A DNA stretch of 64,000 nt, taken from positions 1-64,000 of IMG/VR virus record IMGVR_UViG_3300005613_000020; one strand, given 5' to 3'. Shown here piece after piece: positions 1 to 64,000 of this stretch. A program made the translations under genes and the position numbers. Numbering within the stretch: position 1 is the stretch's first letter; each line of letters starts with the position of its first letter. The notes beneath the pieces were generated by a model. That model was not told where the DNA came from. It searched no databases and saw nothing but the letters and a program-made list of their open reading frames with translations. This DNA is from a virus.

Positions 1-437
1 CAAACTACTTCTATTACTCCTGCATTGATTATGTATCCCGCGCATGTTTTGCACGGAATCGGGCAAGAGCAATACAAGGTAGACCCCTCTACTGATACTC
101 CAGCTCTAGATGCTGTAACAATAACATTAACTTCTGCATGGGAAGCAACGCAATATTCCAAACCTTCACCAGACTCAAAAGGAACTGCTTTTCTAGGACA
201 AGTTCCACTAGGCACAGCATATCCCTGATAGACAGTTTCTGTACCATTCCTAGAAACTAGTACGCTAATACTAGGCATTCTAACCCAACACTCAGAGATA
301 CCACTAGGCGGACCATTATAACCTGTCGATATTATTCTATTATTCTTTACTAGTACCGCTCCAATCTTCCTAGACGCACACTTTGAGTTTGACGATACAG
401 CATCTGCAATATCCATAAAATAACTATCCCAAGTCAC
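1..437 (-). CDS. dCMP deaminase (runs off the left edge; not in the ORF track)
   Basis: Manual translation from GTG at 437: [46 protein letters not shown]...SHAEVNVI...[17 protein letters not shown]; HAE and PCxxC zinc motifs. Confidence 0.9.
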   Translation of the reverse strand, partial: [145 protein letters not shown]

Positions 438-577
438 TACACTACCTTCCCATCATTAGACCCTTTTATTACCTTCTTCAATGCTTCCATGAAATCAGTT
501 CTTGCCACGTCTAACTTCTTCACTTTATTTTTCCTCTCTAATTATATAATGTGCTACTTTTTCAAAAAATGTGACGC

Positions 578-973
578 CTACCAAAGAGGAAACTCGTCTT
601 CAAATACATTTCTAGCCTCTTCGCACGCAATCTCGTGCTGTCTCAAACAATCGTTGCAGTATGGTCCATCCCTACAAATGGAGCAGAAACAATCCTGCAT
701 AGCTTCTACTGACTGACTACATCCTACGCACGTTGAAATGCTTCCCTTCTTGTCATCCTTAAAATGTACTGGTATTCCGTAAAGAGTAATCTCATCCACA
801 ATATTTGCCACTAGCTTAGACACTATATATCCAGTAGACTCTAGTTCATTCTTCTTGTGTACAATGTCTGAAAAATCGAACTCCAACTTAACTGCTTGCT
901 CACCAGGATACATTTTGATACCAACGCTAGTTTCAATTACTACTGTTCCTTTTGGATAATCTTCGTTAGGCAT
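578..973 (-). CDS. hypothetical protein with C-terminal Cys-rich (Zn-binding) region
   Basis: ORF with GGAGG RBS; CxxC...CxCxxC...CxxC. Confidence 0.6.
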   Translation of the reverse strand: MPNEDYPKGTVVIETSVGIKMYPGEQAVKLEFDFSDIVHKKNELESTGYIVSKLVANIVDEITLYGIPVHFKDDKKGSISTCVGCSQSVEAMQDCFCSICRDGPYCNDCLRQHEIACEEARNVFEDEFPLW

Positions 974-1233
974 TGAAAAAAACCTCCATATCTACTATTA
1001 ACGCAAATTCTTCGGTGTTCTAGCTACATGTGCAGACACAAAACCTAACTTGAGGGACACCATAGGACCCATTCGTCGTACTGTCAATCCAAGCTCAAAT
1101 ATTGGAAAGTGCCAATCTACCATTCCCATAACCTGCTTTCCTACCTCTACTCCATAATAACCAAGCTGACCAAAATTACCGTGTCCTGTACTTACGTTCA
1201 TCTTTATTTCCTCCTTCTATATTCATTAATACC

Positions 1234-1881
1234 CTACCGTAATAGTCTCTCATTTGATGCGGATGTGATATCACTATTCAACTCAAAACAAACACAATTC
1301 CTATTTGTGTTTCGACATGCAATTCCAGTTGATCCACTACCTCCAAACAAATCTACAACAAAATCATATTCCTCAGTGAACCCCTGTACAAGCATTTCGA
1401 TTAGAGCAACTGGTTTTTGAGCACCATGAATTTTATTCCCATCGTGTTTGAAATTAAGTACACTTGGTAAGTGAGTAAAGTCTCCGTGCTTTTTGAAGTC
1501 TCGAAAACCCTGGTTTGCATAGAATATAAGTTCATGCCTCTTTCTTACAGGTTTGCCCATTCCTATCTTGTTCTTGTCCCATACCAGCAATCCTGTATTT
1601 TGCCAGTCGTAAAAAGCTGAGAATAGTATAGGATAGAACTTATCATCACAAAAGAAAAACACTGGTGCGTCTTCCTTCAATGTCCGCTCAAGCTTCTTCT
1701 TCATCTCCGTAAAATAGAATTCTTGAATGGAGATATCTGCAAGATTCTTGAACTTCTTTCTGCCGAATGCTGTAACAACAGGAGTGGAGTATGGAGGATC
1801 TGTGATAAGAAGATCTATACTTTGATCGTCAATCATCTCTAGCCCTTCCATACAGTCACAGTTAACTATTTCTACCATCAT
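1234..1881 (-). CDS. DNA amino-methyltransferase (beta class, N6A/N4C), orphan
   Basis: DLLITDPPY catalytic motif, HGAQKP, DLFGGSGSTG SAM-binding motif. Confidence 0.92.
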   Translation of the reverse strand: MMVEIVNCDCMEGLEMIDDQSIDLLITDPPYSTPVVTAFGRKKFKNLADISIQEFYFTEMKKKLERTLKEDAPVFFFCDDKFYPILFSAFYDWQNTGLLVWDKNKIGMGKPVRKRHELIFYANQGFRDFKKHGDFTHLPSVLNFKHDGNKIHGAQKPVALIEMLVQGFTEEYDFVVDLFGGSGSTGIACRNTNRNCVCFELNSDITSASNERLLR

Positions 1882-2358
1882 TCTAATCCTATTCGTTATT
1901 TATCCCCCTGTACCATAACCTATCAATACACCTAACCCAATAGCCAAAGGAGTACAAATAACTCCTGCTACTATACCATAAAATAGATCATACATTATCT
2001 TTTTCCTCTCTGAAACACCTCTTACACAAATCGCTATCATCCTGTAGTTTAACTCCAAATTCGTCTTCTGGAACCCTCCACCCATGCTTACATCTAGTCT
2101 TTCCCATTATAGGTCTATGTTTGCTGTTACGAATTATTGTGCTTACTCTATGAACCTTTCCAGTACTTAGCCTTACGCAATCCATCAATATTCTCCTCTT
2201 AACGATCTAGGACATACTCAAAGTCTATCTCTTCTTTGTATCGTTCAACAAAACAATATCTATCAAACCTATCTGAATAGAAGAGACTATCATCATCAAA
2301 GTACTCTATGGTAATTATGTCTCCATATTCGTTTCCGCAGAAGTTATCACTTATTATC

Positions 2359-3288
2359 CTAATCTTGATTGTCATGGCAATTAAGCCTATCCTGTAAACG
2401 GCGTTTAAACATCAAGGCTGTTTCCTTGCTAATTACCTTCTGAACTTGTTTATTCCAAGCTATCTCTCCTTCTGCTTCTCTGCGAATATCTTCTACCATT
2501 TCAGAAATTACCTCGCCTGTATCTTCAATGTTAACATCCTCGTCGAAATTCTGGAGAACATGGGTAAGTCTCATTTCCGTTACCCACTCCTCACAAACCA
2601 TCTTTGCATCCTTGATTACTTCAAGTTCATCCGCACTAACAACCTTTCGTGGAGTCTTGGTTTCTTTGAATTCCTCTCCCTTGTGCTTGCAGATTACCCT
2701 CTTTCCATTATTCTTTGTCATTTCCTCAATTGGCCTTAGAACTACGCCCTCTCTCTTGTGACCAGGACCCATCCCGTTCTTTATGGCCTGAACTGATTCC
2801 CTATCCCTTTCGGCATCAACCGCGCTAATGGTTGTTGGAATTTTCTTATAAGGTACAAAATCAAGACCAAGTTTCTTTGCTATTTCTTCTGCCTTTGGCA
2901 TACTAAGCCAACGATCACCAATCTTTACATCAAATACCACAAACCTAAGTTCATTCCCGTAGGTTTCTTTCATCCCTTGCATCTTTCCGCCGTATGCTTC
3001 TCCATATACAATAACAGTTGTACATCCCATACTACAGAAATTCCTTGCAAGAACTTCTTCATCAAATATCTTTACAAAATCCTCGTGCTTTGCCCCTCCA
3101 GAGAAAAACACTAAATCATAATTGCTGTAAATACCCTGATCAGACAATTGTCCAGAAAACTTAACATGTGCCGACGTTCCATGAATCTTCTCCGACGCAT
3201 AGCATTCCTTGAACATCAGAACATCTTGATTCTTGTAAAGGTTATCTATATGAAGGTAGCCTATTGTTCTATCTCCTCTTCTACGCAT
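2359..3288 (-). CDS. RNA ligase, Rnl2-like
   Basis: Motif I EKIHGT, then YGEAYG, FVVFDV, EGVVLRP, KHK nucleotidyltransferase motifs; the real start may be the ATA at 3264. Confidence 0.85.
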   Translation of the reverse strand: MRRRGDRTIGYLHIDNLYKNQDVLMFKECYASEKIHGTSAHVKFSGQLSDQGIYSNYDLVFFSGGAKHEDFVKIFDEEVLARNFCSMGCTTVIVYGEAYGGKMQGMKETYGNELRFVVFDVKIGDRWLSMPKAEEIAKKLGLDFVPYKKIPTTISAVDAERDRESVQAIKNGMGPGHKREGVVLRPIEEMTKNNGKRVICKHKGEEFKETKTPRKVVSADELEVIKDAKMVCEEWVTEMRLTHVLQNFDEDVNIEDTGEVISEMVEDIRREAEGEIAWNKQVQKVISKETALMFKRRLQDRLNCHDNQD

Positions 3289-3584
3289 TCATCAGGAAAT
3301 ACTAAGATTCGTTCCAACTTATCTAGTTTCTCTGTAATATGTGTGTTGATCAATTCTTCAATATTTGGAAATATATAACTCAGCTGATCAATCATGATAA
3401 TCGTGTTGGCAATCTCTTCCGCCAAGGAATTCAAAGATCCACACCGACCTCTTCGAAAGTGGTTTGCTTCCGCACTCAGTTCAGAGCTTTCCTCTGCTAG
3501 CATTGCTACTTGCTCCTGAACTCCCCACTTATTTACAGCAAGCTTGTAAATCTCTTGCTTCTTTTCTTCCGTCCAATTTTCCAT
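3261..3584 (-). CDS. MazG-like all-alpha NTP pyrophosphohydrolase
   Basis: AEESSEL...LAEEIAN motif pair (the usual ExxD appears as ExxN). Confidence 0.7.
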   Translation of the reverse strand: MENWTEEKKQEIYKLAVNKWGVQEQVAMLAEESSELSAEANHFRRGRCGSLNSLAEEIANTIIMIDQLSYIFPNIEELINTHITEKLDKLERILVFPDECVEEEIEQ

Positions 3585-3586
3585 AT

Positions 3587-3952
3587 TTACTTACTACCGT
3601 AGGCTTTCCTTAAGTCAGTTTTTACTTGCTTATATCCATCTGGAGGAATTTTCCATTCGGGATACCATTCAGTCCAATTACAAGTACCTAGCCTTATCTC
3701 AACCAACCCTAGTCTATTCGCTGCTCTGATTTGCCACTTTGCCTTTTGCCAGCAATTAGGAACCCAACCTTTTATTGCGTAGTGATTCTCTTGCTTCTTT
3801 GCACACTCATCACAGTAATAGTCAGGTAACTTTGGGTCAAGGTCGTAGGGACCGCCGAAGTCTATTGAATAATCCGAATCCCATTTACAGAACTTACCAC
3901 ATATGCAGCAATGATTTCTGTATGACAATTTGTTTTTAGCTCTTTCTATCAT
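3587..3952 (-). CDS. hypothetical Zn-finger protein
   Basis: CxxC...CxxC; operonic spacing. Confidence 0.55.
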   Translation of the reverse strand: MIERAKNKLSYRNHCCICGKFCKWDSDYSIDFGGPYDLDPKLPDYYCDECAKKQENHYAIKGWVPNCWQKAKWQIRAANRLGLVEIRLGTCNWTEWYPEWKIPPDGYKQVKTDLRKAYGSK

Positions 3953-3963
3953 TACTCCATTAC

Positions 3964-4431
3964 TTAATTCGTTATATAGATTTCTTCCCTGTATACAAAG
4001 AATAGACCTATTGGATTTACACTATCATCTTCAATAATTGTAAGTTCGCCACATAATAGATATTCTTGTAACAAGTTAACAAGTTCATCATCACTGCAAC
4101 CTAGACCAAAAGGTACCTTAAGAAGTCCGGGGGATTTTCTAAGCTCCAGTTTATCAAATCTCTTTAATCCTAGTTCCCTAAGAATGGATTTAGCTTCTGC
4201 ACTAATAAGTTCCTTTGGATTCTCGGACGTTCTTAGTGTTATTATTGGAAATAAGAATGATTTTCCAAGATATTGTTTACCGTGTTCAAATTTTGTGTTG
4301 GTACCAATAAGCATAATCCTCGTAGAAGTTATACCAGAAAGAAATCTTAGTGCTGGTACCCATTCTTCTGGTACTATATGTCTTTCAACCTGTTTATCTC
4401 CCAGAAATACTAGACAACATCTACTATCCAT
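3964..4431 (-). CDS. hypothetical protein
   Basis: ORF with AGAGGAG RBS. Confidence 0.55.
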   Translation of the reverse strand: MDSRCCLVFLGDKQVERHIVPEEWVPALRFLSGITSTRIMLIGTNTKFEHGKQYLGKSFLFPIITLRTSENPKELISAEAKSILRELGLKRFDKLELRKSPGLLKVPFGLGCSDDELVNLLQEYLLCGELTIIEDDSVNPIGLFFVYREEIYITN

Positions 4432-4483
4432 TATTTTCTCCTCTTTCTCTCTACTTCTTTACGACACTGTTCTAGATACCGCT

Positions 4484-4543
4484 TGCTAACGTTAAAGTCA
4501 CCCGCTTGGTTCCTCTAAGTCGGTGTCCACTGCTTTGTTGGTC
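4484..4543 (-). other. attC site 3 (60 bp, degenerate)
   Basis: Minus strand GACCAAC-AAAGC-AGTGGACA-CCGACTTAGAGGAACCAAGCGG-GTGACT-TTAAC-GTTAGCA. Confidence 0.7.
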
Positions 4544-4734
4544 CGCCTAATCAGATCGTATCCTACCTTAGCTAGAGCCGCCCTTAAATCCTTGGCCCCG
4601 ATAATAAACCACCCGCCACTCCCACAATCCTCATCGCCGACCATCAATTCATCCAGCCATCCATCAATAGAGTCTAGGATAATTTGGTTATCATTTTCTT
4701 TGCACCTATAGCGTATACGCGTTTCTACTACCAT
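4498..4734 (-). CDS. cassette-borne hypothetical protein
   Basis: ATG at 4734 behind GGAGGG; the TTG start at 4764 in the ORF track is the attC R' core; stop codon lies inside attC. Confidence 0.7.
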   Translation of the reverse strand: MVVETRIRYRCKENDNQIILDSIDGWLDELMVGDEDCGSGGWFIIGAKDLRAALAKVGYDLIRRTNKAVDTDLEEPSG

Positions 4735-4758
4735 TGTTCCCTCCTTACCCGATGGTCG

Positions 4759-4813
4759 GCCCAACGTCTGAGCTAACCCGCGTTCCTACGTCGGGTTGAG
4801 CGATTTGTTATGC
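4759..4813 (-). other. attC site 2 (55 bp)
   Basis: Minus strand GCATAAC-AAATC-GCTCAACC-CGACGTAGGAACGCG-GGTTAGC-TCAGAC-GTTGGGC; L''/L' pair with one extrahelical base. Confidence 0.9.
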
Positions 4814-6209
4814 GGCGTAGTTGTTTAGGATGATACCGCCAATACCAAACACTATACCCATGCTTGTCTCCGATGATTGGCATTGCTTCAACTAACAGAT
4901 TCCCTATTCGCTCACTGACGCGTTCACAACGGCGGAACCCATTAGTGCGAAACATATTCCCCTCGTTATCTATCACAAGGTACCGATCAGCTAGCATTCC
5001 TCTAAAGAACCCAATACAGAAGTGATCCATTGGGTCACCATCCCCAATCATTTTTAATATAGTTTCACCGATTGATTTTGCCAAAAACGGTGGAACCGCA
5101 TTGCCTACTTGTTCATATTGTTGTGTGGTACTTCCATAGAAAATATATGAATCTGGGAACGATTGTATTCTTGCAGCTTCCCTAACAGATATAACCCTAT
5201 CCTGCACCGGATGGAAGAAGCTTCCCCAATGCGGGTCGCATTTAGTTAACACCGTTGAACATAATCCTTCAGGGTGAAGTCTTCCATATCGTTTAGTGTG
5301 ATCGCTTCGACGCGCACGCTTTAATCCCGCTGGCAATAAATCAAATGGAATATCTCTCCAGCTACCGCCTTGCGGTATATGTTTAAGCCGTTCTAAATTA
5401 ATCTTGCCAAGCTTTGAGCAAATATGGTTTTCAATGCGCCTAGAGCCTATGCGGAGAATTTGTTGATATTCGCTTTTTGGTTCTGTTGGATAATCAAATA
5501 TACCGTTAGTGTCTCCCGGCTCTATTTCTGGCAAATCGGATATTGCATCCCATACACTTGTGTGGGCTTTTAAGTGCTGTGCAAACAACGGCGGGATACT
5601 AATGCAAAGTTCTTTTGCGCCAGTGAAATTGGCAACTGCTGTTGCGTTATAAGTAGGCTCAGGAAAAATTATCTTTTTTCCTCGACCTTTAATTGCAATA
5701 AAGGTAGTTCTGAATCTCATTTGCGGCACTCCGTAATGGCCTGCAAATAATATTCTATGGGCTACGCTATAGCCCATCCTGTCAAGCTCTTTATAAATCT
5801 GCTCGACAACTGTTCCTTTTCCTAAAGATACAATGCCGGGTACATTTTCAATCAATACAGCTTTGGGTTTGAGTGTTTCTGCGATACGTAAATAATCTTT
5901 AAATAGATGATTTCTTTTATCATCAAGGCTTCGGATTGGCGCATTTATAGAGAAGCCTTGGCAAGGTGGCCCGCCTGCAAGCAAATCTAACTCGCCAACT
6001 TTCAACCCAAGGCTTTTCTTCAAGCTTCTATCGCAGACCTCTCGGACATCATCGACTACAACCTCTGTGTTTGAATGGTTTCGCTTGTAGGTATCTGCAT
6101 AATTTGGGTCAATTTCATTTGCCAATATTGGTGAAAAGCCAGCCATTTCCAAGCCACATGAAAGGCCTCCAGCACCTGCAAACAAATCAACTAAAAGTTT
6201 CTTTTTCAA
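4773..6209 (-). CDS. DNA (cytosine-5) methyltransferase with ~85-aa unrelated C-terminal extension; cassette-borne
   Basis: Motifs I DLFAGAGG, IV GGPPCQGFS, VI ENVPG, VIII GVPQMRFR, IX SVREAARIQSFPD, X QVGNAVPP. Confidence 0.95.
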   Translation of the reverse strand: MKKKLLVDLFAGAGGLSCGLEMAGFSPILANEIDPNYADTYKRNHSNTEVVVDDVREVCDRSLKKSLGLKVGELDLLAGGPPCQGFSINAPIRSLDDKRNHLFKDYLRIAETLKPKAVLIENVPGIVSLGKGTVVEQIYKELDRMGYSVAHRILFAGHYGVPQMRFRTTFIAIKGRGKKIIFPEPTYNATAVANFTGAKELCISIPPLFAQHLKAHTSVWDAISDLPEIEPGDTNGIFDYPTEPKSEYQQILRIGSRRIENHICSKLGKINLERLKHIPQGGSWRDIPFDLLPAGLKRARRSDHTKRYGRLHPEGLCSTVLTKCDPHWGSFFHPVQDRVISVREAARIQSFPDSYIFYGSTTQQYEQVGNAVPPFLAKSIGETILKMIGDGDPMDHFCIGFFRGMLADRYLVIDNEGNMFRTNGFRRCERVSERIGNLLVEAMPIIGDKHGYSVWYWRYHPKQLRRITNRSTRRRNAG

Positions 6210-6251
6210 ATTTCTCTTTCCTATCTACACACGTAGGATGGTTTTTATTGT

Positions 6252-6299
6252 GCATAACGTTGAGTTCAGCGGCTTGTCCGCTGAAACGGTTGGTTATAT
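6252..6299 (-). other. attC site 1 (48 bp)
   Basis: Minus strand ATATAAC-CAACC-GTTTCAGC-GGACAAGCC-GCTGAAC-TCAAC-GTTATGC; canonical R''-5-L''(8)-loop-L'(7)-5-R' layout. Confidence 0.9.
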
Positions 6300-7072
6300 T
6301 GCGTATCTTCAATTCTCTGCTTTGCGATTTCAAAGTATTCTTTATCAATCTCAATACCGATGAAATCGCGGTTTAACTGTTTCGCCATTTTGCCGGTTGT
6401 TCCACTGCCCATGAAAGGGTCAAAAACGGTATCGCCTTCATTACTCCACGATATTATGTGATCATGTGCAAGTTTTTCGGGGAATATCGCAGGATGTTGA
6501 TATGCTATTTTGTCTTTTGTAACATGACCACCACCAACTGTGTATTTCCAAACATTCCCTATAACTTTGTCACTTGATTTTGAAGGCTTCCCTTTGTTGT
6601 GGAAGTTATTATCTTTTTCTCTTTGATAATTTTTAAATTTCCTATTATCTTTCCATACTTTTTTTTCTTTTATTGGGTTAAATACTCGAGGACCGGTCTT
6701 TTTTGTAAATATAAACATATATTCAAAATACTGTTCATACCTATTGTGTGATAGTGGTGGGCCTGTTTTGCTATATATCATCGTATCATGCAAGTTAAAT
6801 CCAATTTCCTTAAAATATAATGCTTGTTTAAAGCTTGACCCCGTCTCACTACCTTTAACCGTAGCATCACCAACAACCCAAACAACGACACCGCCGGGTT
6901 TTGTAACTCTCCATAAACCGGCAGCAATAGCGGAAAATTCTGCCCAACCCCAGGTTGATGAATTATTATAAGTCCTCAGATTGTCGTATGGTGGGCTTGT
7001 GACCGTCAAATCAATCGAATCAGGCTCACATGTAAATAAATACTCTCTGCAATCCCCGTGTATCAGTTTCAT
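6266..7072 (-). CDS. DNA amino-methyltransferase (beta class, SPPY; N4C/N6A); cassette-borne
   Basis: [22 protein letters not shown]. Confidence 0.93.
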
Positions 7073-7096
7073 TTTACCTCGTATTTTCGTTTAGCA

Positions 7097-7115
7097 ATAT
7101 AACAAGTGATTAGCT
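7097..7115 (-). other. attI-like primary insertion site (or decayed attC)
   Basis: AGCTAAT-CACTT-G|TTATAT; the GTTATAT core matches R'' ATATAAC of the first cassette. Confidence 0.6.
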
Positions 7116-7337
7116 TGACTCTCCATATATAGACATCGCCTTATTGAAGCCCTGGACCGCACTCCTATCATGGAATCTTTGTGTACCAGGTAGTACCAAC
7201 TCCACGGTAGTAAAGGCGCTTCTCTTGCTTTCATCGTATCTATATCTCACGGCGTATAAGCTATTGCCGTATTGCCTTGTGAGTTTCTTAGTCCCTGGAT
7301 CGCCTGGGCCCATTCTTTTAATTACTGTTCCCTGCAT
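7110..7337 (-). CDS. conserved hypothetical protein (PGxxGTK...YG...VRYRYD...TVEL type)
   Basis: Recognisable motif string; function unknown. Confidence 0.65.
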   Translation of the reverse strand: MQGTVIKRMGPGDPGTKKLTRQYGNSLYAVRYRYDESKRSAFTTVELVLPGTQRFHDRSAVQGFNKAMSIYGESS

Positions 7338-7481
7338 TAGCCGTCTCCCTTAACAATCCCTCTTAACAATATGAAAGAAAAAAGAAAAAAAGAAAGAAAT
7401 AACTAGTATGCTCTCCACCCATCCGCTAGACCAGAAATGTTTTCAACATCCCTTGTCCTCCCCTCTTCCCTCCATACTCTT

Positions 7482-7510
7482 ATTATACCGGATTTTACAA
7501 AAAAGTGTAA
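7482..7510 (-). promoter_or_regulatory. sigma70-like promoter, class with TTTTGTAAAA spacer; candidate Pc for the cassette array
   Basis: TTACAC-17 bp-TATAAT; the same spacer motif occurs at 34859 and 45179. Confidence 0.65.
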
Positions 7511-7544
7511 CATTAGCTTCAAATTTAAGTCGTCTACGATATAG

Positions 7545-9992
7545 TTAATCAACAAGAGTTCTCCCAAGAATTCCTTTGTCAACATCCCATTCAACTTCAG
7601 TAGCAGGAAGTTCAACTCCTGTTCTTACACCAGTTAGTCTAATAAGACGACGTTTTTCTTCAATGGTTGCATTCTCAGTTTTTGATATTATCAGGCATTG
7701 ATCTACAGCTTGAGCAAAGGCAAAAGAGTATCCAACCTCGTCAATAGAAGGAGTTTCCTTTTCTGTAGATCCTCTACCAAGTTGGTTGGAAGCAAGAACA
7801 ACAATGTTTCTAGATGTAGCAAGTGACTTCAATCCATATGTGACATTCATAACCTTCTCCCATGTATTGATATTCTTCTTGCTATCCTTGATAAGATATA
7901 TTCCGTCTACTACTACAATATCAGGTTGAAACTTCGCTGTTATATCTTCAATGCTTCCTAGAGTAAGCGCCTTCTTATAAGCATCTCCTACAACGGACAT
8001 CCAATCAGATCTATCAGATATTTGCTCCAACCAATCCTTATACTCCGTTGGATTTGAGAGTGTTCCTCTAACCAATCCCATATTAGAAAACTCATAACCT
8101 GTGATCTTTCCCATGATTGTATCCCAACGTGCCTCTAGTTCAACGATAGATAGCTCTGGTGAGAAAAATAGAACCCTTTTGCCTAGGGAGTATGCAATGC
8201 ATGATAGGTATAGAGCAAGCCAGCTGTTATGTACTACTAATCCATTAGCTATAAAATTATGGTTTCCCTCTATTTCTAGATCATACGTATTATCATAGTT
8301 GCAATTCTTGCGTATAGTGGAAACCTTATCAAACCATAGTTCTGATGTAGATAAGTTTTGCAAAACAGTAGAATCATATTTCTTAGCAAATGAGGATAAA
8401 GTTTTTCTTGGGCAAGCTCTTTTACCGTCTTGCTTATAAACATCCTTTCTTGGTATCCTAGAAGCTTTCCAAAAATAATCTGGTCTTTCATCCCTTATTA
8501 TTTTTCTTATCTCCATTGGAAATGTAGAATCTCTTCGTCTTCTCCCGCAATAGCTGCTGTAGAATTCTTCAAACTGAGCCAGCTTGTCTCCTATTAAGTG
8601 TCTACCTACAGTGTTTCTAAACTTTTCTATAATTGTTGGATCATTTAGTTTTACTCTAATCGTATGTTTATTAGGATATATTTTAGACGGAATACCTAGC
8701 CTGTGAAGCATAAAAGAAACTTGAGATAACAGTTTTTCAGAGCAACTATCGTAAGCAATGTAGGTTTTAACTTCCCCGTCTCCACACCACATAGCTCCCA
8801 ATAAAATAGCTATTTGATTCGTATCTAGTTCATACACAAAATTCTCCAATGTCTTATCTATTGATTTATGCCCCCATAACCCTACCTTTTCTAAAAGTTC
8901 TCTTAAGCCGTTATGCCTTTCTCCACCACCTCTAATTTCGAAACTTCTACCTTCTTGTTTAATTGATGAAAACCAAGCCTTTGGATATAAGAAATTTATG
9001 AGACTTCTGAACCTTCGGTTAATCTCCAAATCATATGCTGTAAAAGAGGGCAACAAACAACATCCGTCAGAAATCATATATCCCAGTATTTCTAATTCTT
9101 CGTTTGATAGAAAGCATGATGTTTCTGATTCTAGAAGGCAGCTTGGTCTTATGATTGATTCCCCCTCTTCCAAATCTTCAACTTTGATCCAGCCCCTAAG
9201 AGTAAATACAGGATGATTTTTTGTTAGTTTAATAGATAATCCACTATCAAAGGATACTTCATAGATTTCCTTTTTCCCGTTATCTATAACATCAATGACC
9301 TTGCACCAGGAAAACTTGTAGTTATTTTCATCTATGCTTTGAACTACATCTCCCAATACAACATCCTCTATATTTATATAACCGCGCTTAGTCCAAACTT
9401 TGGACCCTTTGCATAAGCATTTTCCACGTTTTGTAGAACCAATAACTCCCACTAAATTGCCTGGCAACCAGCTTACTCCAAGTTCGTCAAGAATTTCTAG
9501 GCCAGTAGGAATGCCAATTGGTTCACCATGCTTAATTGCTTCTACCTTTTCAATTAGCCTATCAATTCTCTCAATTGCATCTCTGTCTGTATAGCTTCTA
9601 CCGTAATCTGCATCTGGCCTAAGTTCGGATAGATTGCTTATCAGATACTCAAGTGAATCTAGTGGCTTCTCTTCTTCCATTAGTAGTTCGATTCCCCGCT
9701 CTAAAACAGATTGCATTGACCTAGATGTTTGAGCCTTAATCAGCTCAGATATATGCCATTCAAGCTCGTCTTCAATTACTGTGTCGGACTTGAAGCTATC
9801 AAACTTCTTCTCTAGAACTTGTATAGAAGGAACCTTTCCCTCATAGTTCCTAGAAAACTCCTCCACAAATTCATAGACTGGAAGCAGCTCTTGAAAGGAG
9901 TTAGGACTAATTCCCTTATCTCTGAGATCTACAAGCTTGTCAAAGGAAATTATTGATGAAATAACATATCTCTCTAAATCAATTTGATCCAT
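7545..9992 (-). CDS. DnaB-like replicative helicase containing an intein
   Basis: Walker A GSTKRGK/S split by the intein; Walker B IVVVDGIYL; SNQLGR; spliced product 417 aa. Confidence 0.9.
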   Translation of the reverse strand: MDQIDLERYVISSIISFDKLVDLRDKGISPNSFQELLPVYEFVEEFSRNYEGKVPSIQVLEKKFDSFKSDTVIEDELEWHISELIKAQTSRSMQSVLERGIELLMEEEKPLDSLEYLISNLSELRPDADYGRSYTDRDAIERIDRLIEKVEAIKHGEPIGIPTGLEILDELGVSWLPGNLVGVIGSTKRGKCLCKGSKVWTKRGYINIEDVVLGDVVQSIDENNYKFSWCKVIDVIDNGKKEIYEVSFDSGLSIKLTKNHPVFTLRGWIKVEDLEEGESIIRPSCLLESETSCFLSNEELEILGYMISDGCCLLPSFTAYDLEINRRFRSLINFLYPKAWFSSIKQEGRSFEIRGGGERHNGLRELLEKVGLWGHKSIDKTLENFVYELDTNQIAILLGAMWCGDGEVKTYIAYDSCSEKLLSQVSFMLHRLGIPSKIYPNKHTIRVKLNDPTIIEKFRNTVGRHLIGDKLAQFEEFYSSYCGRRRRDSTFPMEIRKIIRDERPDYFWKASRIPRKDVYKQDGKRACPRKTLSSFAKKYDSTVLQNLSTSELWFDKVSTIRKNCNYDNTYDLEIEGNHNFIANGLVVHNSWLALYLSCIAYSLGKRVLFFSPELSIVELEARWDTIMGKITGYEFSNMGLVRGTLSNPTEYKDWLEQISDRSDWMSVVGDAYKKALTLGSIEDITAKFQPDIVVVDGIYLIKDSKKNINTWEKVMNVTYGLKSLATSRNIVVLASNQLGRGSTEKETPSIDEVGYSFAFAQAVDQCLIISKTENATIEEKRRLIRLTGVRTGVELPATEVEWDVDKGILGRTLVD
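8226..9419 (-). mobile_element. 398-aa intein with LAGLIDADG homing endonuclease
   Basis: Starts CLCKGSKV, block B TKNHPV, LGYMISDG and LGAMWCGDG motifs, ends YDLEIEGNHNFIANGLVVHN/S. Confidence 0.95.
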
Positions 9993-10051
9993 TTAAAAGA
10001 CCCCCATTATTTGGCCTATTCTTTCCAACATGTGGGTTACCTTGGTTTTGG

Positions 10052-10426
10052 TTATTCCTCCGTTTTATTGGCAAGTTTGGCTAGAGGAATAAGACAATTC
10101 CTGTGATTTTTATGATAAGCGACCAACCAATCTTCCACACTTTTTTGGGCATACCTTATTATTCCCTCTTCTTCGGTTACTCCTTCTAGGTTACGCCTAG
10201 CTTGTGCAACATTATTAAGCATATCTACAGTGAAGTATCCCGTACTTCTGCTATTTCTCTTAAGAGCTTTCTGTACTTTATACCATTTTTCCTTGCTAAA
10301 TCTAGGTAATTTGCATACCATTTCGTCTGCAAACCAATTAGCATAGTTGAAGGAATCGTCCAACGGACATATAGGAGCTTCACATACTTTATAATACCTG
10401 CATTCCTTTTCCGCCTTTATTACCAT
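10052..10426 (-). CDS. hypothetical protein (C-x5-C-x-APICPLD)
   Basis: ORF with AGGAGG RBS. Confidence 0.6.
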   Translation of the reverse strand: MVIKAEKECRYYKVCEAPICPLDDSFNYANWFADEMVCKLPRFSKEKWYKVQKALKRNSRSTGYFTVDMLNNVAQARRNLEGVTEEEGIIRYAQKSVEDWLVAYHKNHRNCLIPLAKLANKTEE

Positions 10427-10581
10427 CGTTATCCTCCTTCCACATAAGATAAGCCCGGCAGATGGCTATGGGGGCTGTTGGGCCAACAAACATGAAGTCA
10501 TCTAGCTGGCATTCCCATGGGCAACCCTCTCCCTTCCATTGTCCAACTCTCCAAAGTTTCATATTACCATCCTTTCTTTTT

Positions 10582-10655
10582 TGGTGGAATCAGGTAGATT
10601 CGAACTCCCATCGTCGGTATGCAACACCGAAGTTCTCCCATTGAACTACGACCCC
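10582..10655 (-). tRNA. tRNA-Ala(UGC)
   Basis: Cloverleaf GGGGTCG...TCGGT-GTTGCAT-ACCGA...TTCGAAT...TGATTCC-A-CCA; G3:U70 alanine identity pair. Confidence 0.85.
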
Positions 10656-10656
10656 C

Positions 10657-11112
10657 CTAATTCCAATTCGTTATCCTTCTAGCCAACTCTTCTAGAGAGT
10701 ATACTATTTCTTGCTCTTCGTGTGCAAGTCTCAGTTGTTCCTGTATGTCAAACTTTCTGCTGTACTTAGGATGGATACCGACTAAGATATTCTTCCTTCC
10801 GACCCATCTACCAAGTTCGTACAAAGTTATAGGACATACCGTTTCCTTTGGGAACCAAAAAGAAATGAAATCGCTACAGTTTAAGTATGTGTGCTCCCAC
10901 TCTATTTGCTTTCTAGCTTCGTCAGAGTCAGGAACCCATTCAAAGTTATCTCTTCTTGGATTTATCAAGGTAGCGTCTTTCAAATACAAGAGGTCGATCA
11001 ATTCCTTTTGCCAATTAGGACAACCTGTTATTCCACCAGCTAGGAATATTATGGGACGCCTAGGAAGACCAAAACCACCGTGAGTATCTGGACATTGTAA
11101 TACCTCTGCCAT
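10657..11112 (-). CDS. nucleoside 2-deoxyribosyltransferase-like protein
   Basis: IFLAGGI...NPRR...QIEWE...FWFP...PITLYELG. Confidence 0.85.
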   Translation of the reverse strand: MAEVLQCPDTHGGFGLPRRPIIFLAGGITGCPNWQKELIDLLYLKDATLINPRRDNFEWVPDSDEARKQIEWEHTYLNCSDFISFWFPKETVCPITLYELGRWVGRKNILVGIHPKYSRKFDIQEQLRLAHEEQEIVYSLEELARRITNWN

Positions 11113-11117
11113 TTATT

Positions 11118-11357
11118 TTACCTCCTAAACCCGAGAAAGAATATCACGTACCAAAGAACTGAATTGAATAAGTATGCCGTTGAACCAAGAAACAATCCCA
11201 AGGTCATCATTACGACTCCGATGGAAGCAAGTCCAGTTGCCGTTAAACCAGAGGTCCATAGGTTGACATGCTTACCCTTGAACGACGATACAATCTGAGG
11301 GATCAGGACCAATCCCAGAATAAACGCCGTTGATGCTATAAAAATATCTTGCCACAT
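11118..11357 (-). CDS. PQ-loop/SemiSWEET-like 3-TM membrane protein
   Basis: LIPQI after TM1; three hydrophobic helices. Confidence 0.6.
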   Translation of the reverse strand: MWQDIFIASTAFILGLVLIPQIVSSFKGKHVNLWTSGLTATGLASIGVVMMTLGLFLGSTAYLFNSVLWYVIFFLGFRR

Positions 11358-11728
11358 TCTACCTACTTTCTGCTATCAAAACAATTGCACACATTGAACG
11401 TCTTGAATACTTGCCGTCATAACTAGGCTTTGTTACCCACCATTGGCATAAGGTTTTCCTGCATACATCCTTTATCAAAGGACAGTAATCTCCTGCATTC
11501 ATATGTTCCCATTTATGTTCTGGTTCTACCATCAGTATCCGTACTCCCACTCTGAACGTGGTGGATATTGGCCAATAGATTCACACACAGGGCACTTTGA
11601 CCAAGTTGCCCCTGCAATCATTCCTGCATTATATGCAGCTGCTTTGCTTACCCATCTTTTTTCCGAAGGAACCCTACCGTCAAAAACTGGCCAACCTCCA
11701 CGTTTTACTGTATATAGATCTTTCATCT

Positions 11729-12139
11729 TCATATTCCATTTATTGAAACGTACTTCAAATGATCCGGGGGTTCTTCATTTAGTGGTCCCCACAAAGGATG
11801 GTCGTTCCACCTATGTCTATCTCTCAAACTCTCGTTATATTTGCTTAACGTCATATCACCAGCTTGCCATAGACCAGCTTCTGGGCAAGTTATCACAACA
11901 TGATTTCCATTATCCTCAACTATGTAGGGTTCTACGAAGTTCTCCCAATAAGTTGACATTGCCATATTATTGTCATGGGAAGCCCACCAACAACTAGCTA
12001 AAGCTAGAATTATAAGCCCAATTACTACTGCTACTATTAATGAACCGAAAGACCTTGTGAATACAGATTTCCAGTCTATTCCGTAAATATAGCATTTTTC
12101 TTTATGTGAATACCATTTGTGCCTTGGTATTATACGCAT
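11729..12139 (-). CDS. hypothetical membrane-anchored protein
   Basis: Single TM segment. Confidence 0.55.
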   Translation of the reverse strand: MRIIPRHKWYSHKEKCYIYGIDWKSVFTRSFGSLIVAVVIGLIILALASCWWASHDNNMAMSTYWENFVEPYIVEDNGNHVVITCPEAGLWQAGDMTLSKYNESLRDRHRWNDHPLWGPLNEEPPDHLKYVSINGI

Positions 12140-12141
12140 AT

Positions 12142-12510
12142 CTACTCTCCTCTCAACTTCCTAACAATACGTTTTAGTATATTTCTAACGGTCCATCTAC
12201 CGTTGAATTCTCTGTCGTAGAGCCTAACAACGTCACGCATAAGTTCAAAGTACTCTGGATATGTAAGTATCACGACATTTACCTCAGTTTTATCAAAATT
12301 GAATTCTCGTGTTTCTATTTTCGATTGCTTTATAAGTGGAAGTAGCTTATCGGACATAGAACGAGATAAAAGATAGTCCTTATAATGCCCTAGATGACCC
12401 TCCTCGACCAGATCAGACTTCATTAAATCATCTACTGCGTAGCTAACTGAGAATTTCCTTGCATAGCCTAGTCTATTTATGATCGCTTCCCTGTTATTAG
12501 GCTTTTTCAC
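12142..12510 (-). CDS. hypothetical protein
   Basis: Operonic ORF, AAGGAG RBS. Confidence 0.5.
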   Translation of the reverse strand: MKKPNNREAIINRLGYARKFSVSYAVDDLMKSDLVEEGHLGHYKDYLLSRSMSDKLLPLIKQSKIETREFNFDKTEVNVVILTYPEYFELMRDVVRLYDREFNGRWTVRNILKRIVRKLRGE

Positions 12511-12735
12511 TGTTACTCCTTACTTCTTTTCTCTAGTAAATCTATATCGATATATTTTAGTACTAGTAAATATTGCATATACAACATTTATCATGAACAT
12601 CTCCCAGTAGGAGAGAAATGTAAGCTCAACCGGAATGTGATGAGCCGACATATTAACGAAGGCTCCCCCAAGCAAGCACGGCTATCAACGGTCTACAGAA
12701 AATATCCCACAAACCCCCTATAGATCGCACCGTAC

Positions 12736-13298
12736 TTATACTCTTTCATCATAATCATTTTGTTCCTCCTTTACTACCAACTCGCATTTGGCAGGAGTTG
12801 ATTTATACTCTAGATTTAGAATGTTTCTAAGATCTCGCAACTCATTTCCAAGACGATCTATCATTGTTTTTAGATACTTAACATCAAGTATTTCCTTCAA
12901 GACATTCTCTCTGAACTCATGCCTTTGGATGACCTCAGTGTGGGATCCATATTCGTCCCGAGTATATGCAACCAACATATTTTCTAGATGTTCTACTCTG
13001 CGTACCAATGACTTATGCTGTATTCTTAATTCCGTGTCTTTCATAATTCCCCCTCTTTTCTAGTAGTATCTATTATTACATCGTCGCAATCATCTAAAAT
13101 CGTTTCTCCGTGATACTTGAATGTCACCCACGGAGAACCACAACATCCGCAAGCATTAACAGACATCTCAATACCACATGTTCTTAGAATATGTTCAACC
13201 AACTTTTTAGCTTCGTCCATACGCTTATTTTCTGATTCCATTTGTTTCAGTTCTCTTACAGCCTTAATGACACTAGGATCTACATTATTTAATATCAT
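12736..13298 (-). CDS. two overlapping hypothetical proteins (13041-13298, 12736-13044)
   Basis: ATGA start/stop overlap. Confidence 0.55.
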
Positions 13299-13299
13299 T

Positions 13300-14415
13300 T
13301 TACTTCGTCTCCTCCGACCAGATTACGCCAAAGACACTCCTCATATCCTTTCTTGGAAACCTTGACGATAAGGCTCTCATAACATTTCCCCTGTCAGTAA
13401 GGATACTCATTCCAAGTTGTCTGTATTCCTCCATGACTTTTTCCCTGAATTCATGCTTTTGGATGACTTCTTCCAGACATTTCGATATCCGGTAATGAAC
13501 CTTTTCAACTGATGTCTCTGAAAACTCTTCAAGAAGAAGAGCCCTGATATTGTCCGTCGTTGGAAGATCCCAATTTTCAAAAGCATTCTCACATGTGGCT
13601 ATTATGATGTTCTTTGAGATACCGCCTTGACTCCAATGGATCAGCTCAATTTGAGAGGGCTTGCATTTTAGCTGTTGCCAGTTTCCGTCATCGGTAAGCA
13701 TATACCAAACCTCTCCCTCACAGCCACAATAGTATCCGTCTCCAGTGTCCTCTATTGTTCTTTCCATCGTCTTCCTAGAGGCATTATAGGAATCCTCCAA
13801 TTTGACGTTCCCTAAAATACCTCCACGTAGCTTAGCAACAGAAAGATCAGTATGATCAAAAGGTAATGCCGATGGAGGAAGAATCTTACCATCTCGTCTA
13901 ACAAATAGTACTGACAAATCAAGAGACTTCTCGTACTTGATTAGATGAGGGTTCCTAGCTCCCCATAGCTCATACGATATGTCTGCTTCTAGAACCCTAG
14001 GCAAAGTTAGTATTTCTGGAATGTCCTCCATTATCTCCGCAAGCATCTCTCGGAACGGACCAAACTTAGAGTTTTGAACGGATGGGGTAAGTCTAGTCTT
14101 GAACGAAACAAAGATGTTACCCTTTGCGTCATGATACCGATAGCTGAAGATATTGGTTCCATCAAGCTTTTCGTACTGCTCTATGCTCACCGCTTTAGGA
14201 AAGCAGTAGTTACCGTTTTTGCCAAATGGGTACTTAATCTTAGGTGTACACCGGATCAGCTGAGGACACTCCGCATCATTTACTTTGGTGATCAATAAGG
14301 CTCCGTAGAGATCCGTACTAAGGTTTGATATGTACCCCTCAACAACATTGTCGTTGTAGGGATCTTCACATCGGAATTCCTTGTAGCAATTCTTGAATAT
14401 TTCCTCTGGATTCAT
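13300..14415 (-). CDS. second RNA-ligase-fold nucleotidyltransferase
   Basis: PKIKYP, motif I EKLDGTN, SYELWG, EGEVW, KCK. Confidence 0.7.
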   Translation of the reverse strand: MNPEEIFKNCYKEFRCEDPYNDNVVEGYISNLSTDLYGALLITKVNDAECPQLIRCTPKIKYPFGKNGNYCFPKAVSIEQYEKLDGTNIFSYRYHDAKGNIFVSFKTRLTPSVQNSKFGPFREMLAEIMEDIPEILTLPRVLEADISYELWGARNPHLIKYEKSLDLSVLFVRRDGKILPPSALPFDHTDLSVAKLRGGILGNVKLEDSYNASRKTMERTIEDTGDGYYCGCEGEVWYMLTDDGNWQQLKCKPSQIELIHWSQGGISKNIIIATCENAFENWDLPTTDNIRALLLEEFSETSVEKVHYRISKCLEEVIQKHEFREKVMEEYRQLGMSILTDRGNVMRALSSRFPRKDMRSVFGVIWSEETK

Positions 14416-14418
14416 TTC

Positions 14419-14865
14419 TTACTCTTCCTCTGCTTTAGGTATATTCACATGTATTGGTTTTCTTCCAGTTCTAGGTCTGGTATATTTATGTCTTCTTATC
14501 CTATCACTTTTCTTAGATTCGACTTCCGTATGTCCTGAATAACTTGAAGCTACCTTTCTGTACCGACGTTTCCTTGGCTTTGGAGCTTCCTCAAAGTCGT
14601 CAAGCATGTCAAATGGTACAACCCTTGTTGATGGACCCTGCTTCAAACTTATCGGAAGAACTATCCATGCATTTTCCTCGTCTTCTCTAATAGGAAGATA
14701 AGTAACTTGAACTCTGTTCTTTTTTATATACTTACAATCAACAAAGACCTTGGTTAGTTTATTTCTATGGTCTCTAAACCACACTTGTACCGAATCAGTC
14801 CCTAGTACCTTTTTTGTACGACTACATTTCAGCCAAGCTAGCAATTCTACCCTATCTTCTAACAT
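14419..14865 (-). CDS. hypothetical protein with basic C-terminus
   Basis: Operonic ORF. Confidence 0.55.
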   Translation of the reverse strand: MLEDRVELLAWLKCSRTKKVLGTDSVQVWFRDHRNKLTKVFVDCKYIKKNRVQVTYLPIREDEENAWIVLPISLKQGPSTRVVPFDMLDDFEEAPKPRKRRYRKVASSYSGHTEVESKKSDRIRRHKYTRPRTGRKPIHVNIPKAEEE

Positions 14866-15587
14866 GCAATATCCTTAGTTGAAATACCTATTACAAAGAT
14901 GGCAATTACAGGGAGACCTGTAAGTATCATTGTTTGCCTCTGCTTCTACCTCTTCGCCCTTAGTGGCTAATTCAACAGCACAGTTGAAGCAAATAACTTC
15001 ATTAGTAAGTTTTACACGGTAATAAACCTTTGCATCTACGCTCATAATTACTCCCTTATAACTAGCTAGCGGGTCTCGAATCCACAGTTGGCTTTTGACG
15101 GTTCCAGTCAGAGCTTTGTATTATAAATAATACGGCCGTCTAGGAATAGCCATGTCCTGAATTATAGTTTTGGTCCGGTTTGTCCTAATATGTGTTTGCT
15201 TTCTTATGGTTGCATACGTCCTTGCTTCAAGATCTGAATTGCAATTATAGCATTCGCGCATTACTGTACTCCTATTTTCTCTAACCTTCTCACACCAGTC
15301 CGCTAGATGGTTGTCTAGGAACTAGTGTTAGCCTGTTAGCTATTGTCTGATTATCGGAGTAGCGTTATTCCTTTCTCAGACTTAGATGCTGTGTTTATTT
15401 TTGTACCTAGGATATACCTCAGACTGAATTATATCTTCAATTTCCTTACATCGTTTTTCGCTTAATCCAGTAGCATATTGTATATCATACCAAGGTAGAT
15501 TTCCAGCTACATCTATTAGAGCTAATTCCAGGTGTTTAGTATATTCAGCAGTTTCCATAAGTTTTCCCCATCTTTTTCTATACTACT

Positions 15588-15624
15588 ATTATATACCAAC
15601 AAAGTTAATATCCTGGTAAACAAA
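15588..15624 (-). promoter_or_regulatory. repeated 37-bp promoter motif (TTTG...TAAC-N10-TATAAT), copy A
   Basis: Aligns position-for-position with copies at 20312, 21896, 32481, 35696. Confidence 0.6.
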
Positions 15625-15880
15625 GCGAGAACTGATGGTATACGTTTATGAATATTTAGCTAAATCCAATGTCCGCATTCATAAAGCCTAATCTCGGCAA
15701 TGATAGAATCAAGGTGAGCTGCAATATAGCTATCCAGAGAAGGGAGTTGGGGAGCAGGTTTAACCCTTAACCGAAAGTCACAGTCTCTTCTAATACAATA
15801 CACTTTTCTTAGTCTACTGTCGTATGTTACAGTAGTCAGTCCACACTTAGGACATTCATGCATCATTGTTTTCTCCTTAT

Positions 15881-15955
15881 TGGTCAGCGGGCTAGGATTC
15901 GAACCTAGAATGGCGGGGCCACAACCCACCGTGTTGCCATTACACTACCGCGCTG
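15881..15955 (-). tRNA. tRNA-His(GUG), atypical acceptor stem
   Basis: GTGGG-TTGTGGC-CCCGC anticodon arm, CTAGG-TTCGAAT-CCTAG T arm, encoded CCA; one bulged C in the acceptor stem, A73. Confidence 0.75.
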
Positions 15956-15960
15956 ACAAA

Positions 15961-16039
15961 TGGTCGGAGTGGTAGGATTCGAACCTACGACCCCCTGGTC
16001 CCAGGCTAGGTGCTCTAAACCGGACTGAGCTACACTCCG
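15961..16039 (-). tRNA. tRNA-Pro(UGG)
   Basis: CGGAGTG...CACTCCG-A-CCA; anticodon loop CCTGGGA; bacterial-type C1:G72. Confidence 0.85.
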
Positions 16040-16070
16040 ATCAATAGGTCCTTGATCCTTGTGAAATACT

Positions 16071-16439
16071 TCATACTACTCCTTTCTTAGTGTACCTCTC
16101 TAGCTTGTAGACCATATTCTGGAATGATTTTCCGTCCGTAGCTTCCGGCATGAAATCACCCAGAACCCTTACAGCCTTACCCATAGCAAAGGCCATACCA
16201 AGGTCAAACAATACTCCTTGAGACTGTCCATCCCAAGCAACATAGACAACATCCGCATCCCTTATTGCCTGACAGTTATCCAAACAAATCCTAAGACCAG
16301 AACTGTCATTTTGGTTTGTATCTCGTGGAGGGTAGTGAACTGTGTGTCCGTGTGACTCAAGGTGTGCTATCTCTGCTTCGATACCTAGGCGAAACTTCTC
16401 ATCTACGTTTCTTACTGGACACGCTAAGAAAATGTTCAT
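16071..16439 (-). CDS. nucleoside 2-deoxyribosyltransferase-fold protein
   Basis: IFLACPV...YPPRD...AIRDADVV...SQGVLFDLGMA. Confidence 0.8.
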   Translation of the reverse strand: MNIFLACPVRNVDEKFRLGIEAEIAHLESHGHTVHYPPRDTNQNDSSGLRICLDNCQAIRDADVVYVAWDGQSQGVLFDLGMAFAMGKAVRVLGDFMPEATDGKSFQNMVYKLERYTKKGVV

Positions 16440-16915
16440 TCAACTTCTCCTACCTATCTTATGATAATCTGAAATGATGTCCATCACTAGACTTTCAGCA
16501 GCATCATAATCAGGATGTGCTGGCCAACGGACTTCTATCGTAAGCATCCTCAGCTCTCTTGAAAAGTCTTTCAGCTTCTTCCTTGACTTGTTCTAAGGAC
16601 CATTCTCCTCTCTTGATGTTCTTGAGAAGTTCAGCATCGTCACGGAAGACATGAAATTCTCCCTCATGTAGAAATTCAACGCACATTCGCATGATCCTAA
16701 CCAGATGAGCAGCATTCTTTACGTCGAAGCCGAACTTATCTACAAGATACTTCCTCTTCTTTCCTTGATACCCCTCGAACTTATAATGCTCCATCCTCTT
16801 GCTTTGACCGTAAGCATACCCACAAAAGGCATGATAGGCTTGCTTAGAAACGAATATCATTCGACTATCAATTAGCCGTTGACCATAGGGATGAATATGC
16901 ACATAGTCATAAAAA

Positions 16916-18166
16916 TTAGGCACAGGAAACCACGGGGCTTGCCCCGTGGAGGAATGTGCCCCTCCTTTCTGTTAAAGTTGTTGTTCTTGCTTTTAACCTT
17001 GTGCAATCTTTCTTTACATTTACTGAAGGACTTATTGTATTGCCTTCCAAGTCTGATATAGCAAAAAAACCTGTACTTCTTTTACCCTTGACAAATCCAA
17101 TACCCTTTGGGGTTTGAATGTAATCAAACTTCCTCAACCCAAACAGTTTGCCAGTTGGGATTTTCTTTTCACTTCTACTGCCTTTAGTTTGCCGATAATC
17201 ACCTTTAGCAACATGCTTCTTGAAATAAACGCTATCAGACAAACTGACGACTTCACCTTCCTCACAGCATATTGCTACAGCGTCAAAATTATGAGACTTG
17301 GGTAATTGTAAGATTTGTTCTCTCTTGAACTTAGTCTCATATCCAAATGTTTCTTCAAAAGCACCAAACTGCTTTTTTAATTGAGACTTCACAATCCCAA
17401 CTTCAGTAGCATGTTTTGTTTTACTTCTTACACCTCTAATTTGAAACTCTCCGTTGTGCAACTTATCATGGCAACCTTCACATAAAGTAATTAAATTGCT
17501 TGGAGTATCTGTTCCTCCATTACTTCTAAAAACAATATGATGAACGTGCAACTTACCTTTCTTGGTTTTGCATTTCTGGCATTGATATCCATCACGATGC
17601 AAAACATAGGCTTTTACATTATAGAATCCTTTTTGATTGCCTTTCTGGTAATCCCACCTACCAACTTCAGGGTTGGATATTTTATGAATATCAAAACTTG
17701 CTGTTTCCACTTTCCAAATGGTTACAGGCAATATTGATTCAACAAACTTCTTTTCCCTCAGATGAGAATCAACTTTTGATTTAATGCTTGGTGCAAGCCT
17801 TCCATTTTTTCGCATAGAAGCTCTGTTCTCCCAACGTGCCTTTCTATGCCTTGTTTTCCTCCCCCTTCTGTTTCTGCGATACATTTTTCTTTGTTCCATC
17901 TTCTTTGAAACATCTTGTCTGACCTGAACTTCTGATTGATAAGCTACTTTGCCGTTTGCAGTAGCAGCACAACCAATCGTTTTGCTGCCTGTGTCCATAC
18001 CAGCAACGACTTCCTGTGTGTTTTCTTCACAATCCCATAATAGTTTGATTGTGAATGGGGTCCGTTTAATTACCTTTGCTTTACCTGCTTTAAGCAAATG
18101 TTTTGCTTTAGTAGGCTTACAGGGCATCAAAGGATTTCCGTTCTTATTGATTACATACACATACAT
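16916..18166 (-). CDS. iscB: RNA-guided endonuclease IscB
   Basis: PLMP N-terminus, RuvC-I GMDTGSK, Arg-rich bridge helix, RuvC-II VETASFD, HNH (CQKC...HVHH...NLITLCEGCH), RuvC-III HNFDA. Confidence 0.96.
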   Translation of the reverse strand: MYVYVINKNGNPLMPCKPTKAKHLLKAGKAKVIKRTPFTIKLLWDCEENTQEVVAGMDTGSKTIGCAATANGKVAYQSEVQVRQDVSKKMEQRKMYRRNRRGRKTRHRKARWENRASMRKNGRLAPSIKSKVDSHLREKKFVESILPVTIWKVETASFDIHKISNPEVGRWDYQKGNQKGFYNVKAYVLHRDGYQCQKCKTKKGKLHVHHIVFRSNGGTDTPSNLITLCEGCHDKLHNGEFQIRGVRSKTKHATEVGIVKSQLKKQFGAFEETFGYETKFKREQILQLPKSHNFDAVAICCEEGEVVSLSDSVYFKKHVAKGDYRQTKGSRSEKKIPTGKLFGLRKFDYIQTPKGIGFVKGKRSTGFFAISDLEGNTISPSVNVKKDCTRLKARTTTLTERRGTFLHGASPVVSCA

Positions 18167-18449
18167 GGCTTTAAGCCTCCTTGTGTATTAGGATTATGCG
18201 TATTTCCAAGCTCGGAGTACTTGGAAAATCCGACTTCCTCTCGACAGATATGGAAAGGTTTAACGATACAATCACTGTCCCTCACCACTTCAGAACTGTT
18301 TAGATTGCATCCGTAGAGCAAGCCACTGAGGCGGCATAGCTTGGTACCTAATTTCTTTCCTATCGTTTCTAACATTTTTCCTCCGGTTAGTGTCTGGTAA
18401 CCTGTGGCTTTCTTTCAAAAGCCACGGGGCTTGCCCCGTGGTAGGTTAC
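18167..18449 (-). ncRNA. omegaRNA scaffold
   Basis: ~280 nt between the element end (GTAACCTACCACGGGG...) and the iscB start, the usual omegaRNA position. Confidence 0.8.
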
Positions 18450-19102
18450 TCTCTCTAAGCCACAGCAAAGCATTGACATTTGGATTGCCTTTTAGAAGAA
18501 GGTGGACATACTTCCTAATGTCGTAGGCTACGGAATCCCATTCGTTGTAATCCCTTTGAATGGTTCCTCTATCCTTCTTTCCATAGTTGCATACACCAAT
18601 ATAGTTGGTTAATGGACTAACATAAATGGTCATAATGTCCTTGTCATCAATACCCTCATCTTCCGTATGGGGGATATAGGTTCCATGAGACATACTTCCT
18701 ACATATCCTGTAAGGATACTTCCGTGGGGGATAAGATATTCAGTTTCTTCTAAACTGAGTCCTGGTAGTTTCATTATTTATTCTCCATTTCCACCAGACG
18801 GAACATATATACCTATACATATTCCGCCTACAATAAGATATGCTATACAATTTTCATCGACACCAATCGCAGCTAATATAATTCCAGATGAAAGCAGAAC
18901 TATTCTTATTATTGTGTTCATTATTCCTCTACTTCCACTATATTTTCTATTCTATTTATTTGTGCTATAGTCAGTTCTTTCTCATTGTAGTGACAGCAGC
19001 TTCCAGGACTATGAATAACGCAACATCGTGTATTGTTCTCTCCCTGGACTAGAAAATACTTACCGCATATATCGCACTGATAGATATTCAATATGTTTCC
19101 CA

Positions 19103-19558
19103 TTACTTATTCTCCAATCCTGCTACTCGTTGTAGTTCTTCCCATTCATCGTCTTCATAGATAGTCTTGTAAGTTAACTCAACCCAACCAGCATATCCAT
19201 AAGTCCTCTCCTGTAACCACTTCACAATACCCCTAACTGTCTTATCCCGCTGGGCTACGATTAATTCGTTGTAGTCATGTATATTTCCTGCGATTACGTC
19301 TTCTTCTGTTATCAACAAATCGTCAAGGTTCATCCCTCCTACTTCGACTTGTATAGGAGTTGGTTCTGAATAGACATGCATCCCATATTCCACAACTTCC
19401 TACTGGCATACATCTGAAGCATAGTCAATAGCCTCATCGCGTGTATCAAATTCTCTGTGAAAGTATCCTCCTGGCTCTTGGTTCATATCACCCATTTGCA
19501 TCCATGTGTGCCATTTATAACCGATCTTCTGGACTATCATTCTGTTATCTGCACTCAT
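19103..19558 (-). CDS. hypothetical protein (MSADN...EYG) with in-frame TAG at codon 53 (19400-19402)
   Basis: ATG 19558 behind GGAGGTG; the frame continues DVCQ*EVVEYGM into track ORF 19103-19393. Confidence 0.6.
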
Positions 19559-19692
19559 TATTCACCTCCGCGTCTCTTGCTTATTTTATACCACACTACT
19601 TCCTCCTCAATACGAAATAGCTACCGTATGTAAATATCATCCCCACAAAGTATCTAGTCCAAAACTCATTCGTCTCGAACATCTACCCACCC

Positions 19693-20109
19693 CTATCCTG
19701 TCCATTCTTTATTGTAACGCTCCTTCATGACAAATAACAACCACAGTTGTTCCATCGAGTTACCATTAACACCATAAACCTTTGGCTGATTACCTCTCCA
19801 CTCAAAAACCCATGGCATTGAATAATACGATATTGATATATCGTACTTCTTCCAATCAACCATATCCTGCAATTGGTCCTGTAGAGGTAGCCAAATTGAT
19901 TTATGGTCTACTTCTATTTCCCAACCGTCTGATATTTGAATACCGCTTGGTTTTAACCAAGGATTCTCGCTACCGTATTGAACTGTCTTGTGTTTATGTA
20001 ATAAACATAATTCACCTTGTCTCCAAAAGAAATCACCGTTTCTTTGATCCCATTGTTTTTGTATATCAGGATAACGACACATTTCAATGTAATCATTACT
20101 GATATCCAT
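19693..20109 (-). CDS. conserved phage hypothetical protein
   Basis: YIEMC...IWLPLQDQLQDM...SMEQLWL motif string. Confidence 0.65.
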   Translation of the reverse strand: MDISNDYIEMCRYPDIQKQWDQRNGDFFWRQGELCLLHKHKTVQYGSENPWLKPSGIQISDGWEIEVDHKSIWLPLQDQLQDMVDWKKYDISISYYSMPWVFEWRGNQPKVYGVNGNSMEQLWLLFVMKERYNKEWTG

Positions 20110-20311
20110 TATCTCCCCGCTTTCTTTGTTAGATCGGTAAGCTTATTAAGCAAGTACCTATACTCATTGATATCTCTCTCGTTCTTAGCCCTATCTTCCT
20201 TTGACTTAGGTATTACATCTAGGCAGGGCTTAAGTTCATGGATTCTTCTTATTATTGAAATCTGCTCTACTTTAATCATTATCCTACCTCCTCTATTTCT
20301 TATCTAGATAC

Positions 20312-20348
20312 ATCATACTACGCTAAGGTTAAAGTCCGGGTTACAAAA
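20312..20348 (-). promoter_or_regulatory. repeated 37-bp promoter motif, copy E
   Basis: TTTTGTAACCCGGACTTTAAC-N10-TATGAT, followed by GAGGAGG-ATG. Confidence 0.55.
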
Positions 20349-20627
20349 TAGAGAATATTGGGTGAAAGATAATACCTATTTTTCCATTATCGCGTACTTT
20401 TCTCCATTGTGATTTATAGCTCTATCCTCTTTCCAACCGGAATTGACAAGCTCTAGATACATTGGACCGTTATGCATACATAGCTTCTTCGTTTCGTATC
20501 TCTTTCTATATACGAAACATTGGCAAGCACATAAAACTTAGGATTAGTTTCAGCATGAAGTACATGCTTGCAGCTCCGGCCAAAATTATAACACCGTAAA
20601 GTATTCTATGCATAATTCCTCCTACAA

Positions 20628-21931
20628 TTAACTGTTCCGTGAATTACTAGGTTTTCCATACACAACCATACCCATAACAGAACCTCCGCTGAACCCAGCA
20701 GTAGCTACAGAACCGCATCCATGTTTAGGATAAAAACCTGCTGCTCGTTCTGCCTGAATAAACTGCTCTTGGGTTACTTCTTCCCAATGATCTTGCCACG
20801 CTGATTTTAGATAGTATTTCTCCATTACAACCTCCTTGTAGCTATCTTTCCTACGCTAACCCGCTAGACGGTAATCTAGAAAGTAAGCGTTGGCATGTTA
20901 AGATAGATAAGCATTCAGCACACCTTCTCTGTGGCCATGTGCCATTTTGCATGTACCCCAGCTATAGAAGTGGCTCTTTGGATCTAACTCTCTACCTATG
21001 TCCCTAGCACTGCTGACCATATCTAATGCTTCTTGGTGAGTCTGAAATGGTCCAACAGCTAGCGCAAACCGTTCACCTTCAACTATACTCACATAGTAAC
21101 ACTCACCATCCGTCCAATTTCCTCTTGGCGTAACACCAACTACATCATCAACATTATCATATGGCTCATACTTAGTTGTTTTCATAATTATTCCTACTTC
21201 TCACCACATTCTTTATCATATTCTTCAGAAGAACAAGGAACCCCTCCTAAAGGTAGACCACATCCAGAGCAAAACCAAAGCTGTCTTTCCTCGTTATATT
21301 TAGCGTATTTGCAGATCTCCATTTCAACCTACTCTACATATGGAATCCGTTTATCCATTCCATGTAATCCCCAACCCAATACCTATATTTGCTCTTGGGA
21401 TGGGATTTGCGAAATTTGAATATTCTGTTGCTGTCCCGATATGGACCATTAAGTTCAGCCTGAAGATTCCTGGCTTCTATGAGTGTGTCGCACTTCCTAC
21501 CTCTTATCATCGTGGTTCTCCTTTCGCTTGACAGTCTAGGATAATCCAGTGTTAGGACTATCCTTGAATGTCTAGCCAACCTGTACGATCAGTCTAGTAG
21601 ATGGTTGATACCAGCCGTGTCTTCTGGTAACTCCCTTGGAACCGATGCATGTAAAATCGTAGTACGATGTCTCTTCTGGAGGAACGTCATCTTCAGTCAT
21701 ATAGGGGAGAACAAACTCGTATGACTGTCCAAGATAGCACATTCCGTAGATGGCTCCACAGATAGAGCATTTGTATATTCCTGTAGAAATCTCGTTTTCC
21801 TTGCTTTCGAAGTTATCGCAGCATCGGCATTGATTCGTGGGTCTTTCGTTAAGGTCGTTGGTCATTTCAACCTCCTCTTTATCTTTCATACCTACAGTAT
21901 ACCAGAGAAAGGTTACAAAACAGGTAACCAA
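20628..21931 (-). CDS. cluster of small early hypothetical ORFs (20628-20825, 20898-21185, 21334-21579, 21572-21931)
   Basis: Strong GGAGG RBS sites downstream of promoter copy B. Confidence 0.55.
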
Positions 21932-21932
21932 A
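21896..21932 (-). promoter_or_regulatory. repeated 37-bp promoter motif, copy B
   Basis: TTTGGTTACCTGTTTTGTAAC-N10-TATACT with TGn extended -10. Confidence 0.65.
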
Positions 21933-22049
21933 CGGAAACAAAATGGTGAATGAAAATGAATTTATAATAAAAATAGGAGTAGGGGAGCCTGTTGAAACGA
22001 AAACACAGACCCCCCCTGAACGAAATGAATATAGCCTACACGGAAAAGG

Positions 22050-22508
22050 CTATTCTTTCTCGTACTCTGGAATATCCCTTACGTCATAGTATATCTTTCT
22101 TCCAGCATTTTTTGATCGCTCAAGCTCTTCGTCAGCACCAGCAGACGGACCAAGATAAAGCATTGCATCACACTTATCAAGAAATGCAAAATCCCATTCC
22201 ATGTAATCCCTTACATCCAAGCTCTCATCAATGTACTCTGAGAAATAGTAGTTTAGATGAGGAATAAACGGCCAATGACCCTTTTGTATTACCTCTAATC
22301 CAGCCTGCATAGCCTTCTCAACATTTCTCTCTCGCTGCTTTCTACTAACTAGCTTTCCATTTCGGCTAGTAGTTAATGGACCAGCTACGTAGACCGTCAT
22401 GGATCTATCTGACTTCTCCTTACCAAATATCTTATTGAGTATGCTCACGTTGACCTCCATTTCAATTCTTCCAGTTGCCATCTTCATCAAGTAGTTCAAC
22501 CAAGTCAC
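22050..22508 (-). CDS. NDT-fold protein (DUF4406/DUF1937-like)
   Basis: VYVAGPLT...HWPFIPH...WDFAFLDKCDA...SAGADEE. Confidence 0.8.
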   Translation of the reverse strand: MTWLNYLMKMATGRIEMEVNVSILNKIFGKEKSDRSMTVYVAGPLTTSRNGKLVSRKQRERNVEKAMQAGLEVIQKGHWPFIPHLNYYFSEYIDESLDVRDYMEWDFAFLDKCDAMLYLGPSAGADEELERSKNAGRKIYYDVRDIPEYEKE

Positions 22509-22968
22509 CCACGGCAGTTATAACATCCCCCGGTATGGTATCAAACTCTTCAACTGGATTCTCCATGCTTATAGGGCATTGTTCACTAAGAATAGCTTCC
22601 TTCTTGGCTACCTGTTCTATTACCCTACATATCTTGGCATAGACATGAATATCTCCCAATCTCTCGTCTACACCCTCGACCTTTGCTTCACTTCCTTGGC
22701 ATTTTAGCCACAGCACAGCATCCAATTGCTTGAGCATATAAACCAATGCAATAATCATAGGATCACTCAAGTTTAGTCCTGGATACATGCCAAGTAATCG
22801 TGAGACTCGATAGAAGTTACCCAACGGATGTCCTCCACCTGCATAATCATGGTTCTTGTTGCTGTGAAGCTCTAGTTCGTCTAGAGTAATATCCATGAAT
22901 TCAGGGGCTCCGTATGGAAACTCTTCCCTCAGTCTCGCAATTAGTGCTGCTTTCTCTATATCATCCAT
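22462..22968 (-). CDS. DUF1599-like (nucleotide-modification-associated) protein
   Basis: KNHDYA...PLGNF...ERLGDIHVY. Confidence 0.65.
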   Translation of the reverse strand: MDDIEKAALIARLREEFPYGAPEFMDITLDELELHSNKNHDYAGGGHPLGNFYRVSRLLGMYPGLNLSDPMIIALVYMLKQLDAVLWLKCQGSEAKVEGVDERLGDIHVYAKICRVIEQVAKKEAILSEQCPISMENPVEEFDTIPGDVITAVGDLVELLDEDGNWKN

Positions 22969-22969
22969 T

Positions 22970-23389
22970 CTATACCTCCTCTTGCACGAATTCGTTGGCG
23001 GCTTCTTTGAATGCCTTAGCTACTGCAAAATCACTAGCTTCTTCTGCAAGCCAAGCCTTCTCAAGAAGATACTCTACAATTCCCGCTTTGGCCTTCTCTA
23101 CGGTACTTCTGACAAGCTCCTTCCGGCTTTCTGTGTTTGGATAAAGCTTGTTGACCTCAACTCCTAGCATACCATAGACCTTTTCACATTGGCATTGAAC
23201 CATGGTTTGAGTCATTACCATAACCCAAAGAGCTTGGGTATCCTCTTCGGTTTCACCTGCTAGGTTCTGCTCTTGACATATCTCAGAACAAGCGTTTATT
23301 ACATTCATCTTCTCTTCGTCTGTCAGCAACCATTCGACTGGTGCATCCATCTTTCCCGGTTTCATCATGGTACATTCCTCCCTTTCCAT
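22970..23389 (-). CDS. hypothetical protein
   Basis: Operonic ORF. Confidence 0.55.
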   Translation of the reverse strand: MEREECTMMKPGKMDAPVEWLLTDEEKMNVINACSEICQEQNLAGETEEDTQALWVMVMTQTMVQCQCEKVYGMLGVEVNKLYPNTESRKELVRSTVEKAKAGIVEYLLEKAWLAEEASDFAVAKAFKEAANEFVQEEV

Positions 23390-23958
23390 ATAATTTCTAA
23401 AAACCCCAGCTTTTCAATTCTTCCTGGAACCAAAAGTTGGTCATCAGGAATCAAAATTACTCCTGCTTCATGATATGCCTCTTGAATCATTTCGCTGCAC
23501 ACAACCCATCTATTCCTTATGTGTGGAACTCTAGATGTTGAATGGTGTCTAGCTACATCATACAAAACCTTTATAGAATACCTAAATCCAAATCTTTTAA
23601 TCAATCGCAATGGAAGAAGAAAGTCATATGGTCGTCCTTCCATTTCAAGTCCTGCCATTGCTACGGACCATCTAATATCATCGTCAAGGGTTGGATCTCT
23701 AAGGATCATGATATCCCTCATTCGATACTTCGACTTCAGAACCCTTGCTATAACACCTTTTCTTTCTGACTCAACTATGACATAGCGATTTCCTCTAGCC
23801 GTCTTGGAAAAGATCATTGCAGCATGATTCCATCTGCTCCATGTCAATAGCTGAATTATCCTAGCCGCTAAACCTCGATTATGTACAAGAACAATATCTC
23901 CTGGTTTTAGTTCTACTTCTTTTCTGTTGTTCATTCTCCCTGTCCATGCAACGGGCAT
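23365..23958 (-). CDS. permuted papain-like NlpC/P60 enzyme (YiiX/YaeF type)
   Basis: PGDIVLV...WNHAAM...PYDF...VCSEMI (His before Cys). Confidence 0.85.
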   Translation of the reverse strand: MPVAWTGRMNNRKEVELKPGDIVLVHNRGLAARIIQLLTWSRWNHAAMIFSKTARGNRYVIVESERKGVIARVLKSKYRMRDIMILRDPTLDDDIRWSVAMAGLEMEGRPYDFLLPLRLIKRFGFRYSIKVLYDVARHHSTSRVPHIRNRWVVCSEMIQEAYHEAGVILIPDDQLLVPGRIEKLGFLEIIWKGRNVP

Positions 23959-24304
23959 TCCTCATTCATCCAAAAGCAAAGCTTTCCGTCTATCATAAAT
24001 CCTTGACCATGACCATTATCAAGAATGGCACAACAGCAACCTTTCTTGATTGCTTCGTCACTTCCTGGATTTGGAATTATCTTTTTATCACTCACTAAAT
24101 AACTCCTCTAGATACCATCTTGCTACATACTCCGCCATACACTACCCAAATGACAATCACCATTATAACTAGGTATCCTATTATCGCTAGTGGGAAATCC
24201 TTATTATTCATTTACAACTCCTCTCTTGTAAAATGTTACGAATAGACTAAATACACTCTTTTAGCATGACTGCTTCGTATTTATTCATTACTTACCTCGC
24301 TTTA

Positions 24305-27300
24305 CTATACTACCTCTTCAGCCATTTTTAATATTTCATAATAACGTATAAATCCAAACTTATCTTTCCATTCTACATCAGGATTTTTGTCAAGATAATC
24401 CGCTATTAAATCATGATTTTTTATTGCCTCTTCAAATTTCAGTGGAATAAGCAGATCTGGTCTTATAATGCATAATCCATATTTTTCCCAGCTACCTTTT
24501 CTTATCGTTTCCCACACAATTACTTACTCCCTCTTATAGAACGCTATAAATAGGCTAAAGCTTCTCATGCTATGCAGGTTCCAATAGCCTACATGAATAT
24601 GTCCAAAGTAAAAGTTAAGCTCAAATCGTCTCTTTCCTAGCTTATTCTTCCACGTCTTGGCTATCATTAGTCCTCCAACTGAGCGTCAACTATGGTAGCA
24701 TGTCCAGTATCCAATAGGATTTCTATTGTGTTTACCAAATCACCGTGAACAGATGACTTTATCCAATCGAATGTTTCGTCATCGTATACTTCACAGCTTA
24801 GAGTCAGCAGTTTCATTTATTCATCCTCTTCTTCAATGGTGTTCCACATTATCATTTGGCTTTCAATTATGGCCGGATAATCATCATATTCTTCCTTTGG
24901 TTCCGCAACTCTCAATTGTCCCTGAAGTCCAAACTTTCTCTTTTGTTCTCTTAGCAATGTAACCGCATGCTCCTTGCATAGAGGTAAAGCTATGATCCCG
25001 TCTTTGTGAAAGGCAAAGTACCTAATCACATTTGTACACCCTTCTAGAACACATTCACCCATCTTCTTACTCATAGTTCCTCCTCTTACCATACTTATCA
25101 TATCTAATTCGTAGTCTAGATGCTATACGTTTAATTTGATTAACTGTCCTACCTCTTTGTATTTGTCGAAATCCTTTATTGTTATGGTGTTTTCTGTCTT
25201 TCATACCTATCACCTAAAAGTCAGCAAAATCCAAAACTGGAGCCTTGAACGCCTGAGAAAAATATTCTATATCTTTTTCTAGCTCCTCTGTGGTTTCTCC
25301 ATAGGGATACGCGGGATCAAGAGTACACATGTCTGGCTTTCCTTCATCGTCGTAATAAACCTCGTGAATGGCGAACCATTCAATCTCTTCGTTTCCACGA
25401 TTACAGGTATGTCGTAGTATTCTATGATTCCAAGGCATTAGTATGTCCTACATGTAAATGACGATTCTCTATCTTCGCAATACAGCCTCATAGATATAGG
25501 ATATGGAGGTACTTCCTTCCTTGCCTCATTGTAAGCCTCTTCCACAGCTTCTTTATTCTTGCAGATTGAAGCATGTTTACACCCAAAGCAATACCCAAGT
25601 TCTGAAGTAGTATGTCTCGGATTTAGGGCTCTTCCTAAATATCTAAACAACATTATTACGTACCTCTCTTTACGCAGTAGTAACTCTTCCTTAGCGGTAA
25701 TCCTGGCTTTACCTTTTCATCCTGAACGGGTTTCTTTAGCATGAATTTCTCTGTGGTTTCTACGTATTTGCATATATTGCGATGTTTACACTTCTTGCAA
25801 AAAGAAACGTATTCAAAGACCAGTTTTAGAAATGGTATATTATCTATAATTGCCATGTCTTCTTTCCTTTCAAGGTCAATTGATCGTCTGAGTTACTTCC
25901 TTCAGCCTCTCCGTTTGGTCCATAGGTAAATCCACCCCAAGTCTTAATCTTGTTAGCTGACCATAACTCTACTTGAGCAACATACATTATCCATTCTTGG
26001 TAGCTCATCTTTACCTTTGCTTTATTACCTATCTGCAAAATTACTTCTTTTTTATTTTCGTCATCCTGAACATAGATAAATCTAAAATCTACCTCTGGTA
26101 TATTATCGTCTGTATCGCCCCTGTATTTAATGTACCTTATTACAGCTGATCCAACAAACCACACTGCGATCCATGCTAGGGCAAACACCAACATATTCAT
26201 TAGTCGTCCCTCCATTTGAATCCGCATTCAGGACATATCCTGACTCTTTCTTCGCACCCCTCTTTTCCAATGTTGAAACACCAACAGCATTCAGGACATT
26301 CTATTTTATGGTTCCACACATTCCTTTCCTCCCTATAGTAAAACACCATCATCAACAGAGTGAACACTAAAATCGCTGATACTATCCTTGATACTGTCCA
26401 TACCCAATAATCACTATCCAACGCTCTTGGTAACATAATAAGATGCGCTATTAATAGACATCCTATGTAGTGAAACGATATGTCATTGCTTCTTTTCCTA
26501 TTTAATATGCGATATATTTGGGCTAATGCTCCAAACCATATTAGACAGCTTCCTACCATGTACAGTAAATCAAACATTGTTTATTAACCATATAAGAATC
26601 AATGTTAACAATAGGTTGGTCCAAAGCAACATCCAGTTACGCTTAATCCAAAGCTTAATCCTATACGACTTTCCTTTCCTTTTCTCGTATTTAGAATTTC
26701 TTGGTCTAATAATCTTTACCAATTACCCTACTCCAATTAAGTTTTACTAGATACCTTCTTGGATACTTTAGTGGGCTTAGTCAATCCAATCTGCATTGCA
26801 TCAAAGGCTTCTTGGCAACTTTTTTCCAGGTGAACATATATCCTGTTTGGCTTCTTTCCCTTTGCTAATAAAGTTCCTCCAGGAACACCACAAATAGCAC
26901 ATACATTTATTCTAGAGTTATGTTCAAAAGCTTTCTTCATTAACCTTTCAATTGTAATTGTTTGGTCCTCTGGACTCATTGTGTAGTCGCCAGATCCAAA
27001 CCTTCTATTTGGTTTATTAGCTAGTTTTGCAAGTTGTTGTTTACTTTCTCTTTTCATAGTATTACCTCTGGGTACACATCTCCATTTACCCCACATTTGA
27101 AATCCTCTAATTTTGCTACAACCCTTCGATAGTATTCTCGCATAAGACAAGACATTGTTCCTCGTCTTTCCTTACCAAACTCTGTAAGTAATGATGCTAT
27201 CTCTGAAGCCATAGTAGGATAGTTATAATTCCTTGTGGCTAACATATACTCTGATTCGCAGTAATCCCTTATGGTTTCTAAGTCATCATATATTGCATTA

Positions 27301-28513
27301 GCAGTAGCGTATCTAAGACCGTGTTTTTCTTGTTCCTCTAGAATAACACACGTTATGGCATAGTTAAGCTCTCCGTTTGACCTTGGATTCCTTCTTGCTC
27401 TTTCTCTATCTGCTTGTGGTATATATGGCATGTTAATACACCTCCGTTACTGTGCAATCAATTCCCTTTTCTGTAAGACGCTTATCTACCTCGTCCCTTA
27501 ATTTTCCCATCTCCTCAATAATTACGTCATCAATATAGTTATTAGTCTCAGTGTTTACTTCTCTACTTGCTAACTCTACATGAATTGTTCCTACATAGTA
27601 CATCATGTTACACCTTATACCTTGCCGCTAGAACATCTGCAAAGTGTTATCTTGTAATTCAAATATGTTTCGTAGTTCATAATAACTCCCTCTCAGTAAT
27701 CCAAATGCAATCTCCCTCATAAGAGTACGTCCAGAAATTCTCTATGTCGGCGTTCTCCTCTATGCTTTCTAAGACACGATCCAAACCGTAGTAGACTGCC
27801 ATCTTAGCTAGGTAACACAAACAAAAGTATGCAGCATTATCAAACGATCTATATATCTTTACGTCAACATCTGTGTGTCGATCCTCTACAAAGACTACAT
27901 AAACTACCTCATTCATAGATCAACCCCCTCTACTTTACTAACCATAAAATTACCACTAGTAAATAACGGCTCATCATTATTATTGCCTTGAGACATCTGC
28001 AAAAGCTGCTTTGCCAATAACTTCAACGCATCATCAATGTCCTCTGCGTAGTAGTAAGCGTCTGCTTGTACTCTAAATTTCATATCCATTATCTCGATTC
28101 ACCTTCTTTTATAGATTTAGAAAGTTTGTGAAACGGTTCCAAACCTGTTACTCTAATTACACCAAGTGGTAGGTCTCTACCTAATTTAGTTTCAGCCAGG
28201 TAGTCAAATATCTCCAAGGTAAAGTTCCCATTCTCATCTGCATAATAATCACATCCCATCATTCCTCCAATCCCATAGCTTGTCTTAATTTTTGTGATTC
28301 CCTAGCTAAAGCTACCGCGTAATTCCACTCTGTTGGATTAATTCCTGTTGTAGCATGAGCATATTCGTTTGCTTGTTTGTCTAACCGATCTGCAATCTCT
28401 TCTGCCATATCCAATCGTCCAGCCTTGTAAGACTTGGCATCTTGGGCTTCGAGACAGTCAAACAATGAAGGCATATGTTCGCGCCTCTCTTCATCCGTCA
28501 ATAGTCTGTTCAT
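24305..28513 (-). CDS. run of ~20 small hypothetical ORFs, many under 100 aa
   Basis: Tightly packed minus-strand ORFs with RBS; includes Cys-rich 25438-25653 and 25656-25856, and MPYI-type 27054-27431. Confidence 0.55.
26200..26577 (-). CDS. PQ-loop/SemiSWEET-like membrane protein with C-terminal Zn ribbon
   Basis: AQIYRILNRKRSNDIS, 3 TM helices, CPEC...CPECG. Confidence 0.65.
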   Translation of the reverse strand: MFDLLYMVGSCLIWFGALAQIYRILNRKRSNDISFHYIGCLLIAHLIMLPRALDSDYWVWTVSRIVSAILVFTLLMMVFYYREERNVWNHKIECPECCWCFNIGKEGCEERVRICPECGFKWRDD

Positions 28514-28691
28514 GATTCCTACACCCCATCTGTTTCTACTAGAGATTTAAGAGCCTTGCTCAATTCGTTTAGACCTGATTCTAGTTCACGCAGGGTATAA
28601 ACAAGTCTATCAAGCTTTTCCTGCTCTTTCCTAGCTAAGGAGTTTCCTAATATCCAACCATCTTGTTTTTCTTCTGCCATTCAATTATCTC

Positions 28692-29279
28692 CTATGACGA
28701 TTCACTAGCTATAACCTTTTCTTCGTAAAACTCAATTCTAGATATCTCAATTGTACCCTTCGTAGTCCTAGCAAGTTCTCCTAGCATTACTTCGTTTGGA
28801 ATCATACATTCTCTTGGTATCAAATTAACATCTGTGATTCGATACTTCCAAATCTTCTTCGTTGATACACCCTTTACCTTTGGAGCTTCTATCTTTGCTT
28901 GCTCTTCCTCGTCTTCTTCCTCTCCAGACTCCAAAAGTTCTGCCTTTCTAGCTTCCTCTTGTCGTTCTAGTTCATCCTCGTAGTCAATAAGTCCATTCTT
29001 GATTAACTCCTCAGACTTAGCTAACTTTTCTTCAGCAGGTCTAAATAGGTCCATAATACCCTTCTTTGCTTGGTCAATAGGTTGTGTAAGGCTCTTACGG
29101 ACCTCTACAAGCTCTTTCTTTCTACGTTTTATATCCTTTAGAATATACTTAGCTTGTTCACAATCATCATTACAGGTTATTTGGAATTTCTCTACAATCT
29201 CAAGCTGTACTTCTGCCTGCTTGATTACCTACTTTGTTTCCTTTGATACCTTTGGTTCTTTTATAGCTACTTTACTCAA
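28692..29279 (-). CDS. coiled-coil phage protein (possibly Gam/Gp157-like) with in-frame TAG at codon 17 (29229-29231)
   Basis: TTG 29279 behind AGGAGG; KETK*VIKQ...RKSLTQPIDQAKKGI runs into track ORF 28692-29054. Confidence 0.65.
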
Positions 29280-29421
29280 AATACCTCCTACCTCTATGTC
29301 CTAATTAACTCAGATCTTCCACAACAAGTTGGATCTGGACATTCATCAAAACTATTACCAGTATCCACAGCAGCAAATACTAGACCACATTTTGTACACT
29401 TAAAAACCACTGTATTAGTCA

Positions 29422-29937
29422 TTAAAATACCTCCCAGTAAGTGTCTAGCTGTGGCTCAATCCACACAAGCTTATTACCAACAAATGCTATTCCCATAACA
29501 TGGCCTTCTCCACTATCATAACATGGAGTAGGAATGATCACATTCCCCTCTCCTAGCGCCTCTAGAGCCAATTGTCTAGTATAGTCTACGCAAGACTGAC
29601 TTTCTATATCATAGGGTTGCTCATCAACGCGAGAACCCTCCAGAAATGCTTCTAGTTCTTTGTCGCTTGAAAATGCGTTGACTCTTGCGGATATAAGGGT
29701 AGATAACATTATTACTATAACTAGAACAAACCCTATCACGGCCAAATGAGTAACAAATCCGTGATTTCTCCACCATATACTAGCCTCTTTTCTTACCCCA
29801 GAACGAAACTTTTCTGGTGATCCAACGTATTCGCATCCTACACAAATTGTAAAAGTCGTTTTTCCAGACGAAGAAGAAAGAGTAACCACTTCGTCTGATT
29901 CGCAATTCGGACACCTCTTTGTTTTCACTAATCTCAT
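29422..29937 (-). CDS. Zn ribbon + TM + transglutaminase/papain-like domain protein
   Basis: SCVDY...GHVM...WIEPQ triad-like motifs. Confidence 0.55.
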   Translation of the reverse strand: MRLVKTKRCPNCESDEVVTLSSSSGKTTFTICVGCEYVGSPEKFRSGVRKEASIWWRNHGFVTHLAVIGFVLVIVIMLSTLISARVNAFSSDKELEAFLEGSRVDEQPYDIESQSCVDYTRQLALEALGEGNVIIPTPCYDSGEGHVMGIAFVGNKLVWIEPQLDTYWEVF

Positions 29938-31210
29938 GATAGTATACTCCTAACATATGACAGAAATAAAGTTTTAGCTGTCTTTCTGCTGATTCGTGAG
30001 TTTCCCTTATCGACATTCCAGAATACATTCCGTCAAATAGCTCAACTTCATTGCATTCTTTCCATGAACTGTCGTCGTAGAAACTAAATCTCCAATGAGA
30101 AGGATCTCTACGATAGCAATACAATATCTTTACTCTTCCATCTACAGGATCTTCAAATGGTCGCTCTAGAATTGATTCATTCCCAAAATAATCAACCCAA
30201 CTTCCAGACCACTTGATCTGTCCGTTCCACTTCTTGATCTTCTCCACGAGACTCCTCCAGTAAATCCTCTATTTTTCCTGCAACATGAGCATAAGCATCT
30301 CCTCTACCCTTAGCAACTAGGCTCGCATCTCTATCTCCGTTGCTAGATGCTTGACTGCTATGCTGTATTGCCTTTGCCTGCATTCCTCGAAGTTCCCCCA
30401 CTATCTTAATTACCTTAGTCTTGTCCATTTAACACCTCCTCATCGAAAGTTTCAGCCTCTTTCATAACAGCATCCCATTGCTTCTTCCTTTTTGATTCAG
30501 CTATCTCCTCTACGAAGTTCCTTACATTGACTACATTCTCCCAACCTCTAACATAACTTTCCGCCTGTTGTAGCCATTTCTTCATATTCTCTGTCTTCAT
30601 AAAGGCTATTTCTTCTCCTAGCTGTATCGTACATCCACCAAGTTCTTCATAGAATTCTATTATTATTTCTCGTTCTTCCATAGCTTTTCCGTTATTGGCC
30701 TAAATACTCTAACTTGGCTAAGATCAGGTACACTACCATTATACGTATAGGAAATAAGAGTATTAAGTTTGGAATCAGATTTCTTCCTGTCAGGTTTCTT
30801 TGTTATCTGCTTACTCTCACCTTTATCTGGAAGTAGCCTAACCTTAAATACTTCTCCCTCCTGCACCCTCTTAACCCTAAAATCCTCTCCGTGGGTAACT
30901 GATACCACGTCCATGTCCTGGCCGTCTCCAACAATTTTGACCTTAGCATGTTCTCCATATGGAACAAACTTAACTCTTATTGCCATTACCATTCCTCCGG
31001 GTTATCGTTCAACGAACAAAAATTAGCGTATGCAGTACCTCCTGTTATTACGGTTTTATCCCCATATATTTGATATAGTAATGATCCGCACTTTTTACAG
31101 TATGCTTCCGATTTTGATGGACCCTTATGATTCCATCTAGACATTTCATGTCCCATTTCCCTACATTCTAATTTAGCTTGTCGTCTAGAATTATTAACAA
31201 AGGCACTCAT
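29780..31210 (-). CDS. five hypothetical ORFs
   Basis: Overlapping operonic ORFs in the track. Confidence 0.5.
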
Positions 31211-31704
31211 TTTATGTTCCTTTCTAGAAAAGTTTTTAGAAGAACAGGTCTATATCCCATATCCTCAAGAGAAAATAACCTATTCTGTTCGCTCTCCTTA
31301 TAATCTTTTCTTGTGTGTACGTGTCCATGAACGTTTACATCGTATCCCTCTGTCAACGGTATTACTGGAATATGTGTAAATAAGACTCTCTTTCCATAAA
31401 TGGTCCACGAAAACGAATCACAAACAAAGTCAAATCCAATCTCCATATACCTCTTATAGCTCTTTGAATCATGATTTCCTCTTACTAAGATCTTTCTTCC
31501 TTTCAGCCTACCTACAAAGTGGTCCCAAAGTCTACTACCGGCTAAACAGACATCTCCTAAATGGATTACTAGGTCTTCGTTGTCTACTAACTTGTTCCAG
31601 TTATCAACAATTAGCTCGTCAAACCCCTCTGGTCTGTGAGTATATTTAATCATATTTCGATGAGCAAAGTGGGTATCGCTAACTATAAATACTTTCATTT
31701 TCAA
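31207..31704 (-). CDS. calcineurin-like metallophosphoesterase
   Basis: SDTHF, HLGDV, GNHD, THIP, HGHVH. Confidence 0.92.
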   Translation of the reverse strand: MKMKVFIVSDTHFAHRNMIKYTHRPEGFDELIVDNWNKLVDNEDLVIHLGDVCLAGSRLWDHFVGRLKGRKILVRGNHDSKSYKRYMEIGFDFVCDSFSWTIYGKRVLFTHIPVIPLTEGYDVNVHGHVHTRKDYKESEQNRLFSLEDMGYRPVLLKTFLERNIK

Positions 31705-32183
31705 GATATCCTTGTGTTATGGATTTGGATTATCCTTACCTTTTGATTCATACGAGATCTGTATGTTTTCAACCACAGGAACAGGTTCTTCTTTGACTAT
31801 CTTTGTCATGTAAGTTCCAATTACCTTACGAGAATAGGGTTTCATTATTTTCGCTAAACAGTGCTGGCATTGATCACTTTGCCATGTAATACCATCTCCC
31901 CATTCATCCTCATCAGATCCATAACACCCGTGGTACTCAAAACAATAGAACGCCTGTATTTCAGCCCAATCTTCTACAGGGTAGTGATTACCACAAACGT
32001 CACAAGTAATCCCGGTAAGTTCTAGGCATTCTTCCTTTTTCTCTTTGTAATATCTCATTATACATCCTTTATCTTTTTCCTTTTAAACAATATTTCTTAT
32101 CTCCAAGATAGTTGATAAGACCAAGAATGCCATTGCTGATAATATTTTATCCATGTCTATTCCTCCATAACCTCTCCGTATGT

Positions 32184-32474
32184 TTAGCAAACATTACCTA
32201 ATATTTCAATCCACTGTGCACGCCATTTAGAGCCTGTTTTGTGTACTGCTGTCTTCTTTGTTTTTACCTTTACATATTCTACATTCCCGGAGAATTTTTT
32301 AGCGGCTTCTAGTGTGGGCCATAAATACCAACCTGGGTGACATTCGGTATCTGATGTACTGAAGACTTCCGCTCCATAGATTCTACCATTTACTAATATC
32401 CCCCCTGCTGCTGATGTAGTCCTAGTCCTATATCCTACTACATAACCATGTCCGATAGACTTAAATCCCCTACA
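32184..32474 (-). pseudogene. headless ORF (no in-frame ATG/GTG/TTG) resembling C-terminal domains of phage pentapeptide-repeat proteins
   Basis: 97 open codons: GYVVGYRT...FSTSDTECHPGWYLWPT...HKTGSKWR; abuts promoter copy D. Confidence 0.55.
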
Positions 32475-32480
32475 ATTAAT

Positions 32481-32517
32481 AGTATAGCATGGAAGTGTTA
32501 AAATTCATGGAAACAAA
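32481..32517 (-). promoter_or_regulatory. repeated 37-bp promoter motif, copy D
   Basis: TTTGTTTCCATGAATTTTAAC-N10-TATACT. Confidence 0.6.
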
Positions 32518-33428
32518 GTGTGAACATAGAATGAATATTAGTCAAAAGTTGGGTACGATAGTCTAATCGTCCCTTTTTCCACCTACTACATTGTGGATAA
32601 ATTTGTGCATCCATTTCTCAAGAATAAGAGCCCCAATAACGGACCAAAATAGTATTCCTATCTCTACCATCCAAAGATGTACATCTGTAAATCTGCCTGC
32701 TAAGAACCAGCCAGAATCACAGCATTGGTTTACTGAAATAAGAACTAGTGTGGTTAGAAATACACGTCGGAAGGTTGATGCATTCTCATGCTTTTCTTGG
32801 TCTTCTCTTACCTCGTCGATACTGCAAGAAGAGTATACATCTCCCACACAGGACCCTCCCACAGGTTTTGTCATATTAAATTCCTTTCTTTTCTTCGGTA
32901 GCGTCTGAAGTAACCCTTCTTAGGTTGTCCTATGCTTCTTACAGCTGGACCTATTTCTGTAGCTACTCTTCCTACCTATATTATACGGCTTTCCTCTTTT
33001 TGAGTCAAGCACGTCATAATCGTGACATGTCAGAACTATTGGATTACTTTCTAACAAAACAGCGCTATCAAATCCTAGCTCACATACATCACAGTCTTTT
33101 AAGTTCTTACACCAGCTGCAATCAAACGTATAGATGTAGTTGCAAACCTGGTGATATACGCTCATCCCCTGTACCCCGCTTTGTCAGAAATGCCATTGTA
33201 CGCCTTAACACAATGAGGGCACATCACATTACCCATCATCTCGATACTACCACTGTCAGCTCTGAAAAATACCCTAGCGTTGTCTTCTGTGATTCCACAA
33301 AGCGTTTTATACTTCTTCCCCTTAAATTGAATATGTACCTTACAGCTATCTAGTACAAGACAAAGACCGAAACGATAGTTAGTTACAAATACGTCTTCCA
33401 TACTATCTCCTCACTTAAGGGCCTGTCA

Positions 33429-33455
33429 GGGGGTAGAGATTGTAACTCTACCCCC
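33429..33455. terminator. GC-rich hairpin, probable terminator
   Basis: GGGGGTAGAG-7 nt-CTCTACCCCC perfect 10-bp stem, intergenic. Confidence 0.55.
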
Positions 33456-33486
33456 AGTTATATAACATTCCCTGAGTGGTACTCAG

Positions 33487-33648
33487 CTATTTTGTAGGAT
33501 CAATACTGAATGTATAGGTTTGTGGTACACAAGTCATGTCTTCCGTAGATCCACATTGAGGACAATTGAGATCCGTTCTAATATTGAATCCTTCTTTCAA
33601 CTCAAGTATTGCTCCACACGATTTACACTGATACACATGAATAGGCAT
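33487..33648 (-). CDS. FmdB-like zinc ribbon protein (53 aa, below track cutoff)
   Basis: MPIHVYQCKSCG...CPQCGS. Confidence 0.75.
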   Translation of the reverse strand: MPIHVYQCKSCGAILELKEGFNIRTDLNCPQCGSTEDMTCVPQTYTFSIDPTK

Positions 33649-33649
33649 A

Positions 33650-34144
33650 TTAGACCCTCATACCATTTATTTCAATATCGTATGTTCCTGGCTTCACATC
33701 GTTTGGAGCAACAACATCTAGGTAAAAATCTTCTGCTCTATTATCCGCCACGGTACATGTTACGCTCGTATCTGTGAACACTGACCCTGCGGGACCTGGT
33801 TCTCTCCACGATACGTCTAGATTCGATCCGTCTATCGCTCCCCCCGTATACGTTAGAGTGTACGTAAGACGGACTTCGATAGGGTTTGCATAATTGTTAT
33901 CCACCTCGAAACTAAATTCCATTACATCATTCGGAGAAATGTCTGTCAAAACGAAATCAGTTAGGGGTCCGTCACCTCGGTTCAAGTCTGTAATGACGAA
34001 GTTTGATTCGTCTACTACCATAGAACCGCTAGTGTTGAACGTGTTGTAACTAGCATAAGCTGCCGTTGTGAAGCACGCTAGAAACACCACTACAACTATG
34101 AGTGTGCTTATTGAGACCTTGTTGATATTGAACGATACTTGCAT
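33650..34144 (-). CDS. secreted/surface beta-sandwich protein
   Basis: N-terminal signal-like helix; Ig-like PGTYDIEI C-terminus. Confidence 0.55.
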   Translation of the reverse strand: MQVSFNINKVSISTLIVVVVFLACFTTAAYASYNTFNTSGSMVVDESNFVITDLNRGDGPLTDFVLTDISPNDVMEFSFEVDNNYANPIEVRLTYTLTYTGGAIDGSNLDVSWREPGPAGSVFTDTSVTCTVADNRAEDFYLDVVAPNDVKPGTYDIEINGMRV

Positions 34145-34317
34145 TTTCCTTTACTCCTCTTTTATTCCTTTACTTTTCCACATACAGCACATCGATATGC
34201 TTGTTTTCCTCCGACTCCAGGAGCCATTGGATTATGAACCCTGAGTCCTTGTCCATATCTCTTGTCCTGCCATGTATTCTTGCAGTCGCATCTCTTAATT
34301 GCCATATCTACTACTTA

Positions 34318-34852
34318 CTATCCCTCCCTTTCTTCTGCTTCTAAGTCAATCTGAATAGCCTTGAGTACTTCTTCTGCCTTGATGACTAATTCCGTCTTTC
34401 CCCACCTATTTTCTTCCGCACTAGAAATTGCCTTTCTAGCAGTTACCAAAAGGTTCTCCCATCTTGTTTCGTCTAAAGGTATTCGCTCTAGGACATGGCT
34501 ATTACCCGTATATATAACTAGATAGATTTTACCCTGTGATTTGTTGTATTCGAATCTAATATTCTTTTGATATCCGTCATAACAAGCCATCTTCTTTCCT
34601 ATTATTAATCCCCTTTTGGATGTCTAACAGTGTTTGCTCTGCCTTAAGAACCGTCTCACATTTACCCCAATTGGCTTGACGTGCCTTAAACTGAGCTATT
34701 TGGTGGGTCTTCTGAGCTTCGTCCCAACTAGTCTCGTCTAAATCAATAGAGTCTATTACTGTGTTGTGGGCTACATCGTATACCATAAGGGTAATAACCC
34801 TAGATATTGGATTATAGGCATAAGCAATGCGCCGTTTTGGTTTTCCTGTCAT
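34318..34852 (-). CDS. tandem paralogous hypothetical proteins (34577-34852, 34318-34590)
   Basis: Shared LDETxW...WGKxExVxKAExxL motif. Confidence 0.7.
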
Positions 34853-34858
34853 ACTTAT

Positions 34859-34887
34859 ATTATACTCTGTTTTACAAAAAAATGCAC
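34859..34887 (-). promoter_or_regulatory. sigma70-like promoter (TTTTGTAAAA class), probably leaderless
   Basis: GTGCAT-17-TATAAT-6 nt-ATG. Confidence 0.6.
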
Positions 34888-34890
34888 CTC

Positions 34891-35700
34891 TTACTTGGTG
34901 AGGTACTTCCAAGCTCTAGCCTTAACCATATTGCCAGAACCTAGCATTGAACCGTTTACTCTACTATCTGGTCTTTCTGGATGGTTGTAGGATTTATGAT
35001 GATCAACATACTCTACAACACCATTGTATGCAGCCCATCGACTACCCTTTATTGATTGATTATCTAGTCCGACACCATTCTCTATGACAGAAGCCATTTC
35101 CTCCATTTGATTCCTTGCTCTGGTTGAGATTAGATCAAAGCTCAGCTCTAATGGAACTCCTAGCGCTGCTTTGAGAAGAAGGGGAGTCTCCCCTGATGGA
35201 AGCTGTAGGGTAGAGAGTCTATCAGCAGTCTCCTTGAATTCCTCATACCAGTTATTAGTAAGTCCAAGAATCTCCTTAGCTACATCTATTCTAGCTAAAG
35301 CATTAGTTGTATGTCGAGTGTAGAATCTTTCTACTGTATCATTTGCTAGTGCCATTGCTAACGTGTTAGCACATACTACTCTAACAGGAGTAAAGAACAT
35401 CTGACAAGCAAGTGTTCCGTTATGTGAATTGGTAAGCAATAGGTACTTCTTGTGATCTTCCCCTGCGATTGTGATATCACCAGCATTCGCAAGGATAAAT
35501 ATTTGAGCCCCGTCTCTTAGAGCACCAACAACTTCGTAAACTGCCTTGCCTTCTCCTACAACAGCGTCGAAGAATCCAAAAGCATCCTTATTCTGGATTG
35601 GTTGATATCTCTTTCCCACGACTGTATAAACTCTTCTGTCTGTATCCCTTACTACTGCATATTGATCAGGAACTACAGTTCCGTCGGATACAAGTAGTAT
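34891..35700 (-). pseudogene. DUF932 (TIGR03299-like) protein lacking its N-terminus
   Basis: YLLLTNSHNG, TPVRVVCANTL, WAAYNGVVEYVDH; the frame is open upstream of 35619 without a start codon and abuts promoter copy C. Confidence 0.75.
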
Positions 35701-35732
35701 ACCATGACATGGTTAACATACAGGTTAACAAA
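35696..35732 (-). promoter_or_regulatory. repeated 37-bp promoter motif, copy C
   Basis: TTTGTTAACCTGTATGTTAAC-N10-TATACT. Confidence 0.65.
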
Positions 35733-36364
35733 TGGTGAATGGATAGTAAAAAATATAGCCTTTTCTGTGAAGAATTACAATTAATCCATAGTAACTCTAA
35801 GACCGGATTCCGTAAGTAGTTCTTTGAGAAGTGATCGGTACTCATTGAGAGCCTTAGAACGTTTAGCCCTCTCATTCTTATTTCTCGGCGTCTTGTCAAC
35901 CAGCTTCTCTAACTGACCGATCCTTCTCATCATTTCTCTATGTGTCATACGAATATCCCCCAATCAAGGGTTTCAATAAGCATCGGTAGGTTTATATATT
36001 CACCTGGTTCATATATGTGCTCTTCACCATCGGAAGTAACAGCAGATATTACTCCTGTTCCGGTCCAAGTTCTATTTACTGTTCCACGCTTAAAGTGTCC
36101 TTTACTTAGAAGCAGAACGTTTTGGTTTTCCTTCTTTTCTTGCTTTTTTGGCAATGTCATTTTCAGCGTTCTCCACGTTAGCTTCTCCAGCCTGCTTTTC
36201 GCGCTCTGCCTGTAGCATGGCTTTTACCTTCTGTTCTGTCGAGATCCTTGTAAGTAATTGAATAATTGCATCCACAGTAACGTTTTCGTTACAAGTATAC
36301 TCCGCACTTCCGCTTTCCTTGTCATAATACACTGAAAAAATCATATCTCTTCCCTCCCTATTAT

Positions 36365-38995
36365 TTACGTATACTTATTCATATCACTCGTATACCTATC
36401 TCCATCCTCGTCTTTATAGATTAATTCACAATCTTCAGAATCAGAATCCTCCCAAATTACAAGCTCTCCAGTACCAACCTGTCCGCTTGTGGGTCTACTA
36501 GATTGCCTGATATGTCTAATTTTGAACTTAGTATCGTAATAATGAAGATCAAAATCTGTTGCATCTACATAGCAATCTCCTGAATCAACTTGCAGCCACA
36601 TGTAATCCTCTGCATCAATCTTTACATAGCCGTTGCTTCCTATCAAAGTTAAGTTGTCATACGCTTCTATTTCTATATCCCCAGCTGTAGAATCAATAGT
36701 CATCAGGCCAGAGCAGTATTGCACAATGGTAGTACCGTGCATCTCCAATTCCCATCTAGCATAAAGGTCTATTGTTCCTCCTGTTCCACCTACCCAACCT
36801 ATAGATTGCAATAATAAATTGTCTTTTGCTTTCACCTCAACATCATCATATTCAGAATATACTTGGATTCTTCCTGAACTATACGGAGAGGCTGTAGTCG
36901 GACAAACTATATCGATATTTGCATCATCACGTCCATAAAGATATATCCCTCCGCTGCTTCCGTAAGCATCAAACCACAAATCCTTATCTGTCTCTCCCTT
37001 AAATCTAAGCTCACTAGCTGCTAATCCAGAGGTATATACGGAAGCTACTTTTGTGCTATCTTTGTAGAATTCTAGCCCTTCATCGTAACATCTAGCTTTT
37101 CCTGTGGAAGATATTAGTTCAAAGTATTTATCCGTAGCATTCTCGTAGCACTCAATTCCGCTAGAATCTAACTGTATTCTAGCTCCACCCGCAGTACCAC
37201 AAACAATGGTTGTAGCAAGAACTAGACTACTTTCCAGATGATCAGCTTCAATGTTTCCTGCCTTAATATGTTCAGCTAAGACCATATTGGCAGTCATGAT
37301 TATTGCGTTTAGTATGGGATGTTTACCGTTTGATGGCAATACAAGTGCTTGCTCTGTAGCTGAAGGGGCCTGTTCGCATACTGCTAGTAGTACATGATCT
37401 GTTCCAATTGCTACAGCAAAATCTGAAGTTTGGCTTATTGTTACCTGGTCTCCATCAACCTTGCCTGAAATGTCTGTATAGAAATACGAAATTGCAGTAG
37501 CTATAGCTGTTTCTCCATCCGATATCCAAAACTTGTCTCCGTCTGTAAAGACTATTGCATATCCGTCTCCTATTGTCCCATCTTGCCATTGAACAATATC
37601 GTTATTTGGTGCTCCAGTTCCTTTTATGTTAAATGTAAGCTGACATTGGTGAGGCTGAACAGCTTTATGAAGAACTCCTGTAGGAACCCCATCCGATCCG
37701 TAAGTATTGGCTATTTCTGTGATATCATCGGTAGTATCAACCATCTCCATAAATTTAGATGTAAGGTCTTGATTATCGCCGTCAAATCCGTAATCCTTCT
37801 CAACTAGAGAAATTGTTGATTGGAAACTCGGCTCAGAGTATATAATCTGAGTTACAATCATATCTGTGTTATCTACGCTAGAGATAAGAGGAGAACCGCC
37901 TTGCTGTAGATGTATATGCACTAAACTCCCAGCAGTAAGAAAATAATCTACTGCGGATTTAGTGTAGACTGGATATCCATTTACAGAAACCTTACCCTTC
38001 TGTGGAGCAGTTGTTTGTTCATATTGAGCAATCCATGAATCAGCAATTTCCTCTGCTTCGGTTGCATTTTGTGCCCCAGTTCCAGATAAATACTTGTGTC
38101 TCACAAATGCTATAGTATCTTCTAAGTCTCCTCCACCATCAGGGACCTTCTTTGAGAAGTCGTGATACATAGCGTCTTCTACGTATGGTACATGAACTTC
38201 TGTGAATATTTCTTTCTGGTAAGTGGGAAACTGGTATCCCCCAATCATAGGCTTTTTCTGATCTGTTTCAGTCTCATTAAAAGCTATTGTCATACCATTT
38301 GTAGCTGCATCTCCAGAAGAAGCGTCTAAGGATTCATCGCTACACTTAGACCCACAATACTTTGTTCGATAGTAATAAACAGCCTCAGCAACATTCCCAG
38401 CTATTTGAGTGCCATTATTTACACGAAATACCCATCCGTATTTACCGCTTGCTGGGGTTCTCTCATCTTCGTTAGCTAGCATGTTTATTGCCTTCAATGC
38501 AGCTGTGCGTTTGCTTTCAAAACTAGGTGCTCCTCCTATGCTAGTTGTAGAGGACTCAATTTTAGTTACTCTAACGTTCCCTGTTTTTCCTCCATATACA
38601 AAATCGTCGATTATCTCTTCTATTACATCGGATATATCCACAGCCCCAGATCCAAGATCAGCAGTATAATCTACATTGCAAGACTGTTCGCTCAACTCCA
38701 TGGACATATCAAAACATTCAATTTCGATAATCTGACCAAGGGTGTCATCATGCTTGGGGTTAACGTATTGAATACGACCGAAGAAGAGGATTTCTTCAGT
38801 CTGTCGTTCGGTTAGACGAACGAAATACATTTCCTTATAACCAACTGTATCCTGACGTGTATTCCACGGATCACTTATCTTTACAGTTAGCTGTCTTGGA
38901 GCATCAATAGGATCTCTATACTCAAGACCTATTATGTTGGTTTCTTCGTTCCAACTACCGTCGTAATATTCGAAGCGCGAAATAGGCAGTGACAT
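36365..38995 (-). CDS. tail tip/baseplate hub protein with beta-rich C-terminal spike
   Basis: Position after the TMP and Dit-like genes; FFGRI hub-like motif; IKAGNIEADHL repeat. Confidence 0.7.
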   Translation of the reverse strand: MSLPISRFEYYDGSWNEETNIIGLEYRDPIDAPRQLTVKISDPWNTRQDTVGYKEMYFVRLTERQTEEILFFGRIQYVNPKHDDTLGQIIEIECFDMSMELSEQSCNVDYTADLGSGAVDISDVIEEIIDDFVYGGKTGNVRVTKIESSTTSIGGAPSFESKRTAALKAINMLANEDERTPASGKYGWVFRVNNGTQIAGNVAEAVYYYRTKYCGSKCSDESLDASSGDAATNGMTIAFNETETDQKKPMIGGYQFPTYQKEIFTEVHVPYVEDAMYHDFSKKVPDGGGDLEDTIAFVRHKYLSGTGAQNATEAEEIADSWIAQYEQTTAPQKGKVSVNGYPVYTKSAVDYFLTAGSLVHIHLQQGGSPLISSVDNTDMIVTQIIYSEPSFQSTISLVEKDYGFDGDNQDLTSKFMEMVDTTDDITEIANTYGSDGVPTGVLHKAVQPHQCQLTFNIKGTGAPNNDIVQWQDGTIGDGYAIVFTDGDKFWISDGETAIATAISYFYTDISGKVDGDQVTISQTSDFAVAIGTDHVLLAVCEQAPSATEQALVLPSNGKHPILNAIIMTANMVLAEHIKAGNIEADHLESSLVLATTIVCGTAGGARIQLDSSGIECYENATDKYFELISSTGKARCYDEGLEFYKDSTKVASVYTSGLAASELRFKGETDKDLWFDAYGSSGGIYLYGRDDANIDIVCPTTASPYSSGRIQVYSEYDDVEVKAKDNLLLQSIGWVGGTGGTIDLYARWELEMHGTTIVQYCSGLMTIDSTAGDIEIEAYDNLTLIGSNGYVKIDAEDYMWLQVDSGDCYVDATDFDLHYYDTKFKIRHIRQSSRPTSGQVGTGELVIWEDSDSEDCELIYKDEDGDRYTSDMNKYT

Positions 38996-39507
38996 TACTC
39001 TAAACTCCCGCTATGTAGTAACATATGGCATGATCTACACATCGTTACTAAATTATCTGTTTCTGAATTTAGCTTATTTCCATCTATGTGGTGAGCTACA
39101 ATATATCTGTTCCAACCGCACAAAACACACTCAAATCCATCTCTCTCATAGACTTCTCTTTTAAGCTGCTTTGTAAATGTGTCCTTATAAGGATTCTTTG
39201 ATATTCCGCCTTGCCAATTTGAATTCCTATTTCCCTTATGTGTTTCAGAAAGCCTTTTTCTAACTTCTGGTGTGTGAGTCTTTCCTAACATACCTCTTGG
39301 ATGACCGTGCTCTTTCCAGTATTTAGATACCCTCTTTTTGAATGTTTCGGGATCAGCTACTTTCCTGTTCTTATATCCGCAAGCTTTACTGCAACATACG
39401 TTTCTTTTCCACTTTCGGCATACAAAAACCTTAGCACATATAGGGCAAATTCTAGCTTCTGTAGGATGTGCTCTCTTCTTATTAGCTATGGTTCTACCAT
39501 CTACCAT
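38995..39507 (-). CDS. free-standing HNH homing endonuclease with NUMOD3-like motif
   Basis: GKTHTPEVRKRLS, NWQGG, RDGFECVLCG, HHIDGNKLN...NLVTMCRSCH. Confidence 0.9.
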   Translation of the reverse strand: MVDGRTIANKKRAHPTEARICPICAKVFVCRKWKRNVCCSKACGYKNRKVADPETFKKRVSKYWKEHGHPRGMLGKTHTPEVRKRLSETHKGNRNSNWQGGISKNPYKDTFTKQLKREVYERDGFECVLCGWNRYIVAHHIDGNKLNSETDNLVTMCRSCHMLLHSGSLE

Positions 39508-39519
39508 TGCTCTCCTACA

Positions 39520-39981
39520 CTATGTCCACGTTGTATCTGAATGCCAAGATCCGCTGTAATACGTATACGCTTTCTGGACAGTAAGCTCTAAGGTAAAATT
39601 ACAGTGCTCATGAAATGGCTGGCGCTTTATATCTGCTCTAGAAATCTTGCCTTCTATATAGTTAACGTCGTCTAGATACAAGTAAATAGTCTCATCCCAC
39701 CAATTCTTAAACTTAAGTACATCAATCCTATCAGCAATATACCCAGTACCTAAATGACCTGTATATGTAGTCGTATCTCTATCGAAATCACATACACCTA
39801 CAAACTGGAATAACTGTATTGTTCTCCCCATATCTAGCTGAAAGACTTCTCCACCAGGGAGAGCAGTATTAATTACAGGCCTAGATTGTCCCCAAGTATA
39901 GTCCTCCGCTTTAAGGTAATACCTTTCTGGAGTACCTGTTGGATCTTTTACAAGGCATACGCTAAGATCAGTATTGGCCAA
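39520..39981 (-). CDS. distal tail-like protein
   Basis: Position immediately after TMP; size. Confidence 0.5.
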   Translation of the reverse strand: MANTDLSVCLVKDPTGTPERYYLKAEDYTWGQSRPVINTALPGGEVFQLDMGRTIQLFQFVGVCDFDRDTTTYTGHLGTGYIADRIDVLKFKNWWDETIYLYLDDVNYIEGKISRADIKRQPFHEHCNFTLELTVQKAYTYYSGSWHSDTTWT

Positions 39982-41203
39982 AACGTACCTTCCTTAGATC
40001 AACTGCTAATTCTCTCTTAATTCCCTCAGAAATCCTAGAACCAACCTGATCAAGATCAATCATAGTATGTGCTGTAACAGTAACAGGAGCTTGTATCAGC
40101 ATGTTTCCAAGCTCACCCTTCATCATCTTTGCGTTTTCCGCTGCTGGAATAATCCTTTCTCCCTTGTGTACCATAGCAGGTCCTGTGTTTGGTACATACG
40201 GAGTACCCTTCTGGAACCAGTTACCTGGCCAAGCTTTCTTAAGTCCGCTAGTTACAGCTCCTCCTATATTCTTTCCTATATTTCCTACCTTACCTACAAC
40301 GTTCTTTACAGAATTGAATATTTTTACTATGAAATTCTTAACTGTGGTAATCACAGTTTTGATTTTATTCATAGTATTTTTTATGGTTCCCTTAAGGAAG
40401 TTCCATATTGATGTCATTACACCTTTGAGTTTTTCAAATACCTTACCGAATACTCCAAGAATGCGTTTGAGAACTCCCCCTATAAAATTCCATACTTTCT
40501 TCTGAATATCCCACAAGAAACCTAGAACTTTACCAACAAAGCTTAATGCCTCAAATATCTTTCCAACTATCCACTCAAATATCTTTCCTAAAAATCCACT
40601 TACTGCTTCTATTACTGGTCTAACAAACTCAAGGAACTTGCCAAGAACATTGCTCCAGAATTCAATAGCATATTCAATAAATGGCTGAACAAACTCAACA
40701 AATGCGTTAAGTAACCCCTCCATGGGTTTGTATAGCAAATTCAATAACTCTACGGCGAAATTCAAAAACGGCATAAGTACAGTAAGAAGCATACCAATGA
40801 GCTTCCCAAGAGGTGTTGCCCATGCCCTAAAGTTTTTAGTTAATATTTCTATTAATGGCCACAGCATTTGGAGGAGCGGTATTAATATGGGGATAAGTGG
40901 CATTAGTAGAAGATCAACAGCAGCTGATAGTATATCGGTAAGAACCTTGAATGTAGTGGAAAATATAACTGATCCATGCAATGCTTTCATCACTGTACCG
41001 ATGATTCCAGCAATCCCGAGAAACTTACCAGCCATCTTAGCGATTCCGCCGATACCCTTCTTCATGGATTTGGCGTCTTTCCTAGTCTCAGATCCGCCTA
41101 TTCCAGAAATTCCTGCTCCTTGACCTGCTCCTACACCTTCAGCTCCCCCAGCTGACTGCATTAGAACATCAATACTTATAGTTCCGCTTACTTCATCTGC
41201 CAT
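39968..41203 (-). CDS. tape measure protein (short, 411 aa)
   Basis: Amphipathic W/F-spaced helical repeats; FQKGTPYVP...AMVHKGERIIPA C-terminal motif. Confidence 0.85.
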   Translation of the reverse strand: MADEVSGTISIDVLMQSAGGAEGVGAGQGAGISGIGGSETRKDAKSMKKGIGGIAKMAGKFLGIAGIIGTVMKALHGSVIFSTTFKVLTDILSAAVDLLLMPLIPILIPLLQMLWPLIEILTKNFRAWATPLGKLIGMLLTVLMPFLNFAVELLNLLYKPMEGLLNAFVEFVQPFIEYAIEFWSNVLGKFLEFVRPVIEAVSGFLGKIFEWIVGKIFEALSFVGKVLGFLWDIQKKVWNFIGGVLKRILGVFGKVFEKLKGVMTSIWNFLKGTIKNTMNKIKTVITTVKNFIVKIFNSVKNVVGKVGNIGKNIGGAVTSGLKKAWPGNWFQKGTPYVPNTGPAMVHKGERIIPAAENAKMMKGELGNMLIQAPVTVTAHTMIDLDQVGSRISEGIKRELAVDLRKVRFGQY

Positions 41204-41205
41204 AA

Positions 41206-41753
41206 CTAGCTATCTTCAGGCATTTCAGCCTTTCTTATTTCGTCTAAGATCGTCTTAAAACGAAGTATTCTCTTTGTCGTCATTCGGTCAAACATGTCTA
41301 AAGGAAATCCATTACGGATCAAGTCAACCTGGATTATCTCCATTATTGCTTGCGCGTCTTCCGTGTTGACGACTTTGCCTTTGATGACCCTGTTGACCTG
41401 CTTTCGAAAAAATCTTGCTCCTCCTCAGAACCAAACATGGAAGATGGGTGAGGAATATGCTCTTCTAGAAGTTGCCCAAACTCTGGCTTTATCTGCTTCA
41501 ATACCACGCCAGTATCAGCTAAATTCCAAGGAGTTTCCGTGAGTAATGCCTTAAGAGTCAATTCGTTATATTTCTCAACATTGAACTTCACTTTCCCATT
41601 GTTAGAAGGATCAATTTCCATTACTTCACTAAGTATGCTGTTAATCTTTGACCATGTTAGTTCCCTTTTCTTGAATTTCCATGTCTGTCCGCCAAAATCA
41701 ATGGAAAACTCCTCATCTTCACCGCCTACACAAATCGATGCTATATCTTGCAT
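41206..41753 (-). CDS. tail assembly chaperone G (41343-41753) and GT via programmed -1 frameshift
   Basis: Slippery T-TTT-TTC at 41412-41406; the -1 frame is open to TAG 41206, 2 nt before the TMP start. Confidence 0.8.
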
Positions 41754-41804
41754 TCTATCCCTCCTTAAACTTTACTTGTTCTATTCCCGCAGCCCATTCT
41801 TTAT

Positions 41805-43115
41805 CTATGCATATACCCCAACGGAATCTACTACCACGATTTCTGTACTCCTACAAATTATATCTAGAGGAATATTAACCAATGGAGAATCCGCAATCGC
41901 ATGAGGAGCATTTCGTATCAAACATCCCATAGCGTCTCCTCCTATAGCGGGAGCACTAGGGGGAGTTGTAATAGTAATAGTATCATTTGCCCCTCTTGTC
42001 AGAACTAGTTGTACTTGGAATCCCTTGTACACGCTAGTATAATCACCCTGTCTCAAAAGATCCAAAAATAGGCTAGCGTCTTCTATATCAATACTAACCG
42101 ATAAACCATATTCTTTCCTTCCAGGAATTAGCTCATAAGGAACTCTATGAGATCCTACATCATCTGTAACGTAGTATTTAGGCTCTACCGCGTTGCTGAT
42201 ATCTAGCTTAAACTCAGTTACTCTAGCAAATTCTGTTCCTGCAAGAGTAAGAACCCCGTAGGAAAAGTAGTAAGGTTCTGTAGTAGGACAATCAATTGTA
42301 GGCTTTACGATATCCGACGTGTACCATGGGGAAACATCGGTAGCATCCTTATCCTTATAACGCATGTCTCTAGCCTGTAAATCGTCAATACCAAAAGTTA
42401 CAATTTCTCCCTGTCCAGCTGTAATTGAAGCCCTACTAACTTTGCACCCAACATATCGTCTCTGCAAACTAGAATTTCCGTCTGTATCAACATATGTTGT
42501 GTCAATTTGGATTGGTTTTAGATGTACTGACTCAATTGCAGTATGGGTAAATGGGGCTTCAACTTCGTTGCAAGTTTCCCCTGTTAGATGATCATTAGAT
42601 AATGGATAATTTAGAACTAAAGTAGTAGTACCCCCACCAGAACTAATCTGTCTAACCTCTGCATTATCACCAGTGCCAATCTGAATATAGTCATCATCAG
42701 CGTAATCAGTACCAGAAACAACTGTAATTGATGCGACCCCTCTCGCATGGGCTCCGTTTAGAGTTGATCCACCTCCTCCAACAACATCAGTTCCTACAGA
42801 TTTAAGTGAACCTATTGGAAGATACAAAGGCATACCATTAAGTAGTGTAATATCTCCAATAGAACCACTAAATGCAACCTTTCCTTTATGGGTAATAAAC
42901 CAATTTCTCTTGGAATTTTCACCATAAGCCCACTTTGATGTAAAATCAAACTCTGGGTCTGGTAATGTAGCTGACTCAAAAATACCAAAAATCCTAGTCA
43001 TATAGTCTTCGTCAACTACTCTGTCTGCTGTCTCTACTCCGCTATGAAGTGAACCATCATCAAAAAATTGCTGTCCGTACGACAGGCTCCACATTTCTCC
43101 ACGTATCAACGCCAT
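41805..43115 (-). CDS. major tail (tube) protein with inserted accessory domain
   Basis: Position before the chaperone; GCKVSRASIT, FKLDISN, PGRKEY tube-like motifs. Confidence 0.75.
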   Translation of the reverse strand: MALIRGEMWSLSYGQQFFDDGSLHSGVETADRVVDEDYMTRIFGIFESATLPDPEFDFTSKWAYGENSKRNWFITHKGKVAFSGSIGDITLLNGMPLYLPIGSLKSVGTDVVGGGGSTLNGAHARGVASITVVSGTDYADDDYIQIGTGDNAEVRQISSGGGTTTLVLNYPLSNDHLTGETCNEVEAPFTHTAIESVHLKPIQIDTTYVDTDGNSSLQRRYVGCKVSRASITAGQGEIVTFGIDDLQARDMRYKDKDATDVSPWYTSDIVKPTIDCPTTEPYYFSYGVLTLAGTEFARVTEFKLDISNAVEPKYYVTDDVGSHRVPYELIPGRKEYGLSVSIDIEDASLFLDLLRQGDYTSVYKGFQVQLVLTRGANDTITITTPPSAPAIGGDAMGCLIRNAPHAIADSPLVNIPLDIICRSTEIVVVDSVGVYA

Positions 43116-43250
43116 TCTTGTTTCCTCCTACGTCTTTTATCAGACTTTGGTTTATTTTCTTTGTGAATCTTATGCTTATATCCTTCCTCTTTATCCCTTT
43201 TACGTTCCCTCTTTTGCCACTTATCTATCCTCATAATCCTCCAAATTTAT

Positions 43251-43718
43251 TTAGGCTCCTCCAGTACACTCAACATATACTCCATTAGATTCTAGTGAAA
43301 CTCTAATATCTCCCTCCCAAACGCGGGCGGTATCGTCTGTAGATTCCATAAAACTAACCATTCTTACAAGCTGAAATTCGTCCATATCGTGCTTGAAGTG
43401 ATAACATATTCTAGTTATCTCCTGCTTCAAATCCCATAATCTTTGGCGACTTTTCATAGTATATATAGTTATCAAAACTGGAATCTTTACATCCTTATAA
43501 GTCCAATTTCCTCTTTGTGTATCCTGCAATCCGGGAGTTTCAACTCTAACAGCACAAACATCTCCCATCTTGAGATTCATCTTAATCTCTTCGTTTGGAG
43601 CTACAAATTGTGGCTTGGGGACTTCATTATTCAACCTTTCATCCCAATTCTCTTCGAGAAAATCCTTGAACGCCTCTTGTGCCCTTGCTTCCGCTGAATA
43701 CGTTTCTTTATATGCCAT
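43251..43718 (-). CDS. tail terminator-like protein
   Basis: Position and size. Confidence 0.55.
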   Translation of the reverse strand: MAYKETYSAEARAQEAFKDFLEENWDERLNNEVPKPQFVAPNEEIKMNLKMGDVCAVRVETPGLQDTQRGNWTYKDVKIPVLITIYTMKSRQRLWDLKQEITRICYHFKHDMDEFQLVRMVSFMESTDDTARVWEGDIRVSLESNGVYVECTGGA

Positions 43719-43739
43719 TTTTCTAAATGCTCAATCCCA

Positions 43740-44849
43740 TCAAATTACGGTAAAGCTCTTCAACAACTCAAGCTTCTCCTCCACCTCTTTGTTAAGCTGC
43801 TCAACCTTAGAACTCATATCCATATGCTCTACACCAGAACTCAGAAGTACAGTATAGTCATTAGAAGTTAATATGTCAATTGCAGCTAGCTTTGTAGCTA
43901 TTTCTCTAACTAACCCACCCTGATAATCAGTATCTAAGTTTCTTCCGTAAATATAACTAACCCTGACAGGAAAGGTAAACTCTCCATAACCCCATCTCCA
44001 CAAAGGCCCTGATACTGCTAATCTTGCTGGAAGAATGAAGAACCTTGAAAAATAGATCATTCCTAGTTCGTCAATATCAAATACCTCTTCGTTTCTCCCT
44101 ACATCATAAACCTCGTACGAGTTTCCATTCCATATCTCAAATGATGTTAGACTCACTATTGGATAGTGTAGAGTCCTAATTCCATATCTATCAAATTGAT
44201 GGTCCTCATGCTCCGCATAGCCATACTTCCACGTCTTGTGAGAATCATAATCAATCCTAGATTCAGCTCTGTTAATTATCTCCTGAACTTGTTCTCTTGA
44301 AGGCGAAGATGTTGCATCAAAATCGATATCGAATTGCAGGTAATTTTTGACTATCGTAGGAGTAGTATACCTACAAATTGGATTAACATATATCTCAGTA
44401 ATAGATGCTACTGTTGTTACTGATGCTGTGCTAACTCTTGTCCAATATCTATATTCCTCGTCTGGTGGAGTTGCTGAATGAGGGGATGTATCAGAGAAAC
44501 TTAGACTACTCCAATCTGCTAGGTACTGGAATCGCTCTCCTCCATTAGTGGAAAAATCATACTCCTCTGGAACCACAAACTCTGTCCAAGATCCTCCATT
44601 AGAGTATTCCCAAGTCATATCTCCATAATTTCCGTTGATAGCTAGCAAGAAAACTGCTAACTCGTATCTTGAAGAATGCCCAAAATACCAATAATCATCA
44701 GCATCATCTAAGAAACTAACATCTGTACCAGTCTTCATGATACTCTTTGTATGGTTAACGTAGGCTCCTCCACTATCGTCCCACTGCCAAACAGCGGAAA
44801 AATGCGGGTAATTTTCCATTTCTACTTGAATTCCATCTACTCTAGGCAT
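43740..44849 (-). CDS. head-tail adaptor with N-terminal extra domain
   Basis: YTTPTIVKNYL...IINRAESRID...VSYIYG...IATKLAAI. Confidence 0.7.
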   Translation of the reverse strand: MPRVDGIQVEMENYPHFSAVWQWDDSGGAYVNHTKSIMKTGTDVSFLDDADDYWYFGHSSRYELAVFLLAINGNYGDMTWEYSNGGSWTEFVVPEEYDFSTNGGERFQYLADWSSLSFSDTSPHSATPPDEEYRYWTRVSTASVTTVASITEIYVNPICRYTTPTIVKNYLQFDIDFDATSSPSREQVQEIINRAESRIDYDSHKTWKYGYAEHEDHQFDRYGIRTLHYPIVSLTSFEIWNGNSYEVYDVGRNEEVFDIDELGMIYFSRFFILPARLAVSGPLWRWGYGEFTFPVRVSYIYGRNLDTDYQGGLVREIATKLAAIDILTSNDYTVLLSSGVEHMDMSSKVEQLNKEVEEKLELLKSFTVI

Positions 44850-44851
44850 AT

Positions 44852-45157
44852 CTACTCTCCATATGTACCTGTAACCATAAAATCATCTTTCTTGATAACG
44901 GTATTACTGCCATCAACACAGGTAGCTGTTGCATGATATTTTCCTAGCACACTATTCTTAACTGTCGTATACAAATATCGGTAACTTCCTGTGGCAAACC
45001 ATGTGAATGAATCCCCATCTACTACTTTGACTCCCCTTGGATCAACTATTGTGATAGTAGGTTCTGAAGCAATGTCAACAAGATTTCCGCTTAAGCTCTT
45101 TGTATATACGATTATCTTTGCAGTTTCCTCTCGTTCATACTCAACTAACGTTGCCAT
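44852..45157 (-). CDS. small Ig-like virion protein
   Basis: TITIVDPRG...TGSYRY...GKY. Confidence 0.55.
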   Translation of the reverse strand: MATLVEYEREETAKIIVYTKSLSGNLVDIASEPTITIVDPRGVKVVDGDSFTWFATGSYRYLYTTVKNSVLGKYHATATCVDGSNTVIKKDDFMVTGTYGE

Positions 45158-45178
45158 TGTCTTTTCCCTCTATTATAT

Positions 45179-45207
45179 ATTATACTCGATTTTACAAAAT
45201 TTCACAA
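45179..45207 (-). promoter_or_regulatory. sigma70-like promoter (TTTTGTAAAA class)
   Basis: TTGTGA-17-TATAAT. Confidence 0.6.
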
Positions 45208-45217
45208 GTTTTTGTTT

Positions 45218-47479
45218 CTACTCCGTTCTGTGGAACTCTAATATAGCTAGAAATTCACTGCTGAATAGTAGCTCCATAGCAAGATACCTATAGAAATCAA
45301 GGACTTCTGTAATGGATTCTGTGTCTGATAAAATCTTAGTAAAGTCCTTATTAACAACCTCGATTAGCGGTAATTCCTCTGCAATTCCCTTTCCTATTCC
45401 TAACACGTTATTATCAGAAAGTGTTATTGAATCAGAAAATACGCTTACCTGTTCCTTTGATATCAACTCTGATATTGATTCATAATCAGATAATTCTCTG
45501 ACAATATCCCAAATAATTACTATCGAGTCTGATAAACTAGTTTGATCGTCTAAGTTAGAGTAGTAGTTCCTAGAACTAGATTCAGATACAGGCATACCTT
45601 CGCTAATATATAGCTTCTTGTTTGATCCATCTACAGCAAATATCTTTGTAAACTCTGCGATATTAAGAATGTCTGACAATGTCTTATACCTAGCAATTCC
45701 AGTTAGACTTACTAATAACTCTGCTATTGATACTGTATCTGATAATGATTTAGTGTGTGGTACACCTGATCCTTCTGGCCAATCTATGTCGCTAGAGCTA
45801 TAAAACCAAATTCCTGCTGGTGAACCTTTTTTTATGTCAGTAAACACAAAAGCATATCCAACATCTGGAATGTTAGGTGAAGGTGATGTTTGAGGATAAT
45901 TACTGTACATAGCAACCGGAACCCAAGGAAGTGATTCTTCATAAACCAAAACTTCTAGTAATTCAGCTGGAGCAGTCCACCATGAAGTGTAAGTAGATGA
46001 ATAGATAGAAGTATACCCTGGTTCTTCGTCATCGGATCTATTGTAAAACACATATAGGTTTCCTGCTCTATCTATAGATGTAGATACCGCAAAGATTCCT
46101 TCGTGCAGATCACATTCTAAAGCAGCATCAATAAATGCTGTCAAAGCCCATACTCCTTCGTATGGTTTTTTGTTGTGTACTAATATGGTCCCTCCACTAA
46201 TATCATACATCCCCCAGACAATATGAATAGTATCATCAGCATCCACTATAACGGAAATTGAAGCAGGAATGTACTCTGTGTCTGCTGGGTTGAAGACTAG
46301 TTCCCCGCTGTCCCAAGAACCATCCCATGTATAATGATATAGCACTTGGAACCCTAATGCTTCCTCTCCTGTTATCAGATGCAAATCTCCTGATGAATCA
46401 AATGCTATAGCAGGTATTGTTGAATCGCTAATATTTATTAGTGGTCTCGTAACTCCCGCTATTTCCGACGAGATAGCTCCCCAAACACCAGCTGCTGATC
46501 TTACTCTATGCCAAACACATAGATCCATAGACGCATTTTCCTGAAACCAAACAACATGTAAGTTATCTGAGTCATCAACAGCTATAGTAGATTCGTAACT
46601 AAAAGTATATGTATCATTATTTACCTCTTCAACGGAATCTAATGATCCTCCTACCTGTCTACGCCGATAATATATAATATCCTCGTCTTCGTCATACCAT
46701 GTTAAATGAAGATTCCTAGAACTATCAATCGCCAATCCAGCAGGGGTTAAATCACCTACAGTGCTAGTAACCATCAAGGAAGAATCCCAAGTACTTCCGC
46801 CATCATCAGACCAAGCAAGGTAGATATCCATAGGGCTATTTCTTCCAAACAACGAATATATTCTCCCATCAACAATATCGTAAACTAATTGTCTGCCTGT
46901 TACTTCGTAGCTTACAGCAGAGGGGTCTTCGTCATTAATATTAACCGCATCATCCCATGTAGGTATGCTATATTCAATAGTTAGTTTTGCTCCATAGCTA
47001 TTATCAAGATAATCCCAAGTTCTAAACTCTCTATAATGACCAGCTACAGCATTCTGGATACTAAACCATAGGATTATACCTCCTCCCGACGAATAATCGT
47101 GTTCAGAATACAACTCACTTATTATAGATTTAACATCCTTTGAAACCCATCCGTTATCCTCGTGACTGCTAAAATTAGACTGTGCGTCTGTCCTGGTTTC
47201 GTTTACGTCAAAAGAAGGATTTACGTCATCGTCTTGACCTTCTATTTTTATGAGTGGATTTCCAGTCTCTGATGACTGGTATACCTGCAAGGTTGCGGAA
47301 TCTATCACTACACCAGCTGGTATAGTTACATCGAATTTTACCCCCATCGCGTAGGCATCAGCATATAGGGGGGTTCTTCCCATTCTAGCATCAGTTATTG
47401 TATAGTCATAAGAAGGTGTAGAAACATAACATTCTACATCATCGTTACTCTCGTTTACTTGATAATTTAACGTAGGCAT
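45218..47479 (-). CDS. virion protein: N-terminal beta-sandwich + beta-propeller + K-x-L-S-D stalk repeats
   Basis: IDSATLQVY, Asp-box SDDGGSTW, repeated IAxDxxxxLHxxW blades. Confidence 0.65.
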   Translation of the reverse strand: MPTLNYQVNESNDDVECYVSTPSYDYTITDARMGRTPLYADAYAMGVKFDVTIPAGVVIDSATLQVYQSSETGNPLIKIEGQDDDVNPSFDVNETRTDAQSNFSSHEDNGWVSKDVKSIISELYSEHDYSSGGGIILWFSIQNAVAGHYREFRTWDYLDNSYGAKLTIEYSIPTWDDAVNINDEDPSAVSYEVTGRQLVYDIVDGRIYSLFGRNSPMDIYLAWSDDGGSTWDSSLMVTSTVGDLTPAGLAIDSSRNLHLTWYDEDEDIIYYRRRQVGGSLDSVEEVNNDTYTFSYESTIAVDDSDNLHVVWFQENASMDLCVWHRVRSAAGVWGAISSEIAGVTRPLINISDSTIPAIAFDSSGDLHLITGEEALGFQVLYHYTWDGSWDSGELVFNPADTEYIPASISVIVDADDTIHIVWGMYDISGGTILVHNKKPYEGVWALTAFIDAALECDLHEGIFAVSTSIDRAGNLYVFYNRSDDEEPGYTSIYSSTYTSWWTAPAELLEVLVYEESLPWVPVAMYSNYPQTSPSPNIPDVGYAFVFTDIKKGSPAGIWFYSSSDIDWPEGSGVPHTKSLSDTVSIAELLVSLTGIARYKTLSDILNIAEFTKIFAVDGSNKKLYISEGMPVSESSSRNYYSNLDDQTSLSDSIVIIWDIVRELSDYESISELISKEQVSVFSDSITLSDNNVLGIGKGIAEELPLIEVVNKDFTKILSDTESITEVLDFYRYLAMELLFSSEFLAILEFHRTE

Positions 47480-48135
47480 AATAAGTCCTTAATTTCATCC
47501 AAATTACCAACGTGCAAGCTTGCGTGACAAGAACGGCACATGGTAACTAGGTTATGCTCCATGCAATTTTTCTTATTTTCGTCCTTATGGTGGACGCATA
47601 GTTGGTGGTTCCTTCCACAAACACTGCACTTATACCCGTCTCGACTCAAAATTGATTTCTTAAGCTCGTTGTTCCATTCATCTGGGTATTCATTACTGCT
47701 AATTCCGCCCTTCCAATTCCAATGATTTTCCCCTCTTTGCAACTCTAGATCAATTCGATTTCCCTTCATAACCTCAACCAAATCTGGCCTAGGCTTTCCA
47801 TTTGCTACATGTCCAATAGCATATTTCTTTTCCCTGCCTCGATTGTCATATCTGCGAATTAAAGTTCCGCAACCACATTCGCATTTCTTTTCCTCGTTGC
47901 TATGCCGATTGGGATTGTGATCTGGCCTTCTTGTCACATCTCTATTTGCATTATAACATTTGAAGGAACAATATTTAGGTTTACCACCAAATCTAGTATT
48001 ACGATTAAACGCCTTACTGCAACCAGCACAAATTACTTCTACTGGACGCTTTAACAAACCCTTATTAGCACAGGCTTTGGAACAATAGGTCAAACCGTAC
48101 CATTCCAAAGCGTTACCACATGTCTTGCAAACCAT
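47467..48135 (-). CDS. free-standing HNH homing endonuclease
   Basis: YCSxxC repeats, CECGCG, NWKGG, HHKDENKKN...NLVTMCRSCH. Confidence 0.9.
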   Translation of the reverse strand: MVCKTCGNALEWYGLTYCSKACANKGLLKRPVEVICAGCSKAFNRNTRFGGKPKYCSFKCYNANRDVTRRPDHNPNRHSNEEKKCECGCGTLIRRYDNRGREKKYAIGHVANGKPRPDLVEVMKGNRIDLELQRGENHWNWKGGISSNEYPDEWNNELKKSILSRDGYKCSVCGRNHQLCVHHKDENKKNCMEHNLVTMCRSCHASLHVGNLDEIKDLLCLR

Positions 48136-48156
48136 AATTAAGTCATCTACGTAGGT

Positions 48157-48618
48157 CTACGACGAACCTGCGGAGAGGGTCCACGTAATCTGCAAAGTAT
48201 CTCCAGCTGCCTTATTGATAACTGCAAACGTAGAGTAAAGTAGTATAGTCCCAGCTGAAGGATCGTTGAAAATTCCTGCTTCTGTAATAGCTCCAGTACC
48301 ATCACCAGCCGCCCAGTCAGCAATGTAAATTACATCGTTGTCGTCAGCTCCAGCTCCTTGATTAAAGCTAGTAAGTGCATTTCTATCAAGTTCTGTAGCT
48401 AGAGCCGTAACTGCTGTACCGAGACCTGAATTGTCTCCCGTTCCAATGGCCATATGGCTCATAGGAGATTCATCAGGGACTTCTGACAACTGATCAGCAA
48501 TATGAGCATCTCCAACAGCAGCTACTGTATTATGAAGCTCCCTTACTTCTTTTATCTTTCCGTCTGGACCCCTTAGTACGATCTTAACATTGTCCTTAAC
48601 CTTCGCTCCATCCTTCAT
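48157..48618 (-). CDS. virion structural protein (fibre-base type)
   Basis: MAIGTG...ITEAGIFN...GDTLQITW. Confidence 0.7.
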   Translation of the reverse strand: MKDGAKVKDNVKIVLRGPDGKIKEVRELHNTVAAVGDAHIADQLSEVPDESPMSHMAIGTGDNSGLGTAVTALATELDRNALTSFNQGAGADDNDVIYIADWAAGDGTGAITEAGIFNDPSAGTILLYSTFAVINKAAGDTLQITWTLSAGSS

Positions 48619-49144
48619 TATTACCTCCCTTATGTACTAGGCTCGTTATTTTGCCTAGTTTTTCCGACACTAATTTCCTAATAACCATAACTGCTTTATC
48701 TTCTACTGGCTTAACAATTTTATCGGTTTGCTTCCTCGGTACAAACAGGAATATAAATAGGAAAGCGAATATAACTAATTGCATAATTAATCCCCATTCG
48801 GTTGCAAACCACGTTGGCCAAAACCATTTATGGTGCAGCCCTTGGGTACAATTCCATCCGGTTATAAAGAATAGTGCCCACTCAAAATCTGGTAACACCC
48901 CAAATAACATTCCCAACCAATATTTCTTTGCTTTTATTGCTAGGAATATTGACAATATAATACTAATAGAGATTACTGCTCCTGTTAACTCGGCGTCCAT
49001 AGGGCCATGGAACAGTGTATATTTTCCATAGTTAAAAGAATCAAGGAAAAAATGCGACGCAAAAGCAAACGGTATTGTTAGATACCATCTACGGCTAGCC
49101 TTATCAATTATGGCCCCAGCCATCATATGAACTGGCATAAACAT
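48596..49144 (-). CDS. membrane-embedded putative metal-dependent hydrolase
   Basis: HxxxG, SHFFLD, GVLPD, HH motifs within TM helices. Confidence 0.55.
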   Translation of the reverse strand: MFMPVHMMAGAIIDKASRRWYLTIPFAFASHFFLDSFNYGKYTLFHGPMDAELTGAVISISIILSIFLAIKAKKYWLGMLFGVLPDFEWALFFITGWNCTQGLHHKWFWPTWFATEWGLIMQLVIFAFLFIFLFVPRKQTDKIVKPVEDKAVMVIRKLVSEKLGKITSLVHKGGNNEGWSEG

Positions 49145-49471
49145 AATTCAGTCTTCAACCCTCGCATAAATAATATCAGAAGATGTCTGGTTAATCATTC
49201 TCACAAATGAACTACTTCCAATATTTTGTTTCTTGTCTTTATCTATCCTCTTGGTCTTCTTCTGTTTTGCCATATACTATATCCATCTTATTTGAAAACA
49301 TAATCTCAATAGCTGTCTCTTCTTTTATATTCGTTTTTTCTGATCTCTTAAAGAAAGCAAGAAATCTTTTACCTAACCGAGTATGGGAAGCCCTTGTATA
49401 GAAAGCTAATAGTACCAAACCACCGGCTATTCCCAAAACAGTTATTAAATCGTTCATTTCTGCTTCGTGCA

Positions 49472-50749
49472 TTATATCAATCCCGTTACTACGACCTTTG
49501 CTGCGGATGACCCCGGTTGTCCTGTTGGCGGGGTAGCCCCAGATCCATATATACTTATTGTATCACCACTGTAAAATACATAAGAATGTGTTCCAGTGAA
49601 CAAATCACCTGCTGCATTGTAAGCGCCAGCAGATCCCACTTTAGCCATCTCTAGGTTGCCGGAACTGTGGTAACAACCCAAAAGATCGCCGACAGTAACT
49701 GAGATACTTAATCCTGTGAATGTTCTAACTGCCCCCGCTGCAACCGTACCTAATACCGCAAAAGACCTACACGTATAAGAACCGGAAGATCCATAAAAAG
49801 TACCTGTTTTAAGCCCGCCTGCATCAGCAAATGCATAAACCTGTATTGTACTGATAATTCCTGTTTCATTCGCCGGGTTATCCACCAATACAGATGTTCC
49901 TCCAGGAAAAGTATAGCTCGCTCTATTTATAGCTGGTGACCCAATATCAATAGAAGACATTATATTTTCTTAGTTTCTGCCTTTTTCTCTATTTTGTCTT
50001 GTACCTCAATTCCAACCCAATCTGATTGCTTCTCATCAAGATACTCCCAAGATGATTTTACCTTGGATAGATGGCTTAGCATTATTTTTTGCAAGTCGTT
50101 TAAAGTTGATGTCGGAGTAACTTTTACAAAATGTGTGTTACATGGCGTATCCTCGCCATCGACTACATAATCCTCATAGTGGGGCTCACCGATTTCCAAA
50201 TAAACATCAAATCTTACCTGTAGTTTATCCGCGAGAAAGTCAACATCTGTAATAACAGCTCTCATTTATTACCTCCTATTCTGTCCACTCAACTACTAAT
50301 CCAACTTGAACACTATAGAATACTAAACTATCACTATCTACGCTGGCTTCATCCCATTGTAGATCATAAGTTCCATTGCCAGTTACCTCGCCCTTCACAT
50401 CCACATTCCCCATTACAACATCCCCCCCATCGGTTGTTGATCCGTCAACTTGGATATCGTCGTCAAGAAAATTGATAGCATCGGTCCAAGATCCTGCTAC
50501 GGTTTCTTTTACCTGTATTTCTTGAGCCCCATTAAGTTTATTGCCGGCGGCATTGGTATTCTCAACCTTCCTGTACTTAAATATTGCTCTTACTCTATCA
50601 ATATTAGCATAGCTCGGCAATCCAGAAACTGTAACACTCAATAAAGCAACATCTGATGCAGCATTGTTTACAGTTATACTAGCTTGTGATCCGGTACACC
50701 AAAATGGTTTTGATTTAGGTATCCTCTTACGCGGTCTTGAAACTGGCAT
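49472..50749 (-). CDS. three small virion-associated proteins (49472-49960, 49960-50265, 50276-50749)
   Basis: Operonic, beta-rich. Confidence 0.55.
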
Positions 50750-50765
50750 AATTCACCTTCCTTTA

Positions 50766-53700
50766 TTAATATAGATCCTTAGTAACCGCTCTGAAGTCCA
50801 CCGTTCTTGTGGCGGTAACATCGGAGCTACATTGTATTGTAAATTTAAGAGCATGGCTTATCATGTTAAATTCAAAGTTTGGATTTACATCACCAGCTCC
50901 TACGACATATTCAACCTTATCAATCAACCTATAATTACTACTATCAATCCTATTATATGCTTTTAGCGTTATAGTTCCGCCTTCTCCAGCAGTTTCCAGT
51001 TCTTCTAAATCAAAGTATATACTATAAGCATATTGGTCAGTCCTTGTAGCCGAAGTCGTGCTAATATCAGTTTCTGACGTATCGTTAGCCGTTGTCACAC
51101 TATGAGTACTTATCTGAGTTACAACCGAAAGTCTATCTTTAAGATCTTCTAGTCTTTCTAGAACAGAGCCATCATCATCAGACGAAATTCCGCTAGAATC
51201 ATATCCTGTAACAATAGTATCATACAAGTCGGGGGTTCCGTCAAACTCTACTCCTAACGCTGTACCAATAGCCGACATGGCCGACTCTAGCGTAGTTTGG
51301 CTTCCGCCGAACATTGCCGGATCAAAAGTATTTGCTCCATCACATCCAAGAACGGCACAAACCGCTTGTACTGCCCCATCAAGGCTAGTTATTGCACCAT
51401 TGCTAATATTAGTCCAGCCATCATAATCGTCCCCACCAACCAATGAGGTTAGGATTGCTCTAATCACCTCTGCTAAACTTACACCGTTAGCCGGGTCAGC
51501 AGCTGCCGGGAATGAAGCAATACCATTTGTACCCCTAAGGTCCTCAATTATACTTTCAAGTCTTTCTGGAATGGAACCATCATCATTCCTAGTAATATGG
51601 GAACTAGTCCATCCCTTGTTTAGTTTGCCATTTAACCAATCAAGTAGTGGTTGCTCGTAGATTAAAACAACATTATCAAAATGGAAATCCGTATTGGCAT
51701 CAAGGCTTCCAAAGTTTAATCTGTCGATAAGGGCTGGATTCCACCCACCGCCGGTTCCATCTGGGGTACTTCTGAAATCAACGGAATAATAAGCTGATAT
51801 AGCGCTTAGTTGAACATCCCAATATTTGTAATTGGTTGCATCGCTAACATCCTCCAATCTAACCTGGATGGTCGGAGTTCCCGTCGATGCCTTAGCTTGG
51901 AATACTACCGCGCTTATTTGGCCAAGTTCATAGGCATATCCAAATAGGTTTACATCAATACCTTTTCTAGCTTCACCGTCCCCCCCTGCTCCGACAGCAA
52001 CCTTCATTGAGGTTGTACCGTATAGTGGAGAACCCTGTTCTCTAGTTATTGCGGAATTTCCAGTGCCGTCTGTCCATACCGCCTGCAACGCGGCATCGTT
52101 AATATATGATTCGAAAGCATCAAAAACTAGTATATTTCTTGTCGGCATCGAATCTGGATATCTACGCAATTCACTATGAGACCCAAACATAGTTGGAATT
52201 TGGAATGTCTGTCCGGCAATAGTCACCACAGCGCTTTCAAGTTTATACCTAACCAGATCACCCTGCTCCCAACTTGCTGATGGGAATGTATAGCTATAAT
52301 GAGCATATCCATTGGCGACTGTCATGGCCTGCGACGATACAATGGCGTTCCAATCGGTATCAACACCCCTTCTGTATCTTTCAATGGTTATTGTTGCGCT
52401 GGTAATTTCTCCTGATTGAACAACATCGCTATCTGGCCTCATGTTTAGAACAGATAGTGTTGCAATCTGCATGCTCGAACCGTCAACATTGGGGGAAGGA
52501 TAACCAATAAATTCTGCCTTTATATAGGGCATGTCAAGAAGACTTCTTTGAGCAGTTGATCCATCAGCCCAAGTTTCCGCTGATCCATCACCAACAAGAG
52601 CCTTGTATAGGGTTGTTCCAGTTCCGTCTGCTTCAAACCCAGTTCCCCCACCAGCAACAATTTGCATCGCAGCCTTTTCAGCCTCGTCCCTTTCAAGCAT
52701 TGAACCATCAATATTCCCTACAACTGCACTTGAGTCATAAGCATTGTTGGCATTGTTATCCCCAATTATCCTCGCAACATCAAAAAGATTAAGGATTATA
52801 TAAGAAACCCCTGATGCAACCGCATTTGGGAATCCGGGTTCAAATGTTAGCATGTCCGTTCCGTCATCAAAGTCACATATAGGTCTGGCTAGACCAGCAT
52901 TTGCCCCATCAAGACAAACAAATACCGCGCCATTCCAATAATCATCTGCTTCCGTTCTTGAGGAATCAATAGCTGTGGTCGTAGTTCCTGCTCCATCAGT
53001 AGTTCCAGGAGTACCAAGAATTGATAGTATTCCCTCAAGTCGCTCTAGTACACTTCCATCATTGTTTGATACCACAGAACTTGAATCCATGGCGTTATTA
53101 GCATTGTTAGCACCAATTGCACCTAAAACGGATGCTGCCAAATCGGTAACATTTGCACCATCTGTACCAAGAGCCGTAACCAAACTTGGACTCCCATCAT
53201 CTTCTAAACCAGTTCCAGTACCAGCTGGAGTAGCCCCCAAAGCTCCTTGAAGACCCCTTAAGAGATTAACTATAGTTGTAGTAGCAGCTGTTAGGTCAGA
53301 ACTGTCATCTCGTTGTCCTACAACCGTATGTAAAGAATCATCAGGATCAGCAGGAGTCTGTCCAACGGTCTCCCTAATTGCCTTAAGATGTTCAACTAAT
53401 GTATCCGTAGATGCTGGAGCAGTATCCATTGCTGGAGCAGCATCATCCCTCTGGCCTGAAATTGTATGCAGTGAATCATCCGGGTCAGATGGTGTTGCGC
53501 CAACTCTCTCAAGGATTGCCTTTGCAATGGATTCTAGGGACCAGCTACCAGGAGCTTGGTCCATTGCCGGGATTGCATCGGTCTTATTTCCAATTACATC
53601 CTTAGCTGTATAATTTCTTGTACTGTCAGCATTAGGTGGTCCCCCAACTTCAAGAAATACTGCAATATCTGGTATCTCTTGTTCATGTAGAGTAGTTGCA

Positions 53701-55301
53701 TCAGTTACCTTGATATCTGAAACAACAACTTTGCAAAAGTCGCCTGGCAACCATTCTGCATTAGGGAAATCATAAGTTCCGATTACACATCCGTCAACAT
53801 CACTCATAGTAACATCTGAAATTCCTACATTTGTCCAATCAGAATCAGTACCTTCCCTAAATCTAAGAGTATCAACGGAATAATTAGTTATTTCAGCCGC
53901 CGTTGGTTCTACGTCCCTGAGATTGGTCAAAGAAATTCTAAATACCTCAATCCCTGTTCCAGCATTCATATCAACGCGGGGATTTTCGCACTTAGAAACT
54001 AGTGGTATAACCTCTTGCTCGTCAGCTTCAGTTGTCATCCTAGTAAAAAATACCGCAGTGCTTATGTCGGTTCTAACAGCTTCACAAATCGTATCAGCAA
54101 TATTGAAAGTATTAGAAAGATTGTTAGTTAATTGAATTGTTGTGGGATCTATAATCGATGCAATAGTATCCCACTCATCAGTACCAGCACCATCGCTTAG
54201 ATGGACGAGATTTCCTACAGTCCACTCACTTGAATCGTTAACCGTTACCAATTTTTGGCCTGATGCAGCTTGTACCGTAAACGCTTCAGAAGGTGTTCCA
54301 TCTGCTCTAATATATCCACCAGAGAATGTAATTTTCATTAAATCCCCAGCATCAAGGTTCGCAGGGGTTGGAGTATAAGAAGCATAAATAGTTCCTACTG
54401 ATTCGCTAGCAGCACTAGAACCAACAAGGCTTGAAGAAGTTCCATCCTTTTGTATCCTATCTATAGTGTAATTGCCAGGCTCAATCTCAACCGTAGTTGG
54501 AGGAGCGAAATCTGACAAAAGTTCTAATGCCCATGTGCATGGTTGATCATATCCAGCACTTGGCATTCCTTGCTTTACGTACTGCATAGTCTGGAATTCT
54601 AGTGACTTAACATCATCAATCAAACCATTTAACTTCGCATGAACAGAACCAACCTGTCCTACTCCTATTGCAGCTTCAGATCCGAAACCAACCATATCAA
54701 CTAGTGAATGTTCATACACAAATATGATGTCATCAACATAGAATGTTGTTGCATCTGCCAAGTTTTCAAATGCAATTGTATCTATTAGACTTGCATCAAA
54801 CGATGCTCCCTTAGTTATTGCTGGAAAACTTTCCGTGTTATCCGTATCTAAATCTATTACATAGTCAGTATACTTGCCAGTACCTACTGTAAGATCTATA
54901 TAAGCATAGTTATTTGATGAATCAGAAGCATCATATAATTTGAACCTGACTGTTTCATTTCCACTTGATCCTCCATGCATCATCTTAAGTGACACATATC
55001 TAAAAGACGGACGATCCCCGTCGCTTGGAAACATATGGCCAAATGTAGCAAAATCTATAGACCTATAAAGATCATCGCTTGCAGCTCCAGTAACTAGTTT
55101 AAGCGACTTTCCTCCACGCATGGGGGAAGTTGTCTCTAAAGTTACAGTTCCAGCCGTACTAGACCACACAGCCTGAATAGCTGTATTATCAGCATATCCT
55201 TCCATATTGTCAAAGAGTCTTCCACTAACACCTTGATTGATTGCCCTGATACCTCCCGGACGGTCGGTTGGCTGAAAAGCATAGCTCCATGTAAATTTCA
55301 T
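50766..55301 (-). CDS. 1511-aa acidic mosaic virion protein with duplicated domains
   Basis: Two CBM-like modules, two Ig-like modules, four DGSxxERxE repeats. Confidence 0.7.
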   Translation of the reverse strand: MKFTWSYAFQPTDRPGGIRAINQGVSGRLFDNMEGYADNTAIQAVWSSTAGTVTLETTSPMRGGKSLKLVTGAASDDLYRSIDFATFGHMFPSDGDRPSFRYVSLKMMHGGSSGNETVRFKLYDASDSSNNYAYIDLTVGTGKYTDYVIDLDTDNTESFPAITKGASFDASLIDTIAFENLADATTFYVDDIIFVYEHSLVDMVGFGSEAAIGVGQVGSVHAKLNGLIDDVKSLEFQTMQYVKQGMPSAGYDQPCTWALELLSDFAPPTTVEIEPGNYTIDRIQKDGTSSSLVGSSAASESVGTIYASYTPTPANLDAGDLMKITFSGGYIRADGTPSEAFTVQAASGQKLVTVNDSSEWTVGNLVHLSDGAGTDEWDTIASIIDPTTIQLTNNLSNTFNIADTICEAVRTDISTAVFFTRMTTEADEQEVIPLVSKCENPRVDMNAGTGIEVFRISLTNLRDVEPTAAEITNYSVDTLRFREGTDSDWTNVGISDVTMSDVDGCVIGTYDFPNAEWLPGDFCKVVVSDIKVTDATTLHEQEIPDIAVFLEVGGPPNADSTRNYTAKDVIGNKTDAIPAMDQAPGSWSLESIAKAILERVGATPSDPDDSLHTISGQRDDAAPAMDTAPASTDTLVEHLKAIRETVGQTPADPDDSLHTVVGQRDDSSDLTAATTTIVNLLRGLQGALGATPAGTGTGLEDDGSPSLVTALGTDGANVTDLAASVLGAIGANNANNAMDSSSVVSNNDGSVLERLEGILSILGTPGTTDGAGTTTTAIDSSRTEADDYWNGAVFVCLDGANAGLARPICDFDDGTDMLTFEPGFPNAVASGVSYIILNLFDVARIIGDNNANNAYDSSAVVGNIDGSMLERDEAEKAAMQIVAGGGTGFEADGTGTTLYKALVGDGSAETWADGSTAQRSLLDMPYIKAEFIGYPSPNVDGSSMQIATLSVLNMRPDSDVVQSGEITSATITIERYRRGVDTDWNAIVSSQAMTVANGYAHYSYTFPSASWEQGDLVRYKLESAVVTIAGQTFQIPTMFGSHSELRRYPDSMPTRNILVFDAFESYINDAALQAVWTDGTGNSAITREQGSPLYGTTSMKVAVGAGGDGEARKGIDVNLFGYAYELGQISAVVFQAKASTGTPTIQVRLEDVSDATNYKYWDVQLSAISAYYSVDFRSTPDGTGGGWNPALIDRLNFGSLDANTDFHFDNVVLIYEQPLLDWLNGKLNKGWTSSHITRNDDGSIPERLESIIEDLRGTNGIASFPAAADPANGVSLAEVIRAILTSLVGGDDYDGWTNISNGAITSLDGAVQAVCAVLGCDGANTFDPAMFGGSQTTLESAMSAIGTALGVEFDGTPDLYDTIVTGYDSSGISSDDDGSVLERLEDLKDRLSVVTQISTHSVTTANDTSETDISTTSATRTDQYAYSIYFDLEELETAGEGGTITLKAYNRIDSSNYRLIDKVEYVVGAGDVNPNFEFNMISHALKFTIQCSSDVTATRTVDFRAVTKDLY

Positions 55302-55336
55302 TGTTTCCTCCTACTTTATAGGATCTTCTACTATTA

Positions 55337-55939
55337 TTATCCTAGTTTTGTTACACTTGCAATAGTATGTTCATTTCCAGAATCTATATCTCTGTCACTA
55401 CCGTGATCATGCCTTACATAAAACGACACGTATTGAGAACTTGTTAAATAGCACACCATTGATGCCTGTACAGTTGGTGCATATGTACCAGGAACCATCA
55501 GAGTTGATCTTACAAGAACTGCACTACCTGCTTTTATTATAGCTTGACATTCATCTCCATCAGATAGAGTTTCCGCAAACCTCACTATAAGCTGAACAAG
55601 ATAATACCCATTCTCTGGTACATCAAATGTATTAGAAGCAAAATCGTTACCTACATCATAAAACTCTGTATCAAATGGTATTTGGCGATCTGATCCAGAA
55701 ACAGCCGTAAAATCTGTGGATAAATATACTCTACATCCAACACCTAAACTAGGAGATACAGATGACCATGTGCCGTCATCCTTCAGATAATTTCCTACGT
55801 TAGTTCCCTTTGGAACAAGGCCATGGAGAGAAGTAGAAAAATCTAAATCCGTAGTATCATCAGGAGCGGCTAAATTATCTAATTTTACATCTTCAATCTT
55901 CTGCTGAGAATCACTTCTTACTGGATATTCAACTGCCAT
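55337..55939 (-). CDS. C1q/TNF-like head fibre protein
   Basis: IPFDTEFYDVGNDF...FDVPENGYY. Confidence 0.7.
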   Translation of the reverse strand: MAVEYPVRSDSQQKIEDVKLDNLAAPDDTTDLDFSTSLHGLVPKGTNVGNYLKDDGTWSSVSPSLGVGCRVYLSTDFTAVSGSDRQIPFDTEFYDVGNDFASNTFDVPENGYYLVQLIVRFAETLSDGDECQAIIKAGSAVLVRSTLMVPGTYAPTVQASMVCYLTSSQYVSFYVRHDHGSDRDIDSGNEHTIASVTKLG

Positions 55940-58900
55940 TATCCTTTCACCTCCGTCATTTCAACCCTGGCAACCCATCTAATAGTCTTTCCTACTTCGC
56001 CAGTTACCTTTATCTCAAGCCTATCATTCGCATCACTAACTGTTACATTAGCATCCCATGCTGCTGTATCCTCTGCTACAACATCTTTAACTACATCTCC
56101 AACTAATGCGCTTGTTCCAGCATTGTTATCTGCACAACATCGGAAATAATACATAGCACTCTCATTATCGGAATCAGTTCTTCTAGCTACAATAGTTATT
56201 ACAAATGCGTAACTTACATCACTCTGTAAATCAATATATTGACTTTCTCCTGCTCCATTTAGTGCAAGTTCCTTTACATCTGCATTAGTTGTCTGAATAC
56301 GGGCAATGCATACCGAAGTCTGTGCATCACCAGCTTCCGAGAAGTACCCAGAAGCTCGTGCATTCTGTCCGTACACGCTAGTCTTTGCTCTACTTCCAAT
56401 CGCAGAAGCGTATGAATCCAAAGCAGAACATTGATAACCAGCTGCAAAAGACCCAGACCCAGAAGCCGTATTTTCTGTTCCAAGAACAGCTGCACCCGTA
56501 GCTGATGCTGTATTTTGGTTTCCAGCTGCAAAACAGCTATCTCCAGTTGCTTGCAGATTTTGTCCTAGTGCAACTGACCCGTTATTAGTTGCATCGCTAT
56601 CTACTCCTATCGCTAAACTGTATGAACCGCTTGCTTTAACGTTCCACCCAAAAGCATTCGAGTAGTCCCCCATATTGGCGTTATCCCAATCAGTACCAGA
56701 TACCTTACCAGCCCTAAAAGCTGCCTTTCCTTCATCAAACAAAAATCTTGAATCGTGGTCTGCATCCCCATCGTCGTCTAGTTGGGGAGAGCCAAATACA
56801 AAATCCTCATCGTATCCTGCTGTTCCTGTATCCTGTTGCACAACTGAACTTGACTCTTCAAAAGCCCCTCCACCAGCTACTGGGGTATCCCATGTACCAT
56901 CGTCTTTAAGGAACTTGCCTGTATTAGTCCCCTTTGGGCATAGCCCATGGGCTGATGTACTAAAGTCCAAATCTGTATTATCATCTGGAGTAGCAAGATC
57001 GTCAAGTTTTATTGCATCTCCGCCGCCAGATTGGTGGCTCGTATTATGAGCCTGCGGAGCATTAGAACCTGTAACATCGGCTCCGTCTGCTACGTTTATA
57101 TCTGATCTTACTTGTGCCGCAGTTCTTCCTTCAATACCGTTGGCCGTAAACCTAGCATATTCATCATCAGCCGCCGCAGAGTCATCTACTGTAACTAAGT
57201 GATTATCCGTAATTCCATGTTGTATTTGATGGGCATGATCGGCGCGAGCTAACGAATGTGATGATCCTTCACCAGCCGCTTGTACTCCTGCAATTTCAGA
57301 AGCCGCAGCACAGTCAAGTGCATCACCTCCATCCTCTGGATCATGAGAATCCTTATGGGATTGCGGAGCATGATTTTGCACTTGGGCTTTCGTAGATCCT
57401 TCGAGAAGATCAGAATCATCAGCCATATCACATTGCCCATTATCACCTGTGTCGTAGGTTGATTTTAACATATCACCAGCACCAGAAGCCGCCCAAGTAC
57501 CGTCGTCCTTCAGGAAGTTTCCAACATTTGTACCCTTTGGAACTAATCCATGCTTTGTTGTGCTAAAATCTAGGTCTGTATTATCATCAGGTTCAGCTAG
57601 ATCATCAAGTTTTATTGAGTCTCCTCCTCCAGACTGATGGCTAGTATTATGGGATTGAGGAGCATTATCTCCGGTAACGTCTGCACCGTCAGCAACATTT
57701 ATGTCTAACCTAACTTGAGCCGCTGTTCTTCCCTCAAGACCGTTAGCTGTAAATCTAGCATATTCATCGTCTGCTGCTGAAGCATCGTCTACAGTTACTA
57801 TATGGTTATCAGTAATTCCGTGCTGAATTTGGTGTGCATGGTCAGCTCTTGCTAGTGAGTGGGATGTACCTATACCAGCTGACTGAACACCGGCAATTTC
57901 AGACGCAGCTGCTGTATCAAGAGCATCTCCACCGTCTTCTGGATCATGGCTATCTTTATGAGCTTGGGGTGAATTATCTCCAGTTACGTCAGCTCCAGGA
58001 TCTATTCCGTCCAATTTTGTTATTTGAGAAGATGTTGCTAATCCTTTTTGGCTATCCGTTGCATCTTGGATATCATCTGTACCATCAGTGTGATTTGACG
58101 CATGATTATCTGGTGGCCTTGAATCACCGCTGTCGTCAAGAGTAGCATCTGAAATTATAGCGTTTATGTCTGCCAAGGTATCAGATCCATGAGCACCCAA
58201 AACATGCGATTTCGGCGTATGGTCCTGAACCTGAGCCTTTGTCGAACCTTCTAAAAGATCAGAGTCATCGGCATTATCGCATTGACCGTTATCTCCTGTA
58301 TCATAGACTGATTTCAACATATCACCAGCACCAGAAGCACCCCAAGTTCCATCATCTTTTAAGAAATTTCCAATATTAGTTCCTTTTGGGACCAAACCGT
58401 GCTTTGTTGTACTGAAATCCAAATCTGTGTTATCATCTGGTTCAGCTAGGTCGTCAAGTTTTATGGAATCTGCTCCTCCTGATTGGTGAGAAGATGCGTG
58501 CGATTTTGGATCATTGTCCGCAGTAACATCGGCACCAGGATCTATTCCGTCCAATTTTGTTATTTGTGCCGCCGTAGCTAACCCCTTCTGGCTATCTGAT
58601 GCATCCTGTATATCATCGGTTCCATCCGTATGGTCCGAAGCATGCGCAGTAGGTGGTCTTGAATCTCCACTATCATCAAGAGTAGCATCCGAAACAATTG
58701 TATTCAAATCTGCCAAAGTATCAGCCCCGTGAGAACCTAAAACATGCGATTTTGGAGTATGGTCTTGAACTTGGGCTTTTGTTGATCCATCTAGCAACGC
58801 GGAATCATCAGCCCCGTCAACAACTCCATCATCATTGGTATCATATGCCGCTTTTGTCATATCTCCAACGCCAGCAGGGCTTGACTCAAATTTATTTGCA

Positions 58901-59127
58901 CTTGAGTTATAAATTATACCTTCACCGTCGGAAATACCAGTAAGATCTAAGTCATATCCTCCCAATTGACCATCAGATGAAACTCCTGTCATAGCTTTTA
59001 ACTGAGCACCAGATTCCATCCAAAATTGCAAGCAGTGTGGACATTGATAGTATCTTCCCCCTCTATCGTCTTCTTGCAAAACTAGCGTGTTGTTTACGGT
59101 GTTTGGGCATATTTTACATTTTGGCAT
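55939..59127 (-). CDS. repeat-rich fibre protein with YadA-like head repeats
   Basis: Long internal duplications; ASGxxSxAxG repeats; N-terminal CxxC...CxxC. Confidence 0.75.
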   Translation of the reverse strand: MPKCKICPNTVNNTLVLQEDDRGGRYYQCPHCLQFWMESGAQLKAMTGVSSDGQLGGYDLDLTGISDGEGIIYNSSANKFESSPAGVGDMTKAAYDTNDDGVVDGADDSALLDGSTKAQVQDHTPKSHVLGSHGADTLADLNTIVSDATLDDSGDSRPPTAHASDHTDGTDDIQDASDSQKGLATAAQITKLDGIDPGADVTADNDPKSHASSHQSGGADSIKLDDLAEPDDNTDLDFSTTKHGLVPKGTNIGNFLKDDGTWGASGAGDMLKSVYDTGDNGQCDNADDSDLLEGSTKAQVQDHTPKSHVLGAHGSDTLADINAIISDATLDDSGDSRPPDNHASNHTDGTDDIQDATDSQKGLATSSQITKLDGIDPGADVTGDNSPQAHKDSHDPEDGGDALDTAAASEIAGVQSAGIGTSHSLARADHAHQIQHGITDNHIVTVDDASAADDEYARFTANGLEGRTAAQVRLDINVADGADVTGDNAPQSHNTSHQSGGGDSIKLDDLAEPDDNTDLDFSTTKHGLVPKGTNVGNFLKDDGTWAASGAGDMLKSTYDTGDNGQCDMADDSDLLEGSTKAQVQNHAPQSHKDSHDPEDGGDALDCAAASEIAGVQAAGEGSSHSLARADHAHQIQHGITDNHLVTVDDSAAADDEYARFTANGIEGRTAAQVRSDINVADGADVTGSNAPQAHNTSHQSGGGDAIKLDDLATPDDNTDLDFSTSAHGLCPKGTNTGKFLKDDGTWDTPVAGGGAFEESSSVVQQDTGTAGYDEDFVFGSPQLDDDGDADHDSRFLFDEGKAAFRAGKVSGTDWDNANMGDYSNAFGWNVKASGSYSLAIGVDSDATNNGSVALGQNLQATGDSCFAAGNQNTASATGAAVLGTENTASGSGSFAAGYQCSALDSYASAIGSRAKTSVYGQNARASGYFSEAGDAQTSVCIARIQTTNADVKELALNGAGESQYIDLQSDVSYAFVITIVARRTDSDNESAMYYFRCCADNNAGTSALVGDVVKDVVAEDTAAWDANVTVSDANDRLEIKVTGEVGKTIRWVARVEMTEVKG

Positions 59128-59139
59128 AATTAACCTCCA

Positions 59140-59346
59140 CTAAATAATAAGTGATGCTACAATAGCTATAACTAAAGGTACCATTACATACATAACTCCC
59201 TTAGTCCAAGCTCTAGCTGAGCTTACTTCCTCATATACAGTCTCTAATCCACCCATAACATCTTGGACATCATCCTTCAAATGCTCAAAATGATTTCCTA
59301 GAAAATTATCAAATTCTTCCTTTGTCAAAAACTCCTTATCATCCAT
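59140..59346 (-). CDS. small coiled-coil + C-terminal TM protein (holin-like?)
   Basis: NHFEHL motif, terminal TM helix. Confidence 0.45.
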   Translation of the reverse strand: MDDKEFLTKEEFDNFLGNHFEHLKDDVQDVMGGLETVYEEVSSARAWTKGVMYVMVPLVIAIVASLII

Positions 59347-59354
59347 TCTATCAC

Positions 59355-61142
59355 CTACTTCTTCTTATTTACTAAAACCTTTGTAGGAGTCGGTGCAGGA
59401 CTTGTCACCTCGGAAAATCCCTTCGGTGTCTTTAGTTTTTCCCTGTAAACTCTTTCATCTATAGTTGGCTTAGGCGCTGGCTTTGTGAGCCTTGCATACC
59501 CCCCGGGGGTTTTTAATTGTTCTGTGGTTTTGTTTTTGTGTTCCGGTGTTACCCATCTATGCGTAAGTTCACACCATACCAATCCTTGTCTTGGTGGTGA
59601 ACCCGGAGCCTGCTTTTCAAGCTCTTCCTTAGCTATCTTTACGTATTTTTCAATATTCTTTTCATTCTCATCATTCATACGCTGCAATGGAGATCCCATT
59701 GCAGTTCTAAGTTTTCCTTGCATTGGAGCATTATAAGTTCTTCTCGTACGAGGAACCTGCATTCTTGGCTTTACCCCCATTCTAGGCATTGCACCAGGCA
59801 TTTTTTGGCGATATCCACCTGGAGGACCTTGCTTTTTCATTCCAATAACTCTCTTCAATTCATCAAGAGAACTCTCGTTTTCTTTACACTCAGCTTTACT
59901 TGTACTAGGACTAGCTTTTGTTAGACGTTGAATAATTTCTCTAGCCTCTTTCTTACTAGGCCCTCCCATTACTAATGCCCCAGCATCGGAATAACTTAGG
60001 GTCTTTCTAGCAACATTTAGTTGATGTCTTTCTGGAACTGAAAGCTTCTTACTTGGCCTTGCAGCCATAAGCTTACTATCAATATTATCTTGCGTACTAT
60101 CTGCTAATTTACTGTGTCTCCATCTTCTTGTCTCCTCATGCCACTCCGCACCAGCAAAGGGGGGAGGTCCAGGAGGACCCGACTTCTTTATGTCTTCCGT
60201 TCGATACTTAATTGATCCACAATACGCTTTAGGGTCTCTCTTATCCCTACTTCGTCTAACGCACTCGTCAAAGTCTTGATAGCCTGCAAATGGCTTCTTT
60301 ATTTCAAGTTCTTTATTTTCCTTCTTAATTTTCCTGTAGGAATTCATCAAAGAACCAATTGCCAATGCAGCCAATGGACCAATCTTTTCAACCTCTTTCT
60401 TATCTGGAATGCAATTTTTATTTTTGTCCTCATTCTCAACTCGCTCAATTCTATGAATATTCATCCACTGAGGACGCTTTCTAATTCCACCTTCCCCCTC
60501 TTCCTTCGGCATATGACCAACCGTTACTGTTTTGTCTGCGTCATACATCTTATTTGCCATTTTTCTTACCTCGCTAGTATCTCTCCTCCCTTTACTCGGA
60601 GTATGACTTGAATCATGTCTAGATATGCTATTGTCTAGATCTCTTTTTGCGTCTATTAGCCATCTCATCAAACTACCTTGTGCATGAGGAAATTTTGGAT
60701 TTATTTCTCTAGGAACTAAACCTATCTTCGTTCCTAAATGATTAGCAAGCTTTTTAGCTTCATCTAAGTCATCGTATGAAGCTCTCCCAGGTTTTGAGCT
60801 ATTAAGCTTAGTAACGTGTTTCTTAGCTCCACTTACACTTTGGTGAATTACCTCATGATTAAGCTGTTCGCTAGGATTCAGTTTGCTATAATCCCGATGT
60901 CTCCACCTTCTTGTTTCTTCATGCCACTCGGCACCAGCAAAGGGGGGAGGTCCAGGAGGACCCGACTTACTAAATTCCTTATATCTCCTAAGAATCTTAT
61001 CCTTTGATAATCCAGTTCCTCTTGGAGGAAGATCTGAAGTTCCAAATTTACTTTTGTGTCGTTCTGATCTTTCTTCTTCAGTTCTAGGATTTCTAAATCT
61101 AGGAATATTATCGTTCATCTTAACACCCCCAGAAGTTTCCAT
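59355..61142 (-). CDS. basic low-complexity modular protein with repeated KSGPPGPPPFAGAEWHEETRRWRH
   Basis: Two identical peptide copies plus a diverged third. Confidence 0.65.
   Translation of the reverse strand: METSGGVKMNDNIPRFRNPRTEEERSERHKSKFGTSDLPPRGTGLSKDKILRRYKEFSKSGPPGPPPFAGAEWHEETRRWRHRDYSKLNPSEQLNHEVIHQSVSGAKKHVTKLNSSKPGRASYDDLDEAKKLANHLGTKIGLVPREINPKFPHAQGSLMRWLIDAKRDLDNSISRHDSSHTPSKGRRDTSEVRKMANKMYDADKTVTVGHMPKEEGEGGIRKRPQWMNIHRIERVENEDKNKNCIPDKKEVEKIGPLAALAIGSLMNSYRKIKKENKELEIKKPFAGYQDFDECVRRSRDKRDPKAYCGSIKYRTEDIKKSGPPGPPPFAGAEWHEETRRWRHSKLADSTQDNIDSKLMAARPSKKLSVPERHQLNVARKTLSYSDAGALVMGGPSKKEAREIIQRLTKASPSTSKAECKENESSLDELKRVIGMKKQGPPGGYRQKMPGAMPRMGVKPRMQVPRTRRTYNAPMQGKLRTAMGSPLQRMNDENEKNIEKYVKIAKEELEKQAPGSPPRQGLVWCELTHRWVTPEHKNKTTEQLKTPGGYARLTKPAPKPTIDERVYREKLKTPKGFSEVTSPAPTPTKVLVNKKK
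60115..60968. repeat. 71-bp intragenic direct repeat (60115-60185 / 60898-60968)
   Basis: 4 mismatches, all synonymous. Confidence 0.9.
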
Positions 61143-62067
61143 AAACCCTAGGTTGTTCTCCTGCTACTGCATTTACAATTGAAATTTTGTTTGTAATCAA
61201 AACTGCTCTATCAAAGTTGTAGTCCGTTCCTGCCTTTACGAACTCTCCTCGATCTTCAGCATCTGTAGCACTTGAATCTGCATCCCTATCAAAGGCTATG
61301 TACGTATCCCTAGTGAAAAATAGATGTCCATTTCTAAGTTCTGTTACGTGACGATATCTCCTCGAAGGTGAAGCATTAGCAGTTTCTAACCATTCATTAT
61401 CAAGTCCCTGCTCTCCGTCACAATAAACAGATGCGGTTTCAAGAGACTCTGCTTGTAAGCCATCCGCATAAAATACCGTTCCGTGCTGGGAACCTGTAAC
61501 AACATAAGCTCTTAGATTGGTATTTTCGATCATCTCGTCCTTTCCTATCTGTGCAACCGATCTCTGCCATGATGTAGAAAGGGTTACTGTATTTCCAGTA
61601 GCGATTGTATTACCAGAATCATCCTTAATTATTACTAGTGCCTCATCTCCACCAGCAGCGGCATCTCTCAGATATACGCTAACGCAAAGCGGTACTTTAG
61701 CCGGATATGATCCAAGATCCCAATATCCACCTTCATTATCCGCTGCATTATCTGGAGTAACTTCCATTGAAGTTGCACCATAAAGAAACGTAGTCCCATC
61801 GGTATCAAGGGTTGCTTCACTAGCAACCATACCAGTTGGAGGATTCCCAGCTCCAGGTAACGCAAAACTAGGATTTGTAATCATGTTGATTGTCTGTTGA
61901 CCAGCATCAACCGTAATAAGATCTTCCGCAGTTCCTGGAGTTGCTAACGTTAAATCAACGGGAAAGTTCTTTGACATTGGCCTTAGAGATTCCCTAGTAG
62001 ATGGGTCCCTTTCCCTAGGCCATTGGGCATAAACCCTAGCGTCTAACTTTGTTTGATATGCTCCCAT
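61120..62067 (-). CDS. virion protein with carbohydrate-binding-like jelly roll
   Basis: NMITNPSF...SVYLR...LSTSWQR...FYADGLQAE...YCDG. Confidence 0.65.
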   Translation of the reverse strand: MGAYQTKLDARVYAQWPRERDPSTRESLRPMSKNFPVDLTLATPGTAEDLITVDAGQQTINMITNPSFALPGAGNPPTGMVASEATLDTDGTTFLYGATSMEVTPDNAADNEGGYWDLGSYPAKVPLCVSVYLRDAAAGGDEALVIIKDDSGNTIATGNTVTLSTSWQRSVAQIGKDEMIENTNLRAYVVTGSQHGTVFYADGLQAESLETASVYCDGEQGLDNEWLETANASPSRRYRHVTELRNGHLFFTRDTYIAFDRDADSSATDAEDRGEFVKAGTDYNFDRAVLITNKISIVNAVAGEQPRVYGNFWGC

Positions 62068-62077
62068 AATTCACCTC

Positions 62078-62669
62078 TTACATCTGGATTTCGCCGGTTG
62101 CTAAGCATACTTGATACATTACCCCGCATTGCTTGCAGCGGAATCTTGCAATCTCATCACTATATTCCCAAGGTCTAGATTCTTGTGAGTCTCCAACACA
62201 TCCACAAACTGGACAGGATTGTTCGATTTCTTCTTGCTCTTTATTTCTGAGCTTGTGGATGAATTCAACCTTCTCCTCAACCTTTGGAGTTGCATCCAAC
62301 TTATCTACCAATTTCTCATGTGATTCATGCACTTCTTGCACAACCACAGGTTCTTCCCTTTGTACTGCATCAACTTTTCGTTCCTTCCGCACAGGTCGCA
62401 ACATTCCCTTCTTTTTTCCTGTTTTATACCTTTTACTGTGTGGTTTCATTGCTTTCCTCCTTCTGCCTTAACTCCTGCATTCTAGGACCTTGCCACCTTC
62501 TTCGATGTCCACATGCCCAACAAGAACACATTTGCGGAGTCTTTGAGGTCATTCCAATTCTCTTGTCGTCAATCCAATCTTCATCCAATTTCCAAACGTT
62601 TCTAAGCCAACCTCTTACCATTCTTCTCTTTCTATGTTCGCGATGCCTTCTCTCCGCTCGGTTTATCAT
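62078..62669 (-). CDS. two small hypothetical proteins (Zn ribbon 62078-62449; Arg-rich 62433-62669)
   Basis: CPVCG...CKQCG; CSCWACG. Confidence 0.55.
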
Positions 62670-62718
62670 TTTTCTCGCTAATGGCTTATTAACCCATTAT
62701 CCCAAAATATCGTGAATG

Positions 62719-62740
62719 GGGGAGGGATTAAACCCTCCCC
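62719..62740. terminator. hairpin
   Basis: GGGGAGGG-ATTAAA-CCCTCCCC. Confidence 0.5.
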
Positions 62741-62749
62741 ACAATCATC

Positions 62750-63154
62750 TTAACCCTCGTCGTAAAATTCGCCGCAAGGCTGGAAGAATACAACTGCACA
62801 AATATTTACTGCACCAGCATTATCACACTCTAGCTGAATCGTGATGTCGGTATCAGCTGCAAACTGTTGGCTACCAGCTACCGAACTGCAAACTTCAGCA
62901 TTTGTATCACCTTGGGCTGTCTCGGTATCTGTACCATCGGTTACAATAACTGACATATCGCCGGTTACGGTATCTGCCGAAGTTCCATATATCCTTCTAG
63001 CTATCACTGGAAACGGAAACTGAAGTATTAGAGCATCTACCGTTGTAGCATTTACCGATGCTTTGCAGCAAACCGGAATCAACGGCATATGGCCCTTACC
63101 ACAGAGGTCCACCATCCTTTTGGCTCCCTTCTTATAGCTCATTCGAACCTCCAA
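62750..63154 (-). CDS. putative capsid decoration protein
   Basis: Directly after the major capsid gene; beta-rich. Confidence 0.5.
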   Translation of the reverse strand: MEVRMSYKKGAKRMVDLCGKGHMPLIPVCCKASVNATTVDALILQFPFPVIARRIYGTSADTVTGDMSVIVTDGTDTETAQGDTNAEVCSSVAGSQQFAADTDITIQLECDNAGAVNICAVVFFQPCGEFYDEG

Positions 63155-63173
63155 AAATAAAATTTGTGGGATT

Positions 63174-63195
63174 GGGGGGGAAATTAATCCCCCCC
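63174..63195. terminator. hairpin after the major capsid gene
   Basis: G7-AAATTAAT-C7. Confidence 0.55.
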
Positions 63196-63211
63196 GAAGT
63201 CCCTGAGTTAA

Positions 63212-64000
63212 TTACGCATTGAGGTCAGAGATTCTACCCTGAACGTCGATCCTAAGAGCGCGAAGTTCAGCCATCATATACAGAAGGCCACGGACCACCA
63301 AAGCGTCCGCATGGAAGTAATCCCTATTCTCGTAGTACTGAGTGGGAAGCGCAACCGCGATCTCAAGATAGTCAGTATCGAGAACCATAATATCGGAACC
63401 AAGAACCGTACCAGAGTCATCAACGGACTTCATCTGGTCTGGGTCGGGAAGAATCGGAATGCCCATATAGGTTGAGAGAACAAGTCCAGTTCGGGTTCCA
63501 GGAAGGGTTCGCTCGTCGCCAACGCCAACCTGATACTCTTCGGTACCCATATAACGCTGTTGAGCCGACAGAAGTCGCTCCATCCTAAAATATTGATCCC
63601 AGCCCATTGTAATGAGCTTGGGTTCGCCACCAGCTTCGCGGATCTTCTGAATCTGAGTATCGATCATCGTGAGGGTAAGGTCTCTACCAGTTCCATCATT
63701 CCCATCGTAGTTTGCCAGAGCGGCATACCCACCAGCGGTTCTAGTTGTCAAATTGTAGCAATCGGGATTTACGGCATTGCCAGATCCGCCAACAATCATC
63801 CCATCCTCGCAACAAATGTCGCCAAGGGAGGTTAGAGCGGCACGGGACCGTACAAAGACGGTATCGCCAGCGGCAATGGCCGTTCCAGTTGCAATGGTCA
63901 CGGTTGTACCGGACACGTTGGACACGGCACGAGCGGTTCCATCAATTGCACCACCAGTCTCATCCCAAAAATCGACGGTATCGCCGATATGGAACTGGGA
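63212..64000 (-). CDS. major capsid protein, HK97-like (5' part outside the window)
   Basis: LTLTMID...GGEPKLI...YMGIPILPD...VLDTDYL...GRISDL; GC3-shifted codon usage; frame open to the edge. Confidence 0.8.
   Translation of the reverse strand, partial: SQFHIGDTVDFWDETGGAIDGTARAVSNVSGTTVTIATGTAIAAGDTVFVRSRAALTSLGDICCEDGMIVGGSGNAVNPDCYNLTTRTAGGYAALANYDGNDGTGRDLTLTMIDTQIQKIREAGGEPKLITMGWDQYFRMERLLSAQQRYMGTEEYQVGVGDERTLPGTRTGLVLSTYMGIPILPDPDQMKSVDDSGTVLGSDIMVLDTDYLEIAVALPTQYYENRDYFHADALVVRGLLYMMAELRALRIDVQGRISDLNA

Follow-up and report, generated by a model that had tools for sequence, protein, structure and literature searches.

The region 4490-7102 (minus strand) of the window (the whole stretch of 64,000 nucleotides analysed, positions 1 to 64,000 of the record IMGVR_UViG_3300005613_000020) is, judging from its sequence, a 2.6-kb integrase-less array made up of three genuine integron gene cassettes, and a host IntI probably put it there in trans. 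The record is a ~97-kb phage genome with direct terminal repeats and is rated complete. The array occupies the minus strand between the helicase and the nucleotide-metabolism genes of the phage, and its GC content and GC skew are unlike those of the flanks. Neither an integron integrase nor any other tyrosine recombinase was matched in the whole ~97-kb genome (TIGR02249 and PF00589; tblastn with IntI1 and IntIA), in agreement with the initial annotation, which had described an integrase-less array in this virus. As the genome is without a tyrosine recombinase, the array was classed as a CALIN (cluster of attC sites lacking an integrase). A complete integron was not recognised, there being no intI anywhere in the genome and no recognisable att site upstream of 7103 (attC covariance models R2 and R3).

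Three co-oriented attC sites were found on the minus strand between 4484 and 7103, all within 1.8 kb. Each has the canonical R''-L''-loop-L'-R' design and is preceded by one co-oriented ORF. In minus-strand order, the features of the locus are:

7545..9992, minus strand: upstream backbone, DnaB-like helicase interrupted by an intein (Pfam DnaB_C, Intein_splicing and LAGLIDADG_3)
7097..7103, minus strand: 5' array boundary with core G|TTATAT, recognised by its match to the attC1 R'' box; G 7103 is phage flank and cassette 1 runs from T 7102
6266..7072, minus strand: cassette 1 gene, N6/N4 DNA methyltransferase of 268 aa with an SPPY motif, stop inside attC1 (Pfam, PHROG)
6252..6299, minus strand: attC1, 48 nt, with R'' ATATAAC, L'' with one bulged T, L' and R' GTTATGC (R1, R2 and R3; fold); layout 6299->6252 ATATAAC-CAACC-GTT(T)CAGCGG-loop-CCGCTGAAC-TCAAC-GTTATGC
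5035..6258, minus strand: cassette 2 segment, 5' leader and 393-codon C5 methyltransferase, ~99% identical to other contigs (four metagenome studies)
4773..6209, minus strand: cassette 2 ORF, 478 aa, C5 DNA methyltransferase (residues 1-392) plus an in-frame 86-aa tail, stop in the L' box of attC2 (Pfam)
4759..4813, minus strand: attC2, 55 nt, with R'' GCATAAC, a 5-nt spacer, L'' GCT(C)AACCCG, the 6-nt spacer TCAGAC and R' GTTGGGC (R2 and R3); layout 4813->4759 GCATAAC-AAATC-GCT(C)AACCCG...CGGGTTAGC-TCAGAC-GTTGGGC
4498..4734, minus strand: cassette 3 gene, a 78-aa ORFan, stop inside attC3 (protein search)
4484..4543, minus strand: attC3, 60 nt, decayed, with R'' GACCAAC, an L box interrupted by extra bases and R' G|TTAGCA (R2 and R3); layout 4543->4484 GACCAAC...GTTAGCA, with a weak stem
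2359..4431, minus strand: downstream backbone, two ORFs of 155 and 121 aa with no relatives, plus an NTP pyrophosphohydrolase-like ORF and an RNA ligase (Pfam, PHROGs)

The attC sites were identified with covariance models that were home-built, not IntegronFinder's own, and included no training sequence from this window; the whole ~97-kb genome was scanned on both strands with filters off. Model R1, trained on Vibrio and Shewanella attCs only, found attC1 as the sole site (18.9 bits) and scored the published attCs of phage TJE1 at 15-22 bits. Sites attC2 and attC3 escaped it, as did the TJE1 controls when the default filters were on. R1 being too narrow, R2 (trained on class 1, TJE1 and Shewanella attCs) and R3 (39 environmental, Vibrio and Shewanella attCs) were built. 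R2 gave 49.3 bits for attC2 (E 5e-10), 38.8 bits for attC1 (E 3e-7) and 14.5 bits for attC3 (E 0.57), genuine Vibrio and Shewanella attCs scoring 20-53 bits. With R3, attC1 reached 46.0 bits (E 8e-9), attC2 44.3 bits (E 2e-8) and attC3 25.3 bits (E 9e-4), and every other match in the genome was at or below 12.2 bits. The covariance-model check suggested by the initial annotation thus returned the same three minus-strand sites, at exactly the same coordinates, as the top three of the genome. The negative control, ~1.1-1.2 Mb of unrelated viral and bacterial loci, yielded almost no matches, with noise at or below 15 bits. A naive stem scanner gave 80 matches, was unspecific and was superseded by the covariance models. 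Other degenerate attC-like relics lie near 88 kb of the phage genome.

The model alignments located the AAC and GTT cores and placed a bulged base at the consensus column, T in attC1 and C in attC2 (G on the bottom strand). The bottom-strand fold of attC1 is -10.4 kcal/mol, and the z-scores of the bottom-strand folds were -3.1, -1.0 and +0.5 for attC1, attC2 and attC3 respectively; folding by itself is weak evidence for an attC. As the fold of attC3 is no better than that of shuffled sequence, we regard it as decayed; this bears out the initial annotation in naming the distal attC the most decayed. The fold of attC3 and the weak terminator action possible for attC sites could be taken to mean that these are chance hairpins or transcription terminators resembling attC. 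This reading is effectively refuted by the 44-49 bits of attC1 and attC2 against the noise in ~1.2 Mb of control DNA, the canonical position of the bulged base, the lack of T-runs 3' of the stems, the interlocking of the cores and the end of cassette 2 identity at G|TT, the last two of which are described below.

The cores of the array interlock as the initial annotation had reported. Read as reverse complements, GTTATAT (7103->7097) and the R'' box of attC1 agree at 7/7 positions, as do GTTATGC, the R' box of attC1, and the R'' box of attC2; between GTTGGGC, the R' box of attC2, and GACCAAC, the R'' box of attC3, the match is 6/7. The joint chance of all three matches is roughly 1e-6, estimated as 0.005 (a 7-mer in the ~40-nt leader) x 1/256 (second match) x 13/256 (third match); there are 24 copies of the 7-mer GTTATAT in 2 x 96.9 kb. 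Such interlock is the pattern expected of IntI crossover at G|TT, and it recurs in the published CALIN of phage TJE1 and in bacterial arrays. At the 3' end of the array, G 4490 is the last cassette base and TTAGCA is probably phage flank. The empty target rebuilt by joining the flanks reads ...CACTTG|TTAGCAAGC... (also ...AGCTAATCACTTG|TTAGCAAGCGG...), which has a GWT core. Insertion of the cassettes one after another had been taken as established; this overstates the case, since a single three-cassette circle, inserted once, would leave the same interlock and explains the array no less well than stepwise entry.

Both ends of the insert lie on G|TT cores, the 5' end being exactly complementary to the attC1 R'' box, and neither a partial attC nor a foreign gene fragment was found beyond them. 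Random breakpoints would rarely fall on G|TT at both ends. These points argue against the gain of a whole host chromosomal integron fragment by illegitimate or short-homology recombination during infection, with no IntI action on phage DNA, a route that was raised for phage CALINs by Qi et al. (PMC9892861) and is favoured by the attC-like relics near 88 kb of the same genome and by the fact that attI was not seen at the array. We consider this route unlikely and installation by a host IntI the better account of the boundaries.

The description of the array as loaded with methyltransferases held for cassettes 1 and 2, which are the SPPY-type N6/N4 and C5 enzymes originally proposed, and failed for cassette 3, whose product is an ORFan. 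As had also been described, each of the three ORFs is closed by an attC, their ends falling inside these sites. The product of cassette 1 matched PF01555 (N6_N4_Mtase, 2e-45) and the DNA methyltransferase family PHROG 67 (1.6e-66). Its best non-self relatives are 70-74% identical, one of which (P0007) is named N4-cytosine-specific by its source, and no near-identical counterpart was found in arrays. The cassette 3 ORF matched only itself among 5.8 billion proteins and nothing in Pfam, PHROGs, tblastn, tblastx, blastn or the protein Atlas; its local GC is ~0.50 vs 0.35-0.42 in the flanks.

The product of cassette 2 matched PF00145 (C-5 DNA_methylase, 2e-68), and its residues 1-392 are 96% identical to a 393-aa protein, all relatives being ~390-400 aa long. 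At the nucleotide level, 5035-6258 differs from contigs of four unrelated metagenome studies at 11-16 positions over 1224 nt. The 5' end of this identity falls at 6258-6260, the predicted G|TT crossover, upstream of which the flank is different in each study. The identity ends on the other side at 5035, the methyltransferase stop codon, where three runs share the same alternative flank, namely the restriction endonuclease start of contig L169. A sequence identity of ~99% that ends at the crossover point supports independently the mobility of the predicted cassette. Cassette 2 therefore behaves as a discrete mobile unit at G|TT as far as its 5' boundary is concerned, which holds in the four studies and in L169 and L174, both beginning at GTTATGC. 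The initial annotation had raised the case of relatives carrying the same gene without a GTT boundary; the reverse was found, near-identical copies of cassette 2 ending exactly at the core.

In metagenome contigs, 36 attC matches were found beside relatives of the C5 methyltransferase, all on the strand of the gene, and the usual bacterial unit was an attC, the methyltransferase with a ~300-aa ORF, and a second attC. In L211 and L115 this ORF resembles NotI in Pfam searches, though with scores under the Pfam cut-off. The array of L174 has the same cores as the phage (GTTATGC and GCATAAC) and includes a divergent integron integrase (TIGR02249, 242 bits, 187/315 positions), so the proposed search for the cassettes in cellular integrons placed the cassette 2 family in bacterial arrays, one of them with an integrase. 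These contigs show the family circulating in bacterial integrons as a two-gene unit of predicted C5 methyltransferase and NotI-like endonuclease. Bacterial arrays with cassette 2 relatives also carried a TIR protein, a REase-ARP and a DUF5655/Shedu-like protein. No attCs were detected around C5 methyltransferase relatives in 12 other viral contigs, and attCs were almost never beside relatives of the cassette 1 methyltransferase (80 viral loci). The cassette state is thus no general property of these families in viruses.

The NotI-like ORF that adjoins the methyltransferase in the bacterial relatives is absent from the phage cassette 2. The endonuclease start is replaced by 270 unrelated bases, and the reading frame thereby runs into attC2. 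The resulting 86-aa tail had no match in Pfam, PHROGs, tblastn, tblastx, blastn or the protein Atlas, and a test of its origin as a remnant of the endonuclease gene gave no support.

The near-identity of cassette 2 to widespread metagenome DNA also bears on the quality of the contig. A 1.2-kb core of this kind would act as a repeat in an assembly graph, through which a bacterial integron fragment could have been joined into a viral contig. The two cassette genes flanking cassette 2 are on contigs of different lengths (11,058 and 32,656 nt) in the protein collection, from which the exact 478-aa protein is missing, and in another assembly there seems to be a break within cassette 2. No public run covers the joints at 4484, 5035, 6258 and 7103. 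At most 0.22 of the words sampled from 3800-7800 were present in any one run, a search in which absence outside 5035-6258 is uninformative, and public runs yielded neither reads nor contigs from the backbone of the phage. Against such an artefact, the repeat lies within the array, whose other parts (cassette 1, the 270-nt tail, attC2 and cassette 3) occur in this record only and are joined to phage genes at either side. The attC1 R' box interlocks with the attC2 R'' box across the supposed joints, and the genome is closed, with the terminal repeats and completeness rating given above. We hold an assembly artefact to be very improbable and treat the array as part of the phage genome.

Relatives of the phage were sought through the flanking genes. 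The 155-aa flanking ORF had zero relatives in viral or metagenome contigs, and the DnaB C-terminus had one related contig (L001, 43% identical). None was usable, and neither an empty site nor a different cassette content at this position was found. The array had been interpreted as an updatable anti-restriction memory; this gained no comparative support, as the search for related phages found none.

Integrase-less attC arrays with methyltransferase cargo are known from virulent phages, and their recombination with IntI1, which recombines phage attCs of 49-60 nt, has been shown (Qi et al. 2023, PMC9892861). The same authors proposed an anti-restriction role for the methyltransferases of phage CALINs, and the novelty implied by the initial annotation is to that extent lost. 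The CALIN of phage TJE1 (PMC9892861) is alike in being a short co-oriented cassette array in a phage without IntI, with attCs of 48-60 nt, cores that interlock in the same way and N6_N4 methyltransferase cargo; attC1 is near TJE1_attC1 in layout, and TJE1_attC1 recombined with IntI1. Compared with the CALINs of Qi et al., where recombination was assayed, the array described here is known from sequence alone. It differs from them in its C5 methyltransferase cargo (theirs being N6_N4, Methyltransf_11 and Methyltransf_16), in the ~99% identical environmental counterpart that ends at the crossover point, and in a cassette traceable to a bacterial two-gene restriction-modification cassette whose endonuclease is gone. 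The novelty here is confined to two points, that the cassette has a near-identical counterpart in bacteria and that its endonuclease is missing.

The geometry of attC2 was compared with that of class 1 attCs in L088 and in Table S3 of PMC9892861. It is exactly that of the class 1 attCs of aadA1, aadA2 and cmlA1 and of attC(aadA7), with spacers of 5 nt on the left and 6 nt (TCAxxC) on the right and an L box of 3+6 bp that has one bulged C, and it shares the conserved letters AACAAATCGCT...CCGAC...AGCTCAG.CGTT with attC(cmlA1). Unlike class 1 integrons, the phage array is without intI1 and shows no recognised attI1, Pc promoter or 3' conserved segment, and its cargo is not antibiotic resistance. 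IntI-mediated insertion at GWT sites of genomes, termed attG, is documented (10.1101/2022.09.11.507474). The phage locus resembles it in having G|TT on both sides, a genome without attI and a GWT core in the rebuilt target; the attG hotspot motif CRGM at positions 6-9 is unmatched in the phage target (AAGC). Insertion at attG was demonstrated in the chromosome of E. coli; for phage DNA we infer it.

Taking this evidence together, we consider it likely that the integrase-less array was produced by a host IntI in trans through an attC x attG type insertion and that its methyltransferases are protective. Cassettes would have been excised from a bacterial integron and put by the host IntI, as single cassettes or as one multi-cassette circle, into replicating phage DNA at a secondary GTT site. 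They may be transcribed together with the surrounding phage genes of the same strand. The two putative orphan methyltransferases, whose activity is predicted, would then pre-methylate phage DNA and shield it from restriction enzymes, among them, in integron-bearing hosts, the endonuclease encoded with the cassette 2 methyltransferase.

Integron cassettes are now known as stores of many bacterial anti-phage systems, and the phage locus represents traffic in the reverse direction. Cassettes with defence systems in sedentary chromosomal and mobile integrons are described in two reports (10.1101/2024.07.02.601686 and 10.1101/2024.07.02.601719), and the bacterial relatives of cassette 2 likewise stand in arrays beside defence-type cargo. 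Since the phage copy of cassette 2 is the protective methyltransferase half only, it would serve counter-defence, not defence. Phage CALINs with methyltransferases being already published, no new category is opened; what the locus presents is a virulent-type phage with a cassette of the common pool that is ~99% identical to the bacterial copies, has attCs that look functional and retains the protective half alone. The phage methyltransferase and the endonuclease of the bacterial cassette form a testable pair, and the locus is a defined substrate for asking about IntI action on phage DNA during infection. It is conceivable, if rather doubtful, that phages of integron-bearing bacteria use the host IntI in trans to tap the cassette pool, keep still-mobile "disarmed" restriction-modification cassettes and carry cassettes between hosts. 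If this is true, the bacterial stock of defence cassettes would be turned directly into matching counter-defence.

The complete phage genome (IMG/VR record IMGVR_UViG_3300005613_000020) is 96,884 nt long, has direct terminal repeats, is rated complete and carries nearly all of its genes on the minus strand. Its first 64 kb make up the window. The cassette array lies within a replication and nucleotide-metabolism module, in the following order:

7545-9992: DnaB-like helicase, split by an intein, on one side of the array
7072 to 6266, minus strand: N6_N4 methyltransferase gene of cassette 1 (Pfam 2e-45)
6252-6299, minus strand: attC1, a 48-nt site with the design R''-spacer-L''-loop-L'-spacer-R'
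6209 to 4773, minus strand: C5 methyltransferase ORF of cassette 2 (Pfam 2e-68)
4759-4813, minus strand: attC2, a 55-nt site with the same design as attC1
4734 to 4498, minus strand: 78-codon ORF of cassette 3
4484-4543, minus strand: attC3, a 60-nt site with a weaker version of the design
2359-3584: NTP-pyrophosphohydrolase-like ORF and RNA ligase block, on the other side of the array

The helicase intein harbours a LAGLIDADG homing endonuclease domain. All three cassette ORFs terminate within their own attC sites, and genes and sites have the canonical bacterial orientation relative to each other. The initial annotation had proposed one attC site per ORF with interlocking cores, and the interlock was exactly as described: GTTATAT (7103) is the complement of the attC1 core ATATAAC, the attC1 end GTTATGC pairs with the attC2 start GCATAAC, and the attC2 end GTTGGGC matches the attC3 start GACCAAC at 6 of 7 positions. 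The joint chance of this interlock is approximately 1e-6 (estimated from how often the 7-mer occurs in the genome and from how many core positions are free to vary).

As Rfam has no attC model, three covariance models (R1, R2 and R3) were built from attC sites of other DNA, and the window sequence was excluded from all training sets. The sites were drawn from four records, namely Shewanella phage M16-3 with its complete integron, Vibrio phage Va_90-11-286_p16, a P1 isolate (class 1 arrays) and Tetrasphaera phage TJE1 (a published cluster of attC sites lacking an integrase, CALIN).

Bit scores of the three sites with each model
R1 (Vibrio and Shewanella sites): attC1 18.9; attC2 and attC3 not found
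R2 (class 1, TJE1 and one Shewanella site): attC1 38.8 (E 3e-7); attC2 49.3 (E 5e-10); attC3 14.5
R3 (39 sites, environmental arrays plus the Vibrio and Shewanella integrons): attC1 46.0; attC2 44.3; attC3 25.3 (E 9e-4)

R1 is narrow, yet it ranked the three TJE1 sites at the top in that phage (15-22 bits). When the whole genome was searched on both strands with filters off, attC1, attC2 and attC3 were the three best matches with both R2 and R3; the rest of the genome reached at most 12 bits with R3. Genuine attC sites in the Vibrio and Shewanella integrons scored 20-53 bits with R2, and approximately 1.1 Mb of unrelated viral and bacterial DNA produced almost no matches. The geometry of attC2 is exactly that of attC(aadA7) and attC(cmlA1), with one extrahelical C in L'', which is a G on the bottom strand that recombines. 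Folding energy by itself was unimpressive, above all for attC3, which is a decayed site.

No integron integrase or any other tyrosine recombinase is encoded in the whole genome, as the initial annotation had noted for the first 64 kb, and the array fits the definition of a CALIN and not that of an integron. In a screen of 10,705 phage genomes, Qi et al. 2023 (PMC9892861) identified 17 CALINs, including some in virulent phages, listed five methyltransferase cassettes, showed IntI1 recombination for five of six phage attC sites and proposed that such cassettes let phages overcome restriction. The CALIN of TJE1 has interlocking cores like those described here, and the array therefore belongs to a known kind. 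Another viral contig (IMGVR_UViG_3300020047_005087; 1133-2800 in our contig L072) has two neighbouring N6_N4 methyltransferase genes with an attC-like site between them (26 bits), oriented opposite to the genes. In the phage genome itself, a second group of degenerate attC-like sites was observed outside the window, in the replication module:

87,949-88,003 of the genome (L086 4049-4103), minus strand: degenerate attC-like site
88,192-88,231 of the genome (L086 4292-4331), minus strand: degenerate attC-like site
approximately 3800-3815 of L086: degenerate attC-like site

Two of them start with ATATAAC, the attC1 core, one ends with GTTATGG, and between the sites lie a 71-aa ORF and approximately 190 nt devoid of ORFs. 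Scores were low throughout (12-15 bits whichever of the three models was used), no single site being significant, and the sites could be relics of older cassettes.

The phage itself was found in no public run searched; 20 public runs contain part of the stretch 3800-7800. Four studies (soil, biofilm, freshwater and coal) supplied contigs for comparison with this stretch, and in all four the identity was approximately 99% (11-16 differences in 1224 nt) solely over 5035-6258 (two runs extend to 6259 or 6260). At the upper limit is the G of the attC1 R' box, the predicted IntI crossover, past which the flanking sequence differed from study to study; one of these flanks resembles the 3' arm of a further attC. 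At the lower limit is the normal methyltransferase stop codon, beyond which three studies have one alternative sequence in common. A short freshwater contig (run X4) matches attC1 (3 differences in 38 nt; window 6254-6300) with unlike flanks on both sides, and such an attC therefore exists in another context.

A segment shared with bacteria raises the question of an assembly chimera. In the protein collection the outer two cassette genes are on contigs of unequal size and the 478-aa cassette 2 protein is absent, which suggests that another assembly breaks at this 1.2-kb segment. However, the stretches peculiar to this array run without a break into phage genes on both sides, the cores pair up across the segment in question, and we consider a chimera very improbable.

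The search for the cassettes in cellular integrons placed cassette 2 relatives in attC-flanked arrays. Eighty metagenome contigs with C5 methyltransferase relatives had 36 attC matches, all 36 on the strand of the gene, and a recurring unit in which a methyltransferase and an ORF of approximately 300 aa lie between two attC sites. This ORF has a weak NotI-like match, under the Pfam cut-off (L211 and L115), and the cargo of adjoining cassettes comprises REase-ARP and DUF5655/Shedu-like proteins, plus a TIR protein in a Lampropedia genome. One array (L174) includes part of a divergent integron integrase, which matches TIGR02249 at 242 bits (187 of 315 positions), against 64 bits for XerC. The cassette of this array starts at GTTATGC and its attC with GCATAAC, the cores also used in the phage. 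The alignment of the closest contig (L169, 87% aa) runs from window 6261 to 5035, begins within the R' box of an upstream attC and ends at the start of the endonuclease gene (ATGA overlap), which is the alternative flank of the 99%-identical contigs. Based on the flanking attC sites, L174 and L169, cassette 2 is a bacterial-integron restriction-modification cassette. In the cultured betaproteobacterium Lampropedia hyalina DSM 16112 (L115 3012-6147), a TIR-domain protein, a C5 methyltransferase and a NotI-like endonuclease form a unit bounded by one attC-like site and one truncated site; this unit is a candidate composite defence cassette.

The phage copy has 270 nt in place of the endonuclease gene, with no detectable relatives. 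All C5 methyltransferase relatives are approximately 393 aa long; the phage ORF has 478 aa because the reading frame continues into attC2. The added 86-codon frame (4773-5030, minus strand), fused in frame to the methyltransferase, crosses most of attC2, stops in L' and is without relatives. The chance of such a frame remaining open is roughly 1%, and it may therefore represent a genuine domain at the C-terminus or a small gene that was captured.

The cassettes were presumably excised from a host integron and were probably inserted into replicating phage DNA at a secondary GTT site by host IntI acting in trans. Insertion at such secondary sites (attG) was demonstrated for the E. coli chromosome (10.1101/2022.09.11.507474). 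Removing the array (7103 joined to 4489) gives ...AGCTAATCACTTG|TTAGCAAGC... or, with another flank extent, ...AAGCTAATCACTTG|TTAGCAAGC..., with a GWT core present. By reading, two 5-bp arms (GCTAA/TTAGC) form an inverted repeat at this junction, separated by a 7-nt spacer whose right edge coincides with the crossover; the symmetry hints at a simple recombinase site, but could be chance. The initial annotation was supported as to integrase-less cassettes and not as to the order of their insertion: one three-cassette circle would account for the interlock no less well than insertion of the cassettes one by one, so that the proximal cassettes are not established as the newest.

Beyond the published phage CALINs, this array adds a near-identity that ties it directly to the cassettes of bacteria and stops at the crossover, as well as a phage copy that corresponds to the methyltransferase part of a restriction-modification cassette. 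The cassette genes, in the same orientation as the phage operon and with putative ribosome-binding sites of their own, would provide two orphan methyltransferases that may shield the phage DNA against restriction; in the case of cassette 2 this would extend to restriction by its own endonuclease partner in bacteria.

Follow-up and report, generated by a model that had tools for sequence, protein, structure and literature searches.

Insertion of integron cassettes at secondary sites is reportedly the subject of earlier work, and three described systems lend themselves to comparison with the locus analyzed here. The first is attI1, whose empty form reads CCCTAAA-ACAAA-G/TTAGAT in plasmid R100 (L001 about 14335-14355), the slash marking the crossover; the motifs GTTATGG and GTTACGC precede this simple site. 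Extra integrase-binding direct repeats upstream (DR1/DR2) are established for attI1 only, and the left half is the most important part of attI1. The second is the attG site: cassettes insert at genomic GWT sites and are expressed from nearby promoters, and a CRGM motif at +6 to +9 has been described for the hot spots only (Loot et al., bioRxiv 10.1101/2022.09.11.507474). The third, and the closest in setting, is the integrase-less cassette array (CALIN) of virulent phages, whose cassettes include methyltransferase genes; inverted GTTRRRY motifs have been noted at the borders of such arrays, and escape from host restriction is the proposed role (Qi et al. 2023, Front Microbiol, PMC9892861).

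Here we analyze a three-cassette array in the first 64 kb (the window, meaning the whole stretch of 64,000 nucleotides under study) of a 96,884-bp IMG/VR virus record that carries direct terminal repeats and is rated complete. The junction at 7097-7115 is, in our judgment, probably the array-proximal junction of a CALIN that sits at a secondary, attG-type site, and not a dedicated attI. Like the phage CALINs of Qi et al. (2023), the array consists of co-oriented, attC-bounded cassettes in an integrase-less phage, with cargo that includes a methyltransferase of the N6_N4 type; its border motif partly resembles the inverted GTTRRRY motifs noted there. Unlike them, it belongs to an unrelated and new 97-kb phage (megablast of positions 3000-10000 against 50,697 phage records found no near relative), its attC sites are short (48-60 nt), and its left boundary is confirmed from metagenomic copies of one of its cassettes.

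The phage and the surroundings of the array

All genes around the array are on the minus strand and are taken here in their order of reading. A gene for a DnaB-type helicase (9992-7545), whose intein carries a LAGLIDADG homing-endonuclease domain and whose product shares no more than 28% identity with known phage helicases, is followed by a putative sigma-70-like promoter (7511-7482), readable as GTTACA-18-TATAAT or as TTACAC-17-TATAAT, a 10/12 match, which lies upstream of ORF75 and the cassettes. ORF75 (7110-7337) is an orphan backbone gene: it belongs to no Pfam or PHROG family, and among 5.8 billion proteins it finds no homologue but itself. The backbone resumes past the array with ORF155 (3964-4431), followed by a 121-aa ORF of no assigned function (3952-3587), an NTP pyrophosphohydrolase-like ORF and then an RNA ligase, all in the same direction. 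ORF155 has a single homologue, P0002, which is 74% identical and is encoded on a 6,519-bp ENA contig. No relatives of ORF155, ORF75 or the helicase C-terminus were found in viral_contigs, and a search with the ORF155 alignment in viral and metagenome contigs likewise found none.

Several other features of this part of the genome deserve mention. A further N6_N4-like methyltransferase gene (1234-1881, minus strand) has neither a cassette start nor an attC and is a resident gene, so that there are three methyltransferases in this phage region. A HEARO (IscB-associated omega) RNA at 18229-18449 scores above the Rfam gathering score, and three tRNA genes lie at 10585-10655, 15885-15954 and 15964-16039; these are also minus-strand features. 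Just 5' of the ORF75 start, a tandem direct repeat, two copies of ATTGTTAAG(A/G)G, occupies 7345-7370 on the minus strand; on its own 5' side is a purine-rich tract, which in turn is preceded by a long pyrimidine-rich tract (7476-7372). The leader as a whole (7330-7476) folds no better than its shuffles (z -1.2).

The promoter has a 76% paralogue at 34843-34884 (family D11), and because of this we regard it as part of the phage backbone. Between the promoter and ORF155, no terminator is predicted on the minus strand except a weak site inside the gene of cassette 1. The original prediction, in which inserted cassettes join an existing operon, is borne out to the extent that the cassettes follow ORF75 and a phage-type promoter in the same orientation and that no terminator is predicted to separate them. 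It is plausible from this arrangement that the cassettes are co-transcribed from the phage promoter.

Three cassettes and their attC sites

The array holds three minus-strand cassettes, each with its own ribosome-binding site and each ending in an attC. Cassette 1 (6258-7102, 845 bp) encodes an N6_N4 DNA methyltransferase (7072-6266; Pfam PF01555, E 2e-45), and cassette 2 (4765-6257, 1,493 bp) encodes a C-5 cytosine DNA methyltransferase (6209-4773; Pfam PF00145, E 2e-68). Cassette 3 (4490-4764, 275 bp) contains a 78-aa ORF (ATG at 4734 to a stop at 4498) for whose product no known family was found, although the exact protein is on record. The two orphan methyltransferases are likely to serve anti-restriction. 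In composition the cassettes stand apart from the backbone: cassette 3 has about 50% G+C against about 37% around it, and GC skew, which is about -0.3 in the backbone, weakens to values of about -0.05 to -0.15 over cassettes 1 and 2. Each cassette start also complements its own R'' region, as is expected of units that circularise: GTTATATTGC matches at 10 of 10 positions in cassette 1, GTTATGC at 7 of 7 in cassette 2, where the R'' reads GCATAAC, and GTTGGnCCG at 8 of 9 in cassette 3.

A second assembly of the same phage, from ENA, is split within the cassette 2 gene (4773-6209) into one contig of 11,058 bp and another of 32,656 bp. The array is also present in that assembly, since ORF75 and cassette 1 are on one of its contigs and cassette 3 and ORF155 on another. 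The break may reflect micro-heterogeneity or population variation in the array, or it may be only an assembly artefact.

The three attC sites, all on the minus strand, are attC1 (6252-6299, 48 nt), attC2 (4759-4813, 55 nt, with its crossover between G4765 and T4764) and attC3 (4484-4543, 60 nt, with its crossover between G4490 and T4489). By eye, the sites show an R'' box ending in AAC and an R' box that begins with GTT; a bulged stem lies between the two, set off by a spacer of 5 nt on the R'' side and of 5-6 nt on the R' side. When aligned on their own with MAFFT, the three sites gave an unusable alignment, and 19 metagenomic relatives were then added, for a total of 22 sites. In this alignment AAC and GTT are invariant in all 22 sites and four R-box pairs are kept, and the RNAalifold consensus has paired R''/R' boxes, unpaired 5-nt spacers and an L''/L' stem that is bulged at column 16, with compensatory changes in six stem pairs. 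Near-identical to attC2 is an attC type found 5' of a cassette-1-type gene in a metagenome contig (L082), and a relative of attC3 occurs in another (L089).

A covariance model, R1, was built from the 22-site alignment with no classical attC included. It scores attC1 at 53.1 bits, attC2 at 56.5 bits and attC3 at 38.8 bits (E 2e-6), and the DNA fold of attC1 has a z of -3.1 to -3.6. Across the whole phage, R1 finds these three sites only, all of which belong to its training set, and the next matches have E values of 0.4-0.6. In 50 kb of plasmid R100 its sole match is the aadA1 attC, recovered at full length with 52.7 bits (E 1e-9). The three downstream sites are true attC sites, because a model built without classical sites recovers a classical one, and their recombination by IntI is predicted. 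Such a model, made from phage and metagenome sites, is a useful by-product in its own right. Our own attC scanners were dropped: they gave about as many matches in shuffled genomes (5) as in the real one (9) and missed attC3, and R1 lends no support to a candidate that they had proposed at 15279-15341.

No integron integrase (TIGR02249), tyrosine recombinase (PF00589) or serine recombinase (PF00239) was found in the complete phage genome, in searches whose controls responded. Three attC sites within 1.8 kb and no integron integrase make this array a CALIN.

The edges of the array

At the present left junction (7097-7115, minus strand) the backbone letters AGCTAATCACTTG (7115-7103) give way to the TTATAT of cassette 1 (7102-7097), with the crossover between G7103 and T7102. 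At the other end, TTAGCA (4489-4484, minus strand) directly follows the G (4490) of the third attC; these six bases are both the last of attC3 and the right half of the rebuilt empty site. The full series of crossovers is 7103/7102, 6258/6257, 4765/4764 and 4490/4489. The original prediction had ended the left flank at 7103, begun TTAGCA at 4489 and laid the site over the stop codon of ORF75, and in each of these it was exact: the letters agree, and the TAA (7112-7110) lies within the left arm.

The left edge can be checked against copies of cassette 1 elsewhere. The closest genomic homologue of its methyltransferase, at 72% identity, is on a 2.5-kb contig of a Planctomycetota MAG (L002), which itself consists of successive attC-bearing methyltransferase cassettes, and the copy there likewise starts G/TTATATTGCTAAA. 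A pattern taken from this cassette start matches 12 metagenome contigs (L082-L093), and in 12 of 12 the similarity to the phage begins exactly at TTATATT, that is, it stops at G/TT. To the left of the cassette start, the 12 contigs and L002 are identical to the phage flank at 6-11 of 29 bases, which is the random level. The left neighbour of this type of cassette is another attC in seven cases; in four independent cases (L083, L084 together with L088, L091, and L092) it is not an attC, and the junction reads G/TT or A/TT. By these metagenomic cassette copies, the left boundary at 7103/7102 is independently confirmed. This set of contigs, in which a single methyltransferase cassette adjoins an attC seven times and other sequence in four independent cases, is another useful by-product. 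With this shared boundary and the interlocking cassette starts, insertion of the cassettes exactly at 7103/7102 and 4490/4489, as had been proposed, is well supported.

One way to reject that boundary would be to let the array start farther upstream, with ORF75 as a cassette and a decayed attC in 7097-7149, the very outcome that the original prediction had named as its refutation. ORF75 is indeed small, orphan and co-oriented, like many cassettes, and with its filters off R1 gives a trace of 6.1 bits at exactly 7097-7115 on the plus strand. The trace has an E value of 5.4 and comprises only the R box and a partial inverse of it; the 140 nt upstream of 7103 contain no AAC; neither strand of 7097-7149 forms a fold (z +0.35 and +0.78); and no G/TT start 5' of ORF75 complements any R''-like box. 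We consider this alternative close to refuted, and because there is no attC within 7097-7149, the array starts at 7103/7102.

The metagenomic copies of cassette 1 add several observations about the wider cassette pool. In L088 (27-32 and 895-904) and L084 (924-930), both junctions of a single cassette read A/TT and not G/TT, and L084, which retains the cassette ends but has lost most of the methyltransferase ORF, is a decaying cassette. In two unrelated metagenome contexts (L084:896-927 with L088:1-30, and L092:1553-1583) the methyltransferase cassette starts 1-2 nt past the -10 box of a strong sigma-70-like promoter, TTGACA-17-TATACT (11/12) in one form and TTAACA-17-TATACT (10/12) in the other; cassettes behind promoters may reflect selection for expression or a target preference for promoter DNA. 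An 11,699-bp contig, L085 (oriented 73-7144), carries at least 11 attC in a row (R1, 24-69 bits) and holds a cassette-1-type methyltransferase of about 81-87% amino-acid identity in tblastx. Some 4.5 kb past its array are without attC; L085 is the distal end of a large array and, in the manner of class 1 arrays, closes with G/TTAGAT.

Homologues of the cassette 1 methyltransferase at 50-68% identity are common in viral contigs. None of the 80 such contigs (L096-L175, 827 kb) gave a match to R1, and in 673 kb of genome contigs covering 80 loci with methyltransferase homologues the model found only L002, so that these loci supplied no additional phage array from which an empty site could be rebuilt. 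Among the loci sampled, then, the attC-bounded form is confined to the closest relatives of cassette 1, roughly those of 70% identity or more. The Planctomycetota MAG that contains L002 (G001) has fragmentary ORFs like integron integrases, the best of which, at 113 bits, is below the cut-off, and four further attC matches on contigs other than L002; these intI-like fragments and attC matches are distributed over contigs C280, C229, C248, C381, C435, C262 and C374. No intI stands beside any attC in this MAG and its intI fragments are degraded, so it offers no cognate attI for comparison.

The rebuilt empty site, attI and attG

When the flanks are joined (7103 to 4489), they form GCTAA-N7-TTAGC, and ORF155 comes to follow ORF75 after a normal 65-nt intergenic spacer that bears the ORF155 ribosome-binding site. 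We infer that the two genes were neighbours in this way in the ancestor. The 24-mer of the empty site has no match in viral_contigs; a 12-mer of the right flank matches once, by chance, among the fetched loci, which total 1.6 Mb.

If the array had instead arrived together with flanking DNA, by homologous or illegitimate recombination from a phage or bacterial array, the empty site would never have existed in this lineage. Phage genomes are mosaic and ORF75 is an orphan, and a right end in TTAG, as in true integrons (G/TTAGAT in R100), could then be half of a donor attI. A breakpoint that was not site-specific is unlikely to have fallen exactly on the G/TT boundary of the 12 contigs. The promoter 5' of ORF75 also belongs to a phage promoter family, GC skew in the ORF75 region is like that of the backbone, and the spacer that results from removing the cassettes is an ordinary one. 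We hold such an import to be distinctly improbable and return to insertion into the phage's own spacer.

In the 7-5-7 geometry proposed for the empty site, the joined flanks are complementary at 5 of 7 positions (GCTAA/TTAGC), versus 4 of 7 in the present junction. Of the genomic GTT sites scored in the 7-5-7 arrangement, 1.9% show a symmetry of 5/7 or better, as do 1.4% of random joins of G and TT; perfect inverted repeats of 5 bp or more, with a spacer of 3-9 nt, span the crossover at 4.3% of GTT sites; and with the left flank fixed, a random right flank would by arithmetic reach 5/7 about 5% of the time. The symmetry of the rebuilt site is real but statistically marginal. The original prediction had read the better symmetry of the empty site as support for insertion; because these chance levels are 1.4-5%, the step from 4/7 to 5/7 adds little, and the insertion model, which does stand, is carried by the true attC sites, the interlocking boundaries, the left edge shared with 12 contigs and the lack of an upstream attC.

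The proposal that the empty site resembles attI fares unevenly. Its sequence and register hold up: the rebuilt site and attI1 of R100 share the G/TT crossover, the R core GTTAG and an imperfect inverted L core, CTAA, 6 nt leftward, so that both read CTAA-N6-GTTAG, and in both a right half in TTAG persists at the far end of the array. Among the 3,241 GTT sites of the phage, CTAA in this register occurs at 0.37% and GTTAG at 5.1%, and the two together at none, though the register, like the TTAG right ends, was looked for after the sequence had been seen and is suggestive only. Other parts of an attI are missing. Unlike attI1, the phage site has no adjoining divergent intI, no DR1/DR2-type sites and no Pc-in-intI arrangement, and its place is the 3' end of a phage gene that reads in the same direction. 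The complete phage genome shows no cognate intI, the 60 nt preceding the left arm are free of GTT, and recognition by IntI is putative. The R box GTTAGCA agrees with GTTRRRY at five of the seven positions, and the L arm AGCTAAT has the 5/7 symmetry already described (p about 0.014-0.05). The attI resemblance is real but weak, and an attI-like empty site is not established.

The cassette family offers a further comparison. L088 is the only other array of this family for which both ends are available, and its rebuilt site, ..TATACTTA/TTAGGAA.., has a symmetry of 1/7; no match to an empty site of the L088 type was found in viral_contigs. The CTAA box is absent from four of the four non-attC left flanks. 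Of the array right ends in the cassette pool, 4 of 5 read TTAG, which suggests that the targets may be tighter, or more R-box-like, than the bare GWT reported for attG.

These data bear on the idea of a functional pseudo-attI, in which the L box AGCTAAT and the R box GTTAGCA, 5 nt apart, would bind two host IntI monomers and form a preferred, possibly reusable landing pad where cassettes are loaded singly. The match of both cores to attI1 of R100 in sequence and register, a combination seen at none of the present GTT sites, speaks for it, as do the left half that is intact after insertion and the remark of Qi et al. (2023, PMC9892861) that phage CALINs are bordered by inverted GTTRRRY motifs. 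It was, though, a hypothesis formed after the sequence had been seen, on a symmetry whose p is only 0.014-0.05. The cognate intI and the upstream GTT-type repeats are missing, the R box departs from GTTRRRY at two positions, four other non-attC left junctions do without CTAA, L088 rebuilds to a nearly asymmetric site, and the three cassettes could equally have come as one multi-cassette circle. On balance we think a functional pseudo-attI rather unlikely.

The reading that we favor, a CALIN at a secondary site, places the crossover at G/TT in an unfolded, non-attC intergenic spacer of a phage operon, which is the setting of an attG site. As at attG (Loot et al.), the GWT-type crossover is in double-stranded, non-hairpin DNA outside an integron platform, the insert has a nearby resident promoter from which its expression is predicted, and one cassette is found at many unrelated targets; the four unrelated non-attC junctions of the cassette family, G/TT or A/TT, are what promiscuous GWT targeting predicts. 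The locus differs from attG in that the target is a phage genome and not a chromosome, in its attI1-like L core, for which no requirement has been reported at attG sites, and in its partial match to CRGM: the rebuilt site has AAGC at +6 to +9, agreeing at 3 of 4 positions. Because CRGM was described for hot spots only, this mismatch is not disqualifying, but it does count against the secondary-site reading. So do a site whose CTAA-N6-GTTAG makes it more attI-like than a random GWT, right ends that suggest a preference tighter than GWT, and an empty state that is reconstructed and seen in no relative.

The steps of such an insertion can be sketched. During infection of an integron-bearing cell, a host IntI, which is probably the catalyst, would have taken the bottom strand of an attC in its folded form and recombined it with a double-stranded GTT. 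This GTT would have lain in the 65 nt that separate ORF75 from ORF155, and the exchange would have fallen between G7103 and the TT. The incoming DNA could have been a single three-cassette circle or three single cassettes in turn. The target would simply happen to carry an R-box-like GTTAG and, 6 nt leftward, a CTAA, which together make a 5-bp inverted repeat. The outcome would be two orphan DNA methyltransferases and a 78-aa ORF placed in an early operon that is read from about 7482-7511.

A bolder version of the pseudo-attI idea is that an early gene of the phage terminates in a minimal L-R site, maintained by selection, and that the phage, which has no integrase of its own, borrows the host IntI to load and exchange anti-restriction methyltransferase cassettes within an early operon. 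We regard this as quite improbable; if the site were a true attI mimic, a minimal docking site could open the integrases of the host to use by phages, which would be new. As far as the evidence goes, the locus is an ordinary insertion at a secondary site, and such insertions have been described before. As such it is a base-exact example of a virulent-type phage acquiring classical integron methyltransferase cassettes, and it bears on how phages gain anti-restriction genes and on the shuttling of cassettes between bacteria by phages.
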